This document shows, piece by piece, positions 1 to 64,000 of a stretch of DNA of 64,000 nt. Source of the stretch: Eledone cirrhosa (taxonomy: Eukaryota). The notes beneath the pieces were generated by a model. That model searched no databases and was not told the origin of the DNA. It worked only from the letters and a program-made list of their open reading frames with translations. A program made the position numbers and the translations under genes. The stretch spans positions 220,720,001-220,784,000 of the forward strand of contig OZ024743.1 of assembly GCA_964016885.1 (NCBI GenBank), in the 5' to 3' direction. How positions within the stretch are numbered: the stretch's first letter is position 1; the number at the start of each line of letters is the position of its first letter.

Positions 1-8
1 TATATATA

Positions 9-101
9 TTTATTGAAATAATAGATTAAAGTTTAAGCAAAGAATCGCTGCTCTCACCCTTAACGGTATCTTCTGATATATATATATATATATATATCAG
101 A

Positions 102-107
<6 letters not shown>
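9..107 (-). mobile_element. Fragment of TA-embedded fold-back family A (probably PLE-derived)
   Basis: Same sequence as 7905-7970, 13722-13836 and 59428-59445; ends in ATCTTCTGA-(TA)n-TCAGAAGAT palindrome. Confidence 0.6.
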
Positions 108-173
<66 letters not shown>

Positions 174-1021
174 AGATATATATATACATATATATATATA
201 TATTATATATATATTTTTTTTTTCTTAAGTATGTATACTGTCCATGTGTATTATTATTATTAGCTCACGTTTTTTATCACCAATACGAGACTAAGAAAGA
301 AATTAAAACATGATCATACTAACATATTTAGAGTGAATAGAAAAGCACAAGTATATTGAGAGAAATTATTGGAGGGGCTTATGCCCCACAAGCTCCTTAC
401 TACCGGAAGGCTTGCATATATATATACAAATATTCCTTTTCTTTATCACAGGGGAAATACAACAAAAGATTATGTCTTGCTGACCCGCCGCTCACATTTT
501 TACTACTTTTTAATACTACACAGCCCTCACTGTTCACTTGTGGACTGCGTCAGTCCCTTATTATATTGCTTATTCTGTTTTTGAAAGCGACGATTTGGCA
601 GTATTATCAGGGCGTCGGACAGAATGCTTTGCAGTATTTATTCCATTCAACTTTGTCTTTGATGCCTTCGAGGTCGATACATAAATTACCTCTCTAATAG
701 TGAGGCAGATTCGTCTCTTCTTCCTAACTCCTTACTCTCTCTCTCTTCCTCTCTCCTTTAATGATAGCTGGATGTTTTCATATCTGAAGAGAGATGGACT
801 CTGCTAGGTTTAAAGGTGCCCCTACGACTCAATCCTGAATTAAGGGCCTAATCATCATCATACTGACATGAAAGGGCTGGGGGGAGCGCTCTTCATGATG
901 CATGTGCATACAAATAGAATCCCGCAGTCTGAATATGGAGAGAAGAAAAAATATCAATTAACTCAAGTTTTCCTCGCAATTTCAAGAGTGGAACACCCTT
1001 TACGATTATTAAGGTTTAGAG

Positions 1022-1185
1022 AAGTCATTGTAAAACTGCGGTCCGCGAGACGCATGCGACCCGTTTGGCTTCCAGAATGGCACTCCTAATTTCAAAATTG
1101 CCTTGAACTTTTTAGTAGTACGGCACGCCTTTTAATGAGCCACATCCTATGCAGCCTACTGCTCGAATAAAGTCGCCCATCCCTG
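1022..1185. mobile_element. hAT (Charlie/MER45-like) MITE
   Basis: Exact 8-bp TSD GTTTAGAG at 1014-1021 and 1186-1193; right end AAAGTCGCCCATCCCTG; left subterminal AACTGCGGTCCGCGAGACGCATGCGACCCG resembles Charlie-type GCGGCCC motifs; left TIR decayed. Confidence 0.8.
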
Positions 1186-2179
1186 GTTTAGAGTTAGATT
1201 TAAGTTTAGAAAACTCCTACAGCAATGACTGTTCAAATTCTGTAACTTATTTCTAGTTTATTTCACGGAAATCATCTGCTTCCCTCACAATGTAGCCCGC
1301 ATATCGATCACTAAATACTTTCCTCTTCAAAATGTAGAGTATTTGATTTAAAGTTTACACATATTCCCAATTTATCACAATTTGAAGTGGAAATTGCACA
1401 CCAAATTTAAGGGTTTCTTAATTAAGTAGAGGCAACGCATTTCGTTTCAACGATAGCATTCTATCAAAATTCCTTGTAAAATAAGTATATAAACAAGAGC
1501 ATCATGCATATTTTACGTCTATGCAATAGGGGAAGACATACATTGCTTGTATCATTTGCAAAGGCGTTAATTCTGCGAACAGATCTGCAGAGAAGGCCAC
1601 TAAATGACTTTGTTTTGTAAGAGCTGATCCGTGGGTGGTTGCTGATGGAATACGAATTAGGATTAGCTCAACCACAATTGGTCATCTAGGCAAGGTTGTA
1701 TGATGGCATTCAATGACTCGAGGTCACATCACTGATAATGTGTCCTAGCACATCTACAAGGGTGTATCTTGTACATTAGTAGAAAGTCAAACTGACTGCT
1801 GGGAATAGAAGCAAACCAGCACACAATACCACACCAATCAATTCACCATAAACTAAAGATTGAATGTTCATATTCTTTTCAAATCAAGCGCCAGTATGAC
1901 TGTAAATGACACAGTAGTTACAACAAGAAATAGAAACTGATTCACGTCATCCAGTGCTAACGATTCCAAGCTTTAACTGAATGACAATAATATTTATGCA
2001 AGTACATTTAGATAATTTATAAAATCATTTATATATCCACATTAATCTAAAAATCTAAAAGCTTTTAGCTTCTATAGATAAACAGTAGATAACCTTAGCA
2101 GTCTATTAGAGTTTTACATCTATTCAGCTCTCTCTCTCTCTATCTTTCTTCCTCTTCTCTCTCTATATATATCTCTCTC

Positions 2180-2279
<100 letters not shown>

Positions 2280-2300
2280 AATATATAAATAAATAAATAA

Positions 2301-2346
<46 letters not shown>

Positions 2347-2348
<2 letters not shown>

Positions 2349-2852
2349 CGTTTCTGAATTTGTTTAGCAAGATTCTTTATCTGAAAACGTGTGTTGAAAC
2401 CGATATTGTTATACTTTGAGAGGGTCATGTTGCCGATTTAGGAATTTATAAATTTCCGGTTGGTTGGTTGGTTCCACAACCAAACGATTGTTCATATATT
2501 GTCAATTCTTTCGCCACACATTCTGTGACCTCTTCAGTAACTGGGGATTCCTTTCTTTGTTTTTGTGCCTCTCCTTTGTTCTGTCCTACGCCATCTTGTC
2601 AAAAACAAGATGGCGTAGGACAGAACAAAGGAGAGGCACAAAAACAAAGAAAAGAATCCCAGTTACTGAAGAGGTCACAGAATGTGTGACGAAAGAACAT
2701 TGACAATATATGAACAATCGTTTGGTTGTGGAACCAACCAACCAACCGGAAATTTATAAATTCCTAAATTTATAAATTGAATTTATAATAAATTGAAGTG
2801 AAAGCAACTGGTGCGTGTGTTTCTTATTGGCAACATGACCCTCCCAAAGTAT

Positions 2853-2860
<8 letters not shown>
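2347..2860. mobile_element. Fold-back element family B with hammerhead-like core in each arm
   Basis: Arms ~2436-2599 and ~2605-2770 near-perfect reverse complements around a CAAAA loop; outer arms 2403-2434/2829-2860; (TA)n on both sides; second family member at 59141-59391. Confidence 0.8.
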
Positions 2861-2917
<57 letters not shown>

Positions 2918-3269
2918 GTTATGTAATGCATGTATGTATCAATATCTATCAATATATATATAAAATAGAAATACAATTCTAAAAATAGGCGGATGTTTGA
3001 CTTTATAATTAAGGTGTTCGCTTAATAAACACATAATCTCAGGGTTCAATTCCATGATGCGTCATGTGTCTTCTACTGTAGCCCCCTGTTGAAAAATGCC
3101 GTTAGTTGAATTTGGTAAATGAAATATATGTGGTAGTCAAACATATATAAATGTTCGTTTTTAAGATTTCCCCTTTCAAAAAAACGCTTTGCCTTGTTTT
3201 CATTCGTTGTATTCTCTTTGTTAATTTTCCTAAGTTTATCTTATATATATATATACAATATATATATAT

Positions 3270-3484
3270 CGATAGTCGATCGACTTTTCGTCAAATCGGA
3301 CCGACGAAACACTGTTTCCATTGGTCTTTCCAATTGCTAATAGCATCTATCGGTCGCAACTCCAGGTAGAAGGAGCAACATGAGCAAAAGTGTCTTGCCC
3401 AAGGACATAACACATCGCCCGGTTCGGGAATTGAACTCACGATTGCGAATCCAATTCTCTAACCACTCAGCTACGCGCCTTCAA
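3270..3484 (-). mobile_element. tRNA-derived SINE, family 2
   Basis: Reverse complement aligns to 18855-19071; A/B-box head and GTGTCTTGCCCAAGGAC conserved core. Confidence 0.75.
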
Positions 3485-4179
3485 TGTAATAAGCTTTATA
3501 ATTCCCATTAGTATAATTCTAGCTCTATTATTTTAGTGTATGCTAAGTTTTTTGAAATGATAGTTACTTAACGTAAATATTGAATTATGTAAACATTTTG
3601 ATTACTATTTTATGTTTCCGTAACTTTACCGTTTTACTTGCTATATTTAAATGTTATTTAAAACACCTTACGAAGCCATTGATTTACATTATGATGCTTA
3701 TGTATGCTTAACAAAACGATACCCATCACCGAATATTTTGTATTTAAAACACGTCAGTTTATTAATGAACACTAAAAAAAAAATTAATGTTAATCGGAGT
3801 TAAAGAAAGAAAGAAACAACATTTCTTCAACCTACGTATTGAATAACTATTGTTTCCGACAACAAATCCTCCAGTGTTTCTAACTGCGTTTTGTGTATTG
3901 AGCAACTATCGGTTTCAACAACAAATCCTCCAGAATGTCCAACAACGCAACAGTCAGCACCGTTAATATAGTTAATATAGTTCAAAGAAAGATTCAGTAT
4001 CTCGCCTTCCCAAAAGATCCAAGCTACGAATTCGTAATAGAGAAAGAATATTATAAAGTTACTTGAACGAACATATTACATCCTTAGCACCAATTTCTAT
4101 AAAATAATGTTAGATCTCTGTCGTTCCGATGTCCAGTGTTCTAGTTGTTCAAACAACAGAACAGTTACTCTTAAAATTA

Positions 4180-4352
4180 ACATGGAAGTGGATTAGCAGT
4201 CCACAGACACGTGCACCTCTAACGCAGTTTTCACCGAGATTTAGCGCGATATAGAGTATGATAATACTAACTTTTGGAATTACTGTTAATTTTTATTTTT
4301 TGCCAGCTGGAGCAAATAGACTGAAGCAACGTAAAATAAAGTGTCTTGCTTA
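4180..4352 (-). mobile_element. Degenerate SINE fragment
   Basis: AAATAAAGTGTCTTGCTTAAG core shared with family 2 SINEs. Confidence 0.45.
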
Positions 4353-4733
4353 AGAATCACAATAAACAACCATGAAACATACACTATAACAACGAAGTCA
4401 TCGATATTCACTCCTACACCCTTTACTCAAAGATAATGTTGAGTAGTAAAACAGTTTTAAATAATTCTCAGAATAAAAACAAGCTCATATTTATTGCTTC
4501 CTGAACTAAATTATGCATCATTGAAACTACTTTATACTCGCTTTTAAGTTTTTCTTTCTCTCATTCTATAGTTTTTGTCTATTTTATTGTTTTCGGTACG
4601 CAAATTTATTCATGTTAAATCGTTATAATATTGTTTTGGTCAAATATAAACAAACAAACACACACATACACAAACGCAAACACACACTCATTTATATATA
4701 TATATATATACATACATATATATACATACGTAC

Positions 4734-4768
<35 letters not shown>

Positions 4769-4775
4769 TACATAT

Positions 4776-4828
<53 letters not shown>

Positions 4829-4855
4829 CATACATATACATACATACAGACACAG

Positions 4856-4906
<51 letters not shown>

Positions 4907-5004
4907 GTGGTGGAACACTGGAAGGTAATATCCGTAGTGGTAGAGCACTCAGTCCGTGGGACGAGTTAGGTAGAAGTGGTTACACAACAGTTAGTTCACC
5001 ATAC

Positions 5005-5042
5005 CGAGAACAATTGTTTCACCTTAGCGGATCCTCAGCTCG
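5005..5042 (-). ncRNA. Minimal type I hammerhead ribozyme
   Basis: Minus strand: CGAG-CTGAGGA-T-CC-GCTAA-GG-T-GAAA-CAATTG-T-T-CTCG; intact core, palindromic stem III (ACAATTGT), 4-bp stem I, short stem II. Confidence 0.75.
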
Positions 5043-5203
5043 TAAAGGGCATGGTTATAGGAACAGGAAGTACAACCGTACGAACGCGCATGCGCAGAAA
5101 CCCGGTCACCTCACACATGCAATACTAGAATGCGTGTGAGAGGTGTAAGCGAGATAACTGCGAAAGTCCGAAAATTTTTAGTTGAAAATAAAATTACAAG
5201 GAA

Positions 5204-5922
5204 TCAGTCCGGAGCTTTGTAGTTATGCAATAGGTGTTTGGTGACGTGTGGACAACATGTGAAAAATTCATTTCTCGTGTTTAGGCAATCACTATTGCGT
5301 TATCTCTTTAGAATAGTTATTCGTTCGCAATACATAAGCCACACGTCGGATTTCCCCTTGCGTATGGCTTGGACTTAGTGATGGCTTTCCATTGGATGGA
5401 ATAGTCTATACTTGAGTCCTTGAGGGACCATACGTGGCTCGCGAGTCTCGTGGATGAACGTCTGTCCGGGTACCTGAAGGTAGACTGGTGGTTCAGGAAA
5501 CGTTCCTTAAATCGGCCCTCCGCCATGCCCACATAGGATTTGACCTCCTGTGGTTCGTTTGGTCGGTTGGAAGTGACCACAGCTTCATAAATTACAGCTG
5601 GTGTGTTGCATTGCTGTTGAAGGAGGCAAGCTTCGGGCTTACGGCAAGAGCACCCTGGCGGGGTGTTGCTCCTAGGGCTGCTGGTGATGTGGGCCTTCAT
5701 GTTCTTAGCGCAAGAGTATCTTAGTTTAACTTTGTGTCGGTTAAAGATGAACCGGTATTTATGACCTATGGGGAAGTGTCTATCTAAGAGGGCTAGAAAT
5801 TATTTTCCTACATTGGATTTAACGTTGAGTGAGAAGGGAGGAGAGAACCAGATAGTTTATCTATTGTTGCGCTTACTTTTCTTAATGGTGTTGTTGCTAG
5901 TGGGAGAGTAGGTGATAGGTTG
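5204..5922 (-). pseudogene. PLE polyprotein C-terminus: RT-EN linker plus GIY-YIG endonuclease, disrupted
   Basis: Minus translation: [47 protein letters not shown]...CSCRKPEAC...VIYEAVV...SYVGMAEGRFKERFLNH...SKPY...CGLC, then after a 1-nt frameshift LNTRNEFFTCCPHVTKHLL...*; several stops. Confidence 0.85.
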
Positions 5923-6142
5923 TTACTTAAATATAAGTATGTATACGTACATACATATATGTATACAGACGTACAGTAGTATGTATATATATATACATAC
6001 ATGCACACATATATATATATGTACGTATGGATTCACCGAACATTTATTATAATGCTCGGTGTGTTTGTAAACAAACATCCCGAATTAAGCCGTACAGTGT
6101 CTAGCAACCATCGTTGCTCATTTGTTCAACACTGACAAAGGA

Positions 6143-6185
6143 ACGTTGTACTAGTTTCAAGCTTATTAGCTATCGTCAGCAACGT
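6143..6185 (-). ncRNA. Minimal type I hammerhead ribozyme
   Basis: Minus strand: ACGTTG-CTGACGA-T-AGCT-AATA-AGCT-T-GAAA-CTAG-T-A-CAACGT; perfect 6-bp stem I, GUA cleavage triplet, palindromic stem III ACTAGT. Confidence 0.85.
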
Positions 6186-6309
6186 ATACCCACTCGATAT
6201 GCAAATTAGGCTGCTCAGCCGTTAATATGCATAAGGAAAGTATATAGCCGTTAATATGCATGAGAAAAGTATATACTTTCAGACGTTCAACCATCTGGCA
6301 GGAAGGTAT

Positions 6310-6352
6310 ACGTTGCTGACGATAGCTAATAAGCTTGAAACTAGTACAGCGT
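6310..6352 (+). ncRNA. Minimal type I hammerhead ribozyme
   Basis: ACGTTG-CTGACGA-T-AGCT-AATA-AGCT-T-GAAA-CTAG-T-A-CAGCGT; the one difference from the other arm keeps pairing as G-U. Confidence 0.85.
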
Positions 6353-7603
6353 TGCTTTGTCAGTGTTGAACAAATGAGCAAAGATGGTTGCTAGACACTG
6401 TACGGGTTAATTCGGGATTTTTGTTTACAAACACACCGAGCATTATAATAAATGTTCGGTGAATCCATACGTACATATATATATGTGTGCATGTATGTAT
6501 ATATATATACATACTACTGTACGTCTGTATACATATATGTATGTATGTATACATACTTATATTTAAGTAACAGCCGTACTAAGAGTGAGAAATGAAATTT
6601 CATTTCATTTTTTTTGTTTATATATATTATAGTAGGTAAAGTCAATTTTTTAAAATTTATTTTGAAACTTTTTCATTATTTGCTAAACCTTGTTTATATA
6701 TATATATATATATATAGTCGCATATATGTTATAGAATGCCGTTAGCTTCTTGCTAAAACAATCTCTATACGTCTCATATATATATATATACCGGTAAATA
6801 AACTTTTCAAATAATCTTTTTTGTTATCGTTTTTTATTCTTTATCGCTTTCTCATTCCTGATTTAATTCCTTCTTTATTCCGTTTTGCTCCTTTGTATTC
6901 CTTTGTTTTTATTGTATATATTTGAATATTTCAACATTTCATAATATATTTATAAAATATTTATAAGATTTTATTTTAAATATATTTTATTTTAAAAATA
7001 TTTCATCTTATGTAGGATACGAAATGCTAAATGTCCTGTTCAACTATGAATTTACTGATTTCAACACACAGTTATATACGCCGCATGACAGTACATACCC
7101 ATGCATGATAGCATGTTAAAGAGGACACGATAACAAACACCACAAGAGACTACCTGAAAAGAATATCATATTTTGAAATAAAGAGTTGAAAATATTTAGG
7201 TTACATGCTGAAGACAATAGGTTATTGTCATGAATGGACTCAGTAAGCTATAGTAAAAGTGTGTTGCAGTCACAGGGAAATATGGACGATATTTGTTGGC
7301 AAACCCATTAATCAATTTAAGTCTAGCATGGTCAAAAATGACTCCAGATACCCACATATTGAATAACTGCTTCAAACAATTAACATATTGAATCGACGTT
7401 TACAAGAAAGCTAGAGGAAACAAAGTAGTACTACCAGCATATGCTAAACGAACACATGCCACAATGAATGCGTCTCTGTCGTTGAACCATATCAACGACC
7501 ATATAATATTTCTTGTGCAACCTCTATTTAAATGTAAAATACACTCTATTATGTAATAACACAATCCTGTTCATTCCTCTGTGAGTGTGTGTGTGTGTGT
7601 GTG

Positions 7604-7730
<127 letters not shown>

Positions 7731-7904
7731 TTATATATATATTTATACATATATATATATGTATATATATATTTATATATATATATATATACACATCCAC
7801 TCACACGTCAATACTCATCTTTTTCCATTTCTCCGAGGGTTCTTAACCCCACTATAAAGCTAAATAATTTCTTTAATTTCTTTAGTCAAAATACGGCGAT
7901 AGCT

Positions 7905-8180
<276 letters not shown>

Positions 8181-8793
8181 TGTGTGTGTGTGTTTATATA
8201 CATCTGTGTGTATGTGTGTATGCGTGTGTGTGTGTGTTTGTATGTGTTTCAATATCTACACTTGGTCTGTATCCTAATTTATGTCCCACGACTTAGTTGT
8301 TCGATAAACAGCTACTTGGATTATTATGATTAACTAAATAAAGGCGATGCATCAGCATGACTAAAGTCAGGCGACTAAATCCAGTAAAGTAATAAACGAA
8401 TAAAAGTATATGAACCGTAATGATGTTGCTCACATATGTACACATAGGTATACGCCTGGAAATTTCTACTCCAAGGTACACTCCTGGGCAAGGAGCTTCG
8501 TGCAAAATCAGCAATCACCCACACATGCAGGCCCCCCTTCCACACACACAAACAAAGTGTTTATGTATTTGGGTCATATAAATATAATTTTAATTAATGA
8601 ATTTATTGAAACATCCACCGAGTTCTAATTCCTGTCTCGTGTATGTATTTCGGGGTTTGAGCCCCCTTTCTGAGGAAAGGAGATGAAATGTGATGATGAT
8701 AGTGAGTTTAGTAAAAGTAGAAAGAATGACTATAGCAATATAATATCACCAAGTACCTGACACCCAAGTATAAATATCATTTGTATTATTATT

Positions 8794-8980
8794 GGATTGG
8801 CAGTATCGGTAGAGGGTCGGGCGCCATGCTTTGACGCATAGAGTTACGGCCCTTGCCATTCTGAATTCAAATCCTGCCGAGATTAACTTTGCCTTTCATC
8901 CTTACAGGGTCGATAAAATAAAGTACCACTAATACACTGGGTAATTGCTGGCCTTGTGCCAAATGTAGAAACAATTATTA
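8794..8980 (+). mobile_element. tRNA-derived SINE, family 1 (OK-like, Nin-type core), short subfamily
   Basis: TTCAAATCCTGCCGAG B-box region, GCCTTTCATCCT..GGGTCGATAAAATAAAGTACCA core, (TTA)n tail. Confidence 0.85.
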
Positions 8981-9122
8981 TTACTATTATTATTATTATT
9001 ATTATTTGTTATTATTTGTAGTAGTAGTAGTAGTAGTAGTAGTAATAGTAGTAATTTATCTGTATACATTCTAACCTAGCTATAAACACACACAAACAGA
9101 CACACACGAACGCACAAACACA

Positions 9123-9193
<71 letters not shown>

Positions 9194-9208
9194 ACATACA
9201 CATATACA

Positions 9209-9271
9209 GTTAGATAGATAGAAGGATAGATAAATACAGATAGATAGATAGATAGAAAGATAGATGGGCAA

Positions 9272-9346
<75 letters not shown>
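9209..9346. repeat. (GATA)n microsatellite
   Basis: Directly visible. Confidence 0.95.
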
Positions 9347-9347
<1 letters not shown>

Positions 9348-11529
9348 GCCGTGTGTCGGTGTGTATGATTTATTTGGAAGGGTTGTGTGTGTATGAGGGA
9401 GATACGCTTAGTCTTCTCAGTCAGTTGTTAAATCAGAAGAGACTGGTTCAGCTAAATATAACCAGTAATAATAATTGATTTTCACCCTAATTGATGCTTC
9501 ACCAATCTCCCATGAAATCCTATCCTAAACACAATGCAATCATATTCTCCTTTCAGCCAATACATTCAACACCATCCCACACCATCCAACACAACTATCA
9601 CGCCACCAACACTACTATCAAGCTGCCATCACATTATCGCACCACCAACATCACTATCACTCTTCCGACACACTATAATACCGCCAATACCATTACCACA
9701 GCACCAAACGACTATCACCACTATTACACTACCATCACCACAGATACATAGTCACAGTTTCTACCATTACCATCGCCACATTTGAAATATAACCACATCC
9801 TCTAACTATTACCTCTATCACTAGCAGTAGCAACCACAATACAAAGAACTGCAGCAGTCCCACCATTTCTATCATAAACACAATTTAGCCAAAAATCCTT
9901 TATCATCTTTTCTTGCAATAAAAAGATAGCAAACAATTCCCGTTTTCCATTTCATATTAGATCTTCAACGTATTAAAAATCGACACAGCACTTCCATTAT
10001 TGAATACAAATCTGGGAGTTACTGTTTTATAAAGAAATTTAACTGGAGCTAACATGAACATTCCAGAACTAACTAAATATCACATTGTCTGTCTTACTGA
10101 ACTTTAGCGAGGTTTTTTAGTACTTTTTTTCCATTATTTTTTCCACGCATTCAAGTAAGAGAAATTAAACTTTTGTAATGTTACTTGCTGTATTTTCTTC
10201 CATACTTCACAATTTTAATGTAATATCATAGAATAAATGGGAACAATACCACGAGTATAAGTGAAAAGAACTGATATTATTTTCTCATTCACTCAAATGT
10301 CGTTATTGAATATAATTTTCCCTTAAATAGAATTTATATCCTCCATATTCTATTACTAATGTTTCCATCCATGTTGATTATAATTCGGTTTTCTGTGAAG
10401 CTAAACCTGCCAAAGAAGAAGGCTTGTTTCATCATGCAAATCAACTGCTATACTATCATTGGTTAAGCGCTGCCAGAACGCATTTAGTTGGTTCACTACT
10501 CCAATCCATCATCGTAAAATAGAACGAGCTTTCTCATTTTCTTCTTAAAAAGATTGATAACAGACATGTGTGTAACCATCGTATTTCACTAAAGAACTTA
10601 AAGATCTTACTATGTCACGGCAATCTATCTCAGTCTCGGAAAAACCATGTACAGTTTCAAATGAAACTAAATTCTATTTTATTCAATATGAACCACATTC
10701 CTTTACAGCATCACTCTTTATTTCCTCTTTGCAAACCCTTTTTAGTTTTCTCACACGAACTTGCCATTTGAACTCGGTTCTCTTTTCAAATGTATTAATA
10801 TAAAATTGTTGCAATGGCAGTGATATAATGCTTTCATTATATAACGTTCGTGAATAGCAGCAGACATGTTTACAAAGACACATTGCTCATATTCACAGTA
10901 AATTACACATTCTGATTATCTTTATTATGACTAGGCATGGACATTAACTGAATGGAAAATAAACTAAAATAGAGCGAAGATTGTAAATTAATGAAAGGCA
11001 TATTTTGGAAATCACTTTATGCAACTTATATTTTTACTATACAAATAGATTTTTTATGACTATTTATTTCCCTCAAACTAGCAATGTGTTAGATGCATTT
11101 TGACAATCAATGGCGATATTTGAAAGACGTACCTATAGATAATCATTCTGTATTTTATTTTGCTTTCCTACATTAACACAATATATATTGAATATAAAAT
11201 AATACGCAAAGTGAAATTAATACGGATCTATGCAGAGAAAATTCTATACTAGATATCTTTCACGTGAAATACTCAACCGTAAACATATGTCAGTTGTCTT
11301 CAATATGCTTGTCTTTTAATATGAAAATATGGAAGAGTGACACATATATAACATGGTAAAAAAAAGAAAAGGTCCTTAAATCTTGATGGTGTCGTAATGA
11401 CGCTACCATGGCACGTCCTGTGAATTAAACTTGACGGAGTCCACCGTGATCTAAGTCTCAAATATACCCGATTTCACCCAGAGAAGGAGAGAGAAAGAGA
11501 GACATTGGTAAACAGATATACAAGAGTTG

Positions 11530-11871
11530 AACAAATACTGGACTGGTACTTTATTTATCAACCTCGAAAGGATGAAAGGCAAAGTTGATCTCGAGCTAGA
11601 ACAAATAGCAGGGCATTTTAATCTGATACTCTATAGATTCTGCCATTTAATCACTCTCAAATAGGTAACATATTAAGTTGTAATACATCAATTAACCGAG
11701 ATTAACGAAGCAATTAATAAGCAATATCTTCTTTTGATTCATTTAACATTTACAATTTAACATTTTATTGGCGAATTGCTTGCGTTATTCGTTCAAGCTC
11801 TTTACTCTCTCTCTCAGTTTAAATCCCGCCGTGGTCAACTTTGCCTTTCATCATTGCGAGGTCGATAAAAA
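11530..11871. mobile_element. Two degenerate family 1 SINEs (11530-11645 minus; 11769-11871 plus)
   Basis: GGATGAAAGGCAAAGTTGA and AACTTTGCCTTTCATC..GAGGTCGATAAA cores. Confidence 0.65.
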
Positions 11872-12424
11872 GATTCTTCCTCTATATTACTTTCTCGCGT
11901 CGTTTCTCCCACTTTCTATCCATCTCTAGAAGAAATCTGTGGTATTCAGACCCGGAGAAAGATAGATGTCACCAGGTTTTAAAATACCCAAGAAACGCCG
12001 TATGACAATACGGCACCCTTACGACCCCAACAGGAGTTACAGGTCCATACCATACCATCTAAAATAACAAGCAAAGGAGATAACTCTAACAACATCAGTT
12101 GATTGAAGTTTTGGGACAATAAAGATGATAGAGATGGGAGTGGATCAATCTTTAAAGCCTATGGTAATGTAACCTGGAGAACGCCAACTGATGGACGTCT
12201 GCTCAAATGGGCATCGTGTACACTGTCCAAAAGTGTCAGTCCATTGATTTTATTGGAGTTATCGCACTTGCTTGTTGAATATATATTTTTAGAAACAGTT
12301 TTTGTCTACTAGTTGCTTACTTTACGTTCAATTAGTGTTTGTATTTAGTGTGCAGATAGCTCTCTAAAGGTCCTTTTATATTAACATATTTTTAACATGA
12401 TTCAAAATAGAGGCGTATATTGAA

Positions 12425-12516
<92 letters not shown>

Positions 12517-26297: not shown

Positions 26298-29200
26298 CCC
26301 AACCACTTTAGCTCCATATAACCAACACAGAACAATCTCCCCCACGCCACTTTACCTCCATATAACCAACACAGAACAATCTCCCCCACACCACTTTACC
26401 TCCATATAACCAACACAGAACAATCTCCCCCACACCACTTTACCTTCATATAACCAACACAGAACAATCTCCCCCACACCACTTTACCTCCATATAACCA
26501 ACACAGAACAATCTCCCCCACACCACTTTACCTCCATATAACCAACACAGAACAATCTACCCACACCACTTACCTCCATATAACCAACACAGAACAATCT
26601 CCCCCACGCCACTTTACCTCCATATAACCAACACAGAACAATCTCCCCCACACCACTTTACCTCCATATAACCAACACAGAACAATTTCCCCCACACCAC
26701 TTCACCTCCATATAACCAACACAGAACAATCTCCCCCACACCACTTTACCTCCATATAACCAACACAGAACAATCTACCCACACCACTTACCTCCATATA
26801 ACCAACACAGAACAATCTCCCCCACGCCACTTTACCTCCATATAACCAACACAGAACAATCTCCCCCACACCACTTTACCTCCATATAACCAACACAGAA
26901 CAATTTCCCCCACACCACTTCACCTCCATATAACCAACACAGAACAATCTCCCCCACACCACCTTACCTCCATATAACCAACACAGAACAATCTCCCCCA
27001 CACCACTTTACCTTCATATAACCAACACAGAACAATTTCCCCCACACCACTTTACCTCCATATAACCAACACAGAACAATCTCCCCCACACCACTTTACC
27101 TTCATATAACCAACACAGAACAATTTCCCCCACACCACTTACCTCCATATAACTAACACAGAACAATTTCCCCCACACCACTTTACCTTCATATAACCAA
27201 CACAGAACAATTTCCCCCACACCACTTACCTCCATATAACTAACACAGAACAATCTCCCCCACACCACTTTACCTTCATATAACCAACACAGAACAATTT
27301 CCCCCACACCACTTACCTCCATATAACTAACACAGAACAATTTCCCCCACACCACTTTACCTTCATATAACCAACACAGAACAATTTCCCCCACACCACT
27401 TACCTCCATATAACTAACACAGAACAATTTCCCCCACACCACTTTACCTCCATATATACAACACAGAACAATCTCCCCCACACCACTTTACCTCCATATA
27501 ACCAACACAGAACAATCTCCCCCACATCACTTTACCTTCATATAACCAACACAGAACAATCTCCCCCACACCACTTTACCTCCATATAACCAACACAGAA
27601 CAATCTCCCCCACACCACTTTACCTCCATATAACCAACACAGAACAATCTCCCCCACACCACTTTACCTTCATATAACCAACACAGAACAATTTCCCCCA
27701 CACCACTTACCTCCATATATACAACACAGAACAATTTCCCCCACACCACTTTACCTCCATATAACCAACACAGAACAATCTCCCCCACACCACTTTACCT
27801 CCATATAACCAACACAGAACAATCTCCCCCACATCACTTTACCTTCATATAACCAACACAGAACAATCTCCCCCACACCACTTTACCTCCATATAACCAA
27901 CACAGAACAATCTCCCCCACACCACTTTACCTCCATATAACCAACACAGAACAATCTCCCCCACACCACTTTACCTCCATATAACCAACACAGAACAATC
28001 TCCCCCACACCACTTTACCTCCATATAACCAACACAGAACAATCTCCCCCACACCACTTTACCTCCATATAACCAACACAGAACAATCTCCCCCACACCA
28101 CTTTACCTTCATATAACCAACACAGAACAATCTCCCCCACACCACTTTACCTCCATATAACCAACACAGAACAATCTCCCCCACACCACTTTACCTCCAT
28201 ATAACCAAGACAGAACAATCTCCCCCACACCACTTTACCTCCATATAACCAACACAGAACAATCTCCCCCACACCACTTTACCTTCATATAACCAACACA
28301 GAACAATCTCCCCCACACCACTTTACCTCCATATAACCAACACAGAACAATCTCCCCCACACCACTTTACCTCCATATAACCAACACAGAACACTTTCTC
28401 CCACACCACTTTACCTCCATATAACCAACACAGAACAATCTCCCCCACACCACTTTACCTCCATATAACCAACACAGAACAATCTCCCCCACACCACTTT
28501 ACCTTCATATAACCAACACAGAACAATTTCCCCCACACCACTTTACCTCCATATAACCAACACAGAACAATCTCCCCCACACCACTTTACCTTCATATAA
28601 CCAACACAGAACAATCTCCCCCACACCACTTTACCTCCATATAACCAACACAGAACAATCTCCCCCACACCACTTTACCTCCATATATACAACACAGAAC
28701 AATCTCCCCCACACCACTTTACCTCCATATAACGAACACACAACAATTTCCCCCACACCACTTTACCTACATATAACGAACACACAACAATTTCCCCCAC
28801 ACCACTTTACCTCCATATAACCAACATAGAACAATTTCCCCCACACCACTTTACCTCCATATAACCAACACAGAACAATCTCCCCCAAACCACTTTACCT
28901 CCATATAACCAACACAGAACAATCTCCCCCACACCACTTTACCTCCATATATACAACACAGAACAATTTCCTCCACACCACTTTACCTCCATATAACGAA
29001 CACACAACAATTTCCCCCACACCACTTTACCTCCATATAACCAACATAGAACAATTTCCCCCACACCACTTTACCTCCATATAACCAACACAGAACAATC
29101 TCCCCCAAACCACTTTACCTCCATATAACCAACACAGAACAATCTCCCCCACACCACTTTACCTCCATATATACAACACAGAACAATTTCCCCCACACCA

Positions 29201-32200
29201 CTTTACCTCCATATAACCAACACAGAACAATCTCGCCCACACCACTTACCTCCATATATACAACACAGAACAATTTCCCCCACACCACTTTACCTCCATA
29301 TAACGAACACACAACAATTTCCCCCACACCACTTTACCTCCATATAACCAACATAGAACAATTTCCCCCACACCACTTTACCTCCATATAACCAACACAG
29401 AACAATCTCCCCCACACCACTTTACCTCCATATAACCAACACAGAACAATCTCCCCCAAACCACTTTACCTCAATATAACTAACACAGAACATCCCCCAC
29501 ACCACTTAACCTCCATTTAACTAACACAGAATAATTTCCCCCGCACCTGTTCACCTCCATATAACCAACACAGAACAATCTCCCCCACACCACTTTACCT
29601 CCATATAACCAACACAGAACAATCTCCCCCACACCACTTTACCTCCATATAACTAACACAGAACAATTTCCTCCACACCACTATACCTCCATATAACCAA
29701 CACAGAACAATCTCCCCCACACCATTTTACCTCCATATAACCAACACAGAACAATCTCCCCCACACCACTTTACCTCTACATAACTAACACAGAACAATC
29801 TCCCCCACACCACTTTACCTCCATATAACTAACACAGAACAATTTCCCTTACACCATTTTACCTCCATATAACCAACACAAAACAATTTCCCCACACCAC
29901 TTTACCTCCATATAACCAACACAGAACAACCTCCCACAAACCACTTTACCTCTATATAACCAACACAGAACAACCTCCTCCACACCACTTTACCTCCATA
30001 TAACCAACACAGAACAATCTCCCCCACACCACTTTACCTCCATATAACCAACACAGAACAATCTCCCCCACACCACTTTACCTCCATATAACCAACACAG
30101 AACAATCTCCCCCACACCACTTTACCTCCATATAACTAACACAGAACAATCTCCCCCACACCACTTTACCTCCATATAACCAACACAGAAAATCTCCCCC
30201 TTACCTCATATAACCAACACAGAACAATCTCCCCCACACCAATTTACCTCCATATAACTAACACAGAACAATCTCCCCCACACCACTTTACCTCCATATA
30301 ACCAACACAGAAAATCTCCCCCTTACCTCATATAACCAACACAGAACAATCTCCCCCACACCAATTTACCTCCATATAACCAACACAGAACAATCTCCCC
30401 CACACCACTTTACCTCCATATAACTAACACAGAACAATCTCCCCCACACCACTTTACCTCCATATAACCAACACAGAACAACCTCCCCCACACCATGTTA
30501 CCTCCATATAACTAACACAGAACAATCTACCCACACCACTTACCTCCATATAACCAACACAGAACAATCTGCCCCACACCACTTTACCTCCATATAACTA
30601 ACACAGAACAATCTCCCCCACACCACTTTACCTCCATATAACCAACACAGAACAATCTCCCCCAAACCACTTTACCTCCATATAACTAACACAGAACAAT
30701 CTCCCCCACACCACTTTACCTCCATATAACCAACACAGAACAATCTCCCCCACACCACTTTACCTCCATATAACCAACACAGAACAATCTCCCCCACACC
30801 ACTTTACCTCCATATAACTAACACAGAACAATCTCCCCCACACCACTTTACCTCCATATAACCAACACAGAACAATTTCCCCCACACCACTTTACCTCCA
30901 TATAACCAACACAGAACAATCTCCCCCACAACACTTTACCTCCATATAACTAACACAGAACAATTTCCCCCACACCACTTTACCTCCATATAACCAACAC
31001 AGAACAATCTCCCCCACACCACTTTACCTCCATATAACCAACACAGAACAATCTCCCCCACACCACTTTACCTCCATATAACCAACACAGAACAATCTCC
31101 CCCACACCACTTTACCTCCATATAACCAACACAGAACAATCTCCCCCACACCACTTTACCTCCATATAACCAACACAGAACAATTTCCCCCACACCACTT
31201 TACCTCCATATAACCAACACAGAACAATTTCCCCCACACCACTTTACCTCCATATAACCAACACAGAACAATCTGCCCCACACCACTTTACCTCCATATA
31301 ACCAACACAGAACAATTTCCCCCACACCACTTTACCTCCATATAACCAACACAGAACAATCTCCCCCACACCACTTTACCTCCATATAACCAACACAGAA
31401 CAATCTGCCCCACACCACTTTACCTCCATATAACCAAGACAGAACAATCTCCCCCACACCACTTTACCTCCATATAACCAACACAGAACAATCTCCCCCA
31501 CACCACTTTACCTCCATATAACCAACACAGAACAATCTCCCCCACATCACTTTACCTCCATATAACCAACACAGAACAATTTCCCCCACACCACTTTACC
31601 TCCATATAACCAACACAGAACAATTTCCCCCACACCACTTTACCTCCATATAACCAACACAGAACAATCTGCCCCACACCACTTTACCTCCATATAACCA
31701 ACACAGAACAATCTCCCCCACACCACTTTACCTCCATATAACCAACACAGAACAATCTCCCCCACACCACTTTACCTCCATATAACCAACACAGAACAAT
31801 CTCCCCCACACCACTTTACCTCCATATAACCAACACAGAACAATCTCCCCCACACCACTTTACCTCCATATAACCAACACAGAACAATTTCCCCCACACC
31901 ACTTTACCTCCATATAACCAACACAGAACAATTTCCCCCACACCACTTTACCTCCATATAACCAACACAGAACAATCTGCCCCACACCACTTTACCTCCA
32001 TATAACCAACACAGAACAATTTCCCCCACACCACTTTACCTCCATATAACCAACACAGAACAATCTCCCCCACAGCACTTTACCTCCATATAACCAACAC
32101 AGAACAATCTGCCCCACACCACTTTACCTCCATATAACCAAGACAGAACAATCTCCCCCACACCACTTTACCTCCATATAACCAACACAGAACAATCTCC

Positions 32201-35200
32201 CCCACACCACTTTACCTCCATATAACCAACACAGAACAATCTCCCCCACATCACTTTACCTCCATATAACCAACACAGAACAATTTCCCCCACACCACTT
32301 TACCTCCATATAACCAACACAGAACAATTTCCCCCACACCACTTTACCTCCATATAACCAACACAGAACAATCTGCCCCACACCACTTTACCTCCATATA
32401 ACCAACACAGAACAATCTCCCCCACACCACTTTACCTCCATATAACCAACACAGAACAATCTCCCCCACACCACTTTACCTCCATATAACCAACACAGAA
32501 CAATCTCCCCCACACCACTTTACCTCCATATAACCAACACAGAACAATCTCCCCCACACCACTTTACCTCCATATAACCAACACAGAACAATTTCCCCCA
32601 CACCACTTTACCTCCATATAACCAACACAGAACAATTTCCCCCACACCACTTTACCTCCATATAACCAACACAGAACAATCTCCCCCACACCACTTTACC
32701 TTCATATAACCAACACAGAACAATTTCCCCCCACACCACTTTACCTCCATATAACCAACACAGAACAATCTCCCCCACACCACTTTACCTCCATATAACC
32801 AACACAGAACAATCTCCCCCACGCCACTTTACCTCCATATAACCAACACAGAACAATCTCCCCCACACCACTTTACCTCCATATAACCAACACAGAACAA
32901 TCTCCCCCACACCACTTTACCTCCATATAACCAACACACAACAATCTCCCCCACACCACTTTACCTCCATATAACTAACACAGAACAATTTCCTCCACAC
33001 CACTTTACCTCCATATAACCAACACAGAACAATTTCCCCCACACCACTTACCTCCATATAACCAACACAGAACAATCTCCCCCACACCACTTTACCTCCA
33101 TATAACCAACACAGAACAATCTCCCCCACACCACTTTACCTCCATATAACCAACACAGAACAATCTCCCCCACACCACTTTACCTCCATATAACCAACAC
33201 AGAACAATCTCCCCCACACCACTTTACCTCCATATAACCAACACAGAACAATCTCCCCCACACCACTTTACCTCCATATAACCAACACAGAACAATTTCC
33301 CCCACACCACTTTACCTCCATATAACCAACACAGAACAATTTCCCCCACACCACTTTACCTCCATATAACCAACACAGAACAATCTCCCCCACACCACTT
33401 TACCTTCATATAACCAACACAGAACAATTTCCCCCACACCACTTTACCTCCATATAACCAACACAGAACAACCTCCCCCACACCACTTTACCTCCATATA
33501 ACCAACACAGAACAATCTCCCCCACGCCACTTTACCTCCATATAACCAACACAGAACAATCTCCCCCACACCACTTTACCTCCATATAACCAACACACAA
33601 CAATCTCCCCCACACCACTTTACCTCCATATAACTAACACAGAACAATTTCCTCCACACCACTTTACCTCCATATAACCAACACAGAACAATTTCCCCCA
33701 CACCACTTACCTCCATATAACCAACACAGAACAATCTCCCCCACACCACTTTACCTCCATATAACTAACACAGAACAATTTCTCCCCCACACCACTTTAC
33801 CTCCATATATACAACACAGAACAATCTCCCCCACCGCACTTTACCTCCATATAACCAACACAGAACAATCTCCCCCACACCACTTTACCTCCATATAACC
33901 AACACAGAACAACCTCCCCCACACCACTTTACCTCCATATAACCAACACAGAACAACCTCCCCCACACCACTTTACCTCCATATAACCAACACAGAACAA
34001 TCTCCCCCACACCACTTTACCTCCATATAACCAACACAGAACAATCTCCCCCACACCACTTTACCTCCATATAACCAACACAGAACAATCTCCCCCACAC
34101 CACTTTACCTCCATATAACCAACACAGAACAATCTCCCCCACACCACTTTACCTCCATATAACCAACACAGAACAATCTCCCCCACACCACTTTACCTCC
34201 ATATAACCAACACAGAACAATCTCCCCCACATCACTTTACCTCCATATAACCAACACAGAACAATCTCCCCCACACCACCTTACCTCCATATAACCAACA
34301 CAGAACAACCTCCCACAAACCACTTTACCTCTATATAACCAACACAGAACAATTTCCCCCACACCACTTTACCTCCATATAACCAACACAGAACAATCTC
34401 CTCCACACCACTTTACCTCCATATAACCAACACAGAACAATCTCCCCCACACCACTTTACCTCCATATAACCAACACAGAACAATCTCCCCCACACCACT
34501 TTACCTCCATATAACCAACACAGAACAATCTCCCCCACACCACTTTACCTCCATATAACTAACACAGAACAATCTCCCCCACACCACTTTACCTCCATAT
34601 AACCAACACAGAAAATCTCCCCCTTACCTCATATAACCAACACAGAACAATCTCCCCCACACCAATTTACCTCCATATAACTAACACAGAACAATCTCCC
34701 CCACACCACTTTACCTCCATATAACCAACACAGAACAACCTCCCCCACACCATGTTACCTCCATATAACTAACACAGAACAATCTACCCACACCACTTAC
34801 CTCCATATAACCAACACAGAACAATCTGCCCCACACCACTTTACCTCCATATAACTAACACAGAACAATCTCCCCCACACCACTTTACCTCCATATAACC
34901 AACACAGAACAATCTCCCCCAAACCACTTTACCTCCATATAACTAACACAGAACAATCTCCCCCACACCACTTTACCTCCATATAACCAACACAGAACAA
35001 TCTCCCCCACACCACTTTACCTCCATATAACCAACACAGAACAATCTCCCCCACACCACTTTACCTCCATATAACTAACACAGAACAATCTCCCCCACAC
35101 CACTTTACCTCCATATAACCAACACAGAACAATTTCCCCCACACCACTTTAACTCCATATAACCAACACAGAACAATCTCCCCCACAACACTTTACCTCC

Positions 35201-38200
35201 ATATAACTAACACAGAACAATCTCCCCCACACCACTTTACCTCCATATAACCAACACAGAACAATCTCCCCCACACCACTTTACCTCCATATAACCAACA
35301 CAGAACAATCTCCCCCACACCACTTTACCTCCATATAACCAACACAGAACAATTTCCCCCACACCACTTTACCTCCATATAACCAACACAGAACAATTTC
35401 CCCCACACCACTTTACCTCCATATAACCAACACAGAACAATTTCCCCCACACCACTTTACCTCCATATAACCAACACAGAACAATCTCCCCCACACCACT
35501 TTACCTCCATATAACCAACACAGAACAATCTCCACCACACCACTTTACCTCCATATAACCAACACAGAACAATCTCCCCCACACCACTTTACCTCCATAT
35601 AACCAACACAGAACAACCTCCTCCACACCACTTTACCTCCATATAACCAACACAGAACAATCTCCCCCACATCACTTTACCTTCATATAACCAACACAGA
35701 ACAACCTCCTCCACACCACTTTACCTCCATATAACCAACACAGAACAATCTCCCCCACACCACTTTACCTCCATATAACCAACACAGAACAACCTCCTCC
35801 ACACCACTTTACCTCCATATAACCAACACAGAACAATCTCCCCCACACCACTTTACCTTCATATAACCAACACAGAACAATTTCCCCCACACCACTTTAC
35901 CTCCATATAACCAACACAGAACAACCTCCCCCACACCACTTTACCTCCATATAACCAACACAGAACAATCTCCCCCACGCCACTTTACCTCCATATAACC
36001 AACACAGAACAATCTCCCCCACACCACTTTACCTCCATATAACCAACACAGAACAATCTCCCCCACACCACTTTACCTCCATATAACCAACACACAACAA
36101 TCTCCCCCACACCACTTTACCTCCATATAACTAACACAGAACAATTTCCTCCACACCACTTTACCTCCATATAACCAACACAGAACAATCTCCCCCACAC
36201 CACTTTACCTCCATATAACTAACACAGAACAATCTCCCCCACACCACTTTACCTCCATATATACAACACAGAACAATCTCCCCCACCGCACTTTACCTCC
36301 ATATAACCAACACAGAACAATCTCCCCCACACCACTTTACCTCCATATAACCAACACAGAACAATCTCCCCCACACCACTTTACCTCCATATAACCAACA
36401 CAGAACAATCTCCCCCACACCACTTTACCTCCATATAACCAACACAGAACAATCTCCCCCACGCCACTTTACCTCCATATAACCAACACAGAACAATCTC
36501 CCCCACACCACTTTACCTCCATATAACCAATACAGAACAATTTCTCCCCCACCGCACTTTAGCTCCATATAACCAACACAGAACAATCTCCCCCACACCA
36601 CTTTACCTCCATATAACCAACACAGAACAATCTCCCCCACACCACTTTACCTCCATATAACCAACACAGAACAATCTCCCCCACGCCACTTTACCTCCAT
36701 ATAACCAACACAGAACAATCTCCCCCACACCACTTTACCTCCATATAACCAATACAGAACAATTTCTCCCCCACCGCACTTTAGCTCCATATAACCAACA
36801 CAGAACAATCTCCCCCACACCACTTTACCTCCATATAACCAACACAGAACAATTTCCCCCACACCACTTTACCTCCATATAACCAACACAGAACAATCTC
36901 CCCCACACCACTTTACCTCCATATAACCAACACAGAACAATCTCCCCCACACCACTTCACCTCCATATAACCAACACAGAACAATCTCCCCCACACCACT
37001 TTACCTCCATATAACCAACACAGAACAATCTCCCCCACACCACTTTACCTCCATATAACCAACACAGAACAATTTCCCCCACACCACTTTACCTCCATAT
37101 AACCAACACAGAACAATCTCCCCCACACCACTTTACCTCCATATAACCAACACAGAACAATCTCCCCCACACCACTTTACCTCCATATAACCAACACAGA
37201 ACAATCTCCCCCACACCACTTTACCTCCATATAACCAACACAGAACAATTTCCCCCACACCACTTTACCTCCATATAACCAACACAGAACAATCTCCCCC
37301 ACACCACTTTACCTCCATATAACCAACACAGAACAATCTCCCCCACACCACTTTACCTCCATATAACCAACACAGAACAGTCTCCCCCACACCACTTTAC
37401 CTCCATATAACCAACACAGAACAATCTCCCCCACACCACTTTACCTCCATATAACCAACACAGAACAATTTCTCCCCCACACCACTTTACCTCCATATAA
37501 CCAACACAGAACAATCTCTCTCCCACACCACTTTCCCTCCATATACCCAACACAGAACAATCTCCCCCACACCACCTTACCTCCATATAACCAACACAGA
37601 ACAATCTCCCCCACACCACCTTACCTCCATATAACCAACACAGAACAATTTCTCCCACACCACTATATTTCCATATAACCAACACAGAACAACCTCCCCC
37701 ACACCATGTTACCTCCATATAACCAACACAGAACAATTTCCCCCACACCACTTTACCTCCATATAACAAACACAGAACAATTTCCCCCACACCACTTACC
37801 TCCATATAACCAACACAGAACAATTTCCCCCACACCACTTTACCTCCATATAACCAACACAGAACAATTTCCCCCACACCACTTTACCTCCATATAACCA
37901 ACACCGAACAATTTCCCCCACACCACTTTACCTCCATATAACCAACACAGAACAATTTCCCCCACACCACTTACCTCCATATAACCAACACAGAACAATC
38001 TCCACCACACCACTTTACCTCCATATAACCAACACAGAACAATCTCCCCCACACCACTTTACCTCCATATAACCAACACAGAACAATTTCTCCCACACCA
38101 CTTTACCTCCATATAACCAACACAGAACAATTTCCCCCACACCACTTTACCTCCATATAACCAACACAGAACAATTTCCCCCACACCACTTTACCTCCAT

Positions 38201-41200
38201 ATAACCAACACAGAACAATTTCCCCCACACCACTTTACCTCCATATAACCAACACAGAACAATTTCTCCCACACCACTTTACCTCCATATAACCAACACA
38301 GAACAATTTCCCCCACACCACTTTACCTCCATATAACCAACACAGAACAATCTCCCCCACACCACTTTACCTCCATATAACCAACACAGAACAATTTCCC
38401 CCACACCACTTTACCTCCATATAACCAACACAGAACAATTTCCCCCACACCACTTTACCTCCATATAACCAACACAGAACAATTTCCCCCACACCACTTT
38501 ACCTCCATATAACCAACACAGAACAATCTCCCCCACACCACTTTACCTCCATATAACCAACACAGAACAATCTCCCCCACACCACTTTACCTCCATATAA
38601 CCAACACAGAACAATTTCCCCCACACCACTTTACCTCCATATAACCAACACAGAACAATTTCCCCCACACCACTTTACCTCCATATAACCAACACAGAAC
38701 AATCTCCCCCACACCACTTTACCTCCATATAACCAACACAGAACAATTTCCCCCACACCACTTTACCTCCATATAACCAACACAGAACAATCTCCCCCAC
38801 ACCACTTTACCTCCATATAACCAACACAGAACAATTTCTCCCACACCACTTTACCTCCATATAACCAACACAGAACAATCTCCCCCACACCACTTTACCT
38901 CCATATAACCAACACAGAACAATCTCCCCCACACCACTTTACCTCCATATAACCAACACAGAACAATTTCTCCCATACCACTTTACCTCCATATAACCAA
39001 CACAGAACAATCTCCCCCACACCACTTTACCTCCATATAACCAACACAGAACAATTTCTCCCACACCACTTTACCTCCATATAACTAACACAGAACAATC
39101 TCCCCCACACCACTTTACCTCCATATAACCAACACAGAACAATCTCCCCCACACCACTTTACCTCCATATAACCAACACAGAACAATTTCCCCCACACCA
39201 CTTACCTCCATATAACCAACCCAGAACAATTTCCTCCACACCACTTTACCTCCATATAACCAACACAGAACAGTCTCCCCCACACCACTTTACCTCCATA
39301 TAACCAACACAGAACAATCTCCCCCACACCACTTTACCTCCATATAACCAACACAGAACAATCTCCCCCACACCACTTTAACTCCATATAACCAACACAG
39401 AACAATCTCCCCCACACCACTTTAACTCCATATAACCAACACAGAACAATTTCTCCCACACCACTTTACCTCCATATAACCAACACAGAACAATTTCTCC
39501 CACACCACTTTACCTCCATATAACCAACACAGAACAATCTCCCCCACACCACTTTACCTCCATATAACCAACACAGAACAATTTCTCCCACACCACTTTA
39601 CCTCCATATAACTAACACAGAACAATCTCCCCCACACCACTTTACCTCCATATAACCAACACAGAACAATCTCCCCCACACCACTTTACCTCCATATAAC
39701 CAACACAGAACAATTTCCCCCACACCACTTACCTTCATATAACCAACCCAGAACAATTTCCTCCACACCACTTTACCTCCATATAACCAACACAGAACAG
39801 TCTCCCCCACACCACTTTACCTCCATATAACCAACACAGAACAATCTCCCCCACACCACTTTAACTCCATATAACCAACACAGAACAATCTCCCCCACAC
39901 CACTTTAACTCCATATAACCAACACAGAACAATTTCCCCCACACCACTTTACCTCCATATAACCAACACAGAACAATCTCCCCCACACCACTTTAACTCC
40001 ATATAACCAACACAGAACAATCTCCCCCACACCACTTTAACTCCATATAACCAACACAGAACAATTTCCCCCACACCACTTTACCTCCATATAACCAACA
40101 CAGAACAATCTCCCCCACACCACTTTACCTCCATATAACCAACACAGAACAATTTCTCCCACACCACTTTACCTCCATATAACCAACACAGAACAATCTC
40201 CCCCACACCACTTTACCTCCATATAACCAACACAGAACAATTTCTCCCACACCACTTTACCTCCATATAACTAACACAGAACAATCTCCCCCACACCACT
40301 TTACCTCCATATAACCAACACAGAACAATCTCCCCCACACCACTTTACCTCCATATAACCAACACAGAACAGTCTCCCCCACACCACTTTACCTCCATAT
40401 AACCAACACAGAACAATCTCCCCCACACCACTTTAACTCCATATAACCAACACAGAACAATCTCCCCCACACCACTTTACCTCCATATAACCAACACAGA
40501 ACAATCTCCCCCACACCACTTTACCTCCATATAACCAACACAGAACAATCTCCCCCACACCACTTTAACTCCATATAACCAACACAGAACAATCTCCCCC
40601 ACACCACTTTAACTCCATATAACCAACACAGAACAATCTCCCCCACACCACTTTAACTCCATATAACCAACACAGAACAATCTCCCCCACACCACTTTAA
40701 CTCCATATAACCAACACAGAACAATCTCCCCCACACCACTTTAACTCCATATAACCAACACAGAACAATCTCCCCCACACCACTTTAACTCCATATAACC
40801 AACACAGAACAATCTCCCCCACACCACTTTAACTCCATATAACCAACACAGAACAATCTCCCCCACACCACTTTACCTCCATATAACCAACACAGAACAA
40901 TTTCCCCCACACAACTTTACCTCCATATAACCAACACAGAACAATCTCCCCCACACCACTTTACCTCCATATAACCAACACAGAACAATCTCCCCCACAC
41001 CACTTTACCTCCATATAACCAACACACAACAATCTCCCCCACACCACTTTACCTCCATTAACGAACACAGAACAATCTCCCCCACACCACTTTACCTCCA
41101 TATAACCAACACAGAACAATCTCCCCCACACCACTTTACCTCCATATAACCAACACAGAACAATTTCCCCCACACCACTTTACCTCCATATAACCAACAC

Positions 41201-43817
41201 AGAACAATTTCCCCCACACCACTTTACCTCCATATAACCAACACAGAACAATCTCCCCCACACCACTTTACCTCCATATAACCAACACAGAACAATCTCC
41301 CCCACACCACTTTACCTCCATATAACCAACACAGAACAATCTCCCCCACACCACTTTACCTCCATATAACCAACACAGAACAATCTCCACCACACCACTT
41401 TACCTCCATATAACCAACACAGAACAATTTCCCCCACACCACTTTACCTTCATATAACCAACACAGAACAATCTCCCCCACACCACTTTACCTCCATATA
41501 ACCAACACAGAACAATCTCTCTACCACACCACTTTACCTCCATATAACCAACACAGAACAATTTGTCCCCCACACCACTTTACCTCCATATAACCAACAC
41601 AGAACAATCTCCACCACACCAATTTACCTCCATATAACCAACACAGAACAATCTCCCCCACACCACTTTACCTCCATATAACCAACACAGAACAATCTCC
41701 CCCACACAACTTTACCTCCATATAACTAACACAGAACAATCTCCCCCACACCACTTTACCTCCATATAACCAACACAGAACAATCTCCCCCACACAACTT
41801 TACCTCCATATAACTAACACGGAACAATCTCCCCCACACCACTTTACCTCCATATAACCAACACAGAACAATTTCCCCCACACCACTTTACCTCCATATA
41901 ACCAACACAGAACAATTTCCCCCACACCACTTTACCTCCATATAACCAACACAGAACAATTTCCCCCACACCACTTTACCTCCATATAACCAACACAGAA
42001 CAATTTCCCCCACACCACTTTACCTCCATATAACCAACACAGAACAATTTGTCCCCCACACCACTTTACCTCCATATAACCAACACAGAACAATCTACCC
42101 ACACCACTTTACCTCCATATAACCAACACAGAACAATTTGTCCCCCACACCACTTTACCTCCATATAACTAACACAGAACAATCTCCCCCACACCACTTT
42201 ACCTCCATATAACTAACACAGAACAATCTCCCCCACACCACTTTACCTCCATATAACCAACACAGAACAATCTCCACCACAACACTTTACCTCCATATAA
42301 CCAACACAGAACAATCTCCCCCACACCACTTTACCTCCATATAACCAACACAGAACAATCTCCACCACACCACTTTACCTCCATATAACCAACACAGAAC
42401 AATCTCCCCCACACCACTTTACCTCCATATAACCAACACAGAACAATTTCCCCCACACCACTTTACCTCCATATAACCAACACAGAACAATCTCCCCCAC
42501 ACCACTTTACCTCCATATAACCAACACAGAACAATCTCCCCCACACCACTTTACCTCCATATAACTAACACAGAACAACCTCCCCCACACCACTTTACCT
42601 CCATATAACCAACACAGAACAATTTCCCCCACACCACTTTACCTCTATATAACCAACACAGAACAATTTCCCCCACACCACTTTACCTTCATATAACCAA
42701 CACAGAACAATCTCCCCCACACCACTTTACCTCCATATAACCAACACAGAACAATCTCCACCACACCACTTTACCTCCATATAACCAACACAGAACAATC
42801 TCCACCACACCACTTTACCTCCATATAACTAACACAGAACTCTTTCTCCCACACCACTTTACCTCCATATAACCAACACAGAACAACCTCCCCCACACCA
42901 CTTTACCTCCATATAACCAACACAGAACAATTTCTCCCCCACACCACTTTACCTCCATATAACCAACACAGAACAATTTCTCCCCCACACCACTTTACCT
43001 CCATATAACCAACACAGAACAACCTCCCCCACACCACTTTACCTCCATATAACCAACACAGAACAATTTCTCCCCCACACCACTTTACCTCCATATAACC
43101 AACACAGAACAATTTCTCCCCCACACCACTTTACCTCCATATAACCAACACAGAACAACCTCCCCCACACCACTTTACCTCCATATAACCAACACAGAAC
43201 AATTTCTCCCCCACACCACTTTACCTCCATATAACCAACACAGAACAATCTCTCTCACACCACTTTACCTCCATATAACCAACACAGAACAATTTCCCCC
43301 ACACCACTTTACCTCCATATAACCAACACAGAACAATTTCCCCCACACCACTTTACCTCCATATAACCAACACAGAACAATTTCCCCCACACCACTTTAC
43401 CTCCATATAACCAACACAGAACAATCTCTCTCACACCACTTTACCTCCATATAACCAACACAGAACAATTTCCCCCACACCACTTTACCTCCATATAACC
43501 AACACAGAACAATTTCCCCCACACCACTTTACCTCCATATAACCAACACAGAACAATTTCCCCCACACCACTTTACCTCCATATAACCAACACAGAACAA
43601 TCTCTCTCACACCACTTTACCTCCATATAACCAACACAGAAAATCTCCCCCACACCACTTTACCTCCATATAACCAACACAGAACAATCTCCCCCACACC
43701 ACTTTACCTCCATATAACCAACACAGAACAATCTCCCCCACACCACTTTACCTCCATATAACCAACACAGAACAATCTCCCCCACACCACTTTACCTCCA
43801 TTAAACGAACACAGAAC
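26298..43817. repeat. 44-bp minisatellite/satellite array, ~400 units
   Basis: Consensus CCACTTTACCTCCATATAACCAACACAGAACAATCTCCCCCACA; period 44 (26347 to 26391); about one G per unit on plus strand. Confidence 0.98.
43796..43817 (-). other. Candidate 22-nt microexon at the array boundary
   Basis: Minus strand: gattaatttcttgtttcatcacag|GTTCTGTGTTCGTTTAATGGAG|gtaaagtgg. Confidence 0.3.
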
Positions 43818-43892
43818 CTGTGATGAAACAAGAAATTAATCTGTCTTCGCAGTAAATATTCCCCTTGACTGGCTTTTATTTTATCGCCATGC

Positions 43893-44070
43893 TTTGCAGC
43901 ATAGAGTTACGGTTCTTTATGATCTGAGTTCAAATCCCGCCGACGAGGTTAACTTTGCCTTTCATCCTTATGGGGTCGATAAAATAAAGTACCAGTCACG
44001 CACTGGGGTCGATTTAATCGACTTCCCCCCCCCCCCCCAATTACTGGCCTTGTGCCTATATAAGAAACCA
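43893..44070 (+). mobile_element. Family 1 SINE, long subfamily
   Basis: GAGTTCAAATCCCGCC, core, CACTGGGGTCGATTTAATCGAC poly-C segment. Confidence 0.85.
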
Positions 44071-44111
44071 TTATATTTATATTTATTGATTTATTTTTTT
44101 CACCGTTTTAC

Positions 44112-44433
44112 AGTCGTCGGCACTGTCGTCGTCGTTGTTGTGTCGTCTGCGTCATCGTCGTTTTGTCGTCGTCGTCGTCGTCGTCGTCGTCGTGTCGTCT
44201 GCGTCATCGTCGTTTTGTCGTCGTCGTCGTCGTCGTCGTCGTCGTGTCGTCGTCGTCGTCGTCGTCGTGTCTTCTCTGTGTCGTCGTCGTCGTTTTGTTG
44301 TCGTTGTGTCGTCGTTGTGTCGTTGTCGTTGTGTTGTGTCGTCGTCGTTGTGTCGTCGTTGTTGTGTTGTGTCGTCGTCGTTGTCGTTGTGTCGTCGTCG
44401 TTGCCATCGTGTCATCGTCGTGTTGTCGTCGTC
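44112..44433. repeat. (GTC)n/(GTT)n compound microsatellite
   Basis: Directly visible. Confidence 0.9.
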
Positions 44434-44584
44434 AAGTTAATCGTCATGATACTCATCATGATACTCTTATTCTCTGTTGTTTACCATGATACAAACATTA
44501 TCATCACCGTCATCATTAACTATATTATCATCAAGGTGATGTGATGATGATGATGTTGATGATCGTCAACATCATGATGATCAT

Positions 44585-44977
44585 AATGGTTTGTGATTTA
44601 GGCACGAGGTCAGTAATTTTTTTGGGGAGGGGAATTCGATGAAATTGACCTCAGTACATTACTGGTACTTTATTTTACCGAACCCGTAAGGATAAAAGGC
44701 AAATTTAACCTCGGCGGGATTTGAACTCAGAACGTAAAGAGCCGTAACTCTATGCCGCGAAGCATGTTGTCTGACGCTCTATCGATACTGCCAATCCACC
44801 ATAATAATAATTGTTTCTACTTTTGGCACAAGGCCAGAAATTATCCCAGTGTATTACTGGTACTTTATTTTATCGACCCCGTAAGGATGAAAGGCAAAGT
44901 TAACCTCGGCGGGTTTTGAACTCAGAATGGAAAGGGCCGTAACTCTATGTGTCAAAGCATGGCGTCCGACCCTCTAC
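44585..44977 (-). mobile_element. Two tandem family 1 SINEs (44585-44800 long; 44805-44977 short)
   Basis: Both contain the core; only the first has the poly-G/TCGAT segment. Confidence 0.85.
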
Positions 44978-45479
44978 AATAGACATCATCATTATAATTA
45001 TCACCATCATCATCCACATCATCACGATCATCACGATCATCAATCATCATCGCCAATAATAGTCATCATCATCATCATCCCCCCTCCCCCTTCTCCCACT
45101 CGTCATCATCATCATTATCCTCATTGCCATCATCATCATCATCAACATCATCATCACCATCATCACCATCATCACCATCACCACCACCACCATCATAATC
45201 ATCATCATCATCATCCTCATCTGTAAATGTAACTCACACCTTCTGTATGCCGGACAGTTGTGCTAACACTCAACCTAGCGAGACAGACAACATATCAAGT
45301 TTCAGTATTAATTTGGGGCCAGTAAATGTAAACAAAGAATAAAGTGTGTTTACGAAGCGGAACGAATTTTACTACATATGAATGATTAATATTCAGAATG
45401 GCGTGTCTGTGTCTGAATATGTGAGAATTACATGTGTATGTATGTATGTATGCAGTATGTATGTATGCAGTATGTATGT

Positions 45480-46078
45480 TTATCTCTTTCTCTTAATTTC
45501 GAGTATATTTTTTTGACCGGCCACCTTCCTGGTGGCAAGGTTGTAAAAGAAAAGAAATTGTCATACCTTGAATCGCAAGAATGTTTTGCAAATTTTGAAG
45601 GTGCCAGCTATCGCAGCCATTTGTAGACTATGAATTAGGGAGCTGCGCTTTTTGTCCGCAAATCCAAGTTCAGTGTATCTTGGATACTGGATTTGCAAAC
45701 TCCTCATCAATGGTCCGTCAATTTTTCTGACAACGTTTACATAAGTGGGCAGCTGATCTCCACAACAGAACACGTTTTCAACGTGTGGTCCCAAACAACA
45801 ATATCAGGCCGGTTGTGCTTTAATTTGGTGGCAGTTTTTATTTTCAGGTTCCACCAGTATTCCTTAGTGCCATCTGTCTCAATATATTCTTCCTCGTTTG
45901 TTGTTAATTTTGTTTTCCGAAGTGCGTTCCAGATGGTTCTAGCTATCCCATCGTGTCTCATGGGGAGGTAGTAGCGAGATCCCCTTCTGGTAATGTATCT
46001 TATCAGTCTTAACTTGCTCCTTCTCACCTCTAAGGATCAAATTGGTGTACCAGTTCTTGGTCAGGCGTTCAACAGCAG
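45480..46078 (-). pseudogene. Internally deleted R4/Dong-like RLE LINE fragment
   Basis: RT piece ([32 protein letters not shown]) fused to YYLPMRHDGIARTIW...HNRPDIVVWD...VVEISCP...AIAGTFKICKTFL; (TATG)n on both sides. Confidence 0.8.
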
Positions 46079-46789
46079 TATGTATGTATGTATGTATGTA
46101 TGTATGTATGTATGTATGTATGTATGTATGTATGTATGTATGTATGTATGTCTTTTCGTGGGGTAAGTTTCTAATTAATTTTTGTATTCTGAAACATCAA
46201 AATACAACAATTTTTTGGTCACTGGACTCGGGAATGTCACGACAGAAGTTTGTGGAAGTTACACAAATATTTTAGTATATTTTAGCAGAGCAATCCTTAT
46301 TTATATTTTACATTTACTTACATCTCAATATAACATGGCTAGAATTCAAATTTTGCTAAGAGAAGAAAACGGTCAAATGAACTAGATACATCTCACTGTC
46401 CCCACCACCACAATAACGTCTACACCCTCTCCCCACCATCACATGTCATTACCATACCATACCCTATCGAGACTAAAGTCATCGACCTGTTGTCAAACTC
46501 TCTACTCTCTGTTGAATGTATATATATATATGTGCGTGTATGTACATGTGTGTATATACATCACTCAGTCAAACAACCAGATTTCAACCCCAACATCTAC
46601 AACAACAACAACACCGGTACTAATGTTTACAGCAACAACAGTTTCAGAATGAACTGAAATGAACATTTACAACAATTACAACAACAACAACAACAGCGGC
46701 ATCAAAACATAAAAAAAGGAAGGGAAAAGAAAAAAGAAAAGGGGAAGGGAAAAAAAAAAGAAAGGAAAAAAAAAAACACTCAAAATAAC

Positions 46790-46858
<69 letters not shown>

Positions 46859-47159
46859 CACAACAACAACATCAACCGCCACCACCACCACCACCACCAC
46901 CGCCGCCGCCATCACCATCACCAACGACCTGGCCTTAAGAAAACAACTTTAATAATAATTTTTCTGCTTTTGGCACGGATCCAGCGACTGGTCCAGCGCA
47001 TTACTGGTACTCTCTTTTGTTGACTCCGTGGAGAGCCATAACTCTATGCTGTAAAGCAATTATAGTAATACTGGACTGTAATACGATCGGCTTCAACTAT
47101 ACAAACTCTTGAAAGTCAACAGTTGACATAATCTTGTAATCTTGTATCAGTAATGACGG

Positions 47160-47220
<61 letters not shown>

Positions 47221-47350
47221 CGTATAAGTGAGTAGAGTAGCGTGTGTGTGTGTTTGTTGTATGTATGAGTGTTGCTGTGTGCGCGCATATGTATGCGTGT
47301 GTGTGTATGTCGTACGTATGTGTCAATAAGTGATTTTTTTTTTTTTTTTT

Positions 47351-47655
47351 CGCGCGGGGACAGAAATAATCGGGCTGGATGCCCGATCGCGCAGTTAAAC
47401 CACTGGGAGTGAAGAACCCCTAGCCCTTGTCAGGGTATTCTTCTAGGAGAAGGCATCTCAGGAAACTGGGTTAACTCCGATATAAAACCTGCGGCTCAGT
47501 AGTTACCGATGATGTTGATCTTTTCTTCTTTTCGGGTTATAGCTACTGTCGCTCAGAGAGTGGATTGGCTCAGTGCACAGTCTTTCCTCACTTTAAAAAT
47601 ATTCGTCACGCACAGGCATTGCACGAGTGCATTAATAATTATTAATAGTGTACTA

Positions 47656-47686
<31 letters not shown>

Positions 47687-47691
47687 TATTA

Positions 47692-47723
<32 letters not shown>

Positions 47724-50700
47724 CCAATTCAATGATGTTCCAGAACAATGTAAACGAGATAATTGCCAATTTGGGTTCTGGAACAAAAAAGATCATTGGC
47801 AATAAGGGCAGGGGCCCCAAGTTATCACAACCTTGGCCCGCCCGTCATCGTGCCATTGTAATAGAGCCAAACAGGGCATTTAGTATTGGCTGCTGGAACG
47901 TACGGACGCTGCTTGACAAGGATTCTTTGGAGCGTCCTGAACGAAGGACCGCTCTTGTTGCAAAGGAGCTTCGACGTTACGATCTTGACATCGTGGCTTT
48001 ATCTGAGACGAGGTTAGCTGGAGATGGTCATCTTACGGAATTTTGTGGAGAATATACATTCTTCTGGAAAGGAAGAGATGAAGGAACCAGAAGAGAGGCT
48101 GGGGTAGGATTTGCTGTTAAGACTGTACTAGTGAATAAATTAGAAGAATTCCCAGTAGGGATTAGTGAGCGTCTTATGTCCATGAGAGTTCCGCTGGACA
48201 AGGGAAGATATGCTACCCTGGTGAGTGTGTATGCTACAACTATGAATTCTGTCGATGAAGAAAAACTGTCCTTTTACCATGCCTTGAAAGGTGTTCTAAG
48301 AAATATCCCTCAGGTAGACAAAGTCATCGTGCTTGGTGACTTTAATGCTAGAGTGGGTAGGGATTTTAACACATGGAATGTAATCGGAAGGCATGGGGTG
48401 GGAAAGTGTAACAGCAATGGTATGCTCTTGCTGCAGATGTGTGAGGAGCTGGATCTGTGTGTTACCAACACCATGTTCCAACAAAAGAACAAATTCAAGA
48501 CCACATGGATGCATCCTGCATCTAAGGAATGGCATCTTTTGGACTACGTCCTAGTCAGGATGCGTGACAGACAGGATGTGCAGTGTGTTCGTGTTCTTCG
48601 TGGAGCTGAGTGCTGGACGAACCACCGCCTGGTACGCACAAAAGTGAATCTAATCACCAAACGTAAAATCCGGGCTCCTGGTGTTACCCTGCCCAAAATA
48701 TTGAATGATGCTCGTCTTAAGGATAAAAATGTGAAGAGGACATTGGAAGAAGAGATGCAGGCTGCAGATCTTGGTGAGGATTGGCCGACCCTTAAAAAGT
48801 CGGTTTATGATGTAGGCAGACGTGTTCTGGGATTGGTGCAGAGAAAACATCAGGACTGGTTTAATGAGAATGATGTACATATAGAAGACTTGTTGGCTGA
48901 TAAGAGGCGTGCTCTGTCACGCTACTTGACGGCAAAACCACAGGAGAGGAATACGTTGCATGAGGAGCTCAGGGATGTAAAATCACGTGTTAGGCGGAGT
49001 CTTTCTCAGATGAAGGATCAGTGGTGGAGTGAGAAGGCTGGTGAGATACAAACTGCGTCTGATTGCAATAACACAAAGCTGTTGTACAGTCTCTTGCATG
49101 AGGTTTATGGACCGTCTTCTTCTCTGGTGACACCGATTCGCAGCAAGGATGGCAAAGAACTTCTTCGTGACTCACAGGGAATTCTACGAAGGTGGCGAGA
49201 GCACTTTGATGATCTTTTGAATCAGCCGTCTGTCGTCAGTGAAGATTTCTTCAATCTCATTCCGGAAAGTCCTGTGAAAGTAGCTCTCGCAGAACCTTCG
49301 ACGCTTGTGGAGGTTGCAGTGGCTATTTCGAAGCTGAACAGTGGAAGATCTCCAGGTATGGATGGCATACATGCTGAGCTCCTACAATATGGTGGTGAGA
49401 GACTCCTGCAACATCTTCACTCTCTGTTTGGAAGGATATGGGCTAATGAATCCGTGCCTGAGGACTGGAGAGATGCAGTAATGGTGGTCTTGTACAAGGG
49501 AAAGGGTAACAGGAATGATTGTGGGAACTACAGAGGTATATCATTGCTTTCTGTCGTAGGGAAAGTTTTATGTAGGGTGCTTCTGGACCGTCTGCTGACA
49601 CACATTGCAGATTGTGTCCTTCCTGAAAGTCAATCTGGTTTTCGTGCTGGACGCGGCACTACTGATATGATCTTCTCAGCTAGACAGCTCCAGGAGAAGT
49701 GCATTGAACAGGGCTTGGATCTGTATCAGGTTTTTGTCGATCTGACAATGGCTTTCGATACTGTCAACAGAGATGCATTATGGAAGGTTCTCCAGAAACT
49801 TGGTTGCCCTGATAAGTTCCTTGCTTTAGTTAGGTCTTTCCATGACGACATGAAGGCTTGGGTTAATGTCGGAGGTAACATGTCGGAGCCTATCTCAGTA
49901 AAAAATGGAGTGTTAGGTCTTTCCATGACGACATGAAGGCTTGGGTTAATGTCGGAGGTAACATGTCGGAGCCTATCTCAGTAAAAAATGGAGTGAAACA
50001 GGGGGATATTCCAGTACCGACCCTGTTTGCCATATACTTTGCAATGGTTTTCTGTATTGCATTCAGGAATTGCGAGCATGGTGTTTACATCCGATATCGA
50101 ACCTCAGGCAGCATATTTAACATCAGGCGCTTTGCTGCGAAGACAAAAGTATTTACATCAGTCATAAGAGACCTCTTGTATGCAAATGATTGCGATCTTG
50201 TAGCGCACACAGAGAGTGATATGCAGCACATTTTGAATGCATTTTCTGACGCTTGCACTGCCCTGGGTTTGACTGTCAGTCTCAAGAAAACCGTCGTCAT
50301 GTACCAACCTGCCCCTAGTAAGCAGTACACTGAACCAAACATCTATGTGTATGGCAAACGACTTGGAGTGGTTGATCAGTTTGTCTACCTGGGAAGCACT
50401 GTCAATCGATACGGCAACATTGACAGTGAAATCTCACTTAGGATTAGGAAAGCAAGTGATGCTTTCGGAAAGCTAGAAAGGCGACTCTGGGGTCGGCGAG
50501 ACATATGCAGGAGGACAAAGGTAAAGGTGTACAGGGCATGTGTACTCTCTTGTCTTATTTATGCCTGTGAGACCTGGGTCACATATCGACACCACCTTAA
50601 GCAATTGGAGCGTTTCCATCAGATGTGTCTCAGACGGATCCATGGCGTTCACTGGAGGGACCACATCAGTGATGTCGAGATTTTGGAAAGCTCTATGTGT

Positions 50701-51213
50701 GACAGTATAGAAGCTCTTGTGCTTAAGCAACGACTCCGTTGGAGTGGTCACCTTGCCAGGATGAAGGATTCTAGAATACCAAAACAACTCTTCTATGGAG
50801 AGTTAGTTAAAGGAAAACGACCGCCACATAAACCAAAAAAGAGGTATAAGGATTCCTTGAAAGCCTCTCTGAAAGACGCTAACATCTCTGCTGATACATG
50901 GGAAAATATTGCTGCTGATCGTAATAAATGGAGAAAGACTGTATATGAGGGAAAAGTTGCCTTTGAGGCATCTCGAATCGCACACGAGAAAGTAAAGCGG
51001 GACGTGAGGAAGGGCATTGCTGTTGCACTTCCAGGCGGAGAGGGTCCTCCTATGGTGCTGACATGCAGCGTCTGTGCAAGACTCTGCCTACACGAACTCC
51101 AACCACAGCCGAATATTCCCAGTGAATGTTTTGGTTGCCGACTCTGTGCAAGATATTTTAGATCATTGGCTGGGCTAAAAAGCCACATTCGATCGCAGCA
51201 CTGTTAGTTGCTA

Positions 51214-51259
<46 letters not shown>

Positions 51260-51465
51260 GCTTATGTGCGTGCGTGTGTGTGTATATATATATGAATATG
51301 TATATTATTATTGTTGTTGTCGTTATTATTATTATTGCTATTATTATTATTATTATTATTGTTATTAATGTATGTGTGTGTATATGTGTGAGTGTATGTG
51401 TATGTATGTGTGTATGTATATATGTATGTATATATATATATATATTTCTTTTTTTTTTTTTTTAA

Positions 51466-51500
<35 letters not shown>

Positions 51501-51594
51501 TTTTTATTTAATTTTTATTTTATTTTATTTTTTATTTATTTTTTTTCTTGTGCAATGGTCATACTCGATAACGAGGGGGCAGCCATCATCATCA
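47351..51594 (+). mobile_element. Near-full-length RTE-clade LINE
   Basis: GC-richer 5'UTR, single APE+RT ORF, 3'UTR with microsatellites, terminal GGTCATACTCGATAACGAGGGGGCAGC(CAT)n. Confidence 0.95.
47732..51207 (+). pseudogene. RTE polyprotein: AP endonuclease, reverse transcriptase, C-terminal C2H2 zinc finger(s); frameshifted
   Basis: CWNVRTL, ALSETR, LGDFNARVG, LDYVLV (APE); SPGMDG, NYRGISLLS, QSGFR, FVDL.AFD, KQGD, YAND, FVYLGS (RT); 83-bp duplication 49829-49911/49912-49994 splits the ORF. Likely start ATG 47732; the track start at 47648 lies in a microsatellite. Confidence 0.92.
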
Positions 51595-51655
51595 TGTATG
51601 TATGTATGTATGTATGTATGTATGTATGTATGTATGTATGTATGTATGTATGTAT

Positions 51656-52743
51656 ATCTATGTGTATGGTAAACGACTTGGAGTGGTTGATCAGTTTGTC
51701 TACCTTGGAAGCACTGTCAATCGATACAGCAACCTTGATAGTGAAATCTCACTTAGGATTAGGAAAGCAAGTGATGCTTTCGGAAAGCTAGAAAGGTGAC
51801 TCTGGGGTCGGCGAGACATATGCAAGAAGACAAAGGTAAAGGTGTACAAGGCATGTGTGCTCTCTTCTCTTCTTTATGCCTGCGAGACCTGGGTCACATA
51901 TCGACACCACCTTAAGCAATTGGAGCGTTTCCATCAGATGTGTCTCAGACGGATCCATGGCGTTCACTGGAGGGACCACATCAGTGATATCGAGATTTTA
52001 GAAAGCTCTATGTGTGACAGTATAGAAGCTCTTGTGCTTAATCAACGACTCCGTTGAAGTGGTCACCTTGCCAGGATGAAGGATTCTAGAATACCAAAAC
52101 AACTCTTTTATGGAGAGTTAGTTAAAGGAAAACGACCGCCACATAAACCCCAAAAAAGAGGTATAAGGATTCCTTGAAAGCCTCTCTGAAAGACGCTAAC
52201 ATCTCTGCTGAGACACGGGAAAATATTGCTGCTGATCGTAATAAATGGAGAAAGACTGTATATGAGGGAAAAGTTGCCTTTGAAGCATCTCGAATCGCAT
52301 ACAAGAAAGTAAAGCGGGATGTGAGGAAGGGCATTGCTGTTGCACTTCCAGACGGCGAGGGTCATCCTATGGTGCTGACATGCAGCGTCTGTGCGAGACT
52401 CTTTGGACTTGAAAGTCATCTTCGCAGTCATAAAGTAAGACCAGTGGTTGACTACCAGGCTGCTGTTGGAGATGCTACTCATCATGCTTGCCAAACATGT
52501 GGTAGAGAATGTAAATCAGCAGGAGAGCTCAAGCGACATGCAAAAGTACACGAACTCCAACCACAGCCGACTATTCCCAGTGAATGTTTTGGTTGCCGAC
52601 TCTGTGCAAGATATTTTAGATCATTGGCTGGGCTAAAAAGCCACATTCGATCGCAGCGCTGTTAGTTGCTATCGTGTGTGTATAGATATGTTTATGTATG
52701 TGCGTGTGCGTGTATATATATATGTATATGTATATTATTATTG

Positions 52744-52787
<44 letters not shown>

Positions 52788-52996
52788 GTTAATATATATG
52801 TATATATATATGTATATATATATATATATATACAATTATAATGAAATGACAGGAGGCTGGATTTGTGTAAATCCTTGAAAGGTTTATTATACTATGATCA
52901 TTTCAATGACCGGGTTCCGTATGAATCTATATTATTACATTGCGATTGACCATACGGAATTGACCAGCTCTATCCAGTGGTGAACCTCAAACCTGA

Positions 52997-53040
<44 letters not shown>

Positions 53041-53130
53041 ATGTATGTATGTATATATATATATATATATTTTTTTTTTTGTCGTGCAATGGCCATACTC
53101 GATAACGAGGGGCAGCCATCATCATCATCA
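51656..53130 (+). mobile_element. 5'-truncated sister copy of the RTE LINE
   Basis: Aligns to the first copy from 50341 on; has stops and a frameshift; retains ~150 bp of zinc-finger sequence missing from the first copy; same terminal motif plus (CAT)n. Confidence 0.92.
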
Positions 53131-53159
53131 TGTATGCATGTATGTAGTACGTATGTATC

Positions 53160-53935
53160 GCTTTCTCTTAATTTCGAGTACATTTTTGACCAGCCACGTT
53201 CCTGGTGGCAAGGTTGTAAAAGAAAAGAAATTGTCATCCCTTCAATCGCAAGAATGTTTTGCAAATTTTGAAGGTGCCAGCTATCGCAGCCTACAAATTA
53301 GAGAGCTGCTCTATTTCTCCACCAATCCAAGTTCAGTCATACATTGAACCAAGCGGGTTGATATATAACCTGTGGCTCCAATAAACATGGGTTTGAATTT
53401 AAAGGTGCATCTTGGATACTGGATCTGCAAACACCTCATCAATGGTCCGCAGATCTCCTCCTCATGTATTTTTCTTACAACGTTGACATCAAGTGGACAG
53501 CTGATCTCTACAACAAAGCTCGTTTCCAATGTGTGGCGCCAAACAACACTATCAGGCCGGTTGTGCTTTAATTTGGTGGCAGTTTTTATTTTCAGGTTCC
53601 ACCAGTATTCTTTGGTGCCATCTATCTCAACATATTACTCCTCATTTGTTTTTAATTTTGTTTTCCTAAGTGCGTTCCAGATGGTTCTAGCTATCACATC
53701 GTGTCTCATATGGAGGTAATAACAAGACGACATTCTTTCACAGTTGGCAATAATGCAGCTAACATCTTCGATCTTTGTTTTACATAGACTACATTTATTG
53801 TCGACTGATGGCCCTCCTGTTTTGAGTAGCAGATATTTGGTAGGGATTTCTTGTTCTTGTATTGCATAGAGATATCCTTCAAGGTTAAATGTCACAAACT
53901 TGTTGGAACTCCATGCCAGGCTTTTTGAATGATTT
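53160..53935 (-). pseudogene. 5'-truncated R4/Dong-like RLE LINE fragment
   Basis: EGYLYAIQEQEIPTKY, zinc knuckle remnant KCSLCK...IIANC, RHDVIA, HNRPD, VVEISCPLD, IGATG, GTFKICKTFL; same family as 45480-46078. Confidence 0.85.
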
Positions 53936-53937
53936 AA

Positions 53938-54175
53938 TGTATGTATGTATGTATGTATGTATGTATGTATGTATGTATGTATGTATGTATGTATGTATGT
54001 ATGTATGTATGTATGCATGCATGTATGCATGTATGCATGTATGCATGTATGCATGTATGTATGTATGTATGTATGTATGCATGTATGCATGTATGTATGT
54101 ATGTATGTATGTATGTATGTATGTATGTATGTATGTATGTATGCATGTATGCATGTATGTATGTATGTATGTATA
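53938..54175. repeat. (TATG)n/(CATG) microsatellite
   Basis: Directly visible. Confidence 0.95.
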
Positions 54176-54600
54176 TGTGAATGTGTGTATACTTTTATTA
54201 ATTTTAACTTTATGTTGCACGACAAATTGTAAAAAAGCAAATTTCCGGCAGCTCTTGTGCAACCATTCACCCTTTGAATCTTCTACACATTCTGAAGATT
54301 CCAGATATCCTGGCTATTTGTGGCTTATGAATTAAGGAGATGTACTCAATCCTATTTGGTATCTCTTTTACAGAACCTTAGTTTAGATCTAAACCTTGTG
54401 AGTGAAATTTTGGGTAATCGGAATCTGTGTGGAATCCTGTTAGTTGAACTTCACCTGAAATTCAAGCGACTACCCTTGTCACGTTGATTCTGCTTGGGGA
54501 TTATGTAAACACGTATCTATGGAATACACAACCACTTTCGGATTAATTAATAGAATCGGAGTTTAGTTAAACGAATAAATGAATGCTCACCGTCGAAACC

Positions 54601-54652
54601 AACAGATGATCTATCATATGTTTATGCATAAACATATGATAGATCATCTGTT
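54601..54652. repeat. Perfect 52-bp palindrome without spacer
   Basis: AACAGATGATCTATCATATGTTTATG|CATAAACATATGATAGATCATCTGTT. Confidence 0.9.
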
Positions 54653-54666
54653 ACATGTATGTAACC

Positions 54667-54741
<75 letters not shown>

Positions 54742-55075
54742 AGTATGTGTGCATGTGTTTATATATAAATGTATGTATGTATGTATGTATGTATGTATGC
54801 ATGTATGCATATTAGTGTACATGATTGTGATCATATATGCTAATTCTTGTGAATGTAAGTCACAGCTATAAACACATTTTTATAAACATTCACAACCATA
54901 TGTATACCTATGATATAACTTAAATGTAAACATGTATGCGTTAAATTCTATCTATCTATGGATGTGTATGCGTATGTACATGTGTATCTGTGATCTAGTG
55001 TGTGTATATATATATTTGCACACTAAACACCAAATCAAACGTCTGTATCTATCTGTGAACGAACTCACACACGCG

Positions 55076-55106
<31 letters not shown>

Positions 55107-55167
55107 ATACACAAACATGCACACACGTGCACACATATATATATATTGTATGTGTGTATCAGAGAGA

Positions 55168-55245
<78 letters not shown>

Positions 55246-55551
55246 TTGTGTGTGTGTATGTATATATATACATATGTATGTGCGTGTGTGTGCGTTTCTC
55301 TGATTGATTGAGTGTATGCAATTACTAAGTGCACTTTAAATTATGTAGGTTCTGTATCCATTTACATGTGTGTTTTTATATGTGCATGTGTGTAAATATC
55401 TTTGACTATGGGTGTGTGTCTGTGTATTAATGCGTGTGTGAGTATGGGTGTGTGTTTGAAATTTTGCACACCATGCTTTCAGTTTAATTGATTTGAGGAA
55501 TTATCATTGGGTCAATGCTCTAAGTTGTGTTTGCAGCTGGTTACCCCTATT

Positions 55552-55901
55552 GAAAATCTGTTTCAAGGAGAAGGGTGGAGGAGGTGAGGAGAGAAAATGT
55601 TTAGAAGAGAAGAGTAGATGGCGGTGGAAAATCTATTTAGATTAGAAGGGTAGATGGATGTGGAAAATCTGTTTAGAAGAGATCGGTAGATCGAATTGGA
55701 AAATGCATTAAGAAGATATAGTTAGATGGTGTTTGAAAACTGTTTAGAGGAGGCTGGTAGATGGCAGTGGTAACTTTATTTAGAGGTGGGTAGATGCTGG
55801 TAGAAAATCTGTTTACAGAAGAAGGGTAACGGCAGTGGAAAATCTGTTTAGAAGAGGCTAGTTGATGGCAGTGGCAAACATATTTAGAGGACATGGGTAG
55901 A
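55552..55901. repeat. Degenerate ~36-bp minisatellite, ~9 units
   Basis: Approximate consensus GTGGAAAATCTGTTTAGAAGAGAAGGGTAGATGGCA. Confidence 0.75.
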
Positions 55902-57131
55902 ATATATTTTGCATTGTCCGACTTGATGATCGGCTCCTTTACGCCTCTTACAATATTTATCAAAGTTAACTGTGCCTTTCATATTTTCGAGATCGGTAAA
56001 TAAAGAACCCGTCCATTACTGAAGTCGAGTCTTGCCTCGTTAGAATGGAAAATAACCTGATTCAATCAACCGTTCAATCCACCCAACATAACTACGAACA
56101 TGGTGAAACTACGTCGATGTTTTGGAGAAGGCATTACGTCATATTCTAAGGAGGTTGAAAATAAGACTCAGGAAAAGAAGTTTAATGGTAGCGGGTAAGA
56201 GAGCTTCTTATATTATTTGATATGGCTTCACGCCCAGAGTTTTACAGCTCATATGAATTAAACACAAACAAATTCTGTCCGCATTTGTTCAAACCGCACT
56301 AAGATGCGAAACGACTACATAATGATATATGGGTGTATGTATCTGTGAGAAAGACAGAGAAAGAGAGAGAGAGTGAGAGAGAGTAAATAAGTGAGCTATG
56401 CGGATAGCTGTAACTAAGAAGAGAGGAGAAGAGAAAGAAAAGAGCCTGATCATGATTTGACGAGGGTTAAAATTTGAAAACGATGTCAACTATAATCCAT
56501 CTTCATTTTTCTTTTACATTTCCCTACCTATACCCAACAACACGAATTTTACCTATCATGAAGATTATAAAATATACATTTAAATCTTCTTTAGACGTGC
56601 AGTTTCCACAACATATTCCTCTAATAAATCCGCTCCATTCGACCTGAAGTTAAAAACTCATTTATTATATATATTGTTTTTGTTGTTATCGCTGTTGCTT
56701 TCAATTTTCATTAATATTATTATTTTTATAAATAATGTCCTTCTTAGAGGTTTCTATACTTCATTAATTATTAATTCTTCTAATCTATTTATGTCTCTTT
56801 CTTAAGGAGTTCTTGACAAGAGAAGCAATACCTTAGCAAAGATAGAGAGAATCATACAGAAATAGAAGTAGAGAGATTAAGAAAGAGAGAGAAACACTAG
56901 AGAGAGAAGGTTGAGTAGCTGATTACACGGTGATGGGGGATATACAGCAAACAGAAAATAAGAATAAACTCATTATCCTTAATGAGGCCGTATAAAATTT
57001 ACATAATTTCATTAATAAATTAATTCTATAATGTTTAAACGTGTGTCTGTGTTCTGTGTTCATGTGCTTGTACGTAGCTCTTTCTACGTGCGTATGCTGA
57101 TCAGTAAATGATTGAATGTGTGTGTTTATAT

Positions 57132-57178
<47 letters not shown>

Positions 57179-57188
57179 CATACATATA

Positions 57189-57284
57189 TAGGGTATCTCC
57201 CAAAAATGTATACACACTCTGCTTACCTATACAGGTAATATTTATTAGAATGCTGTTGAAGTGTGTATACATTTTTGAGACACC

Positions 57285-57287
<3 letters not shown>
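57189..57287. mobile_element. Tc1/mariner-type MITE
   Basis: ~28-bp TIRs CAGGGTGTCTCAAAAATGTATACACACT (left copy slightly mutated), inserted in TA context. Confidence 0.75.
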
Positions 57288-57329
<42 letters not shown>

Positions 57330-57406
57330 CGAAGGAATTGTGGTAAGGAACCAGTTGGACCATAACGCATCAAAGTACTCAATAGATAGGGTAGTAGAGT
57401 GGGTAA

Positions 57407-57518
57407 TAGGAACAAGTATGACCCCGACGGCAGAGCTCAAGCCATTTCGACGGCTATTTCTGGACTAAATTTAGTCGAAACGGCTTGAGCTCTGTCGTCG
57501 GGGTCATACTTGTTCTTA
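57407..57518. repeat. Fold-back element, ~45-bp arms
   Basis: GAACAAGTATGACCCCGACGGCAGAGCTCAAGCCATTTCGAC / GTCGAAACGGCTTGAGCTCTGTCGTCGGGGTCATACTTGTTC; followed by (TA)n. Confidence 0.8.
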
Positions 57519-57550
57519 TATATATATATATATTACACTCACACACACAC

Positions 57551-57629
<79 letters not shown>

Positions 57630-58265
57630 TTTTACCTTTGCACTCTATTGTTGATTTGTGAGGAAAGACTTTAAATAATACCTGCTTATGAACACATGAT
57701 CACTTCATATTGAATTAATTTCTTACATAGACATTAGGCATTTAAGTGTGTGATAGGAAACAGCTTTTTACTAATTTTATCGATCTCAGAAGTGTCAACG
57801 GCAAGTTCAACTTTGGCTATAGTTGAACTTACTTTGTATTTAATCATTATTATTGCTGTTTGTTTATGAATGTTTCATTCTCACTATGCCTCTTATAAAT
57901 GTGTCTATATATAGTTTGTATGAATACGTGTGTGCACCTATTGTCGCATGTGCATGTGTGCTTGTGCACTATCGCCTTTCTTTCTATATATCGATTCTAG
58001 TAAAGGCAGCAAATGACTTCTCTCATAAACATCAGTTCCAGTAGAGGCGGCAAATGTTTTCTCTCATATATACATTTATATATGAGAAAAAAGAAAGCGT
58101 CTTTTGATTTTCAGGGTTCCAGTTCAGGAAGTTTAGCAGAGGTTACTTTAAGGTTATTTTAAGAAAAACGGGTTGAGTTTAAGTCAACTTTACTTGAAAT
58201 ATTTTTGCAGTTTTCGCTAAACGGCAACATACTTCTAACTTTTCTAACTTCTTACATTTATCGGC

Positions 58266-58321
<56 letters not shown>

Positions 58322-58348
58322 GTATATACGTATATATATATACGTATA

Positions 58349-58418
<70 letters not shown>

Positions 58419-58424
58419 TATATG

Positions 58425-58462
<38 letters not shown>

Positions 58463-58927
58463 ATGAGAGATTGAGAGAGGGAGAGAGAGAGGAGGGAGAA
58501 GAGAGGCTCCTAGAGCGTAGTAGGCTTAAATTTTAAAAATACATTTTCCTTGGGGTAGTGTATATATGTATTATCATATCCAGTGCAACTATCTACTAGG
58601 CGGTTTCTAGAAATCTGCATATTGTATTACAGTTACAAAACAAAGTATACTATCATCGTATGAGATACATTCTCGAAACTATTTGGTAATACTATACATT
58701 TGATAGGAGGTGGATTACTTGAGTGATGGCTTAAGGTGTTTGTTGACAGATTCTAGCAATTACATTCCGAAAGAACATGCAAAACATATTTGAAATATTA
58801 TGGCACGTTGTGTTTACATAATCAAATCAAATATTATTCAGAGCGGGAGTGAAAGAGAGTGTAAAAAAGATGTATTCATATATATATATATATAAAAAAA
58901 TAATTTCGCTCTGAATGGCTGAATACA

Positions 58928-59122
58928 ATAAATGTAATCTGAGTTTTTCGAATATTAATAATAATATTCGATTCATTTGCAATTATGCATGTACATGCCA
59001 ACACGAGATCATGAATGAGGGGCTGATTCTACTGACATGGCTTTAAAAATGAGGCTTGTTTGCATAATTGCAAACGAATCGAATATTACTATTAATATTC
59101 GAAAAACTCAGATTACGTTTAT
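58928..59122. repeat. Fold-back element, ~62-bp arms
   Basis: 58928-58989 reverse-complements 59061-59122; lies between TA tracts. Confidence 0.8.
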
Positions 59123-59140
59123 ATTTATATATATATATAT

Positions 59141-59384
59141 ATCGTTTCTGAATTTGTTTAGCAAGATTCTTTATCTGAAAACGTGTGTTGAAACCGATAT
59201 TATTATACTTTGGGAGGGTCATGTTGCCAATAAGAAACACACCAGTTGCTTTCATTCCAATTTATCATAAATTAAATTTACAAATTTACAAATTTCTTAA
59301 ATTTATAAATTTAATTTATAATAAATTGGAGTGAAACAACTGGTGCGTGTGCTTCTTATTGGCAACATGACCCTCCCAAAGTAT

Positions 59385-59391
<7 letters not shown>
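59141..59391. mobile_element. Second fold-back family B copy
   Basis: Same termini as 2347-2860 but a different fold-back centre (~59290). Confidence 0.8.
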
Positions 59392-59943
<552 letters not shown>

Positions 59944-59945
59944 AT

Positions 59946-60046
<101 letters not shown>

Positions 60047-60084
60047 TACATATATGTATATATGTATATAAATACAATATGGAA

Positions 60085-60242
60085 AACAAAGAATCAGTGA
60101 TACATCGGAACAGAATTTATTACGTATTAGAATTGTTTCTCCGGCGAACAGCTCGAGATGCGATCTGTTTGTGGATCGAACCTGACTCTGGATTCGCAAG
60201 TTCTTCAGATACGTCTAGCGATTTCGAAACAAATCTTCTTTC
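60085..60242 (-). repeat. Second copy of the 14025-14180 repeat
   Basis: Reverse-complement alignment by eye. Confidence 0.65.
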
Positions 60243-60262
60243 ATATATATAAATATATATAT

Positions 60263-60326
<64 letters not shown>

Positions 60327-60810
60327 AGAGAGAAAGAGAGAGAGGGGGGGGACTATATTGGCAGCAAAAAATAATATATTACATAACTTCAATTTGGATT
60401 TCTTCAGAACCTGCAACATATTTAACATTATAAATATATGTTCAAAGGATTTACTTTTTTTTTATGTATCTCAAACCGATTGCTTTACATCTTTTCAGCT
60501 AAAATGCTTAAATTTTACACATGAATTCATGGTCAACAGATCTAACACATTTTAGAGAAGAGGGAGGAGGTAAGTGAAAAGTAATATAGAGATTCATACC
60601 ATCTTAAAAGATCCGAATCATTACCAACTATACGGATAGACAAGATAGTTTCATTCATGGAAAGCAACAGATTTTGATCATGCACACACACAAATACACA
60701 CACACACACACATACACATACACACATATATATATATATACACATACACACACATAAACTCAGACACACACGCATATATATATATACGCGCGTACATGCA
60801 CACACATCCG

Positions 60811-60851
<41 letters not shown>

Positions 60852-60983
60852 TATCTATATATGTGTGTGCATGTGTGTGCGTACGTGTGTGTGTATACTC
60901 GTGTGTTTATGTGTGTATAAATTGAATCACGTGTGATGTCTGCATATTACATAAATATGAATTTTGGATTAATAACACATTTA

Positions 60984-61041
<58 letters not shown>

Positions 61042-61823
61042 TTCATCATTTTTCTTTTGATAAATTTAATGTAACTGTGGGTTTTATAGTGTTTAGATAA
61101 CAAGCAAACTGCTCGTAAACTATATTAATTAAGTCTGTAAATTATTGCTCAGTTAAGTCATAAATAAATTCATACGAGATTTTATATAACATACAGAGTA
61201 ATTAAAATCGCCTATAATTATTCAAGTCAATGCAAATAACTTTCTGTATTAGATGGAAATTTATTACTTGGAAATCCAATGTCTATAAATTGCCTTGCCC
61301 TCAATAGCGACTGAAATCTTAACCTCATATAATGGTTAAGATATGTAAATGTTGTAAAAAGAATAATGGTAAAACTGAAAGATACATGTTCTAGTTGAAG
61401 CTAAAGGAAAGAACATTACTTACAACCAAGAGTTATCTTATTTTATAGTTGTACTTTCGTGAATGTAAATCTTTGTAATTCTTTCTACTGAAACACACAT
61501 TGTTCCTTATCGGCATCAGTGGATAGCTTCCATTGTATAATTGTGAATGATGGTTAAGTATAGGAGAATCGTAGAAGCGAAATACATATGATATTGTATA
61601 AAATACATACCTACATACACACGCATTTATATACACACACAGATATATATATATATATACAAACAAACACACGAACATAGATATAAACACATAGAAACAC
61701 ACATTCACACACACACACACACATATATATATGTACATACATACATACATATATATATATATTATATATATATTTACATATATATACACAGACACACATA
61801 TATATGTATGTGTGTGCGTATAT

Positions 61824-62013
61824 ATGGTGGCTGCCAACTCGTTTTCGAGTACGGCCACTACTTTATATCCATGTAGGAGAACCCCTACCGATGCGCTGAA
61901 CGAGTGTGACTTTTTAGTCCAGCCAGCGACTTGAAAACTCTGGTACAAACACTACACTTGTGACAATTATTGACACATAGTACTGGGCCCATGGTACCAT
62001 GTGATGACAAGTG
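61824..62013 (-). mobile_element. 3' fragment of a related zinc-finger RTE
   Basis: HKCSVCTRVFKSLAGLKSHTRSAHR* vs CRLCARYFRSLAGLKSHIRSQHC*; terminal GGCCGTACTCGAAAACGAGTTGGCAGCCACCA resembles the RTE tail. Confidence 0.75.
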
Positions 62014-62089
62014 CAGAGAGATCTCCAGAGAGATCTCCAGAGAGATCTCCAGAGAGATCTCCAGAGAGATCTCCAGAGAGATCTCCAGA
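62014..62089. repeat. 12-bp tandem repeat CAGAGAGATCTC x6
   Basis: Directly visible; each unit contains palindrome GAGATCTC. Confidence 0.95.
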
Positions 62090-62289
62090 TATAAAGCAAT
62101 GCGTGTATATATACATATACATATATATATACACATATATATATGTATATGTGTATGTATATCGTACTTCTGTAAATGTATCGTAGATAGAAATCAATAA
62201 GGAGCTAAAACAGTCCATCACCAAAACCCCAGATAGTAGCTATATAACCAAATATGTATAAAGGAAGTCATGTCGGTGTTTATGTTTGT

Positions 62290-62614
62290 GTGTGTTGACT
62301 GCCCTCTCTTTATCGAGTATGGCCATAGCACGATATATCATTATTAATAATTATTGATTAATTCTATCGTGCAATGCCTGTGAGTGAAGATATTTTTTAA
62401 AGTGAGGAAATACTGTGTACTGAGCCAATCCCACTCTCTGAGAGACAGTAGCTATAACTCGAAAAGAAGAAAAGAAAAAAAGATCCACATCATCGGTAAC
62501 TACTGAGCCACAGGTTTTATATCGGAGTTATCCCAGTTTCCTGAGTTGCCTTATCGTAGAAGAATACCCTGACAAAGGCTAGGGGGTCCTTCACTACCAG
62601 TGGTTTAACCTCGC
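62290..62614 (-). mobile_element. Bipartite non-autonomous RTE derivative (5'UTR joined to 3' tail)
   Basis: 62340-62614 reverse-complements 47388-47648; 62297-62335 reverse-complements the terminal motif at 53082-53118. Confidence 0.8.
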
Positions 62615-64000
62615 GGTACATGTCTATATACATATTTACACACATTTGGATGGCGGTTGACTCTTTTGAGTTCTTCCGCACTTTGTCAGGTTTTGTTTTT
62701 TGTCCTGCAGGGTGTCCAAGGGGTTGCCGTTTTAGTCGCCGACGACCCGACCATGCAACAGGTTGTACTGGGTTACATGTTACCAGTAGCACTCAAGAGT
62801 GACCATACATATACATACATATACATACATACATTCATACACATACATACACACTTACATACATACATTACATACATTCATACATACATGTATACATATA
62901 TATAGATACATATATACATATATGCATATATATATGCATACATACATAAGTACATGATATATACATAAATGCACCACCCCTTCATGAATCTGAATCTCTG
63001 GTCCTTCTCAGCGCTCTCGAAAATGTCGTTGTCATTAGGAAACCCCTCCATCATATTTGGGATTAAAACTGGTGAGGCAAGTATTTCGCCCATCAGTCCA
63101 TCCGCTTAACATCAGTCATGCATTAACGGTGTCCACTGCAATTTACACTTTATCAACTCAAATCTACCTCAAGGTATCAAATTGTTCATTTGAGCATCGG
63201 TATAGTATTTATTAAAAAGTATTTATTCAAAAGTATAGTATTTATTAAAAAGTATTTATTCCGACTCTCTGAGTTCAGTGTTCAAAAAACACATATATCA
63301 AATTTGACTTTCATTCTTTTAGACGTGGATAAATTATATAGAACCAGTAGGTGCCGGTAAATTAGAAGAAATATTAAAGAGTCAAACGGTTTAATCTGTG
63401 TTATCTGATCCGCCTCTGCGCGTTCTGATTTAAAATCGCGTTTCTTTCTGCAAGGAGACGCAACCGATGGATAGTATTAGCAATGAGAACACCTGAAGAA
63501 ATATAGTTTGCTTGATCCAGTCTGATGATCAAGATTCCTTTACGACTTTCATTATTTTCTTTTGGCACATTATTGACCAGCGTTAAGTTACTTTCACTCG
63601 TATATCAATACCTTCTTTTATCAAATATATCTAAATATAAATTAAGTTCTAGACTGGTATAAACACTGCGACATATATGATCGATTAAAATCTTGAAAGC
63701 GATACCGTATAACTGAAACCAATAAAAGACATAAAGCTATAGATTGTTATCATTATTATTATTATTATTATTACGAGGGGATAGATTACGAGGAGATATA
63801 TATTTACAAAATTAAGTTAAATTCGCATTTTTGTTTGCCGAATACTCGCTATTAAATAAGATGCTGGACTGACGAGCTGTGGAAATAATTATTCCCCAGC
63901 AAAACGCGCATATTTGACAGAAGAAAATATGAATTTTACCTAACTACGTATATTATAACTCCTTCTGTAGATTGTGAGCTCTGTCAGCTTTGGATACAAA

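Follow-up and report, generated by a model that had tools for sequence, protein, structure and literature searches.

Three hammerhead ribozymes in Eledone cirrhosa where a broken Penelope-type piece adjoins two inverted copies of a non-coding repeat present 10,000 times

Among the closest described relatives of the motifs reported here are the minimal hammerhead ribozymes of Penelope-like elements (PLEs): ribozymes of type I, borne in pseudo-LTRs (pLTRs) and palindromic at 15.2-16.2/loop 3 (Cervera and de la Pena 2014, PMC4209133). These ribozymes are expected to act as dimers and to have low activity, and opposite-strand pairs lying 100-700 bp apart were noted in the same work. PLE insertions are known to carry a tail at one end (PMC8557442; PMC3846280), and this tail has been explained in vitro by two start sites for the reverse transcriptase (RT) (PMC11167929). 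A second group, the animal non-LTR retrozymes, is made up of non-coding units that are short and tandemly arranged, carry one type I hammerhead apiece and reach thousands of copies in genomes where PLEs co-exist (Cervera and de la Pena 2020, PMC7229834; Li et al. 2026, 10.64898/2026.07.22.740005). Mobilisation of retrozymes by PLEs is argued in the accessible parts of these two papers from co-occurrence and pLTR homology, and not from insertion footprints.

We analysed a window of 64,000 nucleotides (64 kb) of contig OZ024743.1 (GCA_964016885.1, forward strand, positions 220,720,001 to 220,784,000), which sits within a chromosome-scale contig of a 3.0-Gb genome; coordinates count from its first letter. 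Three CUGANGA/GAAA cores with helices I-III are present, at 5005-5042 and 6143-6185 on the minus strand and at 6310-6352 on the plus strand, as the sequence-only reading of this DNA had proposed. A type I descriptor (CUGANGA..GAAA..UH, helix I of at least 4 pairs, helix III closing pair), written after the motifs had been seen, returned exactly these three from the whole window, against a mean of 0.065 motifs and a maximum of 2 in 200 dinucleotide shuffles. Searches with the covariance models of Rfam 15 gave no hammerhead match for E values up to 5-10; what they returned was noise from microsatellites and hairpins. Exact matches to the 30-nt core of the first motif (hammerhead A) occur 2,546 times genome-wide and the exact 31-nt core of the other two (hammerhead B) 10,046 times, while the reversed control of each occurs 0 times. 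All three hammerheads are genuine; they come from two repeat families, A and B, with no relationship to each other. The three occur together because a broken Penelope-type piece (family A) adjoins two inverted copies of a non-coding repeat present 10,000 times (family B). The features of the locus are as follows.

4640..4906, no strand: (TA)n/(CA)n microsatellite adjoining the 3' end of family A; presumed target site
4907..5923, minus: family A, a 5'-truncated PLE with the end of the RT thumb/linker, a GIY-YIG endonuclease, the 3' pLTR and a tail
4907..4973, minus: optional tail of A, ~65 nt; the window copy has the long (L) end
5005..5042, minus: hammerhead A; helix I of 4 bp plus a distal helix, helix II of U-U plus 2 bp with a GCUAA loop, helix III of 2 bp plus AAUU; predicted cut 5009/5008 after GUU
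5204..5922, minus: ORF remnant of A, interrupted by premature stops (near 5859, 5802 and 5301) and by one frameshift, near 5325
5921..5923, minus: A/B joint, a shared ACA (3-nt microhomology)
5921..6190, minus: left arm of family B, a partial monomer starting 5 nt before helix I
6143..6185, minus: hammerhead B, minus copy; helix I of 6 bp plus a bulged distal helix, helix II of U-U plus 3 bp with a UAAUAA loop, helix III of 1 bp plus CUAG; predicted cut 6149/6148 after GUA
6188..6621, plus: right arm of family B, close to a full monomer; its end is of the long (L) type and runs into (TA)n
6310..6352, plus: hammerhead B, plus copy; predicted cut 6346/6347 after A6346 (GUA)

All three hammerheads have a U-U at the base of helix II and a palindromic helix III (ACAAUUGU or ACUAGU), and the cut predicted for the plus copy falls after A6346; the sequence-only reading was right on each of these points. 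Its term "minimal" is a misnomer, because helix II of the 2014 motif is long (7-8 bp in S. mansoni) and preceded by an unpaired base, and a G10.1-C11.1 pair is conserved (PMC4209133). Helix II in the window is 3-4 bp long and closed by U-U, outside that published definition, and we regard the motifs as canonical-like rather than minimal. Close matches exist in the axolotl, where HHR_Amex2 has the same U-U mismatch at the base of helix II and where helix III of HHR_Amex1, as in B, consists of 1 bp and a palindromic tetraloop (PMC7229834). U-U closure on differing helix II stems was seen in at least three further motif families among the fetched loci. Canonical type I hammerheads have a tertiary contact between loop 1 and loop 2; the B hammerhead has a bulged helix I and a loop 2 ending in A. 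Folds of the single motifs were no better than those of shuffles (z of -0.65, -0.56 and 0.09), and their minimum-energy folds differ from the active core, which is expected for dimer-type motifs and weighs neither way.

Among copies, the B core changes less often than its flanks (6/599 against 145/5,391, p=0.009, the flanks being unfiltered for subfamily variants), whereas the corresponding difference for A (3/359 against 191/10,067) is not significant (p=0.17). Copies within a family are 94-100% alike, so within-family covariation is uninformative. The minus copy of hammerhead B is the commonest variant of its family, identical over 60 nt to 14 of 43 other copies, and the plus copy has a private change at 6354, in distal helix I.

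Family A, whose 3' pLTR contains hammerhead A, is on its motifs a Penelope-like element of Hydra-clade character. Published Hydra-clade PLEs combine a GIY-YIG endonuclease at the C terminus with DKT, a CxCX5C linker, no CCHH, and CxxC and CxH near the C terminus; they target (TA)n and carry a hammerhead in the pLTR (PMC8557442). Further marks of the clade are an N-terminal RWK motif and a length below 3 kb. In A, DKT replaces DKG (LSDKTN in copies L126 and L128, EKT in L134; the region is missing from the window copy), the linker reads CSCRKPEAC, the endonuclease lacks CCHH, with no cysteines between VIY and YVG, and the C-terminal motifs are CGLC and, in a shifted frame, CPH. A also inserts at (TA)n and has a pLTR with a hammerhead. 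Its inverted, 5'-truncated arms, with a tail often at one end only, are likewise Hydra-like; its tail of ~65 nt compares with the 30-40 bp given for PLEs. A mollusc family, Hydra-1_Obim, is listed in the supplement at 2,507 bp with a (TA)n target (Craig et al. 2021, PMC8557442).

The ORF remnant noticed in the sequence-only reading is indeed of GIY-YIG type, on the minus strand and PLE-derived. Its longest open stretch runs from 5799 to 5320. A Pfam search with a 160-aa frame of A gave no match, and in the ESM Atlas the A frame falls in a 0.95 cluster, of whose members 19% carry GIY-YIG. In other A copies the sequence extends 5' of 5923 to the thumb and core motifs of the RT, and the window copy is therefore 5'-truncated. 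Such truncation is usual for A: we found no full-length copy among 109 A loci, and the 5' ends of 80 loci (taken in listed order, all from contig C1) abut an inverted A arm in 48 cases, TA in 6, a direct A piece in 3, B in 2 and other DNA in 21. Near-private substitutions in the window copy amount to ~2.1% (21/1,013 sites).

Family B fits a non-coding tandem retrozyme, putatively of the non-LTR type. Its two motifs in the window are the arms of one head-to-head inverted repeat (~5921-6190 and 6305-6575). Same-strand cores elsewhere are spaced 419-453 nt apart in 18 of 23 pairs, giving a unit of ~427 nt, and arrays hold up to five cores among the matches listed. The longest ATG ORF of B is 38 aa. 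PLE-like ORFs found at 3/60 and 3/29 B loci are those of neighbouring families, and three that were inspected are discontinuous with B. The left arm shows 0/156 substitutions against the copy majority over 6035-6190, and the right arm has a 29-nt internal duplication near 6218-6275. In its short non-coding tandem units, its type I hammerhead in each, its thousands of copies and the PLEs that accompany it, B resembles animal non-LTR retrozymes (PMC7229834; 10.64898/2026.07.22.740005); it differs from retrozymes as the accessible parts of those papers present them in having two fixed 3' ends at (TA)n, a ~60-nt tail and short and long head-to-head arms. DNA comparison of A with B gave no significant similarity (best E 0.81), and in this comparison, limited to family A, B did not resemble A's pLTR. 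Of the earlier proposal that two unrelated PLE pLTRs meet here, the lack of relationship is upheld. The idea that B is itself the pLTR of a second coding PLE is not supported, given its tandem ~427-nt units and its lack of coding capacity.

A and B share an insertion footprint. Both end beside (TA)n at two fixed sites ~60-65 nt apart; in A, copies stop near 4973 (short) or at 4907 (long). Inverted pairs almost always combine one end of each kind. For A, 80 loci were fetched, 1 duplicate was removed, 74 were typed and 41 had an inverted end; after 3 short/intermediate pairs had been dropped, 37 of the remaining 38 were short+long and none was long+long. For B, where 89 loci were used and 2 short/intermediate pairs dropped, 24 of 25 pairs were short+long and 1 was long+long. 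A similar organisation is documented for PAc, a Poseidon element of a different clade, whose AT-rich target is cut and extended on both strands, and in which two internal RT start sites define the tail and a hammerhead lies near it (Frangieh et al. 2024, PMC11167929). The in vitro start sites of PAc are described as alike on both strands; nearly every genomic A or B pair, by contrast, combines a short end with a long one. We found no report of a footprint of this kind on a retrozyme in the literature searched, most subscription papers being outside its reach.

This footprint suggests how B moves. A PLE reverse transcriptase/endonuclease would make each insertion by nicking (TA)n and laying down two converging cDNAs, one from each start site, with B as a passenger of the enzyme. 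Because B carries the Penelope insertion footprint, we consider it very likely that B is mobilised by PLE enzymes.

How A and B came to adjoin at this locus is a separate question. The joint (5921-5923) lies ~10 nt beyond B's short end and ~45 nt before its long end. It has a single match genome-wide, allowing up to 1 mismatch, and an amplified A/B chimera is accordingly rejected. We think it probable that the locus records two separate insertions at one (TA)n tract: a truncated A and a head-to-head B pair, either of which may have come first, would have lost the bases between them and been joined through the 3-nt microhomology. The main alternative, a template jump within one integration, which the sequence-only reading had offered, holds that a left cDNA passed from A RNA to B RNA at the ACA and met a right, B-primed cDNA. 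The microhomology and the lack of TA at the joint are as such a jump would leave them, the divergence of A resembles that of B's right arm, template jumps have been proposed for PLEs (PMC3846280), and cross-family head-to-head joints do exist (L098, L164, L124). We nevertheless find it unlikely, since the outer ends of the window structure are long (A) and long (B), a combination seen in 0/38 A and 1/25 B pairs, and this favours two insertions with a deletion. Three typed hybrids, moreover, comprise 2 short+long and 1 short+short, as by chance, and the same geometry arises with target loss at other loci. At L048 (675-1815), a third-family inverted pair without its last ~41 nt is followed, through a TGT microhomology, by a 5'-truncated B dimer, which is the window geometry in other families; fusions of a 5' end to a neighbouring repeat missing its terminal 0-40 bases are common, with examples at L069, L084, L103, L105 and L048. 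A and B often meet because they share the (TA)n target: B lies within 3.5 kb at 11 of 79 A loci, and at L201 and L094 the two adjoin through a TA remnant of 9-19 nt. At L111 a head-to-head hybrid of A with a fourth (TA)n family has two short-type ends (the end type of the partner family being set by analogy with L006), which indicates that such joints can arise from two events. Some observations sit less easily with two insertions. B's left arm passes its usual short end by 10 nt; were A second, this would require a rare long+long B pair (1/25) or the deletion of ~420 nt more, and were B second, an off-site start, of which 282 overlapping matches were counted against 2,632 exact short ends. 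The divergences (21/1,013 for A, 9/697 for B, p=0.26, the microsatellite parts of B being unreliable) do not order the events. At L098, L124 and L048 the outer ends are short+long, and one hybrid event would explain each structure just as well. L098 (G000:C1:77443634-77447134) is the strongest candidate for an insertion of this sort: a long-end B dimer stands head-to-head with a short-end A arm through a 2-nt microhomology with no TA; L124 is a head-to-head joint of A with the fourth (TA)n family, and at L164 (~1906), where B meets another Hydra-like PLE, the ends could not be typed.

Nested insertion, also suggested earlier, would place B in the ORF of a longer A whose upstream part was lost later. 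A does break inside its ORF exactly at B, and a left arm free of private changes over 156 nt is compatible with a younger B; yet neither upstream A DNA nor RT similarity occurs elsewhere in the 64-kb window, so that nesting inside the ORF is not seen, B's right end adjoins TA rather than A, and a truncated 5' end is the usual state of A, all of which makes nesting quite improbable. That two collapsed repeats were misassembled into this joint is extremely improbable: high-copy repeats can be misjoined, but nothing at the locus points directly to an error, the window lies inside a chromosome-scale contig, both the A and the B parts carry private changes, and similar microhomology joints recur at other loci. 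Among the contigs and reads listed for six runs, which may be of other individuals or species, none bridged the joint, an outcome that is given no weight here. A different proposal gives the arrangement a purpose. The predicted minus-strand cuts at 6149/6148 (GUA) and 5009/5008 (GUU) leave 1,140 nt between them, and the sequence-only reading envisaged a read-through minus-strand RNA that could release this fragment of ~1.1 kb. In a functional cassette of this kind, both hammerheads would cut the RNA and the product would perhaps circularise. Both cores are intact and on a common strand, and similar amphibian hammerheads cleave at 6-22% per hour as monomers (PMC7229834). The helix III palindromes, which are of the dimer type as the sequence-only reading held, pair only as homodimers, however (-6.4 and -4.8 kcal/mol), and not as a heterodimer (+0.9). 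For RNA that starts upstream of 6575, folding predicts that the antisense right arm takes up 258 of the 266 bases of the left arm, and it gives the closing pair of helix I in the B minus copy a probability of 0.0. This value rises to 0.24-0.27 only for starts inside the spacer; that of hammerhead A is at most 0.006 in long transcripts. With no heterodimer and the B copy buried in a predicted 260-bp fold-back, release of the 1.1-kb RNA is unlikely, since two incompatible ribozymes would have to cleave as monomers or in trans, and a selected product is improbable because the joint is unique and the ORF broken. The PAc hammerhead, in addition, required its protein for cleavage (PMC11167929). We therefore judge the cassette highly improbable. 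On the two-insertion reading, the A-B arrangement would have no function of its own. Any activity of the hammerheads would belong to their parent transcripts, tandem pLTRs for A and multimers for B, and cleavage would likely proceed mainly as homodimers through the palindromic helix III. B multimers would be cut to ~427-nt monomers, which could circularise.

Other repeats in and around the window were recorded alongside this locus. A third (TA)n-targeting family forms a head-to-head inverted pair at 2350-2857, with its long end left and its short end right; its hammerhead-like cores at 2509-2537 (minus) and 2666-2694 (plus) both differ, close to the cut site, from those of intact copies such as L171. 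Loci L002-L201 (649 kb) contain many more type I hammerhead families, some with a long helix II and a TATATA, TGCGCA or CCACTGG helix III and others closed by U-U, and hammerheads of PLEs and retrozymes seem to abound in this genome. At L092, L097, L026, L142 and L148, copies of A or B have close by them ORF pieces of other Hydra-like PLE families, whose linkers are long and of low complexity. At 26298-43817 there is a 17.5-kb tandem array (44-bp unit, ~399 copies, 95% matches), and at 13736-13822 a near-perfect ~87-nt hairpin, which scores only below threshold against miRNA models and is probably another fold-back repeat.

Overall, the locus is ordinary repeat debris that brings to light new members of two known kinds of element, whose two hammerheads together have more than 12,000 exact copies in the genome. 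Published work proposes that PLEs move animal retrozymes and leaves the mechanism to be shown, and the footprint of B bears on that proposal, since B and a co-resident PLE have in common their target, a two-site tail and an inverted-arm structure. It is possible, though doubtful, that a Hydra-clade PLE enzyme writes every complete B insertion as two converging cDNAs, one per fixed start site, and that the cross-family joints (the window locus, L098, L164 and L124) are single events in which an RT dimer copied two RNAs; if so, this would be direct genomic evidence both for the mobilisation of retrozymes by PLEs and for asymmetric priming on the two strands. The near-invariant pairing of short with long ends offers a simple, countable test of PLE priming on both strands, and ~10,000 copies of a U-U-closed hammerhead provide a resource for tests of cleavage and of circular RNA.
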